DNA from: Planctomycetota bacterium
Lineage (GTDB): Bacteria; Planctomycetota; Planctomycetia; Pirellulales; Pirellulaceae
Assembly: GCA_026692865.1 (NCBI GenBank)
Contig: JAPLNI010000023.1
Location: 7,552 to 71,551 of the forward strand
Direction: 5' to 3'
Length of the DNA: 64,000 nt
Position 1 is the first letter of the stretch. Every line of letters starts with the position of its first letter. The notes under the pieces were generated by a model. That model did no database searches and had not been told where the DNA came from. It was given only the letters and a program-made list of their open reading frames with translations. This document shows positions 1-64,000 of this stretch, piece by piece. The position numbers and the translations under genes are program-made.

Positions 1-968
1 AGTAAGATATCTTCACGACGCGATCGAAGCGGAGGCAATCGCAACTCAATCCCTCGTAGCCGATAGTATAAATCAGATCGAAAACGATTCTGCTCCATCG
101 CGGACTCGAGATCCTGGTGCGTTGCACTAAGCACACGTACATCGACGGTGACTGTATCTTCACTTCCAACGGGGGTCATTGTCCCTTCCTGAAGGATTCG
201 CAGAAGACGCGTCTGCACACCTGAAGGCATGTCACCTATCTCATCCAAAAACAACGTGCCGCCATTCGCTTTTCGAAAGACTCCTTCACGATTCCGATCG
301 GCACCTGTGAACGCTCCGCGAATATGGCCGAATAACTCGCTTTCAATGAGGCTCTCAGAAATCGCAGCTGTATTGACGGCGACAAATGGCTTGTTGCTTC
401 GATCACTTAGCCTATGAAGTTCGCGAGCAACCAACTCCTTACCGGTGCCGCTCTCTCCGCGTATCAAGATTGGCAGTGAGGAGACGGCTGCGCGGCGAAC
501 TTGTTCAAACACCTTATGCATTGTCGCGCTCACACTAAACATTTCTCCCAGTTGAGGAACAGATTCGATCTGAGCACTTAATTGAGCCACATGCTGCTCG
601 AGCTCAAAGCGTTTCTGGCTGCGCGAGACAATCGATCGTACCTGTTCAATTTCATAGGGTTTTGTGATGAAATCAGCAGCCCCACGTCGAATGCATTCGA
701 CGGCCATTTCAATGTTGTCATTAGCGGTAAGCACAACAATCTCGGGACATACCCAATCCGGATGTGCTCGCATTTCCGCGAGGATTGATAGCCCGTCTCG
801 GTGGGGCATATTCAGATCGAGAAAAACTAAGTCCGCGCTGCTTGTACGAAGTAGGTCGAGTCCTCGCTGGCCATCGTCGGCTTCGATGATTTCACGCCCG
901 TGGCCGCGAACTGCACGATGGAGTGCGTATCGCGCCGTAGCGTCATCTTCGATGATCAGTATCTTCAT
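1..968 (-). CDS. sigma-54-dependent response regulator (NtrC/Fis family); C-terminus cut by window edge
   Basis: Minus-strand translation from ATG at 968 reads MKILIIEDDATARYAL... (receiver domain, phospho-Asp in FLDLNMP), then AAA+ sigma54-activator motifs GESGTGKELVARELH and GAFTGA. Its ATG overlaps the upstream HK stop (ATGA). Not in the ORF track because it runs off the window. Confidence 0.85.
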   Translation of the reverse strand, partial: MKILIIEDDATARYALHRAVRGHGREIIEADDGQRGLDLLRTSSADLVFLDLNMPHRDGLSILAEMRAHPDWVCPEIVVLTANDNIEMAVECIRRGAADFITKPYEIEQVRSIVSRSQKRFELEQHVAQLSAQIESVPQLGEMFSVSATMHKVFEQVRRAAVSSLPILIRGESGTGKELVARELHRLSDRSNKPFVAVNTAAISESLIESELFGHIRGAFTGADRNREGVFRKANGGTLFLDEIGDMPSGVQTRLLRILQEGTMTPVGSEDTVTVDVRVLSATHQDLESAMEQNRFRSDLYYRLRGIELRLPPLRSRREDIL

Positions 969-3229
969 ATGCTTCCTGGTTCTCCTAGTGGTAGCTCCAC
1001 GACAAACGTCGAACCACACCGCATTTCTGAAGTCACCCGAATCGTCCCTCGCAACTCTCGAACTCGCTCGGAGACGATGTACAACCCTAGACCAGTTCCA
1101 CTTGGCTTACTTGTTTCAAATGGCAAGAAAATGTTTGCCAGCCGGTCGGACGAGATTCCCGTTCCATTGTCGATGATGGTAACTCGATAAACCAAGTCTG
1201 TGGTTTCGCTGTTCACTTGGACATTCGCTTCACGACAATCCTTCGCCGCCTCCATCGCATTCTTAATAAGGTTCATAAAGATTTCGTTCATCGCGGCATC
1301 CGAAGCAAGAACTTTTGATTCTGGAGCATTTAATCGAACATCCAGTTTGATTCGTAGTTCTTTAGCATAATAGTCCATAATCGACAGGAGACGCGAGATG
1401 ACTCGATCGGGCTCGGTGACTACATTCTCGTATTCGGCTGGTTTTGCGAATTCGAGCATACGCTGCAGGGTTCTTGTCAGTCGATCGACTTCGGACACAA
1501 TCAAACGCAAGTCGTGCTGGTTAGGGTTCTCGCCCGAGAGATCTTCCGACACGAGGCTGGCTATTGTACGAATTGACGAAAGAGGGTTACGAAGTTCGTG
1601 TGCCAGAGAACCTGAAATCAAACCAAGCGTCGATAACTTTTCTTGCTGTAAGCTTCGTCGTTCCGCATGGCGTCGTAGCTCCTCATCATGATGGTTCTGT
1701 AACGTCGCCGCGAATTGATCGATGACCACCGACAATGAATTAATCTGTTCGTCAGCCAAACGATCGAAACGCCGACGACTGCCGAATAGAACCATTGCGT
1801 CAATAGTTTTGTATTGCATTGGAAAAGCGACATCGCAACGCAGCAATTCCATCTCGTTTGAAATCGCAACCGTCTCCTCTTCGCCTCGCTCCATGGACTT
1901 CAAACTCACTTTGAAGTGATCCAACAGAACCGTAAACGAGTTGTCTCGCAATTTCGTGCTGTCAACACCAGTGTCAGGATGGGCTGATGAAAACGCATTT
2001 TTTCCTGAGCCGTATGCTCTAGCCTCGGGTGGCACGTAGCCATTCGATTCTGAGTGCGCAAGAACGCTCAAATTCCGGGATGAACCCGTGGCTATCGATA
2101 TCGGCTCAGTTTTCATCTGGCCGGCCTCATACCGCCGCAGGCCTCGCATGTTGCGATCGGAGGAGCGATGAACGATGCAAGCCCAACTTAGTTCAAATCG
2201 CTCCCTTAGTTGATGCACAAACCAGTCACAATGAACATCTGTGCTAACGACAGGCCGCTGAGCAACTTCCCGGGCGAGCGAGCGAGTCGAGTCACGAACG
2301 CGGAAGGCATTGGGACTGAGCAAAAAACGAAGCGACTCCGCGGCTCGTCTCCGTAATGGTCGAATCCACCATATAAGTGACGTCACCACCAACACTTCGA
2401 TGATAATGAAATCGACATCAAACCGCTCTCGCATCGAGATCATGATCGGCGTAATGATTAATCGATGCAGAAGCAGAATGCTAAGAACAATTCCACCATA
2501 AATAATCGATTGTTCAAAGACAACCGGCAGCAGCCGACTCTTGAATGTGAACCAAACAAACACCACGGCTGGAATGAGCGGTAACATACTTACTGCGACG
2601 CGGCAAAACGGTTCCCATCGCGTCCCTATCGATCCCACCGCATAAACTGCGACTCCAACGGTAAGTAGCACAAGAAGGCCACTATTAAGTAGAAAAAACT
2701 TCTTTGCAATGAGATTGGGAACCCGGACACCAACTCGCAGGAATAAGACAGCGGAGAGAACGTTTGCGATTGCGAGCCATCCCAGATATACGATCGTCAG
2801 TGGCTGGACACTTGCGATAAAGTCCCCTGCGGGTCCGTTGTAAATTAGCCATGCGGCATAACCCAGCAATATAATTGGAGCATAAAGAAGGCAGTATCTC
2901 CAATCTGTTTTCTCAAGCCGCAGACCTTCGTCGGCATTAAAATCACGAAGCCTAATCGCAGCATGTAACATTGCTGATGGCATCAATAGCAAACCTGCGC
3001 AAAGCAATCCCATCGCAACCCTATCCAGTGCGACCGCAGATGTGTTGTGTTCCGACTGTAACAAGACGCGAAGAAAGTATCCAAAGTGATAAAGAATAGC
3101 CCCACCGACCAACCATTTTAGCCATGGTGCAACTTGCGTTCGATTGATCGGCTGAGTGAGTAATAGCAGCAAGACGATTTCGAACAGTCCAGCAAACCCA
3201 ACTACCAAGGGCTCCAATCGATCAATCAT
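965..3229 (-). CDS. sensor histidine kinase with large N-terminal polytopic membrane sensor region
   Basis: 754 aa. About 8 hydrophobic helices in the first ~300 aa. C-terminal HisKA/HATPase motifs: H-box HELRNPLSSIRT, N-box NLIKNAMEA, G1 DNGTGI, G2 GTGLGL. ATGA overlap with the downstream regulator. Confidence 0.85.
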   Translation of the reverse strand: MIDRLEPLVVGFAGLFEIVLLLLLTQPINRTQVAPWLKWLVGGAILYHFGYFLRVLLQSEHNTSAVALDRVAMGLLCAGLLLMPSAMLHAAIRLRDFNADEGLRLEKTDWRYCLLYAPIILLGYAAWLIYNGPAGDFIASVQPLTIVYLGWLAIANVLSAVLFLRVGVRVPNLIAKKFFLLNSGLLVLLTVGVAVYAVGSIGTRWEPFCRVAVSMLPLIPAVVFVWFTFKSRLLPVVFEQSIIYGGIVLSILLLHRLIITPIMISMRERFDVDFIIIEVLVVTSLIWWIRPLRRRAAESLRFLLSPNAFRVRDSTRSLAREVAQRPVVSTDVHCDWFVHQLRERFELSWACIVHRSSDRNMRGLRRYEAGQMKTEPISIATGSSRNLSVLAHSESNGYVPPEARAYGSGKNAFSSAHPDTGVDSTKLRDNSFTVLLDHFKVSLKSMERGEEETVAISNEMELLRCDVAFPMQYKTIDAMVLFGSRRRFDRLADEQINSLSVVIDQFAATLQNHHDEELRRHAERRSLQQEKLSTLGLISGSLAHELRNPLSSIRTIASLVSEDLSGENPNQHDLRLIVSEVDRLTRTLQRMLEFAKPAEYENVVTEPDRVISRLLSIMDYYAKELRIKLDVRLNAPESKVLASDAAMNEIFMNLIKNAMEAAKDCREANVQVNSETTDLVYRVTIIDNGTGISSDRLANIFLPFETSKPSGTGLGLYIVSERVRELRGTIRVTSEMRCGSTFVVELPLGEPGSI

Positions 3230-3587
3230 GCGTCAATTCTCGGTGACTGATCGGAACAATCTCATCGTTACTGATCTCGATTTCTTGAAGTCCAAAAGTT
3301 GTATTCATTCGAAGTTTACCCGTTAATCGTATTGTCGGTTCTGTTTGAGCATTCAGGATCAATTCGTGTGGATCTGTCGAACGGTCAACCACATTGGAAA
3401 GGACCAATCGAACACAAGATTCTGACTCTCGTTCCCACACAACTTCATGACCAATAACTTCGAAGATCGACTCCTCCCAAAGGAATCGATCTCCTTTCTC
3501 TAATCGCCCCATTCGGCCAGTGTGGGTACTTATCCTAATCCGGTCAACACCCAACCAAGTACCAAGCATTACTAAGAAGGAAATCAT
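3222..3587 (-). CDS. hypothetical 121-aa protein immediately upstream of (8-bp overlap with) the HK gene
   Basis: ORF only; same strand and tight spacing with the HK; no recognisable motif. Confidence 0.3.
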   Translation of the reverse strand: MISFLVMLGTWLGVDRIRISTHTGRMGRLEKGDRFLWEESIFEVIGHEVVWERESESCVRLVLSNVVDRSTDPHELILNAQTEPTIRLTGKLRMNTTFGLQEIEISNDEIVPISHRELTHD

Positions 3588-3789
3588 ATTCGTATACCGT
3601 CGAGCAATCGTCCCAACCTAAACTATTGATACGCCTCGCGCGTAGCAGAAGTCGTTAGACCTCTGAATTACCCACATCTTGGCCTTATCTCATACTTGAA
3701 CTCAATGAAATGGTACTCGGACTCGAAGTCCTCATACCATCAAGTTCTATTGGTTCCTTCCGGAGTCTTACGAATCCGGATACTCGACT

Positions 3790-4461
3790 TCAAACTATCC
3801 CTTGTTTCAGCATAGCCAATTCTGTTTCGATTTTCGATTGGCGTTCCTGTTTTTCGAATTCCCTTTCGATCTCGCTTTCAGGAATTGCGTCCCCATCCAT
3901 TTCGGTCCACGCTTGAATCTTGGCTTCTTGTCGATCGACACGATCCTCAAGCCTTTGAAACTGGGCAAACGCTGATTTTTGGTCTGTTCGTTCCATCGCG
4001 GTGTGAAGTTTGGTCGTAGTTCTCGCTCTGGCTAACCTCGCGACCAGAAGTGTCTTTTTATGCTGAGCTTGTCGAATCTTGTCCTCTAAATCACGGATCG
4101 AGGACTTCAGCTTCTCTACTTCCGTCGCTTGCTTGTCGTGGTCGGCAGTGTACTGCGCTAGGCGTTGAGTTGATGCCAACTTTTGCTCGAGCGCAGTTCG
4201 CGCAGTCGACTCGTCTCCACGCCCCATGGCGATCGTGGCTCGTTCAAGCCACTTTGCCTCTTCGGCACGCTCACGTTCAATTCTTTTCCGCATGAGTATT
4301 TCATCTGCTACCGCTTCGGCGACACTCGAGCGAACCGAGTCTAACTCGGATTGCATATCGACGATCAGCTGATGCAACATTCTTTCGGGATCTTCGATCT
4401 GTTCACGCAAAGCCGTAACACTTGATCGCATAACCAATGAAAACTGAGATAACCAAGCCAT
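3790..4461 (-). CDS. pspA: PspA/IM30 (phage-shock protein A / Vipp1) family protein
   Basis: 223 aa, all coiled-coil. N-terminus MAWLSQFSLVMRSSVTALREQIEDPERMLHQLIVDMQSEL matches the PspA signature ([40 protein letters not shown]). Confidence 0.85.
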   Translation of the reverse strand: MAWLSQFSLVMRSSVTALREQIEDPERMLHQLIVDMQSELDSVRSSVAEAVADEILMRKRIERERAEEAKWLERATIAMGRGDESTARTALEQKLASTQRLAQYTADHDKQATEVEKLKSSIRDLEDKIRQAQHKKTLLVARLARARTTTKLHTAMERTDQKSAFAQFQRLEDRVDRQEAKIQAWTEMDGDAIPESEIEREFEKQERQSKIETELAMLKQGIV

Positions 4462-4513
4462 AATCTAATTCCTTAAGTGAGAAACAAAACAGACAATTCA
4501 AACAACAAACGCA

Positions 4514-7500
4514 TCAGTTCCAATTCGCTAGTTCGGAACTCAAAAACCGCATTCGCGAGAGTAATCGTTCGCGGTAGACTTCACAAATCGCAGCCATCGC
4601 CATGACGAGCAGTCCTAGCGATAATCCACTCACCCATAGCATCTGCGGGTGATCGATTGCAGAGCGAGCGAGCATCGCAAGGAGGTCCGCGAACAAGAAC
4701 GCAATTCCAGTGAACATCAAAACTCGAACACGCAATCCGATCGCAATCAGTACAACAAGAACCGATAGCACCATCAGCGAAAACATATGCCACCAACTGC
4801 CTCCAAGAATATCGAAGACGGGTGAGACGAGAATGAATAAGGAACCGACGATTCGAATCGGTTTATGAGCCGACTGAGGTATCTCATGCTTCATCAGTTC
4901 AACCAATCCGAGAATCGAGATGCCGATTGGAGCCAAGTACAGTTGGAGATCCTCGAAACCCCACATTCGATTCAAGTTTGCAATCCCAATGTTTACCATG
5001 GTGATCGCTAACCAGACATGCCAGCGTCGGCCAGTCGTCCAGCCTTGATAGGCATGCGAAAACGCAGCGACAAAGATCGCCAATGCTGTCCACGGCATAT
5101 TTTTCGGTAGAAAGAATAGTGAAAAGACTCCAACACTAGTGACCAACAGGGTAAGCGTGAGGCCAACAACTAGCAAAGGTCTCGATGCGATTTGGAACGA
5201 CTCAGATTCCGTACAAATCTTACTCAGCCACTGCATCAGCAATCCGACTAAAACAGCAACTAACACTCCATATCCACTGTTTACGAATAGCCAACCATGG
5301 ACCAGCAAAATCAATGCACACACACCAACAATCTCCATGGCCAACCACACACCGACCTCGCTTCGCTCCCGAGTTGCGACTAAGAATTCCTGGACCGCCA
5401 TCGTGAGGGTCGCGAAAATCAATAGAACGACCGAGGTCACCGAGAGCTCAGCGACTGCGAAGAGACTTAGTAAGAGTGCGAACGAGCTTAGGCGAAGTAG
5501 CTCACTCCAAACAGCGTGACAGAGTGGATGGAACCGCAAGCCGAAACTTCGAATCAACACACTGTTCACTACCATCACGACCAATAAGCTGGGAATCTGA
5601 CGCGATACCGTGTCTTCTCCCCACAACAGCTGATTCGCGAGAGCATGAGCATCGATTCCGATCGCTGGAAGAATTGCCATCAATACAACTGCATTCGCCC
5701 AGATACATCCTAAAGTAAACCTTTTCGTTTCCACTTCAGGCTGGTAAAGCAAATAGAGCGATACTAACGATATCAAGCCTGTAATCTGAATCGGTATTGA
5801 AAACATACAAACGCTAAAGACACATAGAATCCCCAAAAAGGGACCTAGAACGCTTGGAACGTAAGTTGTCAGTTCACTTGACAGTTCACTCGTCGTCGCT
5901 TCATTTACCACATCGCTCTCTACTCGCAAAGCTTGTTCACATCGACGAGGAATGACCCCTGCGACAAACAACGTGATCGCCCAAATGAGTGCTGAGTAGC
6001 GAAGGTCTGAGGCTACATAGCCATTTGACTGTAGGAATGACGACACGAGTAAGGGTGATGCAACCACGAGAAGTGCTGTGACGGTGCGACTCTTGAGTAC
6101 ACCAATCGCAAACAGCATCCAAACCAGTACAACTATTCCGCTGGTGAGTAAGCCACTGTGATCCATTGCGAGACTCGCTTGGAGCAAAGCAACTCCATGG
6201 ACCGATAACATTCCGGCAATAAAAAGTGTCGCCAAGTCAGCAAGCGGGAGAAGCAACGCCATCCATGGGTTGGCGTTCGCCCTGGATGAAGAGTTGGTTT
6301 TAGATTCTATGTTGGCAACCGTCAGACCAAGTAATCTCCGTTCGTTGTTCCAGTCGATCGCAAGGGTGCGTCGAACTCCGATTACGGCTAAGTAACCAAA
6401 GATCGAAACGCTAACCGACACATAAGCGATCGCGTCAATCAGTTCGCTAAGACTCCAGTTCATCGCACACATCACACTTGCGATGACAACGAGCGTTACT
6501 AGTGAGAAAGCGAGGCCTGCTAGGTAGTGCCTCGTATCCCTTACGGTAATGAGTGTTGCAATGCCGCAAAGGAATGCTACGGTGTACTGAGGTGTTGTGA
6601 TGTCGTCGCCGAGACGACTTACCGACAGTCCAACCCAGATGCTTCCCAGAGCTAGCATGACTAGCATGCCCCAGCATCGACCCACAGAAACGTAAGTTCC
6701 ATCGCGCCAAGTTGGCCACGGAAGCCATTGACTGGTCGGCAACGGCACTCGTTCCAGCCATCGATCGACAGGAACGATGAGAAGCCCGCATCCGGCGATC
6801 CCTAAGCAAGTTCCGATATGAAAGATGTCGATCCAATTCCCAAGCATAGCGTTGATATAGGGAACGAGGAACGCTACGGCGATCGTCCCCGTAAGAAGAC
6901 TGAAGGCTGCGTAACGGCGATCTTGCCAGTTGATCGCATAGAATAGAAACAAAACACAGTGCACAATCGGGATAAGGAAGGCTGCCTTGAAATGAGTCAG
7001 AGACAGTGGCATCAGCAATAGCGTCAATCCGGTTGCGGCAACTTGGAGAGGTCTTGCAAAATGCGACTGCTTCCCAAGTAAACGACTCGCGACGGACCAT
7101 GCAAGTAACAAAGGTAGATAAGTGAGACCGTAGAACGCGTAAGGCAAGCGTTCCTCCGACAACGATTCCGCGGCAACGGTTATGACTTGCTTTGCAAAGG
7201 TCGAGACCAAGGTTGGAGCCACTTGATAGCAGATCGCCATGAGCACAATAGCCAGCCATGTGAACCCTGAACTGCGACTGTCACGTGCGGCGATCAACGC
7301 CAACACGGAAGCCAAAGCCGCAGTTGGCACGACGGCCTTCGTAGTCGGTCCAACCCAATGGAATCCATGGAACGAAACAGCGACTCCAGCTAACCCAATC
7401 ACTAAAGAAACGAAGGTAGGAATAACTATCGCGACTGGAATCGTCGTAATGAGTCCACCTGTACGAGCTCGAAAAACAGATGCGACTGTTCTTGCAGTGA

Positions 7501-8257
7501 GCATGATCGGAACGGCACATAGAACAAGCCCGAACCCAAGCCACTCGATATGTTCCATCCAATCTAACTTGGTTGCCAACAGCGCAAACATTTGCGAGCC
7601 AAGTAGAAGAATCGGCAAGAAACCGAATACCATTGGTTTGCGATACTGCTCGGCAAGCCAGAAGACATGGCGATTGACTTTGACGATGCCGATTGTACCA
7701 ACCGCCCATATCACCGCTCCGGCAACTAGGTTGCTATCTGCCATCACTGGCAAAGCACCTGCGATTGCGAGCGCTAGGTATGCGGCTTGAAAGGCTATTT
7801 GCCGGCCCCGCAGAAAGTGGCTCAAAACGCGACCAGAGATTACTGCCGCGAAAATCCCGCCACCAATCAGAAGCGGGACGAGAGAAGCAAAGTTGTTTGA
7901 GGCATTCGCGGAAAGCCATGGTAATGAAAAGAAGCTAATCGGTAGAAGTATAAGAGTCAGCATTTTCAAAACAGTCGACGTCGAACGCAAGCCTAATAGC
8001 TTGTCGCTCGCTTCGGCAAATCCATAGACAACACCGATATAGGCTAGGATCGAGAGAAACTTAAGGACCGTAGACCATTCGGCCCATTGCTGCACAACGA
8101 GCTTCAATGAAGAGACGGCGACAATCGCTGCGCCGACGAAAAGCATCCACTTGATATTCGACTCATGAAAGAATGCAGAGATGAATTTCTCAGCGAGCGA
8201 AGCCGGTCGCAATTGCGCGACTTCCGTTTCATCGTGGTCATTGGTTATTTGGTTCAT
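4514..8257 (-). CDS. giant polytopic inner-membrane protein (1247 aa, roughly 30-35 predicted TM helices), function unknown
   Basis: Long uninterrupted ORF, almost entirely hydrophobic helices separated by short Arg/Lys-containing loops. Ends 52 bp upstream of pspA on the same strand. Possibly a DUF2339-like family, not verifiable here. Confidence 0.8.
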   Translation of the reverse strand: MNQITNDHDETEVAQLRPASLAEKFISAFFHESNIKWMLFVGAAIVAVSSLKLVVQQWAEWSTVLKFLSILAYIGVVYGFAEASDKLLGLRSTSTVLKMLTLILLPISFFSLPWLSANASNNFASLVPLLIGGGIFAAVISGRVLSHFLRGRQIAFQAAYLALAIAGALPVMADSNLVAGAVIWAVGTIGIVKVNRHVFWLAEQYRKPMVFGFLPILLLGSQMFALLATKLDWMEHIEWLGFGLVLCAVPIMLTARTVASVFRARTGGLITTIPVAIVIPTFVSLVIGLAGVAVSFHGFHWVGPTTKAVVPTAALASVLALIAARDSRSSGFTWLAIVLMAICYQVAPTLVSTFAKQVITVAAESLSEERLPYAFYGLTYLPLLLAWSVASRLLGKQSHFARPLQVAATGLTLLLMPLSLTHFKAAFLIPIVHCVLFLFYAINWQDRRYAAFSLLTGTIAVAFLVPYINAMLGNWIDIFHIGTCLGIAGCGLLIVPVDRWLERVPLPTSQWLPWPTWRDGTYVSVGRCWGMLVMLALGSIWVGLSVSRLGDDITTPQYTVAFLCGIATLITVRDTRHYLAGLAFSLVTLVVIASVMCAMNWSLSELIDAIAYVSVSVSIFGYLAVIGVRRTLAIDWNNERRLLGLTVANIESKTNSSSRANANPWMALLLPLADLATLFIAGMLSVHGVALLQASLAMDHSGLLTSGIVVLVWMLFAIGVLKSRTVTALLVVASPLLVSSFLQSNGYVASDLRYSALIWAITLFVAGVIPRRCEQALRVESDVVNEATTSELSSELTTYVPSVLGPFLGILCVFSVCMFSIPIQITGLISLVSLYLLYQPEVETKRFTLGCIWANAVVLMAILPAIGIDAHALANQLLWGEDTVSRQIPSLLVVMVVNSVLIRSFGLRFHPLCHAVWSELLRLSSFALLLSLFAVAELSVTSVVLLIFATLTMAVQEFLVATRERSEVGVWLAMEIVGVCALILLVHGWLFVNSGYGVLVAVLVGLLMQWLSKICTESESFQIASRPLLVVGLTLTLLVTSVGVFSLFFLPKNMPWTALAIFVAAFSHAYQGWTTGRRWHVWLAITMVNIGIANLNRMWGFEDLQLYLAPIGISILGLVELMKHEIPQSAHKPIRIVGSLFILVSPVFDILGGSWWHMFSLMVLSVLVVLIAIGLRVRVLMFTGIAFLFADLLAMLARSAIDHPQMLWVSGLSLGLLVMAMAAICEVYRERLLSRMRFLSSELANWN

Positions 8258-8471
8258 CGCAGAGGTTCCCAGTAGCGAACGGTTTGGCCTTTTCCCGAGT
8301 CATTTCGGGATTCGCTTTACCTCTTTAACAAACGCCGTGCCGTCACGAATGGACCGCACAAATGCAATCGCAAACTATTTTCCTAAAAGCACTTGCGGCG
8401 TTTACGTTCGATTCCAAGAAAACAAGCAGATGCCAGAGATGCAGCGCGCAGACTGCGTTCAAGTGCATGTC

Positions 8472-9056
8472 TCAAGTAGCAGCGCATCGACGGAGCCAAA
8501 CGACATAACAAAACGATCTGACAATCGATTGCTGTCTTAAGATTCGATTCGCGGAGCGGGTAACGGGCATCCGATCGTGGATGCTTGCCATGAGCGAGTT
8601 GGGATTCGTTGTGATGATGGTAGTCGATTCGATCCAATACCCAGTTGGTTCTTTCCATTGCTCCCAGAGGCCTGCGAATGCAAAGGTGGATCGACTTCTC
8701 AGCGTGATCAGGAAAGGAATTTTTACTTTTTCGAACCTGGACCATTTATAGAATACATCTGCGATCACTAAACAACGCCGACGTTTAAAGGCTGTTCGAA
8801 ACGAAGGTTTTTCGGCGATGGTTTCAGCTCGAGCGTTTATCAGGCTGTTACCGATCTTCGCATCTTTAGCCCAAGACGGAATCAAACCCCATCGCATCCA
8901 AACTGGTTCACGCCCTTCCTTGCTTTGCCTAACTGCGAGTACCTGTTGCGTTGGAGCAATGTTCTATCGAACGGCGACATCGGTAGGAGGTCTTATCAAC
9001 TGGAATATGCGAACGAGCTCGCTCGAAGAAGTATGTAATGTATAACAACCGCAAAT
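8472..9056 (-). pseudogene. SOS-response-associated peptidase (SRAP/YedK, DUF159) pseudogene
   Basis: In-frame translation gives ICGCYTL...SSEL...PPTDVAVR*NIAPTQQVLAV...EPVWMRWGLIPSWAKD...LINARAETIAEKPSFRTAFK...FAFAGLWEQW...TTIITTNPN...IHDRMPV. This is collinear with YedK (MCGRY..RYNIAPTQ..WGYAPGWW..INARVET..HDRRP). The position of the essential Met1-Cys2 start is ATT (Ile). A TAG (8966..8964) replaces the conserved Tyr of RYNIAPTQ. The C-terminus after HDRMPV has lost similarity. Confidence 0.55.
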
Positions 9057-9123
9057 TCGATAGACTTGCTGCTTCAGGACTCATATAAGAAGAAAAGCAT
9101 CACGTCGACAATCACTTCATTGG

Positions 9124-9696
9124 TCAACGAATCTCATCAGATTCTAACAGAACTTCGTTAAGCAACCCGACCAATCCTATGTTCAGTGCATGCGTTCGAA
9201 TGACGTCTTGTTGTGTGCTATCGCAGTTACGAAAGATGCCACGAAAATCACGTCGACTTCGTTGGCTGCCTTTGTCAATCCAAATGAGTTTGGACAAGGC
9301 TGCATCTATGCGCGACACAACTGGCAAAAAGATTCCGTCAAACAATTCGAGCGATTGTGATCGTCCGAGTTCGCCCGGTATTAACTCACGCGGGTACACA
9401 TCCAGTTTCAAACACTCGGATTTATCGAGTAACTGAAATAGATCGTTTTCTTGAATTGCTTTTCGGACTACAGGCTCAGTGAACCAAAAATCCGATACCA
9501 CTAGTTGCTCAATTAGGTCATCGACGCGTTGCTTTGCTGTGGTAGGCGATACGACGATGTCGATGTCTTGTGTTAGTCGTGGCTCGCCATAAGCTGAACT
9601 TATTGACCCTCCTGTCAAATGAAAAGGGAGCTCAATTGCAGTGGCAATTTGAACGAACTTTTCAATCGTTCTTTGAAACGCTTCAACGGGAAACAT
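9124..9696 (-). CDS. nucleotidyltransferase-fold protein (AbiEii / minimal-NTase-like)
   Basis: 190 aa. Motif HLTGGSISSAYGEPRLTQDIDIVV equals the pol-beta-type NTase signature hG[GS]x9-13Dh[DE]h (AbiEii pattern GG[ST]A..Y....R.S.DID). Confidence 0.6.
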   Translation of the reverse strand: MFPVEAFQRTIEKFVQIATAIELPFHLTGGSISSAYGEPRLTQDIDIVVSPTTAKQRVDDLIEQLVVSDFWFTEPVVRKAIQENDLFQLLDKSECLKLDVYPRELIPGELGRSQSLELFDGIFLPVVSRIDAALSKLIWIDKGSQRSRRDFRGIFRNCDSTQQDVIRTHALNIGLVGLLNEVLLESDEIR

Positions 9697-9928
9697 GTTG
9701 AAGATATTCCTCTATGAGTCTGATCACGTCCGGCTCGTGCTCATAGAGTTTCAAGGCAACCTGCCACCTTACATGCTCGTCCGAAAGAGTCGGATTCGCA
9801 TTGCGAAATTGCCTAGCCATTTGCTGCCGAGTCCAAGCGAGCATCGCTGCGCTTCGTGCCATTTTGTCTGCCGGCGACATCGCGTCGATACGCTTTTGGT
9901 ATTCGAGTTCTACGTCCGTTACGATCAC
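9683..9928 (-). CDS. hypothetical 81-aa helical protein, upstream partner overlapping the NTase gene by 14 bp
   Basis: ORF plus operonic overlap with the NTase gene. Small charged alpha-helical protein. Confidence 0.4.
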   Translation of the reverse strand: MIVTDVELEYQKRIDAMSPADKMARSAAMLAWTRQQMARQFRNANPTLSDEHVRWQVALKLYEHEPDVIRLIEEYLQHVSR

Positions 9929-10160
9929 TATTTATCCTAGGTAGCGGGATCAATTAGATTGAAGTATACCCGATGCAGTCGCTATTGGTAGTTGATTTAC
10001 GGCTTGCTCTCTGTGTGCCGATCGTCCAGGTGTAAACGGTCTTTGTAGCGTGCGTCGAGTAGAAAGGCATCGCAAAATATCGTCAATAGAGTGTTGTGAA
10101 TTCAATTGGAGTCATCACATCCTATCCATTCTTCACGCGATCCGACATTGCAAAATCGCG

Positions 10161-10244
10161 AACGTTTTACGTGATGATAATTGCAGTCGCAGCAACCGCG
10201 GATTCAGTGAATTTGTTATCCGCTTCATCGAGCAGATTATCGTC
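10161..10244. repeat. dispersed repeat R2, copy a (~85 bp, ~85% identical to 17315..17400)
   Basis: Shared 27-bp identical core tgaatttgttatccgcttcatcgagca and flanking aattgcagt(c/t)gcagcaa(c/t)cgc. Confidence 0.8.
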
Positions 10245-10411
10245 TCTTTGTCGCCAAAGTTGGACATAAGGTCAGTCTCTCTGCTCGAAACAGCTGCCCT
10301 GGGTTGGTCTCGCTTTAAGCGAAAAGTCGTCTCTGTTTTGCGTTTGATTGGAGTCTGGCTCCCGCAACTGAATTGGGTGGTTACGAACAGTTTTCGACCC
10401 ACGTGTGAACA

Positions 10412-10447
10412 AAAAGGCTGGTGTTGTCATGACACCGGCCTTTTTTC
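10412..10447. terminator. putative bidirectional intrinsic terminator
   Basis: ggctggtgt-tgtcatg-acaccggcc (9-bp stem with one G.U) followed by ttttttcgttttt on the plus strand and preceded by aaaaa, giving a T-run on the minus strand too. ~390 bp downstream of the minus-strand NRAMP gene. Confidence 0.35.
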
Positions 10448-10512
10448 GTTTTTCCACCAGTCTTTTCGTTATCCGGCCGGTTTCTCGCGGCTCTCTCCCG
10501 GTCTCTGTTGGA

Positions 10513-10529
10513 CATAACCTGACGGTCAC
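10513..10529 (+). repeat. 17-bp exact copy (cataacctgacggtcac) of the anticodon-loop/variable-loop segment of the tRNA-Met fragment at 29787..29803
   Basis: Perfect 17-mer shared with the partial tRNA 19,274 bp downstream, same orientation. Flanks are unrelated to the tRNA. The chance expectation for a 17-mer in 64 kb is about 1e-5. Confidence 0.6.
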
Positions 10530-10537
10530 ACCCAAAA

Positions 10538-10569
10538 GCCATTTCGAGGCAAAGCCATTTCGAGGCAAA
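10538..10569. repeat. tandem duplication of 16-mer gccatttcgaggcaaa (x2)
   Basis: Directly visible in the sequence. Confidence 0.7.
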
Positions 10570-10649
10570 AAAGCCAATTTTGGCCCAAAGTCTCTCGACT
10601 CTCTGAAGGTCGAAAAATCCGGGTTAACATCAAGGTCTCTAATCGATCA

Positions 10650-10701
10650 TAACCCCACGGTTTTTCGTGCAGCTTGTTTTCTGGGTTATGAGGGTAGAGA
10701 C
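10650..10701. repeat. dispersed repeat R1, copy a (43 bp identical to 14173..14224, then tagagac)
   Basis: taaccccacggtttttcgtgcagcttgttttctgggttatgag. Contains an imperfect inverted repeat taacccca...tgggtta. In both copies it starts with TAA. Confidence 0.8.
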
Positions 10702-10726
10702 TTTTTGACGAAAAAAGAGTCGGCAC

Positions 10727-10795
10727 GTTGGGAGGGTGCCCTGTACGCGGCGAGTAGAACTCTCTCCGCGGAGGCGCCTGTTAAGTCGTATATAC
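10727..10795. repeat. dispersed repeat R4, copy a (~80% identical to 15213..15282)
   Basis: gttggga..cctgtacgcggcgagtagaactctctccgcggaggcgcctgttaagtcg versus gttgggtgg..cctgtaggcggcgagcagaaatccctccgcagagtcgcctgttatctcg. Confidence 0.7.
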
Positions 10796-10832
10796 CTTTG
10801 GTCGAAATATCGCGTCTGATCAAATACTGGAT

Positions 10833-12278
10833 CTACATCACTTGATCGCTAATCCAACTCACGGCCAATGCGATGATGCACGCAATGGTCAACGCTACCC
10901 CTGCCCAGCCCAAAATCGTTGCCACTCTGCCAATTTTCGCAGTCCCCACGACCTTGGGATCGCTTACCAAGATTTGCAGTGCCACAACATGGAAAGGCAG
11001 CAGGACGGCATTCACGACTTGGCTTAAGTAAATAAGCGGAATCAAAGACAGACCTGGAAGAGATACCACGCTTACGGCCGCCACCGTCAAACCTACGAAG
11101 GCCGCATAGAAATACTGAAAATGGTGTGAATCTAGATCAAGCGAAGCGGGAGCTCCAATCCCTTCTGCAATGGAGTAGGCTGTCGCCAGCGGAACGATGG
11201 CCGCCGCCAACAGCGAAGCCCCTAGTAGGCCCGCACCGAATAGAACCGTTGCAAAAGAACCCGCCAAAGGTTGCAGCGCGATCGCAGCGTCTCTCGCATC
11301 TTCGATTGGAATCCCAGCTTGATGGAGTGTTGCGGCGCACGCTACAGCAATCGAAAGACCGATGACGCCGGTCAGTAGCGAGCCGATTATGACATCGACG
11401 CGTTCCCATCGCAGGTCGGCAACTGTGATTTTCTTATCGACTGCGTATGACTGAATAAACGCTAGTCCCCAAGGAGCCAAAGTTGTTCCAAGGGTCGCGG
11501 TGATAGCGATCCAACCAGCGTTGTTCAGTGGCATACTTGGGATCAATGAATGATGAAGTACGAGTGACCAATCGGGTCCGGCCAAAATCCCGTCGACTAT
11601 ATACAACGCCAAGGAAGACGAAATAACGAGCAACACGACTTCCACTCGATGAAAAGAACCAAGCACCACGACTAGCGAGATCAGCAAGCCGGCAATTGGC
11701 GTGCTAAGCCATGAAGGAATACCAACAAGAGAAGCTGCCGCCGAGATGCCTGCATATTCAGCGCAGATCGTTCCGAAGTTCGCTAACAACAGGCCGATAA
11801 CAGCGAAATACCCCATTCGCACTCCCCACCGCTGGCGGATGATGGCGACGAAACCTTTGCCACTCGCCGCACCGATGCGGACCGCCAACAAATGGAAATA
11901 GACGAGCAAGATCGTCGACGCTGGAATGATCCAAAGAAGTCGATAGCCATGATCGGTGCCCAGCAATGAATAGGTCGTTATACCAGCAGGATCATCATCC
12001 GAGAGTCCCGCCAGCATCCCAGGCCCAAGAACTGCCAACAACGATGCAATCGCCCCAGCACCAGCACTACGATACTGATTGAATTTGCGAGCTATACCAC
12101 GTCGTTGGTGAGCAACCCCGTGAAGCGGTGCATGCGCGTGTCGCTTTTTTGCGGCATGATACAAAGTGTCGTGGAGACCACGAAGACGGCCAATTGCTTG
12201 ATTGTTCTTGTAGGATTTAACGCTCATGGATCTCCATACTACGCTTCGAGTGGGAAGGCTTAATGTAGCGTAACACAT
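10833..12278 (-). CDS. mntH: NRAMP-family divalent metal (Mn2+/Fe2+) transporter
   Basis: 481-aa ORF; the true start is probably an internal Met. Signature LGPGMLAGLSDDDPAGITTYS (GPG...DPGN-type TM1 motif), 11-12 hydrophobic helices. Confidence 0.85.
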   Translation of the reverse strand: MCYATLSLPTRSVVWRSMSVKSYKNNQAIGRLRGLHDTLYHAAKKRHAHAPLHGVAHQRRGIARKFNQYRSAGAGAIASLLAVLGPGMLAGLSDDDPAGITTYSLLGTDHGYRLLWIIPASTILLVYFHLLAVRIGAASGKGFVAIIRQRWGVRMGYFAVIGLLLANFGTICAEYAGISAAASLVGIPSWLSTPIAGLLISLVVVLGSFHRVEVVLLVISSSLALYIVDGILAGPDWSLVLHHSLIPSMPLNNAGWIAITATLGTTLAPWGLAFIQSYAVDKKITVADLRWERVDVIIGSLLTGVIGLSIAVACAATLHQAGIPIEDARDAAIALQPLAGSFATVLFGAGLLGASLLAAAIVPLATAYSIAEGIGAPASLDLDSHHFQYFYAAFVGLTVAAVSVVSLPGLSLIPLIYLSQVVNAVLLPFHVVALQILVSDPKVVGTAKIGRVATILGWAGVALTIACIIALAVSWISDQVM

Positions 12279-12635
12279 TGCCAGTTCGATGATTAAATTG
12301 CACAGGAATGGAAGTATCTTCGTTCCTCACATTTCTGCCGTGATTCAATGCAATCATGCGCAGGCGTGCGATCAAGCGAGCTAACCTCCTAAGACGCATT
12401 CAGGCTTTAATGGTAGTGATGGATTAATTTGAGCAAATCTGTCGATTTCTTTTTGTGCCTAGTCAACTCTGATATAACGTAATTTTTTCTGAGATAATCT
12501 CGGTTGAATGAAAAGTTCTTTTGACTTGAGTCATCAACACCCAAACCACGTCTACACCACCACAAGAAGTTTCGTTCGCACAGGATCGGAAACACATGAG
12601 CGATATCATTGCTACCACTCCGCGAAGACATTTCC

Positions 12636-12700
12636 AGAGTCGCCAGATTTTATTCAAATGACTCCCGTCCAAACCCAGGACTTACATGGATTTTTCGGCG
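12636..12700. repeat. dispersed repeat R3, copy a: conserved leader plus first codons (agagtcgccagattttattcaaATGactccc...ttacatggatt)
   Basis: Second copy at 15460..15526, 31-bp identical core. In copy a it carries the start codon of the DUF1877-like gene. Confidence 0.8.
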
Positions 12701-13308
12701 TCACCGACGCTTTCCCGGAGGCTCAGATTATGAGTATGTTGTGCAGCCTGTATCGAATCACCCCCAAGCAGGTTGAGAAGCTGAAAGCCTTCCCAGACGC
12801 TGTTGGCGAGTTGGTTGGCTTATTGGCGACACCACCGAAGAGCAGTTTCCTGTCAAAACTCTTTGGAAAATCCGCGAAACAATCTCCTCCTTCAGCGCGG
12901 ATGTTCGAGGCTATTGTCGAAGCCGACACATTCGAACTCAATCAAGCGTGGCACATATTGCACTTTCTGTTTTCTGGCGTTAACGCGGAAGCCCCGTGGC
13001 CCAACGGGTTCCTGATGTCCGGTGGCGAGGAGATCGGGCCTGACCTCGGCTATGGGCCAATTCGTCTCCTCGTCCCCGAGCGTTCGCACGCTGTCGCTAC
13101 TTTCCTCGAAGCTCAATCGTTCGGACGTATGAACGCAGCTTACGTTGCTAGTGAAATTGAGGCTGCTGAAATCTATTGGCAAGCCTCCGACGATGGATCC
13201 GAGCGGCTGCGGGAAGTGGAAGAGCTGTGGGGTACGGTCAAAGAACTCCATGTCTTCTTTGAGCAAACGGTCCGCACAGGCAATGGAATTCTCATCAACA
13301 TCTACTAA
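12658..13308 (+). CDS. DUF1877 (YfbM-like) family protein
   Basis: Start taken at ATG 12658 inside repeat R3a. NQAWHILHFLFSGVN...EIGPDLGYGPIRLL resembles the YfbM core DKRWDFLHFGLTGTS. Confidence 0.55.
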   Translation: MTPVQTQDLHGFFGVTDAFPEAQIMSMLCSLYRITPKQVEKLKAFPDAVGELVGLLATPPKSSFLSKLFGKSAKQSPPSARMFEAIVEADTFELNQAWHILHFLFSGVNAEAPWPNGFLMSGGEEIGPDLGYGPIRLLVPERSHAVATFLEAQSFGRMNAAYVASEIEAAEIYWQASDDGSERLREVEELWGTVKELHVFFEQTVRTGNGILINIY

Positions 13309-13737
13309 AGTGACGCCCAACCCTTAGTTCCAGGGTACCGGCAAGCTGCGCTTGCCGGTACCCTACGGGCTTCGCCCTTCGGCGTCCCCTGAACTCAAAC
13401 GTTCTGCAATACAAAATGAATCGCTTCATCAACTGGATTTTTTGCCCGAGCGAAATGAAGAACGTTAAAGTTCCTGGTGAGACAATTCGTACTGTTGATG
13501 AATCACGAATAATTTCGTTGATGTCGCTTGAGAAACAACTTGAACGGCTTGCGGATTTGGGACTTCGGATGAATCCCTGCGTAACGGTCGACGATCTGCT
13601 CTACTCACATAAACGCATAAACGCATCGATTCCGAAAGTGACCCATTTGAAGCGATCTTTCTTATGTTCGGAAACGACGTAGAACGAGAACATTGGGGAA
13701 GGCAGTTCTGCGAAAGAGCGTGGACATTCGACACTGA

Positions 13738-14175
13738 GTGTATTTACAGCACCGGAAGTTACGTGCGAGTTGCAGAGAATTTTGTCGAGCTGCGGGTATG
13801 CCGACTCTATTCAAAAATATTGAGGATTTCGTTGATTTGGAAAAAGGTAAAGCATGGCTAAGATACTCGGTCGACGGCAACGAGCGATTTTATGCAATAC
13901 CGGTCGATAATGATTGGGCTGACCCCGCTACTGTAGGTTCGATCATGAAAGATATTGAAAGAAACGGCAATCGCTTTTACGGAAAACTTGACGGACAAGC
14001 AACAACGTGGTTTTACTTGAATCACGAAACGGCCAAAGCGCTCAACCGAAACAAACAGCGACTACCAAATACGCAGTTTTACTTCGGTATTGGTAGTCGT
14101 AGCGGTGAGAGGGTAGAACGAGTACTCGCGCGAAAAAGTCCGGAATGCTATGACAATCTACCTACATGGCTGTAA
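13738..14175 (+). CDS. hypothetical protein (145 aa); possibly the C-terminal part of a gene split over three frames starting at 13416
   Basis: ORFs 13416..13682, 13664..13861 and 13738..14175 lie in successive overlapping frames and all read protein-like. Stop codon TAA 14173..14175 is the first 3 bases of repeat R1b. Confidence 0.4.
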   Translation: MYLQHRKLRASCREFCRAAGMPTLFKNIEDFVDLEKGKAWLRYSVDGNERFYAIPVDNDWADPATVGSIMKDIERNGNRFYGKLDGQATTWFYLNHETAKALNRNKQRLPNTQFYFGIGSRSGERVERVLARKSPECYDNLPTWL

Positions 14176-14224
14176 CCCCACGGTTTTTCGTGCAGCTTGT
14201 TTTCTGGGTTATGAGCTTAGAGAC
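14173..14224. repeat. dispersed repeat R1, copy b
   Basis: See R1 copy a. Confidence 0.8.
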
Positions 14225-14400
14225 CCCTCTGTGGAGTTATTACGAAGGCTCTAGAGATAAGTTGAAATGGAAAATCAGATTGGCCAGCTTGTGGCGGATC
14301 GCTATCGAGATCCTCGCAAAGTTCCAGTGCTCAAGGTGTCACCGGATTTGTGAAACTTGCTGTGAAGGTGAGGAACGCAAAAAGCTAAAGTAATGCCCCC

Positions 14401-15054
14401 ATGAATGGCTACACCAATACTCAAAATTGGTGTTTCGACTCAAAAGCTGCGATTGAAAAATTATTTTTTCATTTAGAGGCTAAGACTTGCCTACAGTATC
14501 GATGTAAAACCGACGATAACCAAAATCATTCCGGCCAGTCGCTTGCCATTCTTCATTCATCCATTCCCGCCTTTGGAGCCCTCCTCATGTTTGAATCCAT
14601 TTTATTTCGAAAAAAAACGGTCGATGCGGGGGCGAAGCTCAGGCGGTTGATGGACTTATCGATTGCTCGAAGTGACATCGAGGACGACAAAAGAGTATAT
14701 GATCGATACAAGAGAGCATTGCCTGTCTTGATCACGCCCTGGCGTGGAAGTCAAACCAGCAATGCTGATTCGCATATCGGTATTTCTCGAGACATGAGCG
14801 ATCATGGCGTTCGACTCTTTTTTCTCAAAGAGCCGACGGGACAAGAATTTCTGCTTTCGTTTTTCTTACAAAGGGAACGCAACGTTCTGGAGTGCTTTCA
14901 TTTTAAGGCCACCGTGCGAAACTACATGAAATTTGCACCCGACATTTATTCCGTTGGCATGAACATTTTAGAGCATCTGCAAGATGGCGAGGTCGAGCCT
15001 GGCGTCCAAGCGTTGTTACATCTCATCGGCCAGGATAGCGAAGGGCTTGGATAG
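14401..15054 (+). CDS. PilZ-like (putative c-di-GMP-binding) domain protein; alternative start ATG 14587
   Basis: RVYDR...(34 aa)...DMSDHG fits the PilZ RxxxR / [DN]xSxxG motif pair and spacing. Located in the ~1-kb segment that separates R1b from R4b. Confidence 0.4.
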   Translation: MNGYTNTQNWCFDSKAAIEKLFFHLEAKTCLQYRCKTDDNQNHSGQSLAILHSSIPAFGALLMFESILFRKKTVDAGAKLRRLMDLSIARSDIEDDKRVYDRYKRALPVLITPWRGSQTSNADSHIGISRDMSDHGVRLFFLKEPTGQEFLLSFFLQRERNVLECFHFKATVRNYMKFAPDIYSVGMNILEHLQDGEVEPGVQALLHLIGQDSEGLG

Positions 15055-15212
15055 ACGCTTTGCTTAGTCGTTCCGCGATTTGCAAATTGCGATTAAATTT
15101 GAGCCGAGGCGATACCCAACCAAATCTAAAACTCGGCTAGCTTTTCAGGCTCATGGGTAGGTTTCGGTCTGCTGCACGCCTCAATGTGAGATCGGAAAGC
15201 TGGGAGAACTGA

Positions 15213-15282
15213 GTTGGGTGGTTATCCTGTAGGCGGCGAGCAGAAATCCCTCCGCAGAGTCGCCTGTTATCTCGGATAACTA
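15213..15282. repeat. dispersed repeat R4, copy b
   Basis: See R4 copy a. In the shared frame a TAC in copy a is TAG in copy b. Confidence 0.7.
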
Positions 15283-15459
15283 CGCTCGGTAGGCGCAGTG
15301 AGGTAGGTAGGTTTCCGAGTGTTTGTGTCAAAGAAGCAACGCATGGTATTGAACTTGCCGAGGTCAAGAGCGAGAATTTTCATAGTTGATGTGTCCTTCG
15401 GGTTTGGGGTTGGAATGAATGTGACTCCCTGTGTTTCCGCACAGAGATGATCACGGGTC

Positions 15460-15526
15460 AGAGTCGCCAGATTTTATTCAAATGACTCCCACCCCAAGCC
15501 CATGAATTACATGGATTCTTTCGGCC
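15460..15526. repeat. dispersed repeat R3, copy b (decayed: 1-nt insertion frameshifts the shared N-terminal codons)
   Basis: tcgccagattttattcaaatgactccc then accccaagcccatgaattacatggatt. Copy a reads MTPVQTQDLHGFFG; copy b reads MTPTPSP* because of one extra base. Confidence 0.8.
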
Positions 15527-15559
15527 TTCAAGACGAGAATCAGCAATTAAAGTCCACCC

Positions 15560-15988
15560 ATGACATCCAATCCTTTCCTGCATGTTCGCTCTGCAAAGTT
15601 TCGGGTTCTTCCGGGCGAGGATGTTGAACTCGTGAATGAGGGCATGTACGGCAAATCGCTCGCACTGTACCTGCAGGTGAAATTGGCAGAGAACGGTTAC
15701 AAGACTCCGTGTGTTGTTTGCGAAGACTGGGGATGGTGGCTGGAAGTAAAGAGACTGGATCTTACATGTGGGATCGGCGTCTATGGTATGCAAATCGATG
15801 ATACCGATGATCTTGATCTTTGCGTGACTGTACTCACACCCAAAGGCAAGAAATGGAATTGGGCCAAACTTCGATCAATTGACACTTCCTCCGAGGTTGA
15901 GAAGTTGCATGATACTATTCGAAGCATTTTCACGGATGATTTGGACATCACGATCGTCTGTGAATCCCTCGATTTTCCGTTAGAATGA
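15560..15988 (+). CDS. hypothetical protein (142 aa)
   Basis: ORF immediately downstream of R3b; no recognisable family. Confidence 0.4.
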   Translation: MTSNPFLHVRSAKFRVLPGEDVELVNEGMYGKSLALYLQVKLAENGYKTPCVVCEDWGWWLEVKRLDLTCGIGVYGMQIDDTDDLDLCVTVLTPKGKKWNWAKLRSIDTSSEVEKLHDTIRSIFTDDLDITIVCESLDFPLE

Positions 15989-16100
15989 GCATCGGATTAC
16001 ACACGGAATTCGGACGAACCAACCATTGGGCCGGTCGACCGCGTTTGACTTTAGAAACTTTACTTTCGGCCACTGGATGAACGGTGCCGATGTTTAAACA

Positions 16101-16529
16101 ATGAATATGCGGGGACTATCGATAGGCGTTGGAATACCACTAGCTTTGGCTATCGTTTGCGCCGTTGGTCTCAAGTTTGTACGCCCGGATTTGTTTCCGC
16201 TCGAATGGGTGCTCCCCGCTACTTGTACGTTTTTCGCACAGTTCGGACTTCTCGCCCTGATTTTGATGCGACGAGGCAAACGCACTGACGAGAAGCAGAT
16301 AAAGTTGCTTCTAGATGAATCAAAGTCCAGGCAGAGCGCAGCGTCGTATTGGTTGGGAGATTTCGCTATTTTCAGCGTTTTCCTCGCACTCGGTGTAGTC
16401 GCTGGGACAATTTCCGGGGGCGTATGGTGGGCGGCTGGAGGAAATACCATTCGATCGTTGTCGGAAGCACTTTTAATGGGCGCCTTCTTTGGTGGCGTCG
16501 CGATGTTAATCTTATTTGGCGGCGTATAA
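16101..16529 (+). CDS. small integral membrane protein (4 predicted TM helices)
   Basis: The plus-strand ORF is strongly hydrophobic and helix-like (GVGIPLALAIVCAVGL..., FFGGVAMLILFGGV). The overlapping minus-strand ORF 16094..16549 is Pro/Arg/Ser-rich shadow-like. Confidence 0.45.
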   Translation: MNMRGLSIGVGIPLALAIVCAVGLKFVRPDLFPLEWVLPATCTFFAQFGLLALILMRRGKRTDEKQIKLLLDESKSRQSAASYWLGDFAIFSVFLALGVVAGTISGGVWWAAGGNTIRSLSEALLMGAFFGGVAMLILFGGV

Positions 16530-16636
16530 GAAAACGTCCCGCATAACAAATCTAGGATTAGCGACGGTCTTAAATTCGGGCAATATTGTTTGGTTCGCTC
16601 GATGAAAATTCGTAATGACTGTCCATTTTTTTGGGG

Positions 16637-17245
16637 TCACACGATACTGCGTTGTTCCTGATTTTGGTGAGATTGCTCAACGGGTCCATGCACTACTACA
16701 CGAGTTGCATTGGGTCCGACTCGAAGCATGAGTCTGAGCAGATTCAGATATGACGTGTGCGTGGCTGCAAATTGTCCGCAGCGATCATGATTCTTGATAG
16801 ATTCGCAAGCGACTGGGTTTGTATCATTTGTGCAAGGAACGAAAATCCGAAGCGTTGGATACGCCGTTAGTAGATTGATGGCGGTTTCGATGTGAACGGA
16901 GCTTTCGAGCGTGTATGACGCGTGAGGACCAGCGCCCCAGATGGCAACGAGGTCACGCGAGCGTTTGTCCCACGGATACGGTAACTCCAATGGATCAGTT
17001 CGTTGCCAACGAACTTCCGGTAGTCGTTCTTTCGCTCTCGCAACGAAATGATAGATGTAGCTTTGCATTACCGGATTTTCAACCCAAGACTCGTTCTGAT
17101 GCAAGTTCACGTTGAAGTCGGCTGGTAGGAACTGGATTGCACTGCGATGATCTTGCCACAGTTGATTGACTATCAAACATTCATCGCAACCATGATCTTG
17201 CTTGCCTCCGGTGGGTAAAAGATGGCTGATGATTTCGGCAAACAT
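16637..17245 (-). CDS. hypothetical protein (202 aa)
   Basis: ORF with ordinary composition; no family recognised. Confidence 0.45.
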   Translation of the reverse strand: MFAEIISHLLPTGGKQDHGCDECLIVNQLWQDHRSAIQFLPADFNVNLHQNESWVENPVMQSYIYHFVARAKERLPEVRWQRTDPLELPYPWDKRSRDLVAIWGAGPHASYTLESSVHIETAINLLTAYPTLRIFVPCTNDTNPVACESIKNHDRCGQFAATHTSYLNLLRLMLRVGPNATRVVVHGPVEQSHQNQEQRSIV

Positions 17246-17314
17246 GCTGAGCAGAGGGCAAATACATTCTGGAGTTTTCTGACGAGTTTGCGTCAGGTGG
17301 GGTAAAATTTCTAT

Positions 17315-17400
17315 AGTCGTTTATACGTAATAATAATTGCAGTTGCAGCAATCGCAGCTTCAATGAATTTGTTATCCGCTTCATCGAGCAAATTCGGTCG
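17315..17400. repeat. dispersed repeat R2, copy b
   Basis: See R2 copy a. Confidence 0.8.
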
Positions 17401-17445
17401 CAAAGAAAATGGAGTTGGCTTCAGTGGGGCGACAAATTGGTAAAT

Positions 17446-17607
17446 GTGTTTCCCGCGATTGTTCTCGATACTAATGTTCTAGTCGCAGGAGCATGTCACC
17501 ATGAGCGGAGCCTAGCATATCAACTACAGATGGCTATCCTTGATCGCCCAATTCCGCTGATGCTGAAAGAAGAGCTTACAGTTTCCGCCGAGCGATTTCC
17601 GGTCTGA
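17446..17607 (+). pseudogene. PIN-domain N-terminal remnant (VFPAIVLDTNVLVAGA...), truncated
   Basis: The frame that is open from 17317 through R2b reads ...NVFPAIVLDTNVLVAGACHH..., the characteristic PIN start (hhhDTNVhh). Only ~54 codons remain before the TGA at 17605..17607. No ATG start. Confidence 0.3.
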
Positions 17608-17610
17608 GGC

Positions 17611-18912
17611 TCACTTCGCAAGGGATGCCTTGACTAGCTTTTCATCGCTCCTGACGAAAATACTTTTTTCAGCAAATGCAGGATGCGACCAACAAACGCC
17701 ACTTCGCTTGGGTAGTTGAACTGTGGTTGGTTCGATTAATTGCGCACGATCGATAATCGTCAGCCCTGATGGAGAGACTTTCGTTATAAGAAGCTCGCCA
17801 CGTTCGTTGAACATCCACACTCGGTCGCGTTGCCTAACCATGTGAACGGTCGACCAACGAACTTTAGGAACCGCAGTGAGGTCTTCCCAGATCCGCTTTC
17901 CCGTAGTGGCATCAAGACACCGCATCTCGCCATAGCTATCGAAGCCGTAAACATACCCGTCTTGCACAATCGGAGTTCCGATCATCGCATGCAACGCATC
18001 GGTATTCTTCTCATCACGCCCTTTCGCTCGCCATTGTGGTTTTGACGTAAAACTGTCATGCGACGCTTTGACCATCAATGATCCATCATAAAAACTAGAT
18101 ACATAGATCAACTCACCATCGACGCTTGGCGTCGCAATTCCGATCGGCATTTGGACGGGTTTCATTTCATGCGACCAATACACCTCGCCACTGGTGGGAT
18201 CGATTCCCGATAACGATTCTCCAGTCCAACAGACCAGCACGTCCTTACCAGCCTGCTTGATCAGGATTGGTGACGAGTATCCTGCTCTTTCGTCGAGCGC
18301 TTTCCATACTTCTTTTCCTGTCGTCTTCTCGAACGCAACCATACACGCTCCGTTAGTCCCCGCAACCTGTTGAATGACAAGATCGCGGTAGACAAGTGGT
18401 GAGGCGGCGATGCCCCAAATAGGCATGTCGATCGAGTACTCGGCGTTCAAATCTCGCTTCCAAATGATTTCGCCGGTGATCGCGTTCAAGCAAAAAAAAT
18501 GCCCCATCGCACCGACGGAATAAGCCTTGCCTTCGTCGATAGTTATGCTTGCGCGAGGTCCTGCAGTGTAGCTAACCGTATAAGGAGCCTCGTATTCGTG
18601 AGTCCAAAGCGAGCTGCCTGTAGTGGAATCGAAGCAAAGCACTCGTTCAGTTTGCTTTCCGCTATTGGTCTGTCGATCACTGCAATAGACTCGTCCATCA
18701 GCAACAGTGGGTCCACTGTATCCTGGTCCAATCGGAACAGACCACTGAAGCGGAATTTGCCCATCAGGCAACGTGTCGACCAAGCCGTCCTCTCGCCAGG
18801 TACCATCGCGATCAGCACCACGCCATTGGGGCCAGTCATCCGCGTTTAGCGGAGGCGCAAGGTTCGCGATCAACAAAACGCAAAGATAACGTAAATCAAA
18901 TGTAAGTTTCAC
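17611..18912 (-). CDS. PQQ-like beta-propeller repeat protein, secreted
   Basis: 433 aa, N-terminal signal peptide. Repeated W-x-containing blades (WPQWRGADRDGTW, SLWTHE, EIIWKRDL, KEVWKA, EVYWSH, KRIWED) typical of PQQ/BamB-like 8-blade propellers. Confidence 0.85.
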   Translation of the reverse strand: MKLTFDLRYLCVLLIANLAPPLNADDWPQWRGADRDGTWREDGLVDTLPDGQIPLQWSVPIGPGYSGPTVADGRVYCSDRQTNSGKQTERVLCFDSTTGSSLWTHEYEAPYTVSYTAGPRASITIDEGKAYSVGAMGHFFCLNAITGEIIWKRDLNAEYSIDMPIWGIAASPLVYRDLVIQQVAGTNGACMVAFEKTTGKEVWKALDERAGYSSPILIKQAGKDVLVCWTGESLSGIDPTSGEVYWSHEMKPVQMPIGIATPSVDGELIYVSSFYDGSLMVKASHDSFTSKPQWRAKGRDEKNTDALHAMIGTPIVQDGYVYGFDSYGEMRCLDATTGKRIWEDLTAVPKVRWSTVHMVRQRDRVWMFNERGELLITKVSPSGLTIIDRAQLIEPTTVQLPKRSGVCWSHPAFAEKSIFVRSDEKLVKASLAK

Positions 18913-19434
18913 AGACTTGCTTCCGACAATGAACTCAGGACGAAAAAGGTCGAGAAAGAAATTGTATGCGGTAGCTCAACATTCATGTTGACGAAACGCA
19001 GCAATCAAGTCACATCGTTTGGTGCAAGCCAACATGAATTCCAATAACCATTCGATCGTCATCAGCGCGACCAACTAGTTATGCTGGGCAAGCAGGACCA
19101 GCCTGAGACCGTAAAGCTGAAAGCAAAACCAAAGCCTGACTTCGCATGACCTCACGCCGACAAGACTTGAGGGGAGAGGAAAAGGAGGGAGAGAAAAATG
19201 TGACATGAACGAATGGCATTTAATTGATCAAAATCCCTATGATTTCGGCCTCACCCGAAGAATCTGTGGGTTCTTTTTGGCTCTGGAAAGTTGCCAAGCT
19301 GATGATATCGCGCGGCCGTGATGGTTTCGGAGTCTTTAATGGCGTACAACTGATACAGGAATGGATTCAACAAATGCAGTCAGACCGCTGACAGTTTGAG
19401 ACTTCGGGTTCGGCAGACAACTTTGGGAGAGACT

Positions 19435-21177
19435 ATGAGACAATTGATCCTACGCATCGTTCTGATCGTGTTCGTGCTGCCTGACGTAGCACTCCCCTTT
19501 CAAAACAATGAAGCTCCTGACGTCATTTTTTATAACGCACAGATCATCACTGTCGACAAACAGTTTTCCATCCAACAGGCTGTCGCTATTTCAGGTGAAA
19601 AAATTGTTGCTGTCGGTACGAACGATCAGGTATTGAGGTTAGCTGAATCAACAACCAAGCGCGTCGACTTGCAAAGAAAGAGTGTGCTCCCTGGGCTGAT
19701 AGATTCTCATGTACATGCAACTGCTGCCTCGATGCACGAGTTCGACCACACGATTCCAACGATGCAAACGATCGAAGACGTGTTGGCTTACATCAAGAGC
19801 CGTGCGGACATCCTCGAAGATGGCGAGTGGATCACCGTGAGTCAAGTTTTTGTCACTCGGCTAAACGACCAGCGTTTTCCAAATCGAAAAGAACTCGATC
19901 AAGTCGCTCCTAATAATCCAGTCTTTTTTCGAACCGGCCCCGACGCTGCTCTGAATTCCATGGCGTTAGAACGAAGCGGTATCGACAAAGATTTTCAATT
20001 TCCGGAGGGGATCAAGGGCCGAATTGAGTTGGATCCGGTAACTGGAGAGTTGACCGGTATTATTCGCAGCGCCGAGAAGTTTTTGAAGGTACCCGCAACT
20101 GGCTCCAAGCCGAGCGAGACCGATCGAACATCGCAATTGAAGCGACTGATTTCGGACTACAATTCGGTTGGAATCACAAGCATTTCCGATCGCAACGCCA
20201 GCGACGACAATATTCTGACGTACAGGTCACTCAAGGACGCTAACGAACTGAATTGCCGTGTGTTTCTTTACTATGGGATCAACGCGGCTGACTCTATGGA
20301 TAACATCCAACAAAAGATTCGCAACGCTGCCAACTCGCCTCTGCACGCTTACAACGATCGATTATGGCTACGCGGGGTAAAGGTGTTTCTCGATGGTGGC
20401 ATGCTAACTGGTAGCGCCTACATGCAGAAACCGTGGGGGATCAGCAGTATCTATGGAATCAATGATCCGGAGTATCGTGGTGTTCGCTATATCGATCCAG
20501 AAAAGCTTTACGCAATCAGCAAGCTAGCGTTGTCGCAAGATTTGCAAATGACGGCGCATTCCGTCGGGGATGCGGCGATTGAGTTGCTTGTGAAAACATA
20601 TGAAACCATCGATCGTGACGATTTCTCGATCCGTGACAAGCGTCCTTGCGTAACGCATTGCAATTTCATGTCCCCTGAAGTGATTGAAACGATGTCCAAA
20701 CTAGGCATTGTCGCTGACCTGCAACCGATCTGGCTCTGGCTGGATGGGAAAACCTTGCGCAAGCAATTCGGCGAGGAACGCATGCGGTATTTTCAGCCCT
20801 ATCGCACGCTTTTTGAGAAAAAGGTGATGGTCGGTGGCGGGTCGGACCACATGCAAAAGATTGGTAGCCTTCGCTCTGTGAATCCTTACAACCCGTTCCT
20901 TGGAATGTGGATTGCAATGCAACGCCGGCCACGAACGGACAGCAAAGCAATTTATCCAGAACAATCGCTTTCTCGCGAGCAGGTGATTCGGCTCTACACA
21001 ATCAACAACGCATGGCTCTCTTTTGAAGAAACCAAGAAAGGCTCCATCGAGCCCGGCAAACTCGCCGACCTCATTGTTCTGGAAACCGACATTTTGAATT
21101 GCCCTGTGGATGAGATAAAGGACATTCAAGTGCACCAAACTTATGTTGGTGGTAAGTTGGTTTACCCCACCCCATAA
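19435..21177 (+). CDS. amidohydrolase-family (Amidohydro_3-type) metal-dependent hydrolase, secreted
   Basis: Signal peptide MRQLILRIVLIVFVL. HxH motif GLIDSHVHA; length and C-terminal GG(S/T)D...H pattern typical of the family. Confidence 0.85.
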   Translation: MRQLILRIVLIVFVLPDVALPFQNNEAPDVIFYNAQIITVDKQFSIQQAVAISGEKIVAVGTNDQVLRLAESTTKRVDLQRKSVLPGLIDSHVHATAASMHEFDHTIPTMQTIEDVLAYIKSRADILEDGEWITVSQVFVTRLNDQRFPNRKELDQVAPNNPVFFRTGPDAALNSMALERSGIDKDFQFPEGIKGRIELDPVTGELTGIIRSAEKFLKVPATGSKPSETDRTSQLKRLISDYNSVGITSISDRNASDDNILTYRSLKDANELNCRVFLYYGINAADSMDNIQQKIRNAANSPLHAYNDRLWLRGVKVFLDGGMLTGSAYMQKPWGISSIYGINDPEYRGVRYIDPEKLYAISKLALSQDLQMTAHSVGDAAIELLVKTYETIDRDDFSIRDKRPCVTHCNFMSPEVIETMSKLGIVADLQPIWLWLDGKTLRKQFGEERMRYFQPYRTLFEKKVMVGGGSDHMQKIGSLRSVNPYNPFLGMWIAMQRRPRTDSKAIYPEQSLSREQVIRLYTINNAWLSFEETKKGSIEPGKLADLIVLETDILNCPVDEIKDIQVHQTYVGGKLVYPTP

Positions 21178-21226
21178 AGCTTGCCTAACGTGTTTCCAAG
21201 TTAGGTCACCTCTCAAAGGAATTAAC

Positions 21227-22663
21227 ATGTTCATGCTCAACAAAGTTCCTCACACCGGCTGTCCATCAGTTGCACTCCTTCTTTTATGTTTAGTCAGCAA
21301 CGCTTTGTCTCAGGAGACTGCTTCGTTTCCCTCCGGTTGGACGGCCGAGGCACCGCGTGAAGAGATTCGACCGAACTTCTCGTTTGATCCTGAGGGAGGT
21401 CCAAAGAAAGTTGGCAGTTTCATTGTTTCGCACGATCAGCGCGAAGGATTAGACGGTTGGATTCAGAAGACTTTTAAAGTGAATGGAGGCGAGTATGTCC
21501 GCTTTCAGGCTTTTCGTAAACTGAACAATGTGGCAGTTCCAAGGCGGAGTGCGCTCGTGCGAGTCCTCTGGCAGAATGATGACGGGAAGATGGTCTCTGC
21601 TGATGTACCGCCGCAGCAGGTTAGGGAGCTCGGGCATGTCCCGACTGCCGAACCCGAACATCCGGTTGACGGTTCGACCGATGGAAACGGCTGGACCTTT
21701 GTTAGCGGCATCTATCGCGTCCCGACGAAGGCGACACGGGCCGTTGTCGAGTTGCATCTGCAATGGGCTCCAAACGGACGCGTGGAGTGGAGCGATATCG
21801 AGTTAGAAAAGACCACGCCGCCACCCATTCGCAAAGTGCGGCTAGCGACGGTTCACTACAAGCCAATGGGCAAGACGGCTCGCGAGAATTGCGAAGAGTT
21901 CGCTCCACTTATCGCCGAGGCTGCAAAGCAGAACGCAGATCTCGTCGTACTCGGTGAAACTGTCCCCACAGCTTCGCCGAACGTGAAGTCGCAGAAGATA
22001 CACGAAACCGCTGAACCGATCCCTGGCCCATCGACCGACTATTTCGGTGAGATTGCCAAGAAGAACAATTTGTACATCGTGCTGAGCCTCTACGAGCGAG
22101 ATCAACATCTTGTTTACAACACGGCTGTGTTGCTCGGACCAGACGGCCAACTGATCGGTAAGTATCGCAAGGTCTGTCTACCGCACGGCGAGGTCGAGAA
22201 GGGAATTGCGCCTGGACACGACTTTCCGGTATTCGAAACGCGGTTCGGAAAAGTGGGACTGATGGTTTGCTACGATGGCTTCTTTCCAGAAGTCGCTCGC
22301 GAGCTTTCCAATCGAGGCGCGGAGGTCATCGCTTGGCCAGTGTGGGGCTGCAACCCACAACTTGCGAAAGCTCGCGCTTGTGAGAATCATGTTTACATCG
22401 TCAGCAGCACATTCATGGCGCCGAAAGATGGATGGATGCTCTCAGCCGTCTTCGATCAAACCGGCAAAACGATCGCCCAAGCAGAAACATGGGGCACAGT
22501 CGCAGTTGCTGAAGTCGAGTTGAGCAAGCCCTACATTGGCCCCTGGAATCTCGGCGATTTCCGATCGATGATAGAGCGGCATCGGCCCATTGTGAAAGCT
22601 GAGATAAAGTCAGCTGAGAAAACAGTCGAAGCCGTTCACTCAAACGGGAGACAATTGAAATGA
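21227..22663 (+). CDS. carbon-nitrogen hydrolase (nitrilase superfamily) with N-terminal ~200-aa beta-rich domain, secreted
   Basis: Signal peptide MFMLNKV...LLLLCLVSNALSQ. CN-hydrolase block VRLATVHYKP...VVLGE...KYRKVCLP...GLMVCYDGFFPE (catalytic E-K-C). Confidence 0.85.
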   Translation: MFMLNKVPHTGCPSVALLLLCLVSNALSQETASFPSGWTAEAPREEIRPNFSFDPEGGPKKVGSFIVSHDQREGLDGWIQKTFKVNGGEYVRFQAFRKLNNVAVPRRSALVRVLWQNDDGKMVSADVPPQQVRELGHVPTAEPEHPVDGSTDGNGWTFVSGIYRVPTKATRAVVELHLQWAPNGRVEWSDIELEKTTPPPIRKVRLATVHYKPMGKTARENCEEFAPLIAEAAKQNADLVVLGETVPTASPNVKSQKIHETAEPIPGPSTDYFGEIAKKNNLYIVLSLYERDQHLVYNTAVLLGPDGQLIGKYRKVCLPHGEVEKGIAPGHDFPVFETRFGKVGLMVCYDGFFPEVARELSNRGAEVIAWPVWGCNPQLAKARACENHVYIVSSTFMAPKDGWMLSAVFDQTGKTIAQAETWGTVAVAEVELSKPYIGPWNLGDFRSMIERHRPIVKAEIKSAEKTVEAVHSNGRQLK

Positions 22664-23142
22664 ACGCGCAAACGGCCACTGAACTCATTCATCGATTAGA
22701 GCAATCGGTAACGACTCTGGGTTATGAACTGTCTGCCTGACTCTGGTTTCTTTTTTTCGTTTGGTCTGCCTCACCGAGCGGACCAAAGTTGCGAACTTTG
22801 CCACTGTGTAACGGAAAACGCGAACGTCTGGCTCGAGAAACGTATCGGCGATCGAAAAGGGAATGTTCGAAAGCTAGTCATGTGATATGGTGGAATTCTG
22901 CGACAATCAAAGCTTTCGTCCGAAGCCAGCGACGGACTTCGTGTGTCAAAACATTGCCCATCACGAATTTGTACATTGCGAGGACTTGCGGCCTGGGCGC
23001 GGTTCACTATTCGAAATTCAGCGTCCATGAAGTCATCGGTCCACTATGCGAAATCTTGACTTTAGTTCTTGGAACGGAGCTCTGACGACTCTGTTAGGGT
23101 TGGTCCTCGTGTCCGTGGTTGCTGTGGGAATTCGCCTGCTGC

Positions 23143-23322
23143 TTACTCGATTTCTTGGCCAGGTATTTCGCCAGTTAGCATCGGTGGTACAAGAGCAAGA
23201 CCAGTGGTCAATGCCGTCATCCTGATCGGTGCGAGGCGCTCCGCCGCGCCACGCATCACCAATTCCATTTGGTTGGTGACGCCTTCCTCGATGGCAAGGT
23301 GCCAATAGTGGCTGATGAGCAT
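23143..23322 (-). pseudogene. C-terminal fragment of an RND (AcrB/CzcA/CusA-type) efflux pump
   Basis: 59-aa [62 protein letters not shown], compare AcrB [30 protein letters not shown]. Upstream frames are full of stops, so it is an isolated remnant abutting the end of the serine-hydrolase gene. Confidence 0.4.
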
Positions 23323-23454
23323 AAGAGAACGATAAATTCGAAATAGTAATTGAGTTAGTAGTAAATTACGTCTTCTGCAAAAATCCTAGAGATATTGAGC
23401 GTTTGGGTGCAGGTCGAGCCATTTCGAACAGCGGCGATCCCTCATTGACGAGAT

Positions 23455-25203
23455 CTATTCCTTGTCCTTGTTGATTGCGTCCGCGATAACTTCAAAGAAA
23501 CGGGTCCAGTACTCGTTGTCCAGTTGATGAAACTGCTTCCTCGCTTGGACGATGACCAGTTGCTGATCGGGATCAACGACCAAGATGCAACCCGAAAACG
23601 ATCCGTGACCAAATGCATTCTCGCTAAACAATAGATCGCTAGGCTCCGCGGGATCTGTGGACGCCCCTGGGCGGCGATGGCGAATGCGGTGTAATCCCAG
23701 TCCATGCTCGCCGGCTACGGTGAGTTCGCCGGTCGTCTTGGGGAGCATTTCGTTAAAAGTTTCTGGCGAAATGAATTGGTACTGTCCATAGCTGCCGCGA
23801 TTCGCTAACCACTGTCCGATGACAGCTAGTTCCATGGCGGTGAACTCGCCATCGGAGCTGGCATTTCCCATGATAATGTCTTGCAACCCCAACGGCGCAA
23901 AGAGATGTTCATGGTAAATTCTCGGTGCACACTTGCCGGTCTTGATCTCCATTGCTTTGGCAGCCAATTCAAAACCGAGACCACAGTATTCGTGCTTCTT
24001 GCCCGGTTCGTTCACGTCGACGCCATTGAGCACGATGTTTTCAAGGTGAGGATTGAACATCCCACCCCATTCGCCATGCCCGCTTAAACCGCTGGTATGG
24101 TTCAGCAGTTGGCGAAAGGTCGGAACATAGGATGCGTTGGCAGGATAGTCGGGAAAGACTCGATCCAGCGTCCAGTCCAATTCGATCAAGCCTTGATCGA
24201 CCAATTGGCTGAACATAATAGCCGTCATCGTTTTGGTGATCGATGCGACCCAGCAGCGGTAATCCAAATCGATCGATTTGCCGCTCGAATCGGTTCCAAA
24301 CGACGCATGAGTGATGATGACCCCATTCTTGGCTACCAAGGTAGCGAATGGTTCCTTGGTGGCTGCGACCCACTCCTGACAAAACGCGTCGATGGCAGAC
24401 TTGGCGTGCTTCGGTACCCCAGACTCTTCCGCGGAACCTTGGCGAATCATTGGTGCTGGATTCGGATTTTTTCGGGGAGGATTCAGCGGCTTTCGGGTAG
24501 CGTCGACATCCATCAACTTGAGCTTCAGATTGAGATGATGTTGTGCGTTCATCGCAGCTGTCCATTCTGGGAACTTCTTGGGGCGACCAAGCTCTGGCGA
24601 CTCTGCAATCCCGGCGACCAAAATCGCTCCCTTTTCGTGATCCATCAGCGACTTCACTAAAAAATCTTTCGAACTCCGATCGAATTCCGCTTGGTGTTCT
24701 TTCCATGCAACAGGAGCATCCTTTCCAGGGAAGTTGGGCAGGTGAACGGTCAAGTCAGGTATAAAAACGTTCGAGCTATCCAGCTTGGGTGGTAGCGCGT
24801 AAAACGTGAGGGCACGACGGAACGGCGTTTTATTCGGAGCTGTTCCTTCTAACAGAGCAATCCATCGCCCTCCCTTATTGGGAAGCTTGGCTTCTTCAAG
24901 GTTAGAATCGAACCAGCGGATAACAAACCCCGGAGCAAACCCGAAGTTTCTGGCGGCTTCGGCATCCCTCCAAACAACCTTCGGGGGCAACGCTAGCGGG
25001 AAGATCCAACTGCCTTGCCGCGAGGTGAACAGCTCCAGCGATTGAAAATCCTTGCGCAATGTTCGCTGTGCTTCGATTAAACTTTGTACATCTTGAGCAT
25101 CTGCAATGGGATAAACCCAAGTCGCGAGAGAGGCAATAAGGACACTAACTCGAAGCAGAATGGTCGGCATTTTGGGTAGTAAACGGAAAAGGATTGGGCT
25201 CAT
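23455..25203 (-). CDS. beta-lactamase-related serine hydrolase (SxxK) with N-terminal extension, secreted
   Basis: 582 aa. Signal peptide, SITK active-site motif (WVASITKTMTAIMFSQL) and downstream Y..N and HxG-type elements. Confidence 0.8.
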   Translation of the reverse strand: MSPILFRLLPKMPTILLRVSVLIASLATWVYPIADAQDVQSLIEAQRTLRKDFQSLELFTSRQGSWIFPLALPPKVVWRDAEAARNFGFAPGFVIRWFDSNLEEAKLPNKGGRWIALLEGTAPNKTPFRRALTFYALPPKLDSSNVFIPDLTVHLPNFPGKDAPVAWKEHQAEFDRSSKDFLVKSLMDHEKGAILVAGIAESPELGRPKKFPEWTAAMNAQHHLNLKLKLMDVDATRKPLNPPRKNPNPAPMIRQGSAEESGVPKHAKSAIDAFCQEWVAATKEPFATLVAKNGVIITHASFGTDSSGKSIDLDYRCWVASITKTMTAIMFSQLVDQGLIELDWTLDRVFPDYPANASYVPTFRQLLNHTSGLSGHGEWGGMFNPHLENIVLNGVDVNEPGKKHEYCGLGFELAAKAMEIKTGKCAPRIYHEHLFAPLGLQDIIMGNASSDGEFTAMELAVIGQWLANRGSYGQYQFISPETFNEMLPKTTGELTVAGEHGLGLHRIRHRRPGASTDPAEPSDLLFSENAFGHGSFSGCILVVDPDQQLVIVQARKQFHQLDNEYWTRFFEVIADAINKDKE

Positions 25204-25753
25204 GTATCATGGCTTGATCAGCGTAGTCATTCCGTTGATTTCGATCCGCGGCAAAGAAGTCGAATTGCGTGGGTGCACATGCGTTGAACGGTACGGGAAC
25301 GCCAGCCTCGGCAATTAAATTCTTCGCGATGCGGGCCAGCAGCACATAATCGCAGCACATAATCATCGTCGCCCATAATTCTTCCTTAGTAATACCATTG
25401 TAGCAAAGCATAACCATAAGTCGCGTCCGATTGTGGTTTGGCAGTTAATGGGCCGCTTCGCGCATTCGGCGCACCACATAATTGTTATCATTGTTTGAAA
25501 TTTGCATTCGCTATCGGCTTAGGTGGCGACTTAGACGTTCGAAATATGCAGCCCGCAGGGCGATACATCTCTGCCGGGTGAGGTAAACCACCGGACTCAT
25601 GGCGAAATTTCCATTCGGATATACACGCAGGATTGTTCGCAATCGCATAAACTTTCTGAAGTCCCTCCTGTGTGATATGTTCAACATCTTTGTCACCGGC
25701 TTTTTCCTTCCAGACGCGATGATCGCTCAGAGATTTCAACAGCGGATTCAACT

Positions 25754-28429
25754 ATGCGGATTTTACTCGCTCTTCTTTCGATATCATCTCTCTTTGCAAC
25801 AGCTCCAATGGCGGAAGAGGCGATTCAACTGCCAGTGACCAAAGACAACTCGATCGTCATGGTTGACGGTGAATGGGACTTGAACGCCGGACAGCAAGGG
25901 CGCATTCGTATCAAAGGCAACCAGCATATGGTTGCCATGGCGTTCGACACTTCTGCGATCGCCGGGAAGCGAGTGAAGAAGGCGACGCTAGTTTGCGTGA
26001 AAGGAGAACAGGAGATTTCCGGCGTCAGCATTTCCACCATCTCCACACCGTGGGATGAGTATCGCTCCAGCGGTCTGACAGCGGGAATGGATGGCGTTGC
26101 AGATTGGGGCTACCGGGGAGCCAAGTTTCCGGCCGTCTGCGGAGGCAACGGATTTACACTGGTGCACCAAACGAAGTCAGAAATTCGTGATGGTAAGTAT
26201 CACTGGGACGTGCCGCAGGACATGATTCATGCAATGGCGATAGGCGTCGCACATGGGCTGGCCATACATGAACATGACTCAGAAACAGGACGCAATCCGA
26301 CAATCTGTGCGCGTGAGCAGTCTGGAAAGATACCGTATCTGATCGTAGAGATTGATGATCAATCAGAAGTTAACCCGGAAGCAGCGACTGAACTTCACGT
26401 GGACTCGGCAGACAGTCGTTCGGCGCGACTCATGCTGACGTCGCCAATGCATGGGTTCGCCTACGAAGTCAGCATCGATGGTAAGTTGCTTGGTCGGCAC
26501 AACATCCCACTTGTTATCAACGGTCGCAAACAAACGATTCAGCTGCGAGACCTCTCGACATCGATCGCCGCAGATCAACCCTATGAAATCGAGGTCGTCT
26601 CTTTGAATCGTACGGGACAGCGTTCACAGCCTGCGGTGTTCCGCAGCGTGATTCTGAAATCAGGTTCGATCGAGAAACCGGCAGTGTCTTTGGCGCCGCC
26701 GCATGCGTCACGGGAAGCAGACCTAAGTGTGATTCCGATCGCGGATAAGTATGACTCAGCCGGAAAAGCTGTCGGTGACCTGCCGCCGGATTACCGGACT
26801 CACAATTCGATCTTCAACGGTCACACTGTTCGCCTCACAGCTGCTGCGGGGGAAGTCGTCGGATTTCAGCTATTGCTGCGAAGTCACCGAGGCGAACGCG
26901 ATAAAAAAGTGTCCGTCAAAGTCGAGTTAAACGAAGTGAAGCCGCGAATCGATTTGTATCAAGCCGTATACGTTTCGGCAAAGGCAGAGGCTGGGGGACG
27001 CTTGATTCCCGATCCACTGCTTCCGATGCCGGATTTCATTTTGCTTGAGACTGATACAGATCGCTCCGTCGTTGCCGATGTCTTTATTCCTTTTGACGCT
27101 ATTCCCGGCCTCCGCACAGGCAAGATCACGATCTCCGATGGTCGTGTCGTGCCGCTTGAGATCAAAATTCTTCCTTTCGCATTACCTCGTCAGGCGACGT
27201 TCTTCTGCGAGATGAATGGATACGGTTTGCCCGATCACGTCAACGAATATTATGCCTTGCAGCAAGTCGCGTACGACCATCGAGTTCACGCGAACATCCT
27301 GCATTACTCACACAATTCGGCAGCCCCGGGAACAAGGAAGAGTAATCTCGATATGCGTCTTCGTTCGGGGCGGCGGATGGACAATAAGAGATATGACAAC
27401 ATTGAGCCGGGTGCCACGAAAGGATATTGGGACGATTTTGCGGAAGCCTTCGGGCCGTACATTGATGGCTCACTTTTCAAAGACGGACATCGCGGACCGA
27501 TAGCGGCGCCGGGCTTCTATCTGACGTTTCATGAAAGCTGGCCGTTGAATTGTCGACAGTACTTCAACGGCAATCCGGACGCGTATCAATCTTTCGTCGA
27601 TCGGCCTGAGTATGCTGCGACGTATGTCAATATTTTGCAGGATTTCGCTCGACTTGCCGAATCCAGAGGATGGAAGCGAACCGGCTTTCAGGTCTACTTT
27701 AACAACAAGGGATCTCTCGACGAAAAGACGAAAGCACCGTGGATTCTGGATGAACCATCGGGCTTCTGGGATTACCGGGCATTGCAGTTTTATGGGGAGT
27801 TGACCGATCGCGGCCGCGGAGTTGTGCCCGACGTTCAGATCCGTTATCGCATCGATATTTCACGTCCTGAATACTGCCGAGGCCAGTTGGATCGACGTGA
27901 TGACCTATGGATTGTGTCCTCATCGGCGTTTCAGAATTATCGTCGTCTGGTAACAGACCGCATGCAGAGTGACGGTCTGAAGGCGTGGGTTTATGGGACA
28001 TCGAATCACGTCCATGAGACGAATCGCAATATCCAGGCGTGGGCGCTGGACGCTTGGCAAGACGAAGCGACCGGCATTGTTCCCTGGCAGACGGTCAATA
28101 AATCGGGGAGTGCATTGAAAGAAGCGGATCAACTTGGCTTGTTCATCTTCGACAAGGACACGGCTGGCGAAACTGTCATTCGTCATTCGATGAGACTCAA
28201 GGCCTACCGCGATGCTCAGCAGTTGATCGAGTATCTCAATCTACTACAACAACGCCGACGCTGGTCACAGGTTCAGATGCGTGGTTTCGTCAATCACTAT
28301 GTGGATTTGGAGTCTCAGGTCAACAAAACTAATGAAGAGGACGCTGGCACCACGGCGTATGGTCGGTTGTCAGCATTGGGGCTTGAGACGCTCAAGTTGG
28401 CAACCGCCGAGCTGTTGGAAGAAAAGTAG
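25754..28429 (+). CDS. large secreted protein of unknown function (891 aa)
   Basis: Clear signal peptide MRILLALLSISSLFATAPMA. Long ORF with globular composition. No family assignable from sequence alone. Confidence 0.75.
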   Translation: MRILLALLSISSLFATAPMAEEAIQLPVTKDNSIVMVDGEWDLNAGQQGRIRIKGNQHMVAMAFDTSAIAGKRVKKATLVCVKGEQEISGVSISTISTPWDEYRSSGLTAGMDGVADWGYRGAKFPAVCGGNGFTLVHQTKSEIRDGKYHWDVPQDMIHAMAIGVAHGLAIHEHDSETGRNPTICAREQSGKIPYLIVEIDDQSEVNPEAATELHVDSADSRSARLMLTSPMHGFAYEVSIDGKLLGRHNIPLVINGRKQTIQLRDLSTSIAADQPYEIEVVSLNRTGQRSQPAVFRSVILKSGSIEKPAVSLAPPHASREADLSVIPIADKYDSAGKAVGDLPPDYRTHNSIFNGHTVRLTAAAGEVVGFQLLLRSHRGERDKKVSVKVELNEVKPRIDLYQAVYVSAKAEAGGRLIPDPLLPMPDFILLETDTDRSVVADVFIPFDAIPGLRTGKITISDGRVVPLEIKILPFALPRQATFFCEMNGYGLPDHVNEYYALQQVAYDHRVHANILHYSHNSAAPGTRKSNLDMRLRSGRRMDNKRYDNIEPGATKGYWDDFAEAFGPYIDGSLFKDGHRGPIAAPGFYLTFHESWPLNCRQYFNGNPDAYQSFVDRPEYAATYVNILQDFARLAESRGWKRTGFQVYFNNKGSLDEKTKAPWILDEPSGFWDYRALQFYGELTDRGRGVVPDVQIRYRIDISRPEYCRGQLDRRDDLWIVSSSAFQNYRRLVTDRMQSDGLKAWVYGTSNHVHETNRNIQAWALDAWQDEATGIVPWQTVNKSGSALKEADQLGLFIFDKDTAGETVIRHSMRLKAYRDAQQLIEYLNLLQQRRRWSQVQMRGFVNHYVDLESQVNKTNEEDAGTTAYGRLSALGLETLKLATAELLEEK

Positions 28430-28643
28430 CCACTCTGGCAATCCTCGACCAAGCTCGAAGGATTGCAAGCTGTCTTTTCGCTGATGTCAACTCGGTTCGC
28501 AAGAAATCAATCTCGTCTTTCGCTGGATCAGCCGAGGTGACAACTCGTTTGGTAGGCCTACGCTTCCAACAGCTAATCGTCGTCCGGGGCACACCTAGCA
28601 ACTGTGCGATATGAACATCGCCACCATGAACACGAAGACGCAA
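28392..28643 (-). mobile_element. transposase OrfA-like HTH/leucine-zipper fragment (IS3-family-like), remnant
   Basis: 83-aa ORF ...HIAQLLGVPRTTISCWKRR...DEIDFLRTELTSAKRQLAILRAW resembles the IS3/IS911 OrfA pattern (HTH ...Y.WRKK...E...LKRQLAE...LAILKKA). No OrfB follows. Confidence 0.35.
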
Positions 28644-28783
28644 CCGATGGTCGTAAGCATTCTGAAGTCGTATCGAGAGTAAAAATTTTTGGGGCAGAGG
28701 GTAGGTGGCTGGTGCGATCGTAATCGACCGAAGACAACCGGAATTAACTCAAAGACGACTTACCCGTATTTCGGATCGATTTT

Positions 28784-28975
28784 ATGGCAATTGGTATTGA
28801 TCCTCTTGTTGATTTTGCGGCCAAGCGGGTACTCGGCAGCCCCGAGCACTCGCGGATCACGCTCCATTTCTTGAACTCGGTGCTGCGAACCTCACGCCCG
28901 AGGAGCTGTATCACTGCTTACCCGATCCGGTGTTTGCCGAAGCCACATCCGAGGGAAAGCCACCATCCATGAAAA
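28784..28975 (+). pseudogene. N-terminal fragment of an Rpn/Transposase_31 (PD-(D/E)XK) family gene, frameshifted and truncated
   Basis: IDPLVDFAAKRVLGSPEHSRITLHFLNSVL fits the family N-terminus (D.LFK..F..pe....l..FLN.iL). Continuation NLTPEELYHCLPDPVFAEATSEGK is in another frame, then stop. Confidence 0.3.
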
Positions 28976-29760
28976 GTTGCTAAGACCAATGACCACGCAA
29001 ATTGATTGGCGCGATCAAAGAAAGATTTGGAAAAAGATCAAATCGAGGTAGACTTCAAAATCAATTTGCATCAAACACAGCTTGGGCAAGCAATCCTATC
29101 CAGGAAGTACAGATGCGTAGAAGCTCTCTAATACTAACTCGTTTTTACTTCATTCGCTATCGCCTGGTCCAGCTTGACAGAACCCAGTCGTTTGGCCTCT
29201 TGAAGCTCTCTTGCGAATACACGCAGCTCGTCAACGATATCTAAACGGCGCATTATAGCGTCCGGAGACATATCGCAGCTGACGCCGCGTGATTGAGATT
29301 TCGTAGACGGCGTTCCCTGGTTCGGTGCATTAGCCATGAACAACCACCGCCAGTCCGCCGCATAGCGCATAGTCAATATCTGACTTGTCAAAGCATGAGG
29401 CGATCCGAAGCAGTTCTTCCTTTAATTTCATATCGGATCACTTTCGATCAATACTTCGCGAACCTTACCGGGGCAGCCGTATCTTATACCTCAGTTAGTC
29501 AACAAAATGAACAAGAGGGAGTAGAGCAAACGAAATAGATCAAGCATAGGACTTCATACTACAGGAATGTTCGCCTGGGAGCGGACTCGGTCTCCAAAGC
29601 CTCTGTCTTGGAAATCTAGGTACAGTGTTCGAATCACTGCGTTCCTGCTTTTTAAGCAAGCGTTCGGTCGATGTGGTTCCGACGGCGCGGCGGTCTCTGC
29701 TCGTTTGCGGTTGGTTCGTCGTGTTCCGTGCACGGGCTCTGGAAACGATATCGATTGAAG

Positions 29761-29829
29761 TAGCTCAGTGGATAGAGCATCAGGCTCATAACCTGACGGT
29801 CACGGGTTCGACTCCCGTCTGACGCACCC
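29761..29829 (+). tRNA. tRNA-Met (anticodon CAT; Ile2/fMet not excluded) lacking a base-paired 5' acceptor strand (partial gene)
   Basis: D-arm TA-GCTC-AGTGGATA-GAGC. Anticodon arm TCAGG-CTCATAA-CCTGA. Variable CGGTC. T-arm ACGGG-TTCGACT-CCCGT. 3' acceptor CTGACGC-A-CCC. The 7 nt upstream (attgaag) cannot pair with ctgacgc; the required gcgtcag is absent. Confidence 0.6.
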
Positions 29830-30218
29830 CCTTGAACAGGGAAACTGTTGGCTAAAAACCAACTCCAGGCGCGAAAGCGTCCACCAAGAGCTGGCGGGCA
29901 ACGGTTGTTTGATTTGATCAGCCTTTTTTGGCGAGAGAAGCACGACAAGAATTCGAACGCTCTAACGAGCGAACGAAGTCTGACTCGGACGACTCGACGC
30001 CAATCGGGCAGCAGACTAACGAGCTTTGTAGTTGAACTGCAGGCTGTTGAAACGTGTGATCGATACGAGGGATCGAGGTGATCCATACCAAGCGGTTGGG
30101 TTGCATCGAGAAATCAGTAGACATCCCATGGCTCAGCAGCCAAGGTACTTCTCCGCATCGTAGGTTTGTGATCAGCGAACAGCTTGTTGCCCAAAAGCGT
30201 TTCTCTAGCTATGTCGTT

Positions 30219-31265
30219 CTATCTGACGGCTGCGTTAACGGGGCCGATGTAATCCCGCGCCACGACGACATCATCGAACCATACGCGATTGACATGTCCC
30301 GACGTACCCTTGGTAATGTAGGTGTAAAGCCACACATAATTGATATTGAGATTCTTATCCGTTCGAAAACGAAAGCCTTCAAAGGGATCGCCACCAGGAG
30401 CCGTGTTGAAGTACTCGCGAGCACCCCTCTCACGATTCCATTTCACCCCTTCACCACCGACGCCGGGTTTGAATTTGTCGAACTCCCACTTGCCGGCAGG
30501 GAATCCAGGGCCCAGATGGCTAACCTTGACTCCGTCGATCCAAAGAGCAAGCTCGCCATTCGATTGGCCGACGTCATTCATTTGCACCATTACCTCGATA
30601 CAAGTCCACTCACTAAGTCGGACCAACAGCTTTGGGTCGTGGATGAAGGAATTACCCCAAGTCTGCCCGCGAGGAGGACTACCACGCATCTCACACCAAT
30701 ACGTGTAGTAGTCCCATCGCCAAGCGTCACCGAAGGGCTCAATTCCTAACCAGAACGATTTAGCACCATCCGTCGGCTGGCCGGCCTTTACCGATGGCCA
30801 GCGAGTTGAAGGAAAGTTACCGCCAACGCAAGTACCAAAGTGGTGGATTGGCTCGCAATCTTCAGCGATGCGAACATACATTCGTGTATAAAGTCGATCC
30901 GCACCTTCGAGCACTCGATAAAGATCTCCACCGGTCCCTTTCTCAGCCACCTGTGACATCAGCAATGACTGGCGTCCCGAGCTGCCCGGAGGAACTTCTT
31001 TCGTCAGCGACATAATGTCTTTGTCGCGAACAGTGTCCCATCGTGAAGCGATGTCGTCGAAGTTGTCTTCAAAGTTCTCCGCGAACACAACACGCGGATC
31101 GGATGCGATACCTCGATCACCTGGGTATTTTGAAGCGATCCCTGCATCGCTTTGCTGAGCAATGGCCGTTAATGGAACTAGTTGCAATACGAGCAATAGG
31201 CACATCACGAAAGCTTCTCCAGCCATTTGTGAACATCGACCAAAGGGAGGCTTCAGGTACTTCAT
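30219..31265 (-). CDS. secreted protein, possible concanavalin-like / polysaccharide-lyase-like fold
   Basis: 348 aa, signal peptide (VMCLLLVLQLVPLTAIAQQ). W/Y/G-rich beta-sandwich-like composition. The function guess is weak. Confidence 0.7.
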   Translation of the reverse strand: MKYLKPPFGRCSQMAGEAFVMCLLLVLQLVPLTAIAQQSDAGIASKYPGDRGIASDPRVVFAENFEDNFDDIASRWDTVRDKDIMSLTKEVPPGSSGRQSLLMSQVAEKGTGGDLYRVLEGADRLYTRMYVRIAEDCEPIHHFGTCVGGNFPSTRWPSVKAGQPTDGAKSFWLGIEPFGDAWRWDYYTYWCEMRGSPPRGQTWGNSFIHDPKLLVRLSEWTCIEVMVQMNDVGQSNGELALWIDGVKVSHLGPGFPAGKWEFDKFKPGVGGEGVKWNRERGAREYFNTAPGGDPFEGFRFRTDKNLNINYVWLYTYITKGTSGHVNRVWFDDVVVARDYIGPVNAAVR

Positions 31266-31441
31266 TTCAAGTCACTCTTGGTAAAGGCTATTTTGTTTTC
31301 GCCAGTATACATACTGATACGCTTCGATGATTCGTACTTTACCAACAATTTAAGCGAACATGCATGGTGTTAACCCAGTCCTGCTACTCAATCGAATTTG
31401 AACCAGCTCATTTGTTGCCATCACGAAAGGAGGCGAGCCCA

Positions 31442-32560
31442 ATGTTAGTCAAGAAGATAATGGTCCGTAGCTACGAGGTCGGCTTGAAGTTCCGCGATGG
31501 CGAGTTCAAGGGATTGCTCAGCACTGGAAAGCACTGGATCGTTGACCCATGGAACAAGATCCGTGTTCGAGTTGCATCCATGCGCGATCCTTGGTTGGTC
31601 GATGAGCAGCTTGATGTGATCGTCAAGTCTGGGGTACTCAAGGGCCGAGCAGAAGTCGTCGACTTGAAAGACTACCAGCGAGCCCTCGTGTGGATCGATG
31701 GTCGGTTTGCTCGCATCCTTGGTCCGGGTTTAAATGCCTACTGGCTTGGAGCACGCGATGTGCGAATCGAAGTGATCGACGCTCGGAAGGCTCGCTTTGA
31801 GCATGACGAGCTGAAGTCCATCGTACGCGTCAACGAGGCTACTCGGTGGCTCGACGTTTGCAAAGTAGAACGCGATTGCGTTGGCGTCCTGTTCGTTGAC
31901 GGTCGATATGTTAATCAGCTCGATCCAGGTTTGTACGCATTCTGGAAGGATGCGGCAGATGCTCGCGTGGTCGAGTTGGATATGCGAGAAGCACAAATCG
32001 ACGTCAGCGGTCAAGAAATCATGACGCTCGACAAGGTGACTCTGCGTATGAACGCGCTGGTGACCTACGTGATCAAGGACGCTCGACGAGCTGTTTCGGC
32101 AGCAAGTGACGTTCGCCAATCTCTGTACCGCGAGGTGCAGTTGGCTTTGCGAGCGGTGATCGGTGGTCGAGAGCTCGATAGCTTTTTGACGGGTAAGGAT
32201 GATGTAGCTCAAGAACTTGAACAACAAGTCCGCGAGCAGGCAACAGTATTAGGTTTGGAAGTGCGCTCGGTCGGTATCAAGGACGTGATCCTGCCAGGCG
32301 ATATGAAGGATCTAATGAACCGAGTAACCGAAGCCAAGAAGGCTGCGGAAGCTAATTTGATCGCCCGACGCGAGGAAACGGCGGCCATGCGAAGCCAAGC
32401 CAACACGGCAGAGCTCTTGGCCGATAACCCAACCTTGATGCGACTTCGTGAACTCGAAGTACTCGAGAAGATTGCTACGGCAGGCAAGATGAACATCGTG
32501 CTTGGCCCGAGAAAGTCCGACAGCGAAGGCCTAGCCGACAGAGTCGTGAACCTGCTTTAG
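31442..32560 (+). CDS. SPFH/band-7 (stomatin/prohibitin-like) domain protein with N-terminal triplicated motif
   Basis: C-terminal SPFH block (KVTLRMNALVTYVIKD...LGLEVRSVGIKDVILPGDM...AEANLIARREE...). The N-terminal ~230 aa contain three copies of a DG(E/R)(F/Y)...G..Y/W...RV motif. Confidence 0.85.
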   Translation: MLVKKIMVRSYEVGLKFRDGEFKGLLSTGKHWIVDPWNKIRVRVASMRDPWLVDEQLDVIVKSGVLKGRAEVVDLKDYQRALVWIDGRFARILGPGLNAYWLGARDVRIEVIDARKARFEHDELKSIVRVNEATRWLDVCKVERDCVGVLFVDGRYVNQLDPGLYAFWKDAADARVVELDMREAQIDVSGQEIMTLDKVTLRMNALVTYVIKDARRAVSAASDVRQSLYREVQLALRAVIGGRELDSFLTGKDDVAQELEQQVREQATVLGLEVRSVGIKDVILPGDMKDLMNRVTEAKKAAEANLIARREETAAMRSQANTAELLADNPTLMRLRELEVLEKIATAGKMNIVLGPRKSDSEGLADRVVNLL

Positions 32561-32976
32561 AAACATCGCCCTTGTAGTGAATGCTACAGGGGCGATTTTT
32601 TGCAGTGAACCTTTCTGCGCCGGTTTACTCCTAATAACGCAAAGCTCCTAGCTAACAGGCCGATGTGGCTCGAATGAGAAAGGCGTCCGCCTTGTAAGCG
32701 GATCCATGCTGGTGCGAATCCAGTCGTCGGCTCTGGCAAATGAATTGCCTGTTTGGATGACATAGTCGATCCGTGAGTTTGAAACATGACTACTGATTCC
32801 AATCGTAGGTCATGAATGAATCTCGACAATTCTCGATTTGCAGACAAAGGCGTCAGGGTTATGCCGTCAGGATTTCCCCTTCCTCCAAGTCAATTTCAAT
32901 AAACCTTGGAAATGACATATGAGCCCAACGTAGCGTACAGAATTTTTGTTCCGTTTAGACTAGAATCTGGTCTCGG

Positions 32977-34370
32977 TTGCCACCTAACAAGCTCTCCACG
33001 CCTTCAAGATCCTTTATGCGCCAACCTTTACCTCCTCTCGAGAGAGCCCTGAAGAAGGCTTACTTGCGACTGCTTCCCGTTTTGATGATTTGCTACGTGA
33101 TTGCGTATGTCGATAGAAACAACGTTGCAATTGCTAAGTTGACTATGTCGAAAGACTTGCCAGCGTTTGACAACGCTGTCATCGGATTTGGAGCGGGGAT
33201 TTTCTTTCTGGATATTTTTTGTTAGAAATTCCGGGCTCACTGATCGTTGAACGATGGAGCGCGAACAAATGGATTTGTCGCATCATGGTGACTTGGGGGA
33301 TACTCGCTGCTGCGACCGCGTTCGTTACGACTCCAATGCAGTTCTATATCGTACGGTTTTTCTTGGGACTCGCTGAGGCTGGTTTTTTCCCCGGTGTTAT
33401 CGTCTATCTGACTCACTGGTTTCCAAAGAAAGACCGCGCACGCGCGCTGGCTCTTTTCCTCGTAGCATCTCCAATCGCAATGATCATCGGACCGATTGTT
33501 TCGCGTGCGATGATCAATATTGGGACTACTCAAATCGTCGATGGTATCGAAATCGTATACCCAGCGATCCTGGGACTCCATGGTTGGCAATGGATTTACA
33601 TTTTATGGGGGCTGCCAGCGGTAATCATTGGAATCTTGGTGCTGTTTATACTTCCCGATCATCCCAAGTATGCGAATTGGTTAACTAACGATGAAAAAGA
33701 ATCGTTAGAGGACGTACTCAGAACTGAAAAGGAGCAGCAGCAAAAAAAGCATCATATGACCGTTGGAGCAGCCTTACGCAATCCAAAAGTTTTGCTTCTC
33801 GCGTTAGCCTATTTTGGCATCGTTACAGCAAACTACGGAATCGAAATTTTCTTACCAACCATCATTGAGAAATGGTACGACTTGCGAATCGATCAGATTG
33901 CTTTACTAGTTGTACTGCCATCGATTTTGGTGATCGTGGGGCAGCTAAGCGTTGGCTGGAGTTCCGACCGATTTAAGGAGCGTCGCTGGCATGCGTCTAT
34001 TCCGGTCGTCATCGGAGCAATTGCACTTATCCTGTCACCACTAACGCAAGGCAACCTAACGTTAACAGTGATTTGTTTTATGGTCGCTGCTACAGGGATG
34101 AAATCGTACATGCCCGCTTTCTGGGCCTTGCCCAGCATGTTTCTAACTTCAGCTGCTGCAGCGGGAAGTGTTGGATTAATTAACTCGGTCGGTAACCTGG
34201 GAGGATTCCTAGGTCCGTATGTTTTGGGGAGCATCGAGAAAGCCACAGGATCGTTTCAATGGGGCCTGTACTTTATCGCGGCAACGAGCATTATTTCTGC
34301 GGTTATCATTGCTTCGATGAAGTTTCAAACGAGTGAAGAAGCGAATCTGAAAGTTGATGAACGTCCTTAG
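32977..34370 (+). pseudogene. MFS transporter (anion:cation symporter family) interrupted by a -1 frameshift in a T6 run at 33215..33220 (authentic or sequencing error)
   Basis: ORF 32977..33225 (…YVDRNNVAIAKLTMSKDLPAFDNAVIGFGAGIFFLDIFC*) and ORF 33219..34370 (LEIPGSLIVERWSANKWI…GLAEAGFFPGVIVYLTHWFPKKDRARA…) are collinear with one MFS gene. A seventh T would restore …GIFFLDIFLLEIPGSLIVERW…. Confidence 0.7.
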
Positions 34371-34523
34371 GTGTCTCTTCGAAAGACATCGTCGCGTCTC
34401 TCCGAGACGTGACTCCCCGGCGTCTCGAAGAGATGCAGCTAGGTGAAAGACAGTTTGAAAATCAAGCCTAGTTTTACCAACCAATCGACTGCAAGAAACA
34501 TAGATCCGTAGTAAGCTTAGCAA

Positions 34524-35060
34524 ATGGTCGATGTCAACGCGGAATATGATCCCTATGCGCTCCCACCCGAGGCGATCCTCGAACCGCCTAAGTCGCTTTG
34601 GCAAGCCCTTCGAAAAATAGGGCCTGGAATTATCTTGGCCGGTACGATCGTTGGGTCGGGTGAGTTAATTTTAACGACCGCGATCGGAGCGAAGCATGGG
34701 TTCACGTTTCTCTGGCTGGTCTTGTTTAGTTGCGTCATCAAGGTTTTTGTACAAGTTGAATTGGGACGCTATGTGATCTCTACTGGAAAGCCAACGTTGG
34801 GAGCATTGCAGCAAATCTCATCTTACCGAGCGATTGGTAACTTCTTGCTCGTCTGGTGGTTCCTCATGATGATCTGCACTGCAGCTTGTCACGACATTCT
34901 GGACAAAAGTGCGCGAGTACTCGCCACATTCCTTAGCCTAGAGGCAAGGGAAGTGGCTTTGCGGGTTTGGAAAATAACGAATGCGGTTGTAATTTCGTCT
35001 GATTCAAGTGGATTCTGGCTGCAGGTACAGAGCTTTAGCGAGACGCATGCTGAGGTTTGA
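34524..35060 (+). pseudogene. N-terminal fragment (~115 aa) of an NRAMP-superfamily transporter, truncated
   Basis: IGPGIILAGTIVGSGELILTTAIGAKHGFTFLWLVLFSCVIKVF...TGKPTLGALQQI...LLVWWFLMMIC parallels TM1-TM3 of the intact NRAMP at 10833..12278 (LGPGMLAGLSDDDPAGITTYSLLGTDHGYRLLWII...). Homology is lost after ~34880 and no continuation in other frames. GSGE replaces the DPGN metal-site motif. Confidence 0.45.
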
Positions 35061-35375
35061 GTTTAGAACATTCGATTCACGCACTTCGGGAAGGCGAGTC
35101 TTCGCACGCCTGGCATGACTGGCGAGCGGCGAGAAGTGCCGTTGTTTTGGCCGAATCCAAACCGCTTGACTCTTCGAAGCATGGCTACCACAATATCTGA
35201 CTTGTAAGCACATGATGAGATGTAGAACGCTCAAGATTAGCGAATTTCCGATGTGCGACAGCAAGGCGACCGCGAATGCCGACCCCTGCCAGCGCTCACG
35301 GTTTGCGATTGCTTTCTTGCCGCCAAACGAGTTTTTCGTTGCCGCCTTATTGTCATTTGTAAGAAAGTACTTGTC

Positions 35376-35969
35376 ATGACGGTTGAAAACCAAACTCCGA
35401 CGCACGAGACAATCGTAAATGAAGACAACGATCCTGGCGAAAATGCGACTCACAAGCAGCCGCATCACTTAATTGCTAGGCGGGGCGATGTTGGCAAATG
35501 CCCTATCTGTGGTTCGTCCGTCGACCCAGATGCGTACCATTGCGCGACGTGCCGGAACTATTATTGTTTTCATTGCCGCGCACGTCTCCTCCCTTCCGAT
35601 GCACAATTAGAGTGCGTGAACCAAGATTGCGGATACTACGGCAAATTGGTCTGTGGGATATGCGATGGCGTGCACGATAAGAAAGAGCCTCCATTGGTAT
35701 ACGCCGAACCTGTTGACGGCTATTGGCCATTGTGGTTGGTCATCGCACTTGTTGTTGGCTTGATCGATTGGTACTTCACCGTTTGGTGGTTTGGATTCTT
35801 CATCGCAATTGCGGTCTTCGTCGCCGGGGGCTTTTGGTTACAGAAAAAGGGATACAATATCTTTGGGACGGAAGCAATTGTTTCGCATGAGAGATCATCT
35901 TCCTATCGAACATGTATTTGCTGCCAACAACCTACGAAGGAAATCAAACCAGAGGCCTCGGCAAAATAA
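35376..35969 (+). CDS. double zinc-ribbon membrane protein (4 CxxC pairs, 2 TM helices, C-terminal CICC)
   Basis: CPICG...CATC, CFHC...C, CVNQDC...CGIC, then WPLWLVIALVVGLIDWYFTVWWFGFFIAIAVFVAGGFWL. Stop TAA overlaps the next ATG (TAATG). Confidence 0.6.
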   Translation: MTVENQTPTHETIVNEDNDPGENATHKQPHHLIARRGDVGKCPICGSSVDPDAYHCATCRNYYCFHCRARLLPSDAQLECVNQDCGYYGKLVCGICDGVHDKKEPPLVYAEPVDGYWPLWLVIALVVGLIDWYFTVWWFGFFIAIAVFVAGGFWLQKKGYNIFGTEAIVSHERSSSYRTCICCQQPTKEIKPEASAK

Positions 35970-36658
35970 TGGCAAAATTCGAACTTGGCGAAAAGGAGGG
36001 CATGCGATGGATCGACGTCCATCTCCAACATGAAATGGTGCGAGTTGAGTCGGGGGCGTTGAGCTATCTGGTCGGTGACATTGCGATCCATTCGAAACTT
36101 GTGCCGTCTTTCGGCGGGATGATTCGTTCTCTGATGGCCGACGAATCGGTTTACCGACCAACCTACACCGGCACGGGTATCATCACGCTTGAGTCTTCCC
36201 TGGGGGGATTTCACGTTTTCCGGCTGCGCGGCGAGTCGTGGATTTTAGAGCGTGGCACTTATTGGGCGTCCGAAGGGGCGATCGAGGTGAAATTTCATCG
36301 CGAGCGGACGATGACCAGTCTATGGGCGGGCGAAGGATTGGTCTATTTACAAACGAAGGTAAGCGGTTGTGGTCAGCTCGTCCTGACTACACGCGGCCCC
36401 GTCGAAGAGCTTACTCTTCAGCCCGGCCAGGAATTCGTCGCAGAAGGCAACTACGTGGTCTGTCGAACCGCCGAAGTGGGTTTCTGCATTCGTAGGCCGA
36501 CCAAAAACTTTCTCGGACGATTTACCTCAGGCGAGGGATTCGTCCGCGTCTTCAAAGGGCCAGGAAGATTGTTGATCACTCCAACTCCTTACTGGCGTTA
36601 CTATATGATGCAGATGCGATCACAGAACCCAGATATTCCTTCTCGGGCCACGACTTAA
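35969..36658 (+). CDS. AIM24 (DUF124/TIGR00266) family protein
   Basis: MAKFELGEKEGMRWIDVHLQHEMVRVESGALSYLVGDIAIHS...GEGLVYLQTKVSGCGQLVLTTRGPVEELTLQPGQEFVAEGNYVV... matches the AIM24 pattern and length (~230 aa). Confidence 0.75.
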   Translation: MAKFELGEKEGMRWIDVHLQHEMVRVESGALSYLVGDIAIHSKLVPSFGGMIRSLMADESVYRPTYTGTGIITLESSLGGFHVFRLRGESWILERGTYWASEGAIEVKFHRERTMTSLWAGEGLVYLQTKVSGCGQLVLTTRGPVEELTLQPGQEFVAEGNYVVCRTAEVGFCIRRPTKNFLGRFTSGEGFVRVFKGPGRLLITPTPYWRYYMMQMRSQNPDIPSRATT

Positions 36659-36659
36659 A

Positions 36660-36866
36660 ATGCACTACGTCACTACGGCACTTCTGATCATTTTGTCACT
36701 CGTCGTCCTAGCCTTTGCTGTTCAAAATCGTGAACCGGTTGATGTTGCATTCTTAATTTGGTCGATAAGTCTCCGCAAGATCTTTTTGATCCTCGGGACT
36801 TACGTATTGGGGATGTTATCCGGCTGGGGCCTCGTTGAAATCGCCAAGCGACTTCTTGAAAAATGA
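36660..36866 (+). CDS. LapA-like (DUF1049) small membrane protein
   Basis: 68 aa, two TM helices. ALLIILSLVVLAFAVQNREPVDVAFLIWSISLRKIFLILGTYVLGMLSGWGL matches the LapA/YciS-type pattern. ATG is 1 nt after the AIM24 stop. Confidence 0.55.
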   Translation: MHYVTTALLIILSLVVLAFAVQNREPVDVAFLIWSISLRKIFLILGTYVLGMLSGWGLVEIAKRLLEK

Positions 36867-36916
36867 TGCATTCCATAATTGCTGTTTAGGCTAGCTTCAG
36901 CCCGTCGCCCTAGGAG

Positions 36917-38275
36917 TTATGTCTCGACCGGCGCGCCCTTGGTGATCCCATCGCGGGTCCAGTCGCACTTCCAACCGGGGAAGGCGATTTGAGGGTACGG
37001 GTCGGGGGCGATCCAGTCTGCGGACTCGTGTACGATCTCGAATTGTCGATCTTCGCGTATCCTGCCTAATCGAAAACGCTTAAACATATGCTGCGTTTTC
37101 GGATCCATTTTGACCTTGCCGCTCGGAGCTTCGAAATCGGTAATGCTTCCTAGCGCCTTGCGAACCTTGCTAACATCAAAGCTGCCAGCTTTCTCAGCGG
37201 CCAGCTTCCACAGATAGACCTGGGTATAAGCGGCCTCGATCGGATCATCGGTCACACGATCCCTTCCAAACTCTCTCTTCCAAAGCTCGACGAATCGCTT
37301 GTTCTGGGGATTATCCAGACTCTGGAAATAGGTCCAGGCCGAATAGTGCCCTTGAACCTGAGACGGGAGGAGACTCCGAAGTTCGTCCTCACCGACGCTG
37401 GTCGCTAAGACCGGAATTTGATCGGCTGTGATCCCCTGGGCCGCTAATGCACTGTAGAAACCGACGTTGCTGTCGCCGGTAATCGTGCTGAAAATGATGT
37501 CCGCATCCGACCTCTGGATGGCCTGGACCGTATCTTTGAAGTCTTGTTGACCTAACTTGGCATGCTTCTCGCCGACCACGGAAGCGCCGAGTGACTCCAA
37601 GTACTTCTTGATGATGAAGTGCGCTGTTCTTGAGTAGAGGTAGTCCGTATCTGAGCCGACTAGATAAAAACGCTTATGTGCTCCGCCGGTCCCGCTGGTA
37701 AACCAGTCGAGGGCTGGGAAGATTTGTTGGTTCGGCGTCGCTCCCGTGTAGATGATGTTTTTCGAAGATTCGTTTCCTTCGTACTGCACCGGGTAAAAAA
37801 GCAAACCGTTCAACTTTTCGAACAACGGCAGGACAGCCTTGCGACTCGCTGAAGTCCAGCAACCGAAGACCGCGACGACCTTGTCTTCGGAAAGCAGTTT
37901 ACGAGCTTTCCTGGGAAACTCGTCTACGAACCGCGAGCGTCCATCTTCCACAACGGCCTCGATCGGATAACCTAAAACACCTCCCGCCGCATTAATTTCC
38001 TCGATCGCTATCAGCCCTGCATCACGCAGCGACGTTTCACTAATCGCCATCGCCCCGGTCTGCGAGTGGAGCAAACCGACCTTCACCGCGGTTTGACCAA
38101 CGGGGATTAGTCGTTCACAACCTGGCAGTGAGGCCAAGGCTAAGGCCTTTGCACTCTGTTTCAACCAGTCGCGACGCGTTCGTCTACCGTTTTGAATTTT
38201 CTTCAACGTCTTGTTCCTAGTAGGAATCGTCCAACATGAATTTATAAACGAGTTCAAAGGCCGCAGGCGACACAC
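36917..38275 (-). CDS. ABC-transporter-type periplasmic substrate-binding protein, UrtA/AmiC (Peripla_BP_6) family
   Basis: Tat-like signal RRTRRDWLKQSAKALALASL. Core TGAMAISETSLRDAGLIAIEEINAAGGVLGYPIEAVVEDGRS...VVAVFGCWTSASRKAVLP typical of urea/amide-binding proteins. True start probably downstream of 38275. Confidence 0.8.
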   Translation of the reverse strand: MCRLRPLNSFINSCWTIPTRNKTLKKIQNGRRTRRDWLKQSAKALALASLPGCERLIPVGQTAVKVGLLHSQTGAMAISETSLRDAGLIAIEEINAAGGVLGYPIEAVVEDGRSRFVDEFPRKARKLLSEDKVVAVFGCWTSASRKAVLPLFEKLNGLLFYPVQYEGNESSKNIIYTGATPNQQIFPALDWFTSGTGGAHKRFYLVGSDTDYLYSRTAHFIIKKYLESLGASVVGEKHAKLGQQDFKDTVQAIQRSDADIIFSTITGDSNVGFYSALAAQGITADQIPVLATSVGEDELRSLLPSQVQGHYSAWTYFQSLDNPQNKRFVELWKREFGRDRVTDDPIEAAYTQVYLWKLAAEKAGSFDVSKVRKALGSITDFEAPSGKVKMDPKTQHMFKRFRLGRIREDRQFEIVHESADWIAPDPYPQIAFPGWKCDWTRDGITKGAPVET

Positions 38276-39008
38276 TCACCTCACCACGCAAGGGATTGTC
38301 CATCGCCGCAATGAGAAACATCATCGTACCTAGAAAAAGCGAAAGTAGCCCTCCAAGCGTGAATTGGGTCATGAGCCGCATATCGAACATCCAAACAATC
38401 ACTAAATTGATAAACGCCCCCACAATTACGACATACCACATGACAGGCGGGATGCATGTGGTAACGGCTTGAAGTCGCATCCGCCTGCATTCAAAGAAGT
38501 TATTGAATTGACGGAGAGTCTCGGCATGAATGATTTCTTCCCGACTGGTCTGCGGCTCAAAGGACAGCAGCTTCTCATGGAACGCAGTGACCCTAACTCT
38601 CCCACCCTCCGGTATAATTCCCTTTCGCTGTAGAGGCCAAGCGTACTTGATGACATATCGGCAGTAATCACGGAGCACCCAGCGGAGGTTTTGACCGAGT
38701 GGTTCCGGATAGGCTTTGGAATCCTGATTCAGTGCCGACAAAGCGATGGCCTCTCTCGCCACGGCTTCTTCGACACTCGTATAGTTTTGATGAGCGGCAA
38801 TTGCGATCAAACCGAGCAATAGACCGTAGAAAACTCCAAAGCTTGAAAGAATGTAACCGACAACGTCGTTGCTACCAGACGTCGATCGCACTAAACGACG
38901 CAGGATGGGACTTAAAAAAATGGCCCCAAACCAATAGATGAGGACAAACCCACCCGAGATCATGACGGCCAATTGCCAGTTCGGAATATCGTAGATCCAG
39001 TAAAACAT
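38217..39008 (-). CDS. membrane protein with N- and C-terminal TM pairs (DUF4239-like)
   Basis: 263 aa. Hydrophobic helices at both ends, soluble middle. The family call rests on architecture only. Confidence 0.5.
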   Translation of the reverse strand: MFYWIYDIPNWQLAVMISGGFVLIYWFGAIFLSPILRRLVRSTSGSNDVVGYILSSFGVFYGLLLGLIAIAAHQNYTSVEEAVAREAIALSALNQDSKAYPEPLGQNLRWVLRDYCRYVIKYAWPLQRKGIIPEGGRVRVTAFHEKLLSFEPQTSREEIIHAETLRQFNNFFECRRMRLQAVTTCIPPVMWYVVIVGAFINLVIVWMFDMRLMTQFTLGGLLSLFLGTMMFLIAAMDNPLRGEVSVSPAAFELVYKFMLDDSY

Positions 39009-39735
39009 ATCGGGCTAAGAAACTTCCGATTTCAAGACTAGAGTGGGAACGATGGAATTAATGGCCGTTTATCGTAAGTCTCTCGGTGATTTTTTGCAAT
39101 CGATTATCTGCCTACAAGCCAACTTCGTCATGAGGCGAAAACACTTAACCCTTTTCTATGACTTTCGTATCTGGCTTGGCTTTCCAAAGGCGATAGCGGA
39201 GTTCGATACCACTGGGGACGATAGATAACCAATGGTAAACGACAGCTGTGTCGAACCAGAACGGGTTCGCCACCAAGGGTAATTAATCGACTCACCTCAG
39301 GAGCGTTCGGATCGATTGTCTTTAAAGCGCGAGCCGTGTGCCCCGATCCTTCACTACGGAACAAGGAGACCATCAACCTTGGATGGTATCCTCGTTTATC
39401 TGGCCACCAAAAAAGTACCGATTTTGATCGTCCGGCTGAACCGTTTTTCCTACCAACAACTTTCCTAACAACAGCTAAACCCTCATTCGCGTTTAGTCAG
39501 CCTGTTCATGAAGCTGAAGAACGAATCGGGACATCCCTTCATCGGCAGGAGGAAAGGCCTTTATGTTATCTTCCGCATCACTCGTCTTGGACAGTACGAA
39601 TAACGACAGCAACAAACAGTAACGACCTTTTCTTATAGAACTAACTCCATCCTACCTTGGAATGCAACTGCCCGACCCACTACGATTTCTCGAGGTCTGG
39701 TCTTAGATTACAACCCAAAACCATTTGGCTTAACC

Positions 39736-40803
39736 TTAGTTGCCCATCGCAGTTAGCGTCTTCAGAATCGGATCGGTGAATGGTTTCACAAGGTCACCGA
39801 CACCTGGAATACTCGCCACCTTGGCAATCAAGTCCTTGATACCTACAAGGTTCGATGTGATGATGGACATAACAGAAGATTTGCCAGCAGTCGGAAGCTT
39901 GTCAAACACGGATTTTGCAGAATCCAACTGGCTGACAGCATCCTTGAGTTTCGGTAAGGCTGCTTCCGCAGTTGCCACATCCGTGATTCCGCCGAGCGAG
40001 CCCGTTAATGAAGTGAACCAACCGGACAAATCGCTGCCTAGTTTTACCGCTTCGGCAGGAATCGATGGAACGGTAACTTCTGGCACTCGAGGTGTCACTA
40101 CGACCGGAGCCTTAACGGCTGGCGGCGCTACGGCAGGTGCTTGATTAAAGACCCACCACAAACCACCTAGCGCGGCTGCGAGCCCCAGAAGGGGAAGCAG
40201 ATACTTTAGCGGTGACGCAGCCTCGGTAACCGGTTCGGCTGCACGACCAACATTTCGGGTTGTTGTCGTAGCAGTTGATCGAACTGCTTCGTTCGCATTC
40301 GTAAATCCTGGAATACTGGCCAGCGACAGCCCGGACGGTATTGCATTAGCAATGGCATTCTTGTTTTCTGCGAACAGACTTGTTAGGCCTGCGGCGTCCG
40401 GGGTTTTTCCTTTGAACGCGCTCATGACGCCTCCAAGCACCATTGGCGCTAAATAACCAAGCAGCTTACTGGTTGGGTCACCACCTAAGCCCAAGAATTT
40501 CGAGAGCAACGAAACGATTCCAGAGAGCGTGCCTCCCCCCAACAAGGAGCCAAGCAGCCCGGACCCTTTCTCCGCTGAAGCCCCAGACAACATATCGCCC
40601 ATGGAGCCGAGGCCGCTCAATGCAGACAGCATTTTTTGTGCGCCACCAGCTTGTGTAGTGGAGCCTGCAAGGACCGATAATAGCGTAGGGACCGCAGCGC
40701 TAACTGCAGACTTGGCTTGGGACTCGCTTGTGCCGATTTGTCCGGCCAACTTTCCAATCATGTCGGGCGTGATTTGACTCTTAACTAGATCTACTAAATT
40801 CAT
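39736..40803 (-). CDS. DUF937-domain protein with Gly/Ser/Leu-rich region and one TM helix
   Basis: N-terminus MNLVDLVKSQITPDMIGKLAGQIGTSESQAKSAVSAAVPTLLSVLAG is the DUF937 signature. TM helix YLLPLLGLAAALGGLWWVF. Confidence 0.6.
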   Translation of the reverse strand: MNLVDLVKSQITPDMIGKLAGQIGTSESQAKSAVSAAVPTLLSVLAGSTTQAGGAQKMLSALSGLGSMGDMLSGASAEKGSGLLGSLLGGGTLSGIVSLLSKFLGLGGDPTSKLLGYLAPMVLGGVMSAFKGKTPDAAGLTSLFAENKNAIANAIPSGLSLASIPGFTNANEAVRSTATTTTRNVGRAAEPVTEAASPLKYLLPLLGLAAALGGLWWVFNQAPAVAPPAVKAPVVVTPRVPEVTVPSIPAEAVKLGSDLSGWFTSLTGSLGGITDVATAEAALPKLKDAVSQLDSAKSVFDKLPTAGKSSVMSIITSNLVGIKDLIAKVASIPGVGDLVKPFTDPILKTLTAMGN

Positions 40804-41635
40804 TTGTTGTTTCCGCTAACAAAGATTCTTGAAATAATTCCGTACCGTAAATTCTCCACTCGCATGAAATCTTACTAGGAGGTCAAAAACAATCCAGTGG
40901 TGCCAACGTGAATTTTTGGAAAGTAATGCCAGCGAAACTCAACTTGGCAAACTAGGGCAGATTTTAGGTATCTGATGGGCTGTCGAGGGAGCAATGACAA
41001 ATACGCGACAAAACAAAGCTTACGACAACATCCTTTTCCATGGTCCGTCCAATCGCGAATTTACTGGTAGATGGGGAGTTTATGATCTAGCCAAGTCATT
41101 TCGATTGACTGTGGAAGAAGCACTGGAAATCTCCGATCACTTTCCAGTCTGGGCAGAAGTTTGATATTTGGGAAGCGCCACCGCAGAGTCAAGTAGCCGA
41201 ACTCGCACCCGGACCAATCCGATAGCAGCGTCTCAATAGCCCGGATGAATTTGGCGAAGCGATGGCAGAGGCCATTCTGAGGAAAAGTATTGGACTTCGT
41301 GATACATCGATCAAAAATTTGCGAGACAATATAGAGAACGATGTTAAAAAGTAGCAACGACAAAGCTTTGCCGAGCGTCGATTTGCTTCCCGTTTATTCA
41401 TCGAGCGTCGCCCTTGAAAACGCTAACTTGATGTGTCCTCAGATATATAAATAAATATCAAGAATGTCTAGAAACTACGAGGCTAGGAGTTACGGTCGCA
41501 GGGTTTGAACCAAAAATCATTTCCCGCTTTCCTGTTCATCTACAAAAAAAATTCGAAATGGTTCGCTTTTCTTCAAACAAGGGCAATGCTTCGAAATCGT
41601 TGTTCATTTATGAAAGAAAATGAAAGCACAGCAAG

Positions 41636-41944
41636 ATGATGCGGTTTACAAATCGATTTCTTTTAATTGCGTTTTCGCTGCAAGTCTGTGGATGCAGTGT
41701 TTGCCGAAACATCGAGCAATGGAAGTGCGATAAGATAGGATTGTGTCATTTTGGGATAACCCCTACTGCTCAGTCGATTGCTCCGCCTGCCTCGATTCCG
41801 TATCAATATCATCCTCCTACAACTTACCCACCCGAACCTATGGGAAATTCTCTTCAGGTCTTTCCTCAAAGTTCTCCCGTGAATTCTCAATCGCATGGCG
41901 TTCCAGCGAACGATTCCAACCGCGCACAGTGTCAAAACAGGTGA
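41636..41944 (+). CDS. possible small secreted/lipoprotein (102 aa)
   Basis: N-terminal hydrophobic signal MMRFTNRFLLIAFSLQVCGC followed by a Pro-rich region; weak. Confidence 0.25.
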   Translation: MMRFTNRFLLIAFSLQVCGCSVCRNIEQWKCDKIGLCHFGITPTAQSIAPPASIPYQYHPPTTYPPEPMGNSLQVFPQSSPVNSQSHGVPANDSNRAQCQNR

Positions 41945-42265
41945 ACCATTCACGTAAGGCGGGCGACCTCGAACTGCAGAGCAAATCGAAGAGTCGATCT
42001 TTAAATTGGCAAGCCGGACTGGTTGGTGCAATAACCCAACTTTCGGTGAGATGCAAACAAATAACTGCGTCTAAGTTCTACGCACTGAGTGGCTCCTCAG
42101 GGCTCCAATTACTGACGGCAAACACTCGACGAGACCATGTATTGCATCGAACTGGCGCGGGGGAGGGCACACAAACGGAGGACTGTTGATGGTGTTCGAA
42201 CGAGGCGTCGTATAGCACGGACTTCGCATCGGAGGGGGGTTCATCGGAGTTTTAACGAACTCGCA

Positions 42266-43629
42266 CTACCACTTGGTGAAGGCTTTGAAGTCGCTGGCTT
42301 CCGGGAAGTCCTCACTCGGGGATGCAGTGATCGCCGGGTCGTACGGAATGTCCTTGCCAAGCGGCGAGTCGAACGGTGCCCACATGTACTCACAGAACGA
42401 ATGACCTACCACGGGCCCGGTGGCACTGTCCTTACGAAGCTGCGCGGCGCCTTCCCACATGCCGCCGTTGAACAGCTGCGCTTCACAACCTCGACAACCG
42501 GATCGGTGAAGAATACCCCAACTGGCGTGATCATCTTGCCATACACCGGGTACTCAACACCGGTCTCGGGCGACTTCCACCATTTTTGCGGCTCATAGAC
42601 AAAGGACGGTCCCATGTAGTACTGCACCGTGCCGTCAGGTTTGATCTCGTTGAACCGGTTGGCCGGATCGGACGGCACGTACTTGCCGGTTTTGGAGTCG
42701 CGGTAGGTGCGCCAGTTGAGGATGTCGCAATTGTCCATGCGCGCCCAGCCCCACGTGTAGCGAGCTTGCTCCATGCCCGGAATGCGGATGCGGCCCCACT
42801 GGTGCTCGTAGTACACTTGGCCGACAAGATCGAGGTCCATGTCGTCGAGCTTGAGCTTGATCTCAGCCTCCATGCACGGCGCGATGATGTACCACGACAG
42901 CCCCGCACCCGTAAACGGATTGGCGAGGTTGTTCGACACGTCGGTTCCGACGCCTTCCTGCGTAAAGCCGTAAGGCAGCGGGCAGCGGAAGCCGGGCTTT
43001 ACGACGCGGGCGCGGCAGTCCATCGAGTACGGCGTCTGGTTCTTGAGGCCGGAAGTAGGCTTCGGCACGTTGGCCATCCAGCGGAACATCGCGTCTTTCG
43101 ACTGGTATGAGAATAGTCCCTCATTGCCGCCGCCGTCCTTGCCTAGCACGTACTCGGCGGTGAAAGCCTTCGGGGCTGCGTCGGGGCCGGAGCCGCTCGA
43201 AGTCAGTGGTCCGCTCATCGGGTGCACGGCCTGCAGGAATTTCTTGCGCTCAATGTCCGTCATCGAGAACAGCGACACCCAGATCGGTCGCCCGAGCTTC
43301 GCGTCCCAGCCGTACGAGGCCCAGCAGAAGAAGACCGAGTAGGGTTTGCCGGTCTTACGGTCCGTGAAGAAGCCCGTGAAATAATGCGTTTCCTGATACT
43401 CAACCCCCTTGTACCAATCGCCGCCGTGCATGGCATTGTCACGCGGGAAGCTGTAGATTCTGCCGCCGGTTTCCGTTTCAAAGCCTGACGCATTGGCGTT
43501 GCTCTTCGCGGGCGATTGAGCTTGCAAGTCATTGGTTTTAGCACCCAATGCGACTGCGATGCTGGCTGCGACCGTAGACTGGATTCCAAAGGCACGGCGG
43601 TTTAGATCGGATGACTGCTCAGGATTCAT
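42266..43629 (-). CDS. AttH/CrtC-like (lipocalin-like) secreted protein with Tat signal; apparent frameshift near 42470
   Basis: NRRAFGIQSTVAASIAVALGA (twin-Arg). FPRDNAMHGGDWYKGVEYQETHYFTGFF...SVFFCW parallels the AttH signature FPRDHGAH...EWWYFTGHL...FQLTFFR. The main frame ends in low-complexity CSTAACGKAPRSFVRTVPPGPW* while an overlapping frame (42266..42460) continues protein-like (AQLFNGGMWEGAAQLRKD...FTKW). Confidence 0.55.
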
Positions 43630-44007
43630 TTTTTATCCGGTTGATACTTTGGCAATAGAAAACAACGATTGGTTGCGTACGCTACGCGGGATCAGTGCCC
43701 CTACACTAGGCTGACCCGAATTTACGAGACTCGTTGATAAACTTGCCGACTGACGCGACCAAGTTGAAAAAGTGCACAGACGATTCATTTTTGGATTTTT
43801 CGGATAGAAAACCCAAAGTCTCTGGCGGCTGAGGTTGAGCGATGCATGCCTGCCGAGCATGACGATTCCGGACTCGCGGAAATCTGATCGGGGCCTTTTG
43901 AGTCCCTCAGGTGCCATGCCCACAGGCATGACTAGAATGTTTTTTCAAACAGAAACGCGACCGAAAACCCATGGTTCTTCGGTCGCGTCCATTGCATAGA
44001 CTACGAT

Positions 44008-44034
44008 ACTATCGCGACTATCGCGACTATCGCT
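44008..44034. repeat. tandem 9-bp repeat (actatcgcg) x3
   Basis: Directly visible in the intergenic region upstream of the porin-like gene. Confidence 0.7.
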
Positions 44035-44047
44035 GAGACAAATAGCT

Positions 44048-45460
44048 TTAGAACTTCAGAATGAAATCGCCACCCAGAGCTAGTTGTCTCGATTGAGTTC
44101 CATCATCAAATGGCAACGCACCCCCTGCCTTGCGATCGAACCAGTCCGCACGAATTTCCGGTCTCAAGATCACGTTGCTGGTCGGGGCATAGTTAAACCC
44201 ATAGGCCAATGAATAGGCATTTCCGATGAACGGTGCTTTATTCGGATTGCTTGGTCGGTTAAGGCCGATGCGCGTTCCATCTTGATCCTTGAACCATTCG
44301 ACTCGAATGGCTCGACGGAGTCGGCTATTGATCTGACGATAAAAGTACTGGTCTACGCCCCACCAGTCCGCGTTGCCACCGCCGGCCACCCCATCGGCTT
44401 GAAATCCTTGCCAATAGTGTGCGACATATTGCTGAGATTCAGTCAGATTCACACCAGCCAAACAGCTGTATCTTGTTCGATTTGCGTAGCCAGGGGTTAT
44501 GCCTGGAAGCGCGGCGACATTGTTATCTTCGTCACCGGTCGTGATCGCAAATGACGCCCACCACTGATCTGCCGTAAACTTGTATCCGGCAAGGATTCCG
44601 AGACGATCGGTTGGGCGATCCAGTGCATTCCATCCGTTTGTCAAGCCGACTTGGAACTGAGATCCCGCCGAAGGTCGCCATGACGTGAGGGCGCCCCAAT
44701 GCGTGAAAGGACCCGCAAATTGGTAGCTATACGCTTTCGAATAAAAGAAATTGTCAGGTGCCATGACGCCCTCATAACCGATGGGCGAGTAGAAGTGACC
44801 TGCCTTTAACGAGAGTTGTTGCGATCCTACTTCAACAAATGCTTGCGGGATTGCAATGCCATAGTATTCGCCGCTATTCCAGCGAGAGTCTCCATTCGGG
44901 CGTTTCTCCACCCCAAACGATTGCGCCAAGAGGTAGTCCTCCCCGTAGAGCGTATCGATCCGAGCACCAATGCCCGGCCCTCCGTTGCTTGGCAAAGCCG
45001 TTTCAGCAATCAAGTACCCTTGATTGAACATTGGTTCGTTGCTTCGATCGACAGCGTTGTAAGGCCCATTGAAGCGGCTGCTTGGCCCAGAGGTGTTGCC
45101 CATGAAACCAGCATTTGCCCATCCATGAACTTTCAGAAGTCGGTCTTGAGAGAATAGGTTCCACTGTCCAGGCATCGTCCCGAAAGAAGCCAAAGATGGA
45201 GTTCCTCTTGCTGCCCCAAACTCGTCGCAACCGCTACCGCCGCTGCTGGATGAACCACAGCCAAGGAGGCTGTCACAAGAGTCGTTGCATGCTGAACCCG
45301 CAAGTTCGGAGCAGCCCTGCTGCGCATTTGCGATCGAATTGTCGAGGCAGTTCGTTGAGACAAAAGGAATTGCCAAGCAAATCGCAGCCCAAAATTTTCT
45401 ACGCTTTATTCGTTTCATAGTGCTGAAAGAATCCATTCTTTCTTGAGGGAAATCCGACAA
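44048..45460 (-). CDS. outer-membrane beta-barrel protein (porin-like), C-terminal Phe
   Basis: 470 aa. Signal region, Cys/Gly/Ser-rich N-terminal segment, alternating amphipathic beta-strand pattern rich in Y/W/G/N, ends ...GGDFILKF (beta-barrel C-terminal signature). Confidence 0.7.
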   Translation of the reverse strand: MSDFPQERMDSFSTMKRIKRRKFWAAICLAIPFVSTNCLDNSIANAQQGCSELAGSACNDSCDSLLGCGSSSSGGSGCDEFGAARGTPSLASFGTMPGQWNLFSQDRLLKVHGWANAGFMGNTSGPSSRFNGPYNAVDRSNEPMFNQGYLIAETALPSNGGPGIGARIDTLYGEDYLLAQSFGVEKRPNGDSRWNSGEYYGIAIPQAFVEVGSQQLSLKAGHFYSPIGYEGVMAPDNFFYSKAYSYQFAGPFTHWGALTSWRPSAGSQFQVGLTNGWNALDRPTDRLGILAGYKFTADQWWASFAITTGDEDNNVAALPGITPGYANRTRYSCLAGVNLTESQQYVAHYWQGFQADGVAGGGNADWWGVDQYFYRQINSRLRRAIRVEWFKDQDGTRIGLNRPSNPNKAPFIGNAYSLAYGFNYAPTSNVILRPEIRADWFDRKAGGALPFDDGTQSRQLALGGDFILKF

Positions 45461-46055
45461 ACCGCCTGAATTCTTTCAGACTCAATCCAGTAGTGGCCTG
45501 GGTGCTTCCTAGTATGTCGAAACGTTTCTTCAATCGGAATTGGCCCATGAGGAAACCCTCGTTTTCCAAAAAAAGCAGGAGTTTTAACGTGGCGTTCATT
45601 TCCAGAGCGCCCAACCGGCATAGACCACCAATCCTTGGGTAAGATTGGCGACCTCGCACTTTTTTCATCGGCACGTCCACATCCAACTGCATTCCTGATG
45701 CTGCCCAAAAGGAAACGGGATGATTCAGGGCAATCCAGGCTCAACTCCGATCAATCGGTGGAAGCCATTTCGCTCATCATCCGCACTCGATGTCAACTCC
45801 TCACCTGCACGCAGTGGATCTGCAAAGACTCGGACTGTTAATTAGATGTAGTCGCGTGGCGCCAAAGCTCTGAATACGGTTGCCCTGCCCTAGAGGTGCC
45901 CGAACCACCCCGAGCTCCCTGGAACATAACCATGTTCTTCGCGAACAAGTCGAAAAAACGCACATCAAAGTTTCTTCTTCTGATCGCATGGATGGATGTT
46001 GCTCGACGCCGTTGCGGGATGTTGGAAGCGATGACGTACTTCTGGAGAGACAGCT

Positions 46056-46991
46056 TTGACACCCATTGTTGAATACACATACCATTCCATCGAACAAGCG
46101 CAGGCGGCGTTCTCGAATCTATGGCATGTGAAGTTCGCACAACGCGAGGCCGGGGAGCTTGAAATACGTTTTCAAACAACGGCGGTCGGTCGTTGCCTGG
46201 TTTATCAGAGTAGTTCCAATATTCCAATGATCAGTACGGGAACGCGGACGCCCGATGTCGTGACTATTTCTCCGATCAGTGCCAAGTGTGAACGAGGAAA
46301 ATATCGAGGACAACAGCTGAAAGCCGATCAAGTCTTAGTCATGGACCCGGGTGGCGATGTCTTCCAACAAATCGCGGCGAACCATCATCAGACGGCCGTT
46401 TCGATTCCGTTAGACCTGATGGATCGTATCGCTCGCGCCGAGTATGGTTTTGAAACTGGCAGCCAATGGAAATGGCGAGTTGCCAACCCAACGCATCGGG
46501 AGTCGAATATCCTATGTAAGACCATTGACTCAATCGTTTCCGGACAGGCCCATGACTTCATCGGACCCAATGCTGAGATTCGTCTTGCGGAAATGATCTT
46601 TGCGACGGTCCGCGATCGATCTCAAGCGAGTTCGGAGCCGCAGAAGCATCTCAATCGTCGGGGCATCGTCCGCAAAGCTGAAGAGTTCATTCGCGCGCAT
46701 TTGTGTGACCCACCTTCCATCTTAGATCTTTGTGAGTTCACAGGCGCAGGCCGTCGTGCCTTGTTTTACGCATTCGATGAACTCCTTGGAATGTCCCCCA
46801 TCGCTTATCTGAAAGCGGCTCGACTCCAAGAAGCCCGCAGGAGAATCTTGGCAAGCGACCAACAGCACTGCGTTCAATTAGTGGCCAGCAATCTGAACTT
46901 CGCGCATCTTGGCCAGTTTTCTATCGATTACGCAAAGCATTTTGGCGAATCACCGAGTCAGACTTGCAATCGATTTGATGCAGCCGAGTAA
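46056..46991 (+). CDS. AraC/XylS-family transcriptional regulator
   Basis: C-terminal double HTH (AEEFIRAHLCDPPSILDLCEFTGAGRRALFYAFDELLGMSPIAYLKAARLQEARRRI...FAHLGQFSIDYAKHFGESPSQT). Confidence 0.85.
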   Translation: MTPIVEYTYHSIEQAQAAFSNLWHVKFAQREAGELEIRFQTTAVGRCLVYQSSSNIPMISTGTRTPDVVTISPISAKCERGKYRGQQLKADQVLVMDPGGDVFQQIAANHHQTAVSIPLDLMDRIARAEYGFETGSQWKWRVANPTHRESNILCKTIDSIVSGQAHDFIGPNAEIRLAEMIFATVRDRSQASSEPQKHLNRRGIVRKAEEFIRAHLCDPPSILDLCEFTGAGRRALFYAFDELLGMSPIAYLKAARLQEARRRILASDQQHCVQLVASNLNFAHLGQFSIDYAKHFGESPSQTCNRFDAAE

Positions 46992-47421
46992 CGCTTCGCT
47001 GCTCGGCGAGCCGTTTGCTAAGCACATCGGCATGTGGCCGCCATTCACGGCCTTGCTTAAAAGGTCTAAACAAATCACTGAACCGGAGACTTGTTACTGA
47101 CAATTCTACCCCTCACCCCCCGGCCCCCTCTCCCCGAAACGGGGCGAGGGGGAGAAAATCGCATCGTTTTCGTTCTATTTCAAGGGGAATTTGATTTCGA
47201 GATTGAATCGAGATGTGGGTCAAGTGTGGACGTGCTTAGCTCACAAAATTCGAGTATCAGTCGCGCATGAAATCGGCCGGCTCGAAGTCGGGATCGTAAG
47301 AAATAGTACAATCGGCGTACGATTTAGCTTTCCTGGATGGCATTTTCATCGAGTGAGTTTGGGATCCGCTGAATTCGATTGTTTGGTTGTCGTCACTTTT
47401 TCTATTACGTTAAGATCCATT

Positions 47422-49542
47422 ATGAGTTGGACCCAGGCTGCTTTTTTCTTTATTGCTTTCGCGATGGCGACTGTATCGCATGCGCTCGCACAGCAGACTG
47501 ACGCGATCTATTACAACGGATCCATCCTTACGATGGCAGGCGAAACGCCAATCTATGTCGAAGCGCTAGCGGTAAAAGGTGGAAAGATCGCTTTTGCTGG
47601 GGGAAAGGAATCGGCGATGCAAATGAAAAGCGATACAACGAAGCTCATCGATCTTGGTGGGAAAGCGTTGCTGCCAGGTTTTCTCGATGCACATAGCCAC
47701 TACATCAACTCGCTTCTCGTAGCCAATCAGTGCAAACTCTACGCACCTCCATCGGGGCCAGGTAAGGATATACCTAGCATCCTCGCTGAATTGAAAAAGT
47801 ACGCCGAGGCTCGTAAGATCCAAAAGGGCGATCTTATCATGGGCTATGGTTACGACGATACGGTCATGCCAAATGGTAGATTGCTCAATCGCGATGATCT
47901 TGACGAAGCGTTTCCAGACAACCCAGTTCGCATCGACCACGTGTCGATGCATGGTGCCGTGATGAACAGCCTCGCACTCAAAAAATATGGTATCACCGCG
48001 GCGACCAAGACACCCGCCGGCGGTGTGATTGTTCGCAAACCGGGCACCGATGAGCCATGGGGACTCATCATGGAAACGGCCTTCCTTCCTGTCGTGGAAA
48101 AAGCTGAGCCAATAACCCCTCAGCAGGAAATCGAATGGACGCGAGCCGGGCAAATGCTCTACGCCGCGGCAGGGGTAACCACGGCACAGGAAGGAGCATC
48201 ACACCTCCCTCAAATTCAAACCATTCGGCGAGCGACCGAAGCTGGAGCCAACATCATCGACGTGGTTGCTTTTCCTTTTATCACGGATGTGGACAAGGTG
48301 CTGGCCGAGGTACCGGTGACCCAATGGGGTGTATACAACAAGCGATTCAAGATCGGTGGCGTGAAGATCCCCATGGACGGCTCACCACAAGGACGCACAG
48401 CAGCTTTCACGACTCCTTATTTAGCCGGAGGCCCAGGAGGCGAAAAGGACTGGAAAGGGGAGCTGACTTTCCCTCAGGACCTCGCCAACAAAATGGTAAA
48501 AAAGGTTTATGACATGAACGTGCCGATGCTCCTTCATTGCAACGGCGATGCAGCGATCGATGGTTTTCTGACGGCCTACGAATTCGCTCGCGCGGGTGAT
48601 TACAGCAAGCCCTGGAACGTGACAACGATTCACACTCAGTTCATTCGCAAGGATCAGATCCCGAAGTTTGTGAAGTACAAAGTTCGCCCGTCGTTCTACA
48701 CGCTGCACACTTTTTATTTTGCCGAAGCGCATCTTGCAAACCGTGGGCACGATCAAGCGATGTATATTAGCCCGATGCGCGATGCGATTGATGCCGGCCT
48801 TCGCCCGAGCAACCACACTGACTTCGTCGTAGCACCGCTCGATCAGATGATGATGTTGTCGTCGGCTGTCAATCGCATCTCACGCGACGGAGCAGAGATT
48901 GGACTCAAGCAACGCGCCACGGCGTTTGAAGGTTTGAAGGCAATGACCGCTTGGGTGGCCGAGCAATATGGCGAACAAGATACCAAAGGCACACTCGAAA
49001 TCGGAAAGTTGGCCGACCTCGTGATCCTCGACAAGGATCCGCTCAAGGTCGATCCGATGACGATCAAAGACATCCAAGTTGTTGAAACGATCAAGGAAGG
49101 GGTAACGATCTTCCCCGCACCCGCTGACTTTGATAAGTCGCTCCCCACAGCGCCTAAGACAGCCGGGATGACTCGGATTTGGCGAGCCCATGTATGCGAC
49201 ATGGCCGAGGTGAATCAAGCAGCAGGCAAAGAGTGGACTCTTTTATCGCTCAATGGCAAAGCCGTTGCTTCCGAGAAACCTCCCACGATGAAATTCGCTC
49301 ACGGCAAAGTTGCTATTTTCGGCGGCGTGAATCGCTTGTCAGGCTCTTACGCCTTGGTTGGCGAAAGTGTAACGTTGGGAGAATTGATGAGCACGAGGAT
49401 GGCAGGCCCTCCATCACTGATGGAATTGGAAACTAACTTCTCAAAAACCATGTCCTCCGTCGATGGCTTTCATGTCATCGGCAACGACCTGGAGCTATTG
49501 AGTATGGGGTCTGTCGTCGCCAAGTTTCGTGCTGCGGAGTAG
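47422..49542 (+). CDS. amidohydrolase-family hydrolase fused to a C-terminal META (HslJ-like, DUF306) domain, secreted
   Basis: Signal peptide MSWTQAAFFFIAFAMATVSHALAQQ. HxH LLPGFLDAHSHY. Last ~130 aa WTLLSLNGKAVASEKPPTMKFAHGKVAIFGGVNRLSGSYALVGESVTLGELMSTRMAG...FHVIGNDLELL match the META pattern. Confidence 0.85.
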   Translation: MSWTQAAFFFIAFAMATVSHALAQQTDAIYYNGSILTMAGETPIYVEALAVKGGKIAFAGGKESAMQMKSDTTKLIDLGGKALLPGFLDAHSHYINSLLVANQCKLYAPPSGPGKDIPSILAELKKYAEARKIQKGDLIMGYGYDDTVMPNGRLLNRDDLDEAFPDNPVRIDHVSMHGAVMNSLALKKYGITAATKTPAGGVIVRKPGTDEPWGLIMETAFLPVVEKAEPITPQQEIEWTRAGQMLYAAAGVTTAQEGASHLPQIQTIRRATEAGANIIDVVAFPFITDVDKVLAEVPVTQWGVYNKRFKIGGVKIPMDGSPQGRTAAFTTPYLAGGPGGEKDWKGELTFPQDLANKMVKKVYDMNVPMLLHCNGDAAIDGFLTAYEFARAGDYSKPWNVTTIHTQFIRKDQIPKFVKYKVRPSFYTLHTFYFAEAHLANRGHDQAMYISPMRDAIDAGLRPSNHTDFVVAPLDQMMMLSSAVNRISRDGAEIGLKQRATAFEGLKAMTAWVAEQYGEQDTKGTLEIGKLADLVILDKDPLKVDPMTIKDIQVVETIKEGVTIFPAPADFDKSLPTAPKTAGMTRIWRAHVCDMAEVNQAAGKEWTLLSLNGKAVASEKPPTMKFAHGKVAIFGGVNRLSGSYALVGESVTLGELMSTRMAGPPSLMELETNFSKTMSSVDGFHVIGNDLELLSMGSVVAKFRAAE

Positions 49543-49885
49543 GCATTGCAGATAACGAGCCGAAGATCTTGATTTGGCTTTTGCCGTCCAGCATAGAGAC
49601 CGTAACATTATCGCGTTGGACATGCTGATCGAACCAAAACCGATCTTACCATTCGGAAAATGCGATACATTGTGAGCAACGCCGTGGCGATCGTCTTCGA
49701 CGCGTAATGTATCCGATTTTTTCGTCGATTCGAAAATCGCATTTGAAAAGTAAGGCATCATCCCGTGAACGCGTCTAGATATCGCCTCAAGCTTATAATG
49801 ACACAGTTATTAAACCTTGTGTTGAACGGTTTTGACAAATACGCTCGGTGCACGACTTTGAATACTCCAGTATGAGAAAGATAAA

Positions 49886-50554
49886 ATGACCGAACAAACT
49901 ACTTCAAAGACCATTTTCTTGTGGACGACTTTAACCATAATCGCTGTACTTACATTTGCTAAGTCGGCACAGCTTGGGAGCTCTCAGCCTCCAAGTCAAT
50001 CAGGTGACAATACTAAACCAACAACCTTAACAGGAGACAACGTGACGACTGAAAAAGCAATTCTGGCAGGTGGATGTTTTTGGGGGATGGAAGATCTATT
50101 CCGTAAGCAACCCGGTGTTGTTTCGACTCGAGTCGGATACTCAGGGGGTGACGTGAAAAATGCAAATTATCGCAATCACGGAACGCATGCTGAAGCGATC
50201 GAAGTCGTTTACGATCCCAGCAAGACTGACTTCCGAAAGCTTCTGGAATTCTTCTTCCAGATCCACGATCCAACTACAAAAAATCGTCAAGGTAACGACC
50301 GTGGAACCTCGTACCGCTCGGCGATCTATTACACTAGCGACCAACAAAAGCAAATCGCACTTGACACAATCGAGGACGTTAACGCATCCGATTTATGGCC
50401 CGGCAAAGTCGTGACAGAAGTCGAACCAGTTAGTGATTTTTGGGAAGCGGAGCCAGAACATCAAGACTACCTAGCACGAAACCCAGGTGGTTATACTTGT
50501 CACTTTCCGCGTAAAGACTGGAAGTTACCCCAACGAGCAAAAGTCGACAAATAA
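49886..50554 (+). CDS. msrA: peptide-methionine (S)-S-oxide reductase
   Basis: [11 protein letters not shown] active-site motif and overall collinearity with MsrA; N-terminal hydrophobic anchor/signal. Confidence 0.95.
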
Positions 50555-50838
50555 TAGGCGCATCGCGGCTCGATATGCAAAAAGACGAGCGGCTAATAGT
50601 GTGGTGGCGACTCTTCTTAAAGACAACGCTGCTGAGTGCAAAGACATTCTGGCGTTTTCTGCCAAATTTGCGTTAGTTGGGGAAGTTTTTGTCATCAATT
50701 ACTCGACGAACCTCCGTATGACGCAAGTCGTTGTCTTGGGTATGGTTCGAATAGGCCAGCCGCTGGTTATGCAAACATTATTTTTCAGTGCATTCAGTGC
50801 AATCCGTGAAAAGTCATCGCAACTGCTAGGTCGCCTTC

Positions 50839-51774
50839 TCAAAAGTTGTTTTCTAAAAGTCCCTCTTTGTGACCGATGTTGTGCACAGGTGCCAGGATTG
50901 TAAGAACGTCCTGCAGCAGTTCCTGATCGATTGGATCGTTCGCCCACTCAACCCATTTGCGAATGTTGTTCGGGTTTGCACTACCAGCAACAGTGGTAGA
51001 GATTTCTTCGTTCATTAACGAAAACTGCAAGGCGAGCTTTGCAATGTCCGAGCCTCGCGAATGGCAAAGCTTTGCGGCTTCCTTAGCAGCCAATTGAACT
51101 GGCATTGGATCGCGAAACCAAGGAGGGAGCGTAGCATTGGTGAGCAATCGAGCGCTAAAAGGTCCAGCATTCATGATGCCGATCCCTTTTTCCTTCAGCA
51201 TTGGGATCGTTTGATCAGCAAACGACGTGTTTTGGAGGGTGTATTGGTTGTAAGACATCACGCAGTCGATCTCGGTTGAGGCAGCGATAGTGTGGAAGAT
51301 CTTTTGAGGATAACCACTTATCCCGATATAACGAACTTTTCCTGCTTGTTGAATCTTTCGAAGGGCCGGTATGGTTTCTTCAATGACTTGCTGAAGCGGT
51401 ACAAATTCGATGTCATGGCAAAGTGCTATGTCTAAATACTCGCAACCTAAGCGGTGAAGTGACACATCAATGCTCTCGGAGACTCGTTTCGCAGAAAAGT
51501 CAAAATGATTGATGTCGAATCGCCCGAGTTTAGAGCACATCAAATAATCTGACCGAGGCACATCACGAAGCGCAATCCCCAAGAGTACTTCACTCATTCC
51601 GCGACCATAAAACGGGGACGTGTCGATCAGGGAAAGTCCCAAGTCGCGGGCGACACGAATGCTTTCAAAAACTTCGTCCAGGGATACAGAACGAAACTCC
51701 TGCCCAAGCGACGATGCTCCAAAAGCAAGTGCAGGTAGGTTGAGATCGGTTTTTCCGAGTTTGCGGATTTTCAT
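50839..51774 (-). CDS. aldo/keto reductase family oxidoreductase
   Basis: MKIRKLGKTDLNLPALAFGASSLG...LIDTSPFYGRGMSE (D/Y/K/H tetrad context), 311 aa. Confidence 0.9.
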   Translation of the reverse strand: MKIRKLGKTDLNLPALAFGASSLGQEFRSVSLDEVFESIRVARDLGLSLIDTSPFYGRGMSEVLLGIALRDVPRSDYLMCSKLGRFDINHFDFSAKRVSESIDVSLHRLGCEYLDIALCHDIEFVPLQQVIEETIPALRKIQQAGKVRYIGISGYPQKIFHTIAASTEIDCVMSYNQYTLQNTSFADQTIPMLKEKGIGIMNAGPFSARLLTNATLPPWFRDPMPVQLAAKEAAKLCHSRGSDIAKLALQFSLMNEEISTTVAGSANPNNIRKWVEWANDPIDQELLQDVLTILAPVHNIGHKEGLLENNF

Positions 51775-52018
51775 AGCGGATTGGAATGTAATAACGAGAG
51801 AAAACTGCTAAGTGTTTGTGGAAGCAAGAAATTACGCTTTTTGCCAAACCGACCTTGTGTTGCAAATGAAGATCATCCAGAAATATACTGATATCTACGT
51901 CTTATTCAATGCGATAGTATCTGCATGTCTTGCAACTGCGGCGAATTATAAGTGTCGTAGGGACTTTAATGAATGCATACGCCTGAATCGCTAAACGGGT
52001 CACAACCCCCATTAAAAC

Positions 52019-53500
52019 GTGGAAAAATGGAGCCTCCGAAGTACAATCGAGCACGGATGTTTTGTTGATGTACATGAGCATCACGGGTCAGGCAATTTTT
52101 GTTTTAAAAGCTACATTTGGATGTTGATCGATCACGAATCCTCTGGAACACCTCATGCGGCGAAATCCGCACAGCGTTCGCGGCTTCTCATTATTGCTTG
52201 TGCATGTGATCCAGATAACTCTATGGAAGATCGCAATGGATGGCATCGAGCTATCCAGGCGGCAGAAGATTTCGACGTAACAGTCCTAACCATTCCCAGC
52301 GTGAATACGGGGCGTCTTCATCAGGCAGTGCCAAACCATCTCAAAGGCCGGGTCGAGTTTTTTTGTGTACCGCTTTCAACTTTTCAAGCAAAACGGCTTC
52401 AATGCGATAAGTCATTTTATCTAGGTTATCGAGCTTGGTTACTTGCTGGAAAGAAGCTCGCGGAAAAACTGCACGCTGAACGGCCATTCGCGGTTACACA
52501 TTTGGTATCACTCTGTAGCTATCGCGAAGCCGGATACTTCTGGCAAATCGATTGCCCATTCATTCTCGGTCCAGTTGGCGGGTCGAGTGGTTTTCCAGTT
52601 AGATACTTGAGTTTGGTCCATTTTCGAAGTGCAGCATTTGAAATTGCCAGGAACCTTATCAACTTTTATCAACTTCATTTTAGTCAACGCGTTCGCAAAG
52701 CTATTCAGTCTTCGGCAGTTGTCATCGCCGCGAATCGTAGTACGCAAGGCGACTTGATGAAAATGGTTGAGGGCCTGAATGTGCCTGTTGAATTGGAGGC
52801 GGGATTAGACTACGAGATTAGTGTTCCGAAAGATATCCGCGATATTAGTAGACCGCTAAAGATATTATGGTCTGGGCGACTTCGAGCTTGGAAGGGGCTG
52901 CCTCTTTTACTAAAGGCATTAGCGAAATTGCCACATGATGTCCCGGTGCAGCTACGGATTGTTGGAGATGGAGTCGAGGCAAAGGCTTGGCGTCGATTAG
53001 CTCAACGACTTGGTCTAAGCGATTGCGTTGAGTGGATTTCGCGACCACCTTACCGAGATTCCATCAGCTATTATCGATGGGCCGACGTTTTTTGCTTCAC
53101 CAGTCTTCGAGATACCTCCGGAACAGGACTACTCGAAGCCTTAGCGGCCGGAACGCCGATCATTGGAATGAATCATCAAGGTGCAGCAGACATCATGACA
53201 GATGATTGCGCGATTAGAATCTCCGTAATAAAACCGAGTCAATCTATTTGCGAGTTCACTGATGCGTTAGCGATGCTCGCGCGCAATCCAGACCGATTGA
53301 AGAAACTAAGCGACGGAGCCTTAAAAGAAGCCGAGTCGCATCTATGGTCACGAAAATCAATATTTATGAATCGCGTCTACCAAAGTCTTCTTGCTAATTC
53401 GCGAATACAGCCTGACTCTCCAAAATGGAATGGTAAACCGCAGCAAGTAAGCAGCCTCTCAGATGATTGCGAATTGGCCAGGGAAGCAACGCATCGCTGA
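52019..53500 (+). CDS. glycosyltransferase family 4 (GT-B, group 1)
   Basis: C-terminal GT4 block ILWSGRLRAWKGLPLLLKAL...VGDG...FCFTSLRDTSGTGLLEALAAGTPIIG (EX7E-type). Confidence 0.85.
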   Translation: MEKWSLRSTIEHGCFVDVHEHHGSGNFCFKSYIWMLIDHESSGTPHAAKSAQRSRLLIIACACDPDNSMEDRNGWHRAIQAAEDFDVTVLTIPSVNTGRLHQAVPNHLKGRVEFFCVPLSTFQAKRLQCDKSFYLGYRAWLLAGKKLAEKLHAERPFAVTHLVSLCSYREAGYFWQIDCPFILGPVGGSSGFPVRYLSLVHFRSAAFEIARNLINFYQLHFSQRVRKAIQSSAVVIAANRSTQGDLMKMVEGLNVPVELEAGLDYEISVPKDIRDISRPLKILWSGRLRAWKGLPLLLKALAKLPHDVPVQLRIVGDGVEAKAWRRLAQRLGLSDCVEWISRPPYRDSISYYRWADVFCFTSLRDTSGTGLLEALAAGTPIIGMNHQGAADIMTDDCAIRISVIKPSQSICEFTDALAMLARNPDRLKKLSDGALKEAESHLWSRKSIFMNRVYQSLLANSRIQPDSPKWNGKPQQVSSLSDDCELAREATHR

Positions 53501-53537
53501 TATCCATCAGTACTGATGGAAGGGAATCAATTTTCCG

Positions 53538-55061
53538 ATGGATCTTGTACCTGAATCGCAGCAAAGAAACGCAACTTTCTTTTGGTGGGGCATTTGCGCT
53601 TGTGTCGTTCTGGCGATATTTCTCAGATCACTCCCAATCGGAACAAGGTCCTTTGAGGTTGATGAAGTATATGAGCTTTGCCACCTGTCCACAGATTTGT
53701 TCCATATTGCAAAAGATTCTGATGGTTTCCCTCCGACGTTTCGGTGGTTTCTGAGTCTTTATGTTCTTGCCTCTGGCGAGGAGTTTAGCAGGTTCCTGTG
53801 CGTTTTTTTGGGGGTAATCACCGTCGTCGTGTGCGCAGTGCTAGGTAGGAAGATTGGTGGAGATCTCATTGGCTTCAATACGGCCCTCCTCTTATCGGTT
53901 TCAGCAAGCCAAGTTGCATTTGGACAACAGATTCGCGCTTACACGCTTTACGCGCTTGCTATTGCTCTCGTAATGCTTTCGGGTTGGATGCTTGCCCATA
54001 AAGTCTCAGGACGAAACTGGATGTTTTTTATCGCAAGTGCCTTTCTTGCAATGGGATCGCATTACTACAGTATCTACTTTCTCGCAATCGTTTGGATATT
54101 TGTTTTATGGAACTACCCTAAGAAAGAAATACTTGTGTACTTTGGATATGCAGGCTTGTTTGCATGCCTATGTATTCCATGGCTAGTGTGTTTGCGAGTC
54201 GATCTGTCAGCGCCACTACCACCGGAATGGATAAGCAATTTTGATCTGAAAAGCCTAGCCTATCTTTATCTCACTGTAGTGCAAGGGAAATTTCTTGGAC
54301 CATCTCAATCAGAACTTTTAGAGATTCCTTGGCAGCAGGGGATGATCGCTTTGGCCCCCTGGGCAATTTCGGGATTGACATTTGCTGCCATCTTAATCCT
54401 TGGTGGTATTCGCAAAGTGGGCCTTCCTAATCTTGTTTGGCTGTTATCGATGTTGCTCATTCTCCCTGTAGTCGCTGGAACGATTGCGATGCTTATCGGT
54501 TCGAATTTCGGCTCGCGTTATCTCGCACCACTATCTGTTCCATTAGCGATTGTTATCGCATGCGGAATGAGTTGGCGAGGTAAATCCATTTCTGTGATTG
54601 CAACTTATGGATTAATAGCTCTAAACCTATTGTCGGTTTTCAACCGAAGTCTTAATCCCCGATATGACCGAGAAAATTATCGGGAGTTAATCTCTAAAAT
54701 GTGTGAATTGGATAAAGAGCCTGCCGTGATCGTTTTATCACACTACGTTGCTCCTGCGATTCGTCGTGAGCTCGTTACAAACTTGCCATTTTGCTCTTTG
54801 GGACTTGGTGTCACTGAATCAGACGATTGGCAAACTAATCTGTCGGCATTTCTAAAGAAAATTAACAATCGTGAATTCGTTTTCCTAGTCGCAACTTCGA
54901 CGCAAGCGGCTGATGTTAACTTAAAACAGCGGGATAAGCTAACTCGGGAATTAGATGCAAAATTAATCCAAAGAGTTTCAAACTCGACAGATCTATTTGC
55001 AATAGAAACTAAAAAATTACGATCGACCGTTATAAATAGCTCATTCAGTAGAGATCGCTAA
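53538..55061 (+). CDS. GT-C-fold membrane glycosyltransferase (ArnT/PMT, GT39/GT83-like)
   Basis: 507 aa, ~12 TM helices. First periplasmic loop with DE motif (FEVDEVYEL) after TM1, as in ArnT/PMT enzymes. Confidence 0.7.
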   Translation: MDLVPESQQRNATFFWWGICACVVLAIFLRSLPIGTRSFEVDEVYELCHLSTDLFHIAKDSDGFPPTFRWFLSLYVLASGEEFSRFLCVFLGVITVVVCAVLGRKIGGDLIGFNTALLLSVSASQVAFGQQIRAYTLYALAIALVMLSGWMLAHKVSGRNWMFFIASAFLAMGSHYYSIYFLAIVWIFVLWNYPKKEILVYFGYAGLFACLCIPWLVCLRVDLSAPLPPEWISNFDLKSLAYLYLTVVQGKFLGPSQSELLEIPWQQGMIALAPWAISGLTFAAILILGGIRKVGLPNLVWLLSMLLILPVVAGTIAMLIGSNFGSRYLAPLSVPLAIVIACGMSWRGKSISVIATYGLIALNLLSVFNRSLNPRYDRENYRELISKMCELDKEPAVIVLSHYVAPAIRRELVTNLPFCSLGLGVTESDDWQTNLSAFLKKINNREFVFLVATSTQAADVNLKQRDKLTRELDAKLIQRVSNSTDLFAIETKKLRSTVINSSFSRDR

Positions 55062-55194
55062 TTTGTCTGACTTACCGTTGTTGTCGGAAGTATCTTAGCT
55101 TGAGTAGTAATATTCATGGAAATAGGCTATGGCAAGAGTCTCATCGTTAATGTTCTTGTAGGTCAGTTCGAGCAAATCACTTAAGGATAGTAAG

Positions 55195-56031
55195 TTGAGT
55201 ACATTAACACCGCTGGCAACAGTTAAGTCTTTCGAAGATGACTTTTACATGAAGATCATCAGGAAGTTAATGCTTCGCGGTACTCTGAGTAAGGAAGATT
55301 CGGTGCTAGTCACGGCTGGCGGGACTCGAGATAAAGAGACCTGGGAAGCATGTGGGTTTCACAAGGTAACGATATCTAATTTAGATGATCGAATGGTTGG
55401 AAACGAGTTTAGCCCATTCGGTTGGTCTTTTCTCGACGCAGAGAACATCGCGATGGAAGACAATTCCGTCGATTTCGTATGCATTCACAACGGTCTTCAT
55501 CACTGCCGATGTCCGCAGGCAGCAGTGTTAGAGATGCTCCGAGTCGCACGAAAGGGAATTCTCATTTTCGAGCCTTATGATAATTTGGTTACACGTATCG
55601 GAATGCGGTTTGGCGTTGGTCAGAAGTATGAAACGGCTGCTGTCTTCTACAGTAACTTTTCACATGGAGGATTTCGCAACGGCCCAGTGGCGAACTATGT
55701 TTATCGGTTCACGCGATGGGAGTTAGAGAAGACGGTGGCAACCGCATATCCAGAGGGGCCCGTACAGTTGGAATTCATGCACGCATTGCGAATTCCCTGG
55801 GAGCAATTAAGAGGTCGATCTAACAAATTGCCGTACTTTATTGCATGTGCTATGCGGCCCTTACTTACCGTAATAAATTACTTGTTACCAGCCCAAGGAA
55901 ACTGCTTTGCTGCGTTTATAACTAAGCGTTCTGTCGAGGCTCCTTTATGGCCTTGGGTCTGCAAAACTTCCGACGGTAACTATGTCGCTGATAAGGATTG
56001 GCTTTTGAGTAAATATCGTAAATTGAGCTAA
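55195..56031 (+). CDS. probable class I SAM-dependent methyltransferase-like protein
   Basis: Rossmann-like LVTAGGT...DFVCIHNGLHHC...GILIFEPYD arrangement; moderate. Confidence 0.5.
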   Translation: MSTLTPLATVKSFEDDFYMKIIRKLMLRGTLSKEDSVLVTAGGTRDKETWEACGFHKVTISNLDDRMVGNEFSPFGWSFLDAENIAMEDNSVDFVCIHNGLHHCRCPQAAVLEMLRVARKGILIFEPYDNLVTRIGMRFGVGQKYETAAVFYSNFSHGGFRNGPVANYVYRFTRWELEKTVATAYPEGPVQLEFMHALRIPWEQLRGRSNKLPYFIACAMRPLLTVINYLLPAQGNCFAAFITKRSVEAPLWPWVCKTSDGNYVADKDWLLSKYRKLS

Positions 56032-56483
56032 TCAATCCACTTTTGTTCATCTGATTCGTCTCCTCGGATTCGTCGAGGTATTCATCGCAAGATCATAGAA
56101 ATTGATAGAACTTTCCAGCTGGCAAAAGGCGTTAATTCATCAAGAAGCGCCGTCGTGAGGCCTTACGATAGCGACTTGCTTCCTACTTGCTTGTCCGAGA
56201 GCGCGTTTATCTGGAGTCTAAACGCTTTGGCTTATTCTTTAGAATGTATAAGCTCAACTAGCTAACAGCTTCGACTAAAATCAATGGCGTTTGTCTGTAA
56301 ACCGAGAAGTCCTTTGCGAATAGGATGGGAGATGGTCTTCTAGGGGAGATGAATTTAACGATTGCAGGGGCGGTTTGCGGGTGAACCACATACTATTCTT
56401 GCTGTTTTTCTCCTTCCCACGCGAGAGTGTGACCAATGGTTTAAAGCCTTCTGTCTGTATCCCTTTACGGCGAACACTTTAAA

Positions 56484-57977
56484 ATGTCACTAGAACGAAC
56501 CCCGGCCAATCGACCAAACACCGAACGTAAAGCTCTCACGATCAACCTCGACCCTCGTCGATATGGATCCTTTGCCGAGATCGGAGCAGGCCAAGAAGTT
56601 GTTAGATGGTTCTTTCGAGTCGGAGGTGCCGCGGGGACAATCGCAAAAAGCATCTCCGCATACGACATGACCGTAAGCGATGCCATTTATGGGCAATGCG
56701 AACGCTACGTATGTCGACAACGACTCGAAGATATGCTCGACCGTGAGCATACCTTGAACCTCGAACGACTCAGCCAAACTCGTGGCGACACGACTGCGTT
56801 TTTTAGCTTTGCCGATACGGTTTCGGCTCGTAATTTCACGGGAACTAACGATTGCCATGGATGGATGGGTGTCCGATTCCAATCGCATCCCGGAGATGAA
56901 GACAGCCAAATCATTATCCACGTCCGCATGCTGGACACCGAGAATGCCTTACAGCAAGAAGCGATCGGTATCATTGGAGTTAACCTGCTCTACGGTGCCT
57001 TTAATCTCAATCATGAGCCTGATCAATTAGTCGAATCCTTGCTTGATAATCTCTCAATACGTCGAATCGAGATCGACATGATTGAGTTCTCGGGAATTGT
57101 ATTTCGGCATGTTGATAATCGCGTGATGAGTCTTAGACTGGTGCAACTGGGGCTCAGTAAAGCAGCAATGTTCGCCGCCTCAGGAGAAGTCCTTCAGCCA
57201 TCCGAAGTGCTTTACAAGAAGCCAATTCTCGTTGAACGAGGCAGTTTCCGACCGGTTACCAACGTTAACCTCGATATGATTCGCGCGGCTCATGAAAAGT
57301 TCTGCAATGAACCCGATGTCGATGCGGAAGAAGTCGTCACCTTAGCCGAAATCACCATGAAGAATCTTCAAGCGAACGGCGATATCGATTTGCAAGACTT
57401 TCTCGCTCGTGTCGACTTGATGGCCGCTTGCGGAATGACCGTTTTGATCTCGGACTACTTCGAGTACTATCGCTTGGCAGCGTATCTGTCGCGATACACG
57501 AAGAAGAAGATCGGCATCACGATGGGTGCCGGTAGTCTGCATGATCTGTTCGATGACAAATACTACACGCAGCTTGACGGTGGTATCCTCGAATCGTTCG
57601 GAAGGCTTTTTAAGAATGATCTCAAGCTATACATATATCCGCTACTAGATCGTGAGACGGGTATGATCACTATGGTTGATAACCTGCAAGTAGCATTTGA
57701 GATTCGAAAGTTGTATGAGTACCTGGTCGACAAGGGTTGCATTGAACAGCTTGATAACTTCAATCCAATGCACCTTCAAACATTTTCTCGCGAAGTGCTT
57801 CAGCAGATTCAATCTGGCGACACACGATGGATGGAACATGTTCCTAAAGAAGTCGCTGAGGTCATTCAAAGAAGAGGCTTCTTCGGGTATCCTAAAACGC
57901 CAGCTAAGAAAGCTGAACCTCAGATCAGCACAAGATCGTTCGACGCTATCAAAGTTCACGTTCCCACGGTAGCGTGA
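56484..57977 (+). CDS. conserved hypothetical protein (497 aa)
   Basis: Long ORF with globular composition. N-terminal ...YGSFAEIGAGQEVVRWFFRVGGAAGTIAKSISAYDM looks like a conserved nucleotide-binding-type segment but I cannot assign a family. Confidence 0.6.
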   Translation: MSLERTPANRPNTERKALTINLDPRRYGSFAEIGAGQEVVRWFFRVGGAAGTIAKSISAYDMTVSDAIYGQCERYVCRQRLEDMLDREHTLNLERLSQTRGDTTAFFSFADTVSARNFTGTNDCHGWMGVRFQSHPGDEDSQIIIHVRMLDTENALQQEAIGIIGVNLLYGAFNLNHEPDQLVESLLDNLSIRRIEIDMIEFSGIVFRHVDNRVMSLRLVQLGLSKAAMFAASGEVLQPSEVLYKKPILVERGSFRPVTNVNLDMIRAAHEKFCNEPDVDAEEVVTLAEITMKNLQANGDIDLQDFLARVDLMAACGMTVLISDYFEYYRLAAYLSRYTKKKIGITMGAGSLHDLFDDKYYTQLDGGILESFGRLFKNDLKLYIYPLLDRETGMITMVDNLQVAFEIRKLYEYLVDKGCIEQLDNFNPMHLQTFSREVLQQIQSGDTRWMEHVPKEVAEVIQRRGFFGYPKTPAKKAEPQISTRSFDAIKVHVPTVA

Positions 57978-58079
57978 GAAACGAATTTTCAACTGTCACC
58001 CGCCAACCCCACTATCTTGGTTATAGGCTCCACCCATAACTGAGAAACTAGCCCTTAGCAACTTAGCGAAACGCTCTTC

Positions 58080-60362
58080 CTAGGTCATTTCTGATTTTTG
58101 CTGGTTGGGTTTAGCGAGAGTTTTTTGTTCTGGGTAGCGAAGTATCTTCAAGACGAACAGCCACATCACGCTGCTTACGGTCAGGACTGCGGCGAGAGCA
58201 AACGCGCTTAGCTTTGTTAAGTCCTGGCTTAGCTTGGCTACGTCACCGGTGACGGCTTCAACCGGTTCTTGTACAAGGATCCAAAGGTCGGTCGATTGTT
58301 GCCGTTCGGTCGTTGATTCTTGTTTGGCTCGTCGCGATATTTCTACCTGCTTCATCGTTGCGATCCAATCTCCACGGTAGGCATTTCCTAGCGGATGCTT
58401 AGCAACGGGATCATGATATTGATCAAGACCTTCGAGTTTGAGTTTTTCTAACTGCTCGAGGTCGATCTGGAAATGCGAGATCGATTTGGGTGAGTCGACC
58501 TCTTCGATCGGGGCCGTTACAGAACTCTGTTGTCCAAGTTGCTTTAATAGCGGATGCTGCAGAAGCGTTCCCTCGCGACTTCCCAGGTGCCCATCGACAA
58601 GTGCAATAAATCTCGAGCTATGATCGAAGTCTTCAGGTGCATCACTTTGTTTATCATCATCATAATTTGACTTGCGATCCCCTTTGGGCGGCATTAAATC
58701 AAAGTCACCCAGATTGATCGTGAGCACCAAAACACCATCGATCGTCGACTCGGATTGCCCCTCAGGTGATTGCAATCGAATCGGGGAGCAAACAGCAATC
58801 TTCCATCGACCGGTAGTAGTCGATTTAAAAGGAACGCTTACATGTGGGATCTTCGTCGGGGAAATATTCCGACGCGGCACCGTTGTGGATGAATCTTGTC
58901 GTTGCCCATTAAAGTAGGTTCTATATGCAAAATTCCAGCCAATTTTGCTACTTTCGAAGCCGTCAATAAAAGCCGATGCGATCATGTTGCCGTAACGATC
59001 GGTGACGAACAAACTGTTGTACCGAGCCGGTTGTTGTGATTGACGATGATCTTCGATGATCGTTTGGAACCGCTCTTTGAGATGTTGCTCTAGATCGGTT
59101 CGCTCTTGAAGCGAAAGCAGTTTCTTGAGCGGTTCTGGGGGTGGTTGATCGGCTGCGAGGTCTGATAGAAGTTCGGGGCCGGCAGCTTGTTGAAAGGCTT
59201 TGAAGAGCTCTTGAAATTTGGCTTGTTGTGTTTGATCATCCAAGAGCCGAAAGAGGTTCGCGATTTGGTACTTGAAGTTGCTTGCGGCCACGCTTGCGTA
59301 GTCGGCATTGCTTTGAAGTGTTTTGCTTTTGAGCTTGTCCAAGAACTCGCGCTCTGCCACGCCTGCTCCCTTCCAAGCGAACCAGCTCATCACGCCCAGA
59401 AGAATCAGCGGGCCGACGATCCCCAGAAGCATGAGCGGTCTGCGAAGTCTTGCCACTTGACGCCGCTCCAAGGCTCCGATGACTTGCTGCACGTTGGCGT
59501 AGCGATCACTGGGGCGTTTTGCCAGACAGCGATCGATGATTTGAATCAATCCTCGATCCATCCCGCGAATGCGATGATGAGCTCGCGGAGGTGATGCGTT
59601 GATGATGGTTTCGCGGTATCGCGCAAGTCGCTCTGGTAAGTTGCTGGCCGTGTCGAGAGCATTGACCGAATGAGGAGTTCGGTGCGGCGGCGTGCCAACC
59701 AGCATGCAATACAAAATCGCTCCCAATGCATAAACATCCCATCGAGCATCTGGAAGCGCTGCCAAATCAGCTTGCTCGGGTGCCATGTAAAACAGCGTAC
59801 CCAGCGACGGCGTTTGCTCGGTCGACATGCGACTCTGCCCGAAATCGGCAAGCCGTGGTCGCATGTCCTGATCGAGCAAAACGTTGGCCGGCTTTAAATC
59901 GCAATGCAGTACCCCTTTACCGTGCGAATGGTTCAACCCCTGGGCAATGTCGCTAAAGATCTCGACCGCGCGATGAACACCCAGCGCCCCACGTTGCCGC
60001 AGAAGATCATCCAAAGAACCATTCTCGAGATACTCCATCACGTAGTAGGGAGGCTGAGCATCCCAACCCACGTCCAAGACCTGGACAATGAAGCGATTAG
60101 CCGACATGGCTACCAAGTTTTTGACTTCACGCGCCAGCAGCGACCAATTCACTCCTGATTTGTGAAGATAAAATTTAACCGCGACCGATCGACCTGTGTT
60201 GGTGTCGACTCCGACCCAAACTTGCCCAAACGCTCCTTGACCAAGCAGGCTTTCTAAGCGATACCCTGGAATCTGAGCCGGCGGAGTCGTCGCACGAAGA
60301 CTCAGTTCCTCGGCCAACATCTGTTCGCCGACCGTCTGTTGCTGGGTATAATCAGTAGACAT
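58080..60362 (-). CDS. receptor-type Ser/Thr protein kinase: Hanks kinase domain, TM, periplasmic Cache-like sensor, TM
   Basis: GxGxxG LLGQGAFGQVW, VAVK, HCDLKPANVLL, DFG, APE. TM LMLLGIVGPLILLGVMSWFAW. ~400-aa extracytoplasmic region with YNSLFVTDRYGNMIAS (Cache-type). C-terminal TM LSAFALAAVLTVSSVMWLFVL. Confidence 0.9.
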   Translation of the reverse strand: MSTDYTQQQTVGEQMLAEELSLRATTPPAQIPGYRLESLLGQGAFGQVWVGVDTNTGRSVAVKFYLHKSGVNWSLLAREVKNLVAMSANRFIVQVLDVGWDAQPPYYVMEYLENGSLDDLLRQRGALGVHRAVEIFSDIAQGLNHSHGKGVLHCDLKPANVLLDQDMRPRLADFGQSRMSTEQTPSLGTLFYMAPEQADLAALPDARWDVYALGAILYCMLVGTPPHRTPHSVNALDTASNLPERLARYRETIINASPPRAHHRIRGMDRGLIQIIDRCLAKRPSDRYANVQQVIGALERRQVARLRRPLMLLGIVGPLILLGVMSWFAWKGAGVAEREFLDKLKSKTLQSNADYASVAASNFKYQIANLFRLLDDQTQQAKFQELFKAFQQAAGPELLSDLAADQPPPEPLKKLLSLQERTDLEQHLKERFQTIIEDHRQSQQPARYNSLFVTDRYGNMIASAFIDGFESSKIGWNFAYRTYFNGQRQDSSTTVPRRNISPTKIPHVSVPFKSTTTGRWKIAVCSPIRLQSPEGQSESTIDGVLVLTINLGDFDLMPPKGDRKSNYDDDKQSDAPEDFDHSSRFIALVDGHLGSREGTLLQHPLLKQLGQQSSVTAPIEEVDSPKSISHFQIDLEQLEKLKLEGLDQYHDPVAKHPLGNAYRGDWIATMKQVEISRRAKQESTTERQQSTDLWILVQEPVEAVTGDVAKLSQDLTKLSAFALAAVLTVSSVMWLFVLKILRYPEQKTLAKPNQQKSEMT

Positions 60363-60472
60363 TCGAACTAACTTTTAAGCCTCGACCACGCACTCCGCCA
60401 CCTTTTCTACTAGCTTACTCGAAACCGCCCAATAACTCCAAGAGTGTCGCTTGAAGTCGATTCCCAGTCTGC

Positions 60473-62143
60473 ATGAATATCGCACCTACTTTATCGATAA
60501 AGCCAAATTTGCATTTGAGAGAAACTATTACAACGCAAACGTCAACCGCATGGCATCAACGTTTCGAAACGGAGTTGGTAACGGTAGTTGTTTGCCCGTG
60601 GGTTGGAACTGTTCGCAGTTTGTGCGGATCGTTCGTTGATAGTAAGTTGTTTCGTACGTCAGCCGATACGAAATCCTGCTTTGAGGCTGAATCTATACCC
60701 GATGCGGAATCCACATCTTTAGCTGAGTCCACACCCGAGGCTAGCGCCTGCGGCTCAGGTTGTGGGTGCGGAAATTTTGTCTTTAAACTGTTTGGCTTGG
60801 TTGTGATGGTTTTACTTACGGTTCCTTCATTACGAGCCCAAGAGCCCGCGCGTTCGATACCAAGTGTGTCTGTTTCGGAATTTGTCCCGGTTCCACAAGT
60901 CAAACTTTCACGAACGGATATTCAGCAAGCCAAGTACCCTGCGATCGACGTTCACTCCCACTTCTTCGCTCGCTTTCACCACGATCCCGAAAGCCTACGA
61001 GCGTACGTTCAAGTGATGAATCGCAACAATATTGCGATCAATGTTTCGCTGGATGGAACACTTGGGCCGCAATTGGATGCCCATCTGGCCTACTTGTGGA
61101 CCGAGTATCGCGATCGCTTCGTTGTTTTTACTAACATCGACTGGGAGGGGAACCAAGAATCGAAGCCTGCTTCCAATGCCCCCGGATCGCCACCTGGATC
61201 ATTACCTAGACAATCATCTGCGCCAGGAACGGGGCTGACGAAACCTGAGCCGATGGCGCTAGCCACGGGTGACCGCGCAACCACGTCAGTACCGTTAGCA
61301 CCCGAGGCTAGCGCCTACGGCTCAGGAAAAACGACATTTTCATCAGGCCCGTCAGGCCCCGCGGTGACGACACCTGCTTTTGACGAGCCCGGCTTCGTCC
61401 AAACAACCATCGAACAACTACGGTTGGCAAAAGCAAAAGGGGTCAGCGGACTCAAGATCTTCAAGCAGCTTGGCTTAGTCTATCGACACGCTGATGGGAG
61501 CTTTGTTGCGATCGATGATCCACGATGGGATCCCATTTGGGAAGCGTGTGGCAAACTGGGGCTACCGGTCATCATGCATACGGCTGATCCGAATGCGTTC
61601 TTCGAACCAATTGATGCACGCAACGAACGTTACGAAGAACTTGCGAGACGTCCCGAGTGGAGCTTCTATAATCTCGGAACTCCCACCCGCTCGGAGCTTC
61701 ACGAGGCTCGCAATCGAGTCATCGCTAGGCATCCTAAGACGACCTTTATCGCAGCTCACTTTGGCAACGATGCGGAAGATCTAACCGAGACCGCCGCGTG
61801 GCTAGACGCTTATCCGAATCTCGTTGTCGAGTTTGCTTCGCGAATCAGCGAGCTCGGACGTCAACCACGCACTACACGAAAGTTCTTCGAAGCCTACCAA
61901 GATCGTATAATGCTCGGTACCGATGGCCCCTTTCCCGAAGAACGATTGCGAGCTTACTGGCGCTTTCTCGAAACGCCTGACGAGTGTTTTCCGTACTCCG
62001 AAAAGTCACCACCTCCGCAAGGGCTCTGGAGTATCAGCGGTCTCGAATTGCCAGAAACGATTCTTCGTAAAGTCTATTTTGAAAACGCATGTCGCTACAT
62101 TCCAGGTGTTCAAGAGAAGTACGATGCGTTCACCAAAAAATAG
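60473..62143 (+). CDS. amidohydrolase-2 (PF04909-type TIM-barrel metal hydrolase) with ~80-aa low-complexity insertion; true start probably ~60809 (MVLLTVPSLRAQEP signal)
   Basis: IDVHSHFF (HxH), later HTAD, AAHFG, LGTDGP. Pro/Ser/Ala/Gly-rich insert 61140..61380. Confidence 0.8.
   Translation: MNIAPTLSIKPNLHLRETITTQTSTAWHQRFETELVTVVVCPWVGTVRSLCGSFVDSKLFRTSADTKSCFEAESIPDAESTSLAESTPEASACGSGCGCGNFVFKLFGLVVMVLLTVPSLRAQEPARSIPSVSVSEFVPVPQVKLSRTDIQQAKYPAIDVHSHFFARFHHDPESLRAYVQVMNRNNIAINVSLDGTLGPQLDAHLAYLWTEYRDRFVVFTNIDWEGNQESKPASNAPGSPPGSLPRQSSAPGTGLTKPEPMALATGDRATTSVPLAPEASAYGSGKTTFSSGPSGPAVTTPAFDEPGFVQTTIEQLRLAKAKGVSGLKIFKQLGLVYRHADGSFVAIDDPRWDPIWEACGKLGLPVIMHTADPNAFFEPIDARNERYEELARRPEWSFYNLGTPTRSELHEARNRVIARHPKTTFIAAHFGNDAEDLTETAAWLDAYPNLVVEFASRISELGRQPRTTRKFFEAYQDRIMLGTDGPFPEERLRAYWRFLETPDECFPYSEKSPPPQGLWSISGLELPETILRKVYFENACRYIPGVQEKYDAFTKK
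60733..60759. repeat. short dispersed repeat S, copy A (cacccgaggctagcgcctgcggctcagg)
   Basis: One mismatch to copy B at 61299..61326. Both are preceded by ttagc. Confidence 0.75.
61299..61326. repeat. short dispersed repeat S, copy B (inside the amidohydrolase-2 ORF, encodes PEASAYGSG)
   Basis: See copy A. Confidence 0.75.
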
Positions 62144-62801
62144 CAAAGGCATATTCATCACCGGTTCCGATACAGAGATCGGAAAAACTTTTGTAGCATG
62201 TGCGATTGTCCGCTCTTTAGTGGAAGCGTCCATACAAGTCGGTGTCTATAAACCGGTCGCAAGTGGCCTGAGCGATTTGGAGTCCAGCGACGCACATCAA
62301 TTGTGGATCGCTGCTGGTAAGCCTGGCGAATCGCTTGCACGAGTCTGCCCGCAATCGTTTACGCAACCACTCGCGCCGATGATTGCAGCGGAATCTGAAA
62401 ACAAAATAATTGACAAGCAGAAAATCATCAGCGGCTATGACTATTGGCGTGAATGTTCGGAGTTCGTCGTTGTCGAAGGTGCTGGTGGTTTGCTCTCGCC
62501 GATTGCTCATCGACTCAGCAATGCTGATCTTGCAGCACAGCTTGAATTACCGATTGTCGTAGTGGTTCCTAATCGGCTGGGTTGCGTCAATCAAGCGATG
62601 CTCGTCCTGGAGGTTGCTCGCGCTCGCAAGCTTCCAGTCGTTGCCATCGTTTTGAATCAAACGCAAAACCATACCGCCGATCTTTCAGTTCAAACCAACT
62701 TCGAACTGCTTCGCGCAACGATGAATGAGTCGGATTTTTCCGCGATTGCTGTTCACTGCTTCGCATACCGACAGCAATCCTTAAGGCTATTCGATGAATA
62801 G
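62124..62801 (+). CDS. bioD: dethiobiotin synthetase
   Basis: P-loop GSDTEIGKT, YKPVASG, VVVEGAGGLLSP, collinear with E. coli BioD. Start ATG 62124 overlaps the previous gene by 20 bp. Confidence 0.85.
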   Translation: MRSPKNSKGIFITGSDTEIGKTFVACAIVRSLVEASIQVGVYKPVASGLSDLESSDAHQLWIAAGKPGESLARVCPQSFTQPLAPMIAAESENKIIDKQKIISGYDYWRECSEFVVVEGAGGLLSPIAHRLSNADLAAQLELPIVVVVPNRLGCVNQAMLVLEVARARKLPVVAIVLNQTQNHTADLSVQTNFELLRATMNESDFSAIAVHCFAYRQQSLRLFDE

Positions 62802-63335
62802 TTGCAGAGCCAACATCGCAATAAAGTATTGAGCCCAAAGCGTTAGCCGAGTTCAAAAGATTAACTAACCGCTTGCGCAGGACTGCTAAATACTCGGGGT
62901 TGCCCCCAGGATTCGATTGCGCTGGTTTTGTACCTAACAGGCATCTCGTTCGTCCAATCTCACGTTATAGCGAGTCTTCAATTTACGCGCGCAAAAGCGA
63001 CGGATCGGGCTCGTCCCGTTACGTCGCAAAGGTTTGGTGCGCTACTCACCAGCGCCGCGCGCGCGTCCCGCGACGGGTGGGCTTGCCACACCACGTCGCA
63101 AAGGTTTGGCGGGCTACCTCGCAACTTAGCCCGCCAAAGCTTTGCGGTCGGCACCTTTTCGTTCGTCGGGCCCGAGGCCCTCGACCGCGAGACCGCGCGT
63201 GGGGGCACACGTTGTAGCACACCAAACCTATTGCGAAACATGGGCACAAGGCCCAGTTTCGCGTCGAGGGTGAATCACATTCGCAAAGGAACAAAAGCAA
63301 CATGTCGAAACGTCATGTCAATACCGAACGTTTAG

Positions 63336-63363
63336 CAGCCCAGGCTAGCGCCAGCGGCTCAAG
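63336..63363. repeat. short dispersed repeat S, copy C (diverged, intergenic)
   Basis: cagcccaggctagcgccagcggctcaag, preceded by tttagc. Confidence 0.6.
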
Positions 63364-63397
63364 CGGTCATTTTGATTATCTTTTCACTACCGAACCA

Positions 63398-64000
63398 CTA
63401 CCATGGATAAAAACGAAATCTCTTTTCGCTACTAAGGTCAGCATTGTGATTAGGCGGGAGTTCTAAGAAGCCATCGCTTTGCGATAGTGCGACAACATCA
63501 CCAGAGCCCATCATCGGTGTCCAGTCACATTCGCCCGTTGTATTGATATTGCAAAGCCGATAATGAATGAGATCGACCGAGGCTATCGACGCGTTGGGTG
63601 CAGGCGAACGCCACTGAATGGAATCTTCCAGCGGAAGTCCCGCAATCTTTCGCATTAGTGGAATTGCAATGCGCCGCGCGGTCACCGCAACACTCACCGG
63701 ATTGCCTGGAAGTCCGCATACCAATTGACCTTTCGGACCAACGGCCCCGAGCACTGGTTTTCCCGGTCGAATAGGAAGTCGATGAAATTCGATCCGACAT
63801 CCCGATTGCCGAATCATCTCCGGAACATAGTCGTAGTCCCCCATCGATACACCACCGGTCAGCAGCACCACGTCGGCTCGCGCGAGACTATCACGAATGC
63901 AATTTCCTAATTCAACTTGATCATCGCCGACACTCCGACGCTCAATCTCAGCGACCCATGGTTGCTGCCGAAGAAACTGCTCCAAGTAGGGACCGTTGGA
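63398..64000 (-). CDS. moeA: molybdopterin molybdotransferase MoeA, C-terminal part (N-terminus beyond window)
   Basis: LLTGGVSMGDYDYV (MoCF-biosynthesis domain), GLPGNPVSVAV, C-terminal beta domain. The frame stays open to the window edge. Confidence 0.8.
   Translation of the reverse strand, partial: SNGPYLEQFLRQQPWVAEIERRSVGDDQVELGNCIRDSLARADVVLLTGGVSMGDYDYVPEMIRQSGCRIEFHRLPIRPGKPVLGAVGPKGQLVCGLPGNPVSVAVTARRIAIPLMRKIAGLPLEDSIQWRSPAPNASIASVDLIHYRLCNINTTGECDWTPMMGSGDVVALSQSDGFLELPPNHNADLSSEKRFRFYPW

Follow-up and report, generated by a model that had tools for sequence, protein, structure and literature searches.

A probable sigma-54-dependent operon joins PspA to a giant membrane protein in planctomycetes

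The PspA/IM30/Vipp1 proteins are bacterial homologues of ESCRT-III, and their targeting and regulation are understood in three model lineages only. The sigma-54 promoter of E. coli pspA is experimentally known, and E. coli PspA is induced by overproduced or mislocalised membrane proteins. Its activator, PspF, lacks a receiver domain and requires Trp56 for inhibition by PspA. ZraPSR provides a precedent for placing the response to envelope stress under sigma-54 two-component control, with the periplasmic chaperone ZraP, not PspA, as its effector. Planctomycetes go unmentioned in the main text of two systematic Psp surveys, and the single mention in a supplement (PMC11237479) stands in an unrelated context.

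The 64-kb stretch of planctomycete DNA analysed here (the window) begins with a cluster that an earlier note had described as five co-directional, tightly spaced minus-strand genes. ORF coordinates and Pfam matches bear this out. A giant, all-membrane protein of 1247 aa (8257->4514) is followed after 52 nt by PspA/IM30 (4461->3790; 223 aa, PF04012 E=1.6e-39) and, after a further 202 nt, by a small ORF (3587->3222) of 121 aa, or 115 aa if it starts from Met7 at 3569. The small ORF overlaps by 8 nt with a gene for a histidine kinase (HK) with HisKA and HATPase_c domains (3229->965; 754 aa), which in turn overlaps through ATGA with a gene for an NtrC-type response regulator (RR; 968->1). The window edge truncates this last gene to the first 322 of 450 aa. 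On contig L084, from the same organism, the full 450-aa RR is followed by convergent genes, so the cluster comprises five genes, on a single strand with close spacing and overlaps, and the RR gene marks the end of the operon.

The spacer between pspA and the small ORF (3588..3789, minus strand) is strongly structured. The RNA fold of 3588-3795 has a predicted energy of -73.8 kcal/mol (z=-4.8), and none of 200 shuffled sequences was equally stable. Rfam held no match for this region, and the spacer is neither repeated elsewhere in the 64-kb window nor conserved in relatives. It may be a site of attenuation or processing. It might also uncouple the genes downstream of pspA.

The arrangement recurs in dozens of genomes. 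In 61/61 related loci (59 once duplicate assemblies are removed), the gene for PspA lies no more than 1 kb beyond the giant gene. The loci belong to Pirellulales and Planctomycetales, the only two orders in which the module was seen among the loci retrieved. The giant proteins are 30-50% identical to that of the window, and recurrence at this level of divergence places the arrangement beyond chance. A homologue of the small protein follows directly 3' of pspA in 43 loci by HMM search and in 49 by ORF clustering, both with and without an HK-RR pair; the 121-aa ORF is thus a third conserved core gene and no filler. The HK-RR pair itself lies 3' of the core in 20 of 49 loci (~40%), in both orders, and is therefore accessory. 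Related genomes thus keep the neighbourhood of giant gene and pspA, whose absence there would have told against the earlier proposal. All-vs-all ORF clustering of the loci revealed no further conserved neighbour.

The giant protein had been described as carrying about 35 TM segments and no soluble domain. A Kyte-Doolittle scan of the window protein gives ~33 TM segments, with 71 aa as the longest non-hydrophobic stretch between them. Structure prediction relied on a reduced alignment. For a 1197-aa homologue, AlphaFold (pLDDT 85.8) models 38 TM-like helices with connecting loops of 1-14 residues. With ~33-38 helices, short loops and non-hydrophobic stretches of at most 71 aa, the description holds. 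Searches returned no Pfam, NCBIfam or PDB relative for the protein, and no known domain at its termini even at relaxed thresholds. A structure search with the homologue model gave no fold relative either, the best structural analogues of its helical array being designed toroids and solenoids. Among 267 homologues, the sourced names are all 'hypothetical protein' save one UniRef entry, 'DUF2157 domain-containing protein', and all organism names shown are planctomycetal. Judged from these sequences, the giant protein appears to represent a new family limited to Planctomycetia, rather than a known family of unrelated function.

Conservation within the giant family is strong at residues 25-460 and 1080-1247 and weak between them. 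The C-terminal block contains invariant E1120, H1157, R1176 and D1191, located in or beside hydrophobic helices. We make no claim of internal repeats, as the best segment-wise hhalign result (384-491 vs 1006-1119) reached a probability of 76%, which is weak for hydrophobic helices. At the N-terminus, PF09925 (DUF2157) matches 6 of 15 giant homologues over residues ~20-145, at a sub-threshold 24-30 bits against a cut-off of 32.4; these matches cover the N-terminal four helices. The window's own protein gives no DUF2157 match even at E<=1. Ravi et al. 2024 (PMC11237479) unite DUF2157 and the LiaI/LiaF TM domain in one sensory module associated with PspA. The similarity is weak, but through it the giant protein may have some relation to known Psp partners, those of LiaIH-LiaGFSR included.

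The window PspA scores 136.2 bits with PF04012 (cut-off 33.9) over residues 5-220 and falls below the NCBIfam equivalog cut-offs of both proteobacterial PspA and LiaH. It is therefore a member of the PspA family, and hence of the ESCRT-III superfamily, but an orthologue of neither. Aligned with E. coli PspA over residues 1-186, a stretch that takes in the amphipathic helix region at the N-terminus, it is 28% identical. The small protein has no Pfam or PDB match, relaxed thresholds included, and is a new family with the motif W..DRIR.SP..GRLL.L..GDR. Its AF2 model (pLDDT 62.6) comprises an N-terminal helix and ~8 beta strands, and Foldseek returned nothing significant for it.

The HK fits its earlier description as a kinase whose N-terminal region consists of membrane helices: a Kyte-Doolittle scan places 8 TM segments within the first ~300 residues, ahead of a linker, HisKA and HATPase_c. 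No known domain was found in the TM and linker regions at relaxed thresholds, and homology between the TM domain and the giant protein was rejected (hhalign probability 1.8%). Only 135 relatives of the TM domain emerged from 1.84 billion representative proteins searched. Leaving aside shorter entries that resemble fragments, all are around 700 aa long and carry the domain N-terminally, and the sensor forms a small family essentially confined to this kinase architecture. In all three kinase contexts examined, the gene adjoins an NtrC-type RR, the giant-PspA-small protein core, or both.

Identification of the RR as an NtrC-type sigma-54 activator was likewise borne out. The window portion contains REC and Sigma54_activat domains with an intact GAFTGA at residues 218-223, and AAA_lid_14 and the Fis-type HTH_8 are present in the full-length copy on L084 and in the close relative L003, completing the domain set of the NtrC family. 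The RR falls below all NCBIfam equivalog cut-offs and so is itself not NtrC, ZraR or AtoC. A phage-defence reading was rejected: in a PADLOC search the giant protein, PspA, small ORF and HK gave no match, and the sole match, to RtcR/PspF-type models, came from the RR through its generic sigma-54 AAA+ domain.

A scan of 8258..8470 located a sigma-54-type -24/-12 promoter by motif match, CGGCACGGCGTTTGTT, on the minus strand at 8327..8342 (8342->8327), starting 85 nt and ending 70 nt before the giant ATG. This is the sole match to [TC]GGCA[CT][GA]N4[TAG]TGNN on either strand of the window. A slightly stricter motif, [TC]GGCA[CT][GA]N4[TA]TGNN, was sought on the coding strand in the 260 nt that precede the giant gene; 40/74 loci contain it there, compared with ~0.01 per locus expected by chance, and of its 100 matches in 2.64 Mb, 40 fall in these upstream regions. 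Spacing (GG-N10-TG), position and orientation are constant, and position -12 is T or A instead of the consensus C in 45/45 promoter copies. The same scan of the giant-pspA gap (4462..4513) found no site, which fits co-transcription of the two genes. The scans revealed no second sigma-54 promoter before pspA or the HK gene in the window, and none recurs in relatives.

Upstream of the promoter lies a candidate activator site, CGCAAG-N17-CTTTGCG (8369..8397, minus strand), with the core GCAA-N19-TTGC at 8396->8370. Of 45 promoters, 22, that of the window among them, have a spacer of precisely 19 in the core G[CT]AA-N19-TT[AG]C, whereas shuffled controls averaged 2.1 and never exceeded 6. Most of these palindromes are centred 40.5-42.5 nt upstream of the YGGCAC element, counted from its first base, with 40.5 nt for the window copy. 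The palindrome centre is only ~67 nt from the predicted start site, nearer than most enhancer sites. From its sequence and regular placement, we infer that the GYAA-N19-TTRC palindrome is bound by the RR. Between promoter and gene, the 5'-UTR contains the hairpin TCCCGA-N6-TCGGGA (8293..8310, minus strand, by RNA fold), and the first 50 nt of the predicted giant-gene UTR fold with -14.7 kcal/mol (z=-2.6). In near relatives, hairpins with other sequences occupy this position of the 5'-UTR, but across the loci as a whole a conserved hairpin finds no support (mean z -0.5).

The locus resembles E. coli Psp most closely in its promoter and activator. As in the canonical system, a sigma-54 promoter precedes the pspA operon at sequence level, and the E. 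coli promoter, TGGCACGCAAATTGTA, has the same form as CGGCACGGCGTTTGTT, with a non-consensus T at -12. The AAA+ domains of PspF and the RR are 48% identical, both with GAFTGA, and membrane-protein genes share the pspA operon in both organisms. In contrast to PspF, the window activator has an N-terminal receiver and a sensor kinase. PspF W56 aligns to Ser191 of the RR, and by TIGR02974 (score 209 against a cut-off of 443) the RR does not classify as a receiver-less PspF. None of the five window proteins has a Pfam match to PspB or PspC; PspA is accompanied instead by the 1247-aa giant with its 38 helices and by a small soluble protein that is new.

The likeness to ZraPSR lies in a sensor kinase and an NtrC-type sigma-54 activator placed over an envelope-related response. 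The best NCBIfam matches of the HK and RR include ZraS and ZraR, both well below equivalog level (140.3 bits against a cut-off of 479, and 276.4 against 760), and the window kinase is all-membrane at its sensory end whereas ZraS carries a periplasmic sensor domain. Compared with LiaIH-LiaGFSR, the window regulator is NtrC-type and sigma-54-dependent, unlike the NarL-type LiaR, and its kinase combines HisKA with 8 TM helices. The membrane partner is ~10 times the size of LiaI, and Pfam gave no match to Toastrack, LiaF, LiaG, DUF4097 or DUF2154 in the window proteins. The mycobacterial clgR-pspA-pspM-pspN cluster follows the same operon logic, combining PspA with a lineage-specific integral membrane partner, a likewise lineage-specific small protein and a dedicated regulator (PMC11237479), but that regulator is ClgR, with a Cro-like HTH, where the window has a sigma-54 two-component system. 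The giant and small proteins, both without a Pfam match, showed no sequence relationship to PspM or PspN.

Taken from sequence, these features make it probable that the cluster is a PspA module peculiar to planctomycetes and forms a single sigma-54-dependent operon, working along the following lines. The kinase, which has no periplasmic domain, would sense disturbance of the bilayer and then phosphorylate the RR. The RR would bind the palindrome as a dimer or oligomer, and its GAFTGA AAA+ domain would open the sigma-54 promoter. Transcription of all five genes would follow, making the proposed loop self-reinforcing. The giant protein would recruit PspA, as an ESCRT-III-type polymer, to the membrane, a role like that of LiaI or PspB/C elsewhere, with its conserved cytoplasmic loops (among them the conserved loop 193-216) and C-terminal helix (residues ~1226-1247) as the probable contact surfaces. 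The small protein might serve as an adaptor or feedback element linking PspA or the giant protein to the kinase. Control would thus pass through receiver-domain phosphorylation, unlike the sequestration of receiver-less PspF by E. coli PspA. The conserved core and promoter, together with the silence of the survey main texts on Planctomycetes, support the earlier reading of an undescribed envelope-stress module variant, the stress function itself being the presumptive part.

The link between the RR and the giant-gene promoter is presumptive. The promoter is commoner where an HK-RR pair is adjacent (20/28 vs 11/27 loci, Fisher p=0.03); as a strict match is missing in 8 of the 28 HK-positive loci and present in 11 of the 27 without an adjacent HK, the pairing is correlative. 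It could be argued that the HK-RR pair regulates other genes and lies here incidentally, since the pair is found alone in other genomes (L087, L089) and promoter and palindrome are retained in 9-11 loci with no adjacent HK-RR, such as those of Fuerstiella (L011, L052). Against this, the pair is co-directional with the core, the overlap of small ORF and HK is seen in the window and in close relatives, L003 among them, the genes have stayed neighbours in both orders at ~30-35% identity, and the family of the kinase matches that of the giant protein in its small size and restriction to a lineage. Alternatively, the -12 element without its canonical C might mark the motif as the site of some other factor and not a sigma-54 promoter, but the exact GG-N10-TG spacing, the fixed position and orientation and the shared form of the E. 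coli pspA promoter speak for sigma-54. We regard this pair of objections as very improbable. In 16 loci, including that of Rubripirellula obstinata, both the sigma-54 motif and the HK-RR are missing, so the core can evidently run under other regulation.

The giant protein could be the real effector (a channel, transporter, lipid-handling enzyme or structural membrane array), with PspA co-expressed only as protection for the membrane against what it costs to insert or run a protein of 38 helices; PspA would then serve the giant protein. The four invariant residues near the conserved C-terminal helices, the first place of the giant gene in the operon, its strict coupling to pspA and the induction of E. 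coli PspA by membrane proteins all favour such a role, which we hold to be a possible, if minority, explanation. A more specific version of recruitment, in which the giant protein is a membrane-embedded alpha/alpha array of a new kind, its 38 TM helices nearly without loops, that senses bilayer tension, curvature or packing across a broad expanse of membrane and nucleates the PspA polymer, with the small beta-protein providing coupling, seems to us unlikely in that detail. The module might also serve the constitutive shaping and upkeep of the invaginated cytoplasmic membrane of planctomycetes instead of a stress response, with the two-component system adjusting its expression to the state of growth. 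In cyanobacteria, internal membranes are built by PspA relatives such as Vipp1/IM30 (PMC11237479), the giant family is seemingly limited to Planctomycetia, and many loci are without the inducible promoter. However, a sensor kinase and sigma-54 activator typify conditional expression, the module was confined to two orders among the loci retrieved, and nothing in this analysis links the genes to invaginations, so that we consider upkeep of this kind distinctly improbable. The inducible, sigma-54-dependent module therefore remains our preferred reading.

The planctomycete module represents a fourth solution to PspA targeting and regulation, strictly conserved in two Planctomycetia orders. It brings with it two uncharacterised families, and the giant protein is among the most helix-rich single-chain membrane proteins of bacteria. 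Its design joins a sigma-54 promoter, in form like that of E. coli pspA, with a phosphorylation-controlled activator, as in Lia and Zra, features that are otherwise separate. The promoter and palindrome supply concrete cis-elements, and because nature has kept or dropped the promoter and the kinase-regulator pair from locus to locus, a ready comparative experiment exists. Carriers include culturable genera such as Novipirellula and Rubripirellula, with the full module in Novipirellula sp. SH528 and N. rosea. If the array proposal were true, the giant protein would define a class of ESCRT-III membrane partner not known before and peculiar to bacteria whose cytoplasmic membranes are extensively invaginated. 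More broadly, the module may be relevant to how planctomycetes maintain their unusual endomembrane topology.

The ORF listing and translation, from which gene calls and junctions were taken, agree with the earlier note's description of five co-directional minus-strand genes in both coordinates and junctions. The giant membrane protein ORF (8257->4514, 1247 aa) is followed after 52 nt by pspA (4461->3790; Pfam PspA_IM30, E=1.6e-39) and, after a gap of 202 nt, by a small ORF (3587->3222, 121 aa) with no match in Pfam or NCBIfam. This ORF overlaps by 8 nt the gene of a histidine kinase (HK; 3229->965, 754 aa; Pfam HisKA and HATPase_c), which is joined through an ATGA overlap to that of a response regulator (RR; Pfam Response_reg and Sigma54_activat, with GAFTGA in its translation) leaving the window at base 1. 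In L084, a contig of the same organism that reaches beyond the window edge and encodes a 100% identical small protein, the full RR has 450 aa, with a C-terminal AAA_lid_14 and Fis-type HTH_8. Because convergent genes follow the RR there, the cluster comprises exactly five genes. Gene anatomy and family assignments are established on this basis, and the five genes would be co-transcribed.

Homologues of the giant detectable in sequence collections number 267, at ~1200-1300 aa; the sources name them 'hypothetical protein', plus one UniRef 'DUF2157 domain-containing protein', and the organism names shown are all planctomycetal. Scanning one genome per species gave 80 loci, among them Pirellulales (Pirellula, Novipirellula, Rubripirellula, Rhodopirellula) and Planctomycetales (Fuerstiella, Planctomicrobium, Schlesneria, Planctomyces). 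Giant-gene fragments on 1-29 kb contigs (loci L006, L042, L055, L060 and L082) lie in bins assigned to Flavobacterium, Kuenenia, Chitinophaga and Synechococcales MAGs; for those bins that are not planctomycetal, contamination during binning is the most likely explanation, rather than horizontal transfer.

With the window proteins as tblastn queries, the first kilobase after the giant contained PspA in all 61 loci having that DNA (59 after removal of duplicate assemblies), bearing out the suggested conservation of the neighbourhood. An HK with the same 8-TM domain lay downstream in 20 of the 49 loci with at least 5 kb of downstream DNA, in most cases with an NtrC-type RR next. The proposed co-occurrence of the giant with both PspA and the HK/RR pair thus holds for PspA, but not for the HK as a constant partner. 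In 43 loci, with or without an HK, an HMM built from the 121-aa ORF detected a homologue as the next gene after pspA, and the motif W..DRIR.SP..GRLL.L..GDR is kept; judged by this conservation, the ORF is a real gene. When all ORFs of 90 aa or more in the loci were clustered all against all, in an unbiased manner, the giant was recovered in 69 loci, PspA in 64, the small protein in 49, the HK in 27 and the RR in at least 18, with no further conserved neighbours. These counts therefore describe a three-gene core, seen bare in Rubripirellula obstinata, and an accessory two-component pair.

The ~35 TM segments first estimated for the giant are well matched by the ~33 of a hydropathy scan (which gave 8 in the HK N-terminus) and the 38 TM-like helices of an AlphaFold model. 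This model, of a 1197-aa homologue rather than the window protein and built from 100 sequences, is all-helical with loops of 1-14 residues (mean pLDDT 85.8, pTM 0.66). Conservation is strong over residues 25-460 and 1080-1247 and weak in the stretch separating them. Of the invariant residues with charged or aromatic side chains, many lie in short, presumably cytoplasmic loops rich in K/R (e.g. K193-N195-R196-H197-F199-W200-E203), and others in the C-terminal block (E1120, H1157, R1176, D1191) and its tail (C1225-E1226...W1246). The giant has no match in Pfam or NCBIfam, and neither it nor the small protein has known relatives. PF09925 (DUF2157) falls on the first four helices in 6 of 15 giant homologues, scoring 24-30 bits where the cut-off is 32.4, and is precomputed for 11 of the 120 homologues listed; the window giant gave no match to it. 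This sub-threshold match is the giant's only link to known biology. In the text of Ravi et al. (2024, PMC11237479), DUF2157 is merged with the LiaI/LiaF TM region as the 'LiaI-LiaF-TM' domain, recurrently beside PspA. We take the match as a hint that the giant may serve as an anchor or sensor, not as demonstrated membership; a contact of the giant with PspA is predicted.

The small protein has no TM segment by hydropathy and no family match. In its model (pLDDT 62.6) one helix at the N-terminus precedes ~8 strands, and a fold search returned nothing significant beyond a weak likeness to small up-and-down barrels. Its stop overlaps the HK start in the window and close relatives such as locus L003, and it is retained where the HK is absent; its role in the module is putative.

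The HK lacks a periplasmic domain, and no Pfam family is recognised in its TM block. Only 135 relatives of this domain came out of an exhaustive phmmer search through 1.84 billion representative proteins, most of them ~700 aa long with the domain N-terminal and the shorter entries resembling fragments; the sensor therefore represents a small dedicated family. A relationship between this domain and the giant was rejected on comparison of the two. The AAA+ domain of the RR is 48% identical to E. coli PspF, in which Trp56 is needed for inhibition by PspA. Since Trp56 aligns to Ser191 and the RR carries a receiver domain, control is likely to be by phosphorylation, not PspA sequestration.

The suggested scan for a -24/-12 promoter upstream of the giant located CGGCACGGCGTTTGTT (8342->8327, minus strand), starting 85 nt and ending 70 nt before the ATG. 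Across both strands of the 64-kb window, the relaxed pattern [TC]GGCA[CT][GA]N4[TAG]TGNN matches nowhere else; the 52-nt giant-pspA gap, the other place proposed, has none, and no such motif recurs between giant and HK across related loci. With the pattern made slightly stricter (only T or A allowed at the third-last constrained position), 2.64 Mb of related loci gave 100 matches; 40 of these, from 40 of 74 loci, fall on the coding strand in the 260 nt preceding the giant, where chance alone would give ~0.01 per locus. Because the variable positions differ between lineages, the shared element is not simple sequence inheritance. Although the pattern left -12 free, the base there is T or A in 45 of 45 copies (the window and 44 related loci), never the canonical C. 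The experimentally established E. coli pspA promoter, TGGCACGCAAATTGTA in K-12 (L083, 1513-1528), likewise has T at -12. The non-consensus base may reflect convergence among psp promoters or a trait of sigma-54 in the planctomycete lineage. The element would be sigma-54-dependent in vivo.

Upstream of this conserved promoter-like element lies a conserved inverted repeat, G[CT]AA-N19-TT[AG]C. Of 45 promoters, 22 have a spacer of precisely 19 nt (shuffled controls: mean 2.1, maximum 6), many of the remainder nearly match, and the palindrome centre almost always precedes the -24 element by 41.5 nt. The window copy (8397->8369, minus) is a candidate activator site, and we infer that the HTH_8-bearing RR binds such palindromes and that the window's own RR acts at the giant promoter. 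The promoter is commoner with an adjacent HK-RR pair (20/28 versus 11/27; Fisher p=0.03, uncorrected for phylogeny); promoter and palindrome are retained without the pair in 9-11 loci, and 16 loci have neither promoter nor pair. The pair also occurs alone in other genomes, so regulation in trans is plausible. Two stand-alone orthologue pairs of 8-TM HK and NtrC-type RR (L087 and L089, one in the complete 7.8-Mb genome OW818684.1) are distant from any giant-PspA core and have no -24/-12 motif near. In the simplest model a single promoter would serve the whole cluster, which would imply positive autoregulation, and the module would be induced by stress.

The pspA-small ORF spacer (3588-3795, minus) is far more stable than shuffled controls (-73.8 kcal/mol, z=-4.8) and contains the hairpin GGUAUGAGGACU-UCG-AGUCCGAGUACC, then AUUUCAUU. 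It has no Rfam match and no repeat copy in the window. The structured spacer is strain-specific: relatives lack it, and their gap is often only tens of nt (e.g. ~10-100 nt). It may act as an attenuator of transcription into the downstream regulatory genes. In Planctomycetaceae-type loci (L013, L018, L019, L022, L067, L072) a giant 5'-UTR hairpin, CCTGAGC...GGAGG.GCTCAGG, is conserved; the Shine-Dalgarno sequence immediately ahead of the ATG lies inside this hairpin, which may control translation. A different hairpin (8293-8310) is present in the giant UTR of the window.

Three further minus-strand features lie near the cluster. At 8383-8897 lies a remnant of a SRAP gene (PF02586): the 141-aa ORF covers no more than positions 58-170 of the 214-position profile, and its frame goes on in a second, overlapping ORF (8383-8745), so that a pseudogene with a frameshift is the probable reading. 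The 3' end of this remnant overlaps the candidate activator site. At 9124-9928, an 81-aa ORF precedes and overlaps the gene of a 190-aa protein that weakly matches the AbiEii nucleotidyltransferase toxin (E=6e-5); the two may be a type IV toxin-antitoxin pair, and are not kept beside the module in other genomes. An Nramp-family metal transporter (10833-12278; PF01566, E=1e-68) is outside the conserved module.

The module shares with Psp and Lia systems a common logic of PspA effector, membrane partner and dedicated regulator. Unlike canonical Psp it lacks PspB, PspC and an activator of the receiver-less PspF type; unlike Lia it lacks the Toastrack domain and a LiaSR-type pair. It therefore fails the defining tests of both systems, and has no equivalog-level match to ZraSR. 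Planctomycetes are absent from the main text of the two systematic Psp surveys consulted, the supplement of one naming them in an unrelated context only, and our search for 'phage shock' and planctomycetes found no dedicated study. The text of a sigma-54 regulon survey (PMC12316311) places PspA among sigma-54-associated COGs in general terms only. As far as these main texts go, the proposal of an undescribed variant of a Psp-type module stands, and the module brings with it two uncharacterised protein families, the giant and the small protein.

Follow-up and report, generated by a model that had tools for sequence, protein, structure and literature searches.

Small non-coding RNA genes, such as the tmRNA gene ssrA and some sRNA genes, serve as attachment sites for genomic islands and prophages. 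We analyzed an interval within a 64 kb stretch of its source genome (hereafter the window), in which a non-coding element (NCE) resembles such sites in being single-copy, conserved, and strongly folding, with the gene order breaking at its duplicated 3' end. Unlike those RNA genes, the NCE has no match among the 4227 Rfam families.

Among described island systems, the hallmark of the additive flexible genomic islands of Alteromonas is that part of the target RNA gene recurs in direct repeats downstream of the inserted cassettes (PMC4898812). The present locus is similar in its putative hotspot beside a tRNA-Met-type gene, in cassette content that varies between strains and species, in a direct repeat, downstream of the insert, that copies part of the target non-coding gene, and in its toxin-antitoxin and probably horizontally acquired genes. 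It differs in that the repeated target is an unannotated element downstream of the tRNA rather than the tRNA itself, no integrase was found among the ORFs scanned in 1-31 kb, its junctions have degraded, and pseudogenes make up several of its modules. Integron and CALIN arrays, as described in the IntegronFinder paper (PMC4889954), also combine small and mostly co-oriented ORFs, toxin-antitoxin genes, and short inter-ORF repeats; unlike in these arrays, no intI was found among the ORFs scanned, the cassette ends show no attC sites with their R''/R' cores and hairpins, and the repeats do not occur at each boundary. With a decayed tandem segmental duplication it shares collinear, direct two-copy markers, but similarity is limited to sharp-edged patches of 50-95 nt between unrelated spacers. 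With moderate confidence, we read the interval as a flexible genomic islet in decay, located at an insertion hotspot of a Pirellula-like planctomycete and holding two diverged versions of one locus in tandem.

Repeat pairs and their copy number

The left part of the interval, up to the second copy of R1, and the gene pair beside it contain the following features:

9124-9696, minus strand: AbiEii-like nucleotidyltransferase toxin gene (Pfam PF08843, E=6e-5)
9683-9928, minus strand: 81-aa partner ORF, overlapping the AbiEii-like toxin gene
10120-10262, minus strand: C-terminal PIN_3 pseudogene remnant holding R2a (10163-10238); six-frame translation ..LLDEADNKFTESAVAATAIIIT, then an in-frame stop, then NVRDF..
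10347-10362, plus strand: tRNA-fMet stub, the last ~16 nt of the gene, of which the window retains only TCTGGCTCCCGCAAC
10411-10445, no strand assigned: hairpin separating the tRNA stub from the NCE, strong and terminator-like in both directions, with a 16-pair stem and then a T-run
~10460-10714, no strand assigned: NCE, ~260 nt, with R1a (10650-10701) as its 3' part
10727-10792, plus strand: R4a, an intergenic patch 41 nt past the Nramp stop codon
10833-12278, minus strand: Nramp-family divalent metal transporter gene (Pfam PF01566, E=1e-68)
12635-12716, plus strand: R3a, 5' leader ahead of the DUF1877 gene
12730-13308, plus strand: DUF1877/YfbM-family gene (PF08974, E=1e-34)
13416-14070, plus strand: pseudogene with two frameshifts, of which an 88-aa and a 145-aa ORF are pieces
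14131-14224, plus strand: R1b, which partly copies the final ~95 nt of the NCE, with a 52-nt core (14173-14224) at 96% identity and the upstream 42 nt at ~60%

Four pairs of direct repeats, R1 to R4, had been reported in a sequence-only reading of this DNA, and all four were recovered, with exactly two copies apiece in the 64 kb window. The R1 core pair (10650-10701 and 14173-14224) is identical at 50 of 52 positions, and a weaker extension reaches back to 10611 and 14131 (only 8 of 2000 shuffles scored as well in an anchored alignment; nhmmer match for the R1b extent 14132-14226, E=4.5e-15). Identity is 88% over 77 nt for the R2 pair (10163-10238 and 17318-17394), 80% for the R4 pair (10727-10792 and 15213-15278), and 90% for the R3 pair (12635-12699 and 15459-15525), whose similarity continues by eye to about 12716 and 15542. 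R1, R4, and R3 follow one another in collinear order and direct orientation in both sets. As had been noted, the R1-to-R4 spacing is 25 nt in set a versus 988 nt in set b, and the identity of both R1 copies stops at ...tagagac. No residual similarity was detectable in the spacers between the repeats, and there is no decay gradient. R4 mismatches showed no codon-position bias in a count by eye, and the R4 fold was not significant. Assemblies from the same population break at R3b (exactly there in contigs L015 and L016) and inside R5b, which independently confirms the repeats.

Apart from near-identical strains, R2, R3, and R4 were seen nowhere but at these two loci. When compared with dispersed repeats of the REP or MITE-like kind, each family has two copies in the 64 kb window, and an R1 20-mer was found a single time in the genome of each of four other Pirellula/Planctomycetaceae species and in four metagenome contigs, always inside a full NCE. 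Confinement of the repeats to two loci, which the sequence-only reading had named as counting against itself, is therefore found for R2, R3, and R4 and not for R1, which is conserved across species within a larger element. The same reading had treated the repeats as junction or 3'-end elements, and this does not hold: R1a forms the tail of an element present once, of which R1b is an isolated partial copy, while R2 comes from a pseudogene and R3 from a leader. R1-R4 form no junction-element family; on the best reading, they are what remains, in two copies each, within a gene islet that is decaying and changing fast, and none serves as a dedicated recombination site.

The conserved element and its unoccupied site in relatives

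The NCE contains nested inverted repeats of GTCTCT-N5-7-CATAACC units and carries a 17-18-nt match to the tRNA-Met anticodon loop, 3' stem, and variable loop. In the relative L011, the tRNA-Met(CAT) gene that is a stub in the window is intact (2784-2858), with the same trailer, terminator, and NCE after it. The terminator-like hairpin is kept in L003, L006, L008, and L011. Conservation of the NCE extends to five other lineages, with 79-86% identity to the single copies in L005-L008, L011, and L013, whereas the 202-aa ORF near it reaches only 72% DNA identity across species. Because its matches fall in several reading frames and include 1-nt indels, the element is non-coding. Fold z-scores were -5.0 (plus strand) and -6.8 (minus strand). 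No Rfam 15 covariance model reached or approached its gathering score; the best hits were weak chance matches to the terminator hairpin, and an Rfam search over the NCE in L005, L006, L008, L011, and L013 found nothing. Within the NCE alignment, 84-86% of cells were paired on either strand, 5-8 pairs showed double changes (mostly from one divergent sequence), and the G-T versus A-C counts in shared helices (13 vs 7) gave no strand signal.

R1b copies the 3' end of this element 3.5 kb downstream. It has the lineage-specific GTTTTCTGGG state in common with the NCE of the window, but the 13 nt (TTTTTGACGAAAA) found directly after R1a, and after the NCE of relatives, are missing from it. R1 had been said to start at a TAA stop in both copies; a TAA is indeed there, within the NCE motif CATAACCC, but its role as a stop is incidental, as the frameshifted pseudogene beside copy b has no stop of its own and reads through into it.

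Most of the related contigs are 1-2 kb long. In the relatives L003, L007, L008, and L012, the NCE has a small Zn-ribbon gene 200-550 nt after it and no 3.5 kb segment in between, representing an unoccupied site. In the window, approximately 3.5 kb comprising R4a, the Nramp and DUF1877 genes, the frameshifted pseudogene, and R1b separates the two. L003 departs from the window directly past 10714, and L012 carries the NCE, the Zn-ribbon gene, and an orf202 homologue in that order, with much shorter fillers. The only recombinase seen, a large serine recombinase, is in L006, where it lies with a ParB-like gene 4.7 kb left of the NCE. In the window, Pfam scans found no integrase or recombinase inside 10715-14224 or nearby, and no integrase or transposase among the ORFs of the region and the larger ORFs (at least 150 aa) in 1-31 kb. 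The interval had been described as AT-richer than its flanks; its GC content (48.9% versus 50.0% for the window) is unremarkable, with 26% of equal-sized windows as low or lower.

Gene modules and fragments

The AbiEii-like gene and its 81-aa partner were also found as a pair on metagenome contigs L001-L004 (96-100% identity). Inside the 3.5 kb segment, the DUF1877 protein shares 87% amino acid identity with a protein of Chitinivorax sp. B (NCBI/UniRef name) and 76% with a protein from a MAG labelled Betaproteobacteria by NCBI, and the gene was probably acquired horizontally, judging from these similarities. Its homologues are 192 aa long and place the coding start at 12730; therefore R3 is most likely a 5' leader rather than a start codon with approximately 15 codons, as had been suggested. 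P0074, a 215-aa homologue, aligns to the following pseudogene in frames +3, +2, and +1 (13491-13616, 13574-13783, and 13780-14046), and a hairpin with 19-nt arms (14059-14099) marks the native end of this gene. The ORFs of the interval are small and mostly on the same strand, as described previously, but two of those counted (13416-13682 and 13738-14175) are pieces of this one gene with its two frameshifts.

To the right of R1b, the following features were identified:

14280-14393, plus strand: fragment of the small Zn-ribbon gene, 5'-truncated and frameshifted; the native right-hand neighbor of the NCE in relatives
14369-15197, plus strand: "PilZ-like" module, a homology block with L018/L019 (91%)
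15213-15278, plus strand: R4b
15459-15542, plus strand: R3b, the same leader as R3a, ~18 nt ahead of a 142-aa ORF unrelated to DUF1877
15560-15988, plus strand: that 142-aa ORF
16101-16529, plus strand: 142-aa membrane ORF
16637-17245, minus strand: 202-aa ORF (orf202), a backbone gene shared with L012
17318-17394, minus strand: R2b, a second C-terminal PIN_3 fragment (PIN_3 positions 82-112, E=9e-5)
17437-17607, plus strand: N-terminal PIN_3 fragment on the strand opposite R2b (PIN_3 positions 2-42, E=6.6e-4)

The Zn-ribbon fragment is 84-90% identical to a stretch in L003, L007, L008, and L012, and an intact ORF is read in L003. It ends at 14370, where the PilZ-like module abuts it; on its right, the module stops 16 nt short of R4b. 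The module had been taken to be bounded by R1 and R4, and its ends (14369 and 15197) coincide with neither. In L018/L019 it adjoins an msrA paralogue. Its gene is most likely 14587-15054 (155 aa; homologues of 155-157 aa), for which no PilZ domain (PF07238) was detected by Pfam even at E<=10, nor any NCBIfam or PDB-sequence hit, and the AlphaFold model (mean pLDDT 47.9) was too poor for a fold search. The assignment as PilZ is not confirmed; the one conserved feature is an RxxxR...DxSxxG-like motif, with R..DR..R and D-M-(S/C)-D-x-G almost unchanged across 8 homologues. RxxxR and (D/N)xSxxG are the c-di-GMP-binding motifs of PilZ domains. No family hit was obtained for the ORFs at 15560-15988, 16101-16529, and 16637-17245. 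It was also noted that a leader-like patch at 16029-16095 matches L012, similar to the case of R3.

Minus-strand translations of both R2 copies match positions 82-115 of the PIN_3 profile (PF13470), with the R2a remnant covering positions 88-115 (E=6.7e-4). These copies fall below the PIN_3 whole-domain cut-off because they are fragments; the N-terminal fragment and R2b, when joined artificially, reach 40.7 bits against a cut-off of 27. R2b had been described as fused to a PIN remnant, when R2 is itself that remnant. The opposite strand of the N-terminal fragment suggests a local inversion or deletion. The decayed genes comprise three PIN_3 fragments, the frameshifted 215-aa-type gene, a truncated SRAP gene, and the truncated Zn-ribbon gene. 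Strains and species differ in module content (L003, L012, and L018/L019), in agreement with the modular, recombination-prone mosaic proposed from the sequence.

Proposed origin of the tandem layout

Under the reading as a decaying islet, the hotspot would be anchored on the tRNA-fMet gene, now a 16-nt stub, and on the palindromic NCE just downstream, within a backbone of NCE, small Zn-ribbon gene, and 202-aa ORF that is common to relatives. A first version of the locus (R4a, Nramp, R3a with DUF1877, and the 215-aa-type gene) would lie between the NCE and R1b, past which the native neighbor, the Zn-ribbon gene, would resume in its present fragmentary form. A second version (including R4b and R3b) would follow the Zn-ribbon gene, with the PilZ-like and other modules spliced in at sharp, non-homologous breakpoints. 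R1, R4, and R3 would then be the only surviving pieces common to both versions; R2 is a pair of PIN_3 pseudogene fragments. We infer that homologous or site-specific recombination, within the 52-nt R1 segment or close to it, gave rise to the tandem layout, and that deletions and replacements came later. As R1b lacks the 13 nt that follow R1a, an extra deletion and a 55 nt filler must be assumed, and the right junction is not clean. R2a lies left of R1a but R2b lies right of R3b, and so R2 needs a separate event. The jump in R1b identity, from ~60% over 42 nt to 96% in the core, which a plain recent duplication would not predict, also counts against the islet reading, as does the lack of an integrase or transposase among the ORFs scanned in 1-31 kb.

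A 52-nt identity block whose arms are unrelated or ~60% similar is a classical att signature, and R1 could accordingly be the att identity core of a site-specific integration, in which an element with the Nramp, DUF1877, and 215-aa-type genes entered the NCE 3' end, left attL (R1a) and attR (R1b) as insertions into tRNA and tmRNA genes do, and has since lost its integrase. This possibility, which we consider unlikely, is consistent with the empty site in relatives, the adjoining tRNA-fMet stub, the tRNA-Met match and repeated CATAACC units of the NCE (which resemble recombinase-binding sites), the serine recombinase in L006, and the precedent in PMC4898812. It is countered by the lack of an integrase in the 3.5 kb segment and its surroundings and by an attR without the 13 nt common to attL and the empty sites; only a single event is seen, with no second genome carrying a different R1-bounded insert, and the same-order duplication of R4 and R3 is left unexplained. 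Plain tandem duplication of an R1-R4-R3-... segment, then neutral decay with a few indels, would fit the collinear, direct order of both sets and the lineage-specific base state that R1b shares with the resident NCE. We find it improbable, given patches of 80-96% identity separated by spacers that all lack detectable identity, an R1b identity that jumps at one position, and a Zn-ribbon gene, the native NCE neighbor, inside the second copy and not after it.

It is very improbable, in our assessment, that R1-R4 are the sites at which a cassette system, integron-like or new, recombines to shuffle small ORF modules, the view toward which the sequence-only reading leaned. The small, mostly same-strand ORFs with toxin-antitoxin genes among them would suit such a system, as would modules found elsewhere in other contexts, R3 lying equally far upstream of two unrelated genes, and the leader-like patch shared with L012. 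Against this, each repeat has two copies only, module breakpoints and repeats do not coincide, no attC array is present, and Pfam detected no IntI-type tyrosine recombinase or integrase domain among the region ORFs and larger ORFs in 1-31 kb. Our own strict attC scan (RYYYAAC...GTTRRRY, 50-150 nt hairpin) gave one candidate, at 15114-15219, versus 0.64 expected, which is within chance; a relaxed scan gave 7 versus 4.5 in shuffles, mostly within ORFs, with the best energy density inside the shuffle range. These chance-level candidates agree with the earlier statement that integron attC core sites are not recognizable here. The 3' arm of the 15114-15219 candidate is not conserved in L018.

The novel lead of the locus is the NCE, which is conserved and strongly folding and has no known family. 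We tentatively suggest, as a possibility to which we give limited credence, that it may be an undescribed functional element of Pirellula-like planctomycetes: a gene for a structured RNA, convergent with tRNA-fMet, or else a recombinase target with multiple sites that mimics the tRNA-Met anticodon region. Its 3' end would then be an insertion hotspot in the manner of tRNA and tmRNA genes, and R1b would be the footprint of one such event.

Identity of the paired repeats

When 8-20 kb was searched for repeats and 9-18.5 kb was compared with the whole window by sensitive self-BLAST, exactly the four direct pairs described in the sequence-only reading were recovered. These are listed below by left (a) and right (b) copy, with an additional pair, R5.

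Paired repeats, in window coordinates (copy a; copy b)
10163-10238; 17318-17394: R2, 88% identity
10650-10701; 14173-14224: R1 core, 50 of 52 nt identical
10727-10792; 15213-15278: R4, 80% identity
12635-12699; 15459-15525: R3, 90% identity
17251-17323; 50631-50701: R5, 75% identity, intergenic

Weaker similarity extends R1 back to 10611 and 14131. As reported, R1 and R4 are 25 nt apart in set a and 988 nt apart in set b, and no third copy of R1, R2, R3 or R4 was found within the 64 kb window. The lower G+C content claimed for the interval did not hold, at 48.9% compared to 50.0% for the window, as approximately a quarter of equal-sized windows are equally low or lower. It was also noted that a separate 30-50-nt repeat family (core CACCCGAGGCTAGCGCCTACGGCTCAGG; 1981-2122 and 60728-63361) has several direct and inverted copies close to both window ends and, unlike R1-R4, looks like a true dispersed repeat.

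The repeats were found to be of different kinds. Both copies of R2 encode on the minus strand the C-terminal end of a PIN_3 domain; R2a carries an in-frame stop, and the sequence adjoining R2b encodes an N-terminal PIN_3 piece in the opposite direction, a sign of a local inversion or deletion. Because DUF1877 homologues (192 aa) start at 12730, R3 is a leader that ends approximately 13-18 nt before the start codon, and R3b is likewise placed ahead of an unrelated ORF of 142 aa. For R4 we detected neither a coding signal nor a significant fold common to both copies, and the other species' loci compared contained no match to it. R1 or R4 as a stand-alone structured element was rejected, with fold z-scores of -0.7 to +0.7 except for the plus strand of R4b (z = -2.4), whose fold is not common to R4a. 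Short paired repeats among small ORFs are thus to be read with caution, as they are not necessarily recombination sites.

A conserved non-coding element beside a tRNA gene

We searched one genome per species and the JGI metagenomes for the R1 20-mer CACGGTTTTTCGTGCAGCTT. Single occurrences were found in each of four MAGs of planctomycetes (L005-L008; one Planctomycetaceae, three Pirellula sp.), and four metagenome contigs (L011-L014) also contained it. Two further matches, one in a MAG of Zixibacteria and one in a MAG of Dysgonamonadaceae, were dismissed as chance because their flanks show no similarity. In every planctomycete match, the 120-300 nt upstream of the 20-mer resembled set a and not set b, and the alignment placed the boundaries of a conserved element (NCE) at 10460-10714. 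As the 20-mer is embedded in this set a-like element across species, R1a is the 52 nt at its 3' end. R1b is a partial copy, in which nhmmer aligned 14132-14226 to profile positions 158-248 (E=4.5e-15). Interspecies identity of the NCE is 79-86%, compared to 72% at the DNA level for the neighbouring 202-aa ORF. Translated matches in several frames and 1-nt indels in the alignment rule out a coding explanation, and the element is therefore taken as non-coding. Neither the NCE nor R1 matched an Rfam family, in the window or at five other loci, and no NCE match was found on plasmids, phages or viral contigs. A spurious ORF across the NCE, used as a protein-database query for more copies, returned two proteins and no new locus. 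It was noted that the window NCE contains a 15-16-nt tandem duplication (AAAGCCATTTCGAGGC twice; 10535-10566), absent from every other NCE copy, including that of the 96%-identical strain L003.

On both strands the fold of the element was far better than that of shuffled sequences: the plus strand gave z = -5.0, and the minus strand z = -6.8 at -92 kcal/mol (L008 copy). The eight sequences compared for covariation were too similar for a convincing signal, and counts of G-U versus A-C pairs gave no signal for strand. Read directly, the NCE consists of nested inverted copies of the unit GTCTCT-N5-7-CATAACC, one of which matches a tRNA-Met-like fragment (29759-29830) in its anticodon loop, the 3' stem of the anticodon arm and the variable loop. 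This match (CATAACCTGACGGTCAC) is 17 nt long in the window, where 10513-10529 corresponds to 29787-29803, and reaches 18 nt in both L008 and L011. The fragment itself (29759-29830, plus strand) is tRNA-Met(CAT)-like with D, anticodon and T arms and without a matching acceptor stem. Rfam aligns it over model positions 6-65 only and ARAGORN, whose sole call in the window is a tRNA-Thr, makes none here; the fragment could represent either a tRNA-like element or what is left of an att-type site.

In metagenome contig L011, an intact initiator-type tRNA-Met(CAT) lies directly upstream, followed by a trailer, a 16-pair bidirectional terminator hairpin and the NCE. The window has kept the trailer and hairpin (10411-10445), and its tRNA is reduced to the last ~16 nt (10347-10362). 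Left of this stub are a PIN_3 remnant, an AbiEii-type toxin-antitoxin pair and a truncated SOS-response-associated peptidase (SRAP) gene. The latter (8472-8897, minus strand), at the left edge of the islet, matches 58-170 of 214 profile positions and so is without the first ~57. Gene order breaks at the NCE in several species. In metagenome contig L013, housekeeping genes lie on one side and a PIN gene and a Roc-COR-TIR protein on the other, and L012 has an array of small co-oriented ORFs, one barstar-like. As both flanks vary between species, the locus is an insertion hotspot, one that seems to collect defence-like and toxin-antitoxin genes.

Further features were observed near the element in relatives. 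The PIN gene and the 1089-aa LRR-Roc-COR-TIR protein of L013 (7557-10826) sit immediately right of the NCE. The Pirellula MAG contig L006 encodes a large serine recombinase (505 aa, Resolvase and Recombinase domains) and a ParB-like gene (124-2562) 4.7 kb left of the NCE, which suggests that the tRNA/NCE hotspot lies close to the end of an integrative element. Approximately 0.9 kb left of the NCE in L008 (5245-5315), the Rfam model for Group II catalytic introns (RF00029) matched, with 39.7 bits against a gathering score of 40.

Extra DNA and modules in the window

Contig L003 is ~96% identical to the window over 9033-10714. Similarity ends right after 10714, and an intact 43-aa Zn-ribbon gene starts ~200 nt further on. 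This gene lies ~550 nt beyond the NCE in L007, L008 and L012; in L012 a DUF1648 gene comes next, together with an ORF homologous to the 202-aa one of the window. The window's own Zn-ribbon copy (14280-14393), just after R1b, is frameshifted and 5'-truncated. Compared to the backbone of NCE, Zn-ribbon gene and 202-aa ORF, the window thus holds ~3.5 kb of extra DNA, comprising R4a, Nramp, R3a-DUF1877, a pseudogene and R1b, and the filler separating the Zn-ribbon gene from the 202-aa ORF is also longer.

The pseudogene accounts for the TAA stop noted at the start of R1b. Two ORFs, of 88 and 145 aa, are pieces of one gene with two frameshifts, to which the 215-aa homologue P0074 aligns in three frames (13491-14046). 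Its frame has lost the native stop and reads through a hairpin (14059-14099) into R1b. The DUF1877/YfbM protein (12730-13308) shares 87% identity with a protein of Chitinivorax sp. B, with further matches at ~70-78%, one labelled as a Betaproteobacteria MAG. Being far closer to a betaproteobacterial homologue than expected for a planctomycete gene, it was, judging from protein identity, likely transferred recently between phyla.

A PilZ-like gene had been placed in a segment limited by R1 and R4. Homologues of 155-157 aa make 14587 its most likely start; one with 58% identity lies among core genes (L017), and one with 90% identity lies downstream of an msrA paralogue (L018/L019) and shares only the block 14369-15197. 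The left end of this block adjoins the Zn-ribbon fragment and its right end falls 16 nt short of R4b, coinciding with neither repeat, so the module is not delimited by R1 and R4. The PilZ identity was not confirmed by family scans or a PDB profile search, and structure prediction was uninformative. The second copy of R5 lies directly downstream of msrA (49886-50554), which hints that the R5b segment and the segment of the PilZ-like module were formerly linked.

The small ORFs gave no PADLOC or PHROGs match for defence-system or phage annotation, and exact-protein look-ups failed for several window ORFs, probably through differing start codons. A ~65-nt patch at 16029-16095, which immediately precedes the 142-aa membrane ORF, has 78% identity to L012 5245-5317. 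The L012 patch also precedes a membrane ORF, apparently an unrelated one; it is inverted relative to the NCE and located on its other side.

Proposed origin of the mosaic

We propose that a variable locus anchored on the NCE is now present as two diverged versions in tandem, joined at the partial NCE copy by an integrase acting on the 52-nt core or by homologous recombination. Deletions, a local inversion and module replacements at non-homologous breakpoints would have followed. One large duplication with uniform decay is argued against by the spacers between the repeat patches, which have no residual similarity, and by the identity within R1b, which jumps from ~60% to 96% at one position. That R1, R4 and R3 are collinear and co-oriented in both sets speaks for linked rather than independent events. 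No hidden paralogy was detected between set a and set b genes. For the tandem join, Pfam scans of the islet ORFs and of the larger ORFs in 1-31 kb found no integrase, and the right junction is without the 13 nt that the left junction has in common with empty sites. An integron mechanism is excluded as far as our attC scans and the Pfam integrase scans, both negative, reach.

In additive flexible genomic islands, an inserted cassette is marked by a partial repeat of the target RNA gene (PMC4898812), and the window islet similarly has a partial target repeat (R1b) beside inserted DNA. The mosaic is a known kind of locus, a flexible islet next to a tRNA gene. The sequence-only reading was largely right in its observations and in its intuition of a mosaic and hotspot, while its model of repeat-delimited cassettes is unsupported.

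The mosaic is an ordinary case of tRNA-adjacent islets gaining, duplicating and losing modules. The more useful outcome is the NCE, the one feature of the locus that may be new, being conserved and strongly folding, with a tRNA-Met-like core and nested repeats and without an Rfam family. The entry of accessory genes into genomes is a poorly understood process in the planctomycete phylum, and the NCE, should it prove to be a recombinase target or an RNA gene, would provide a handle on it.
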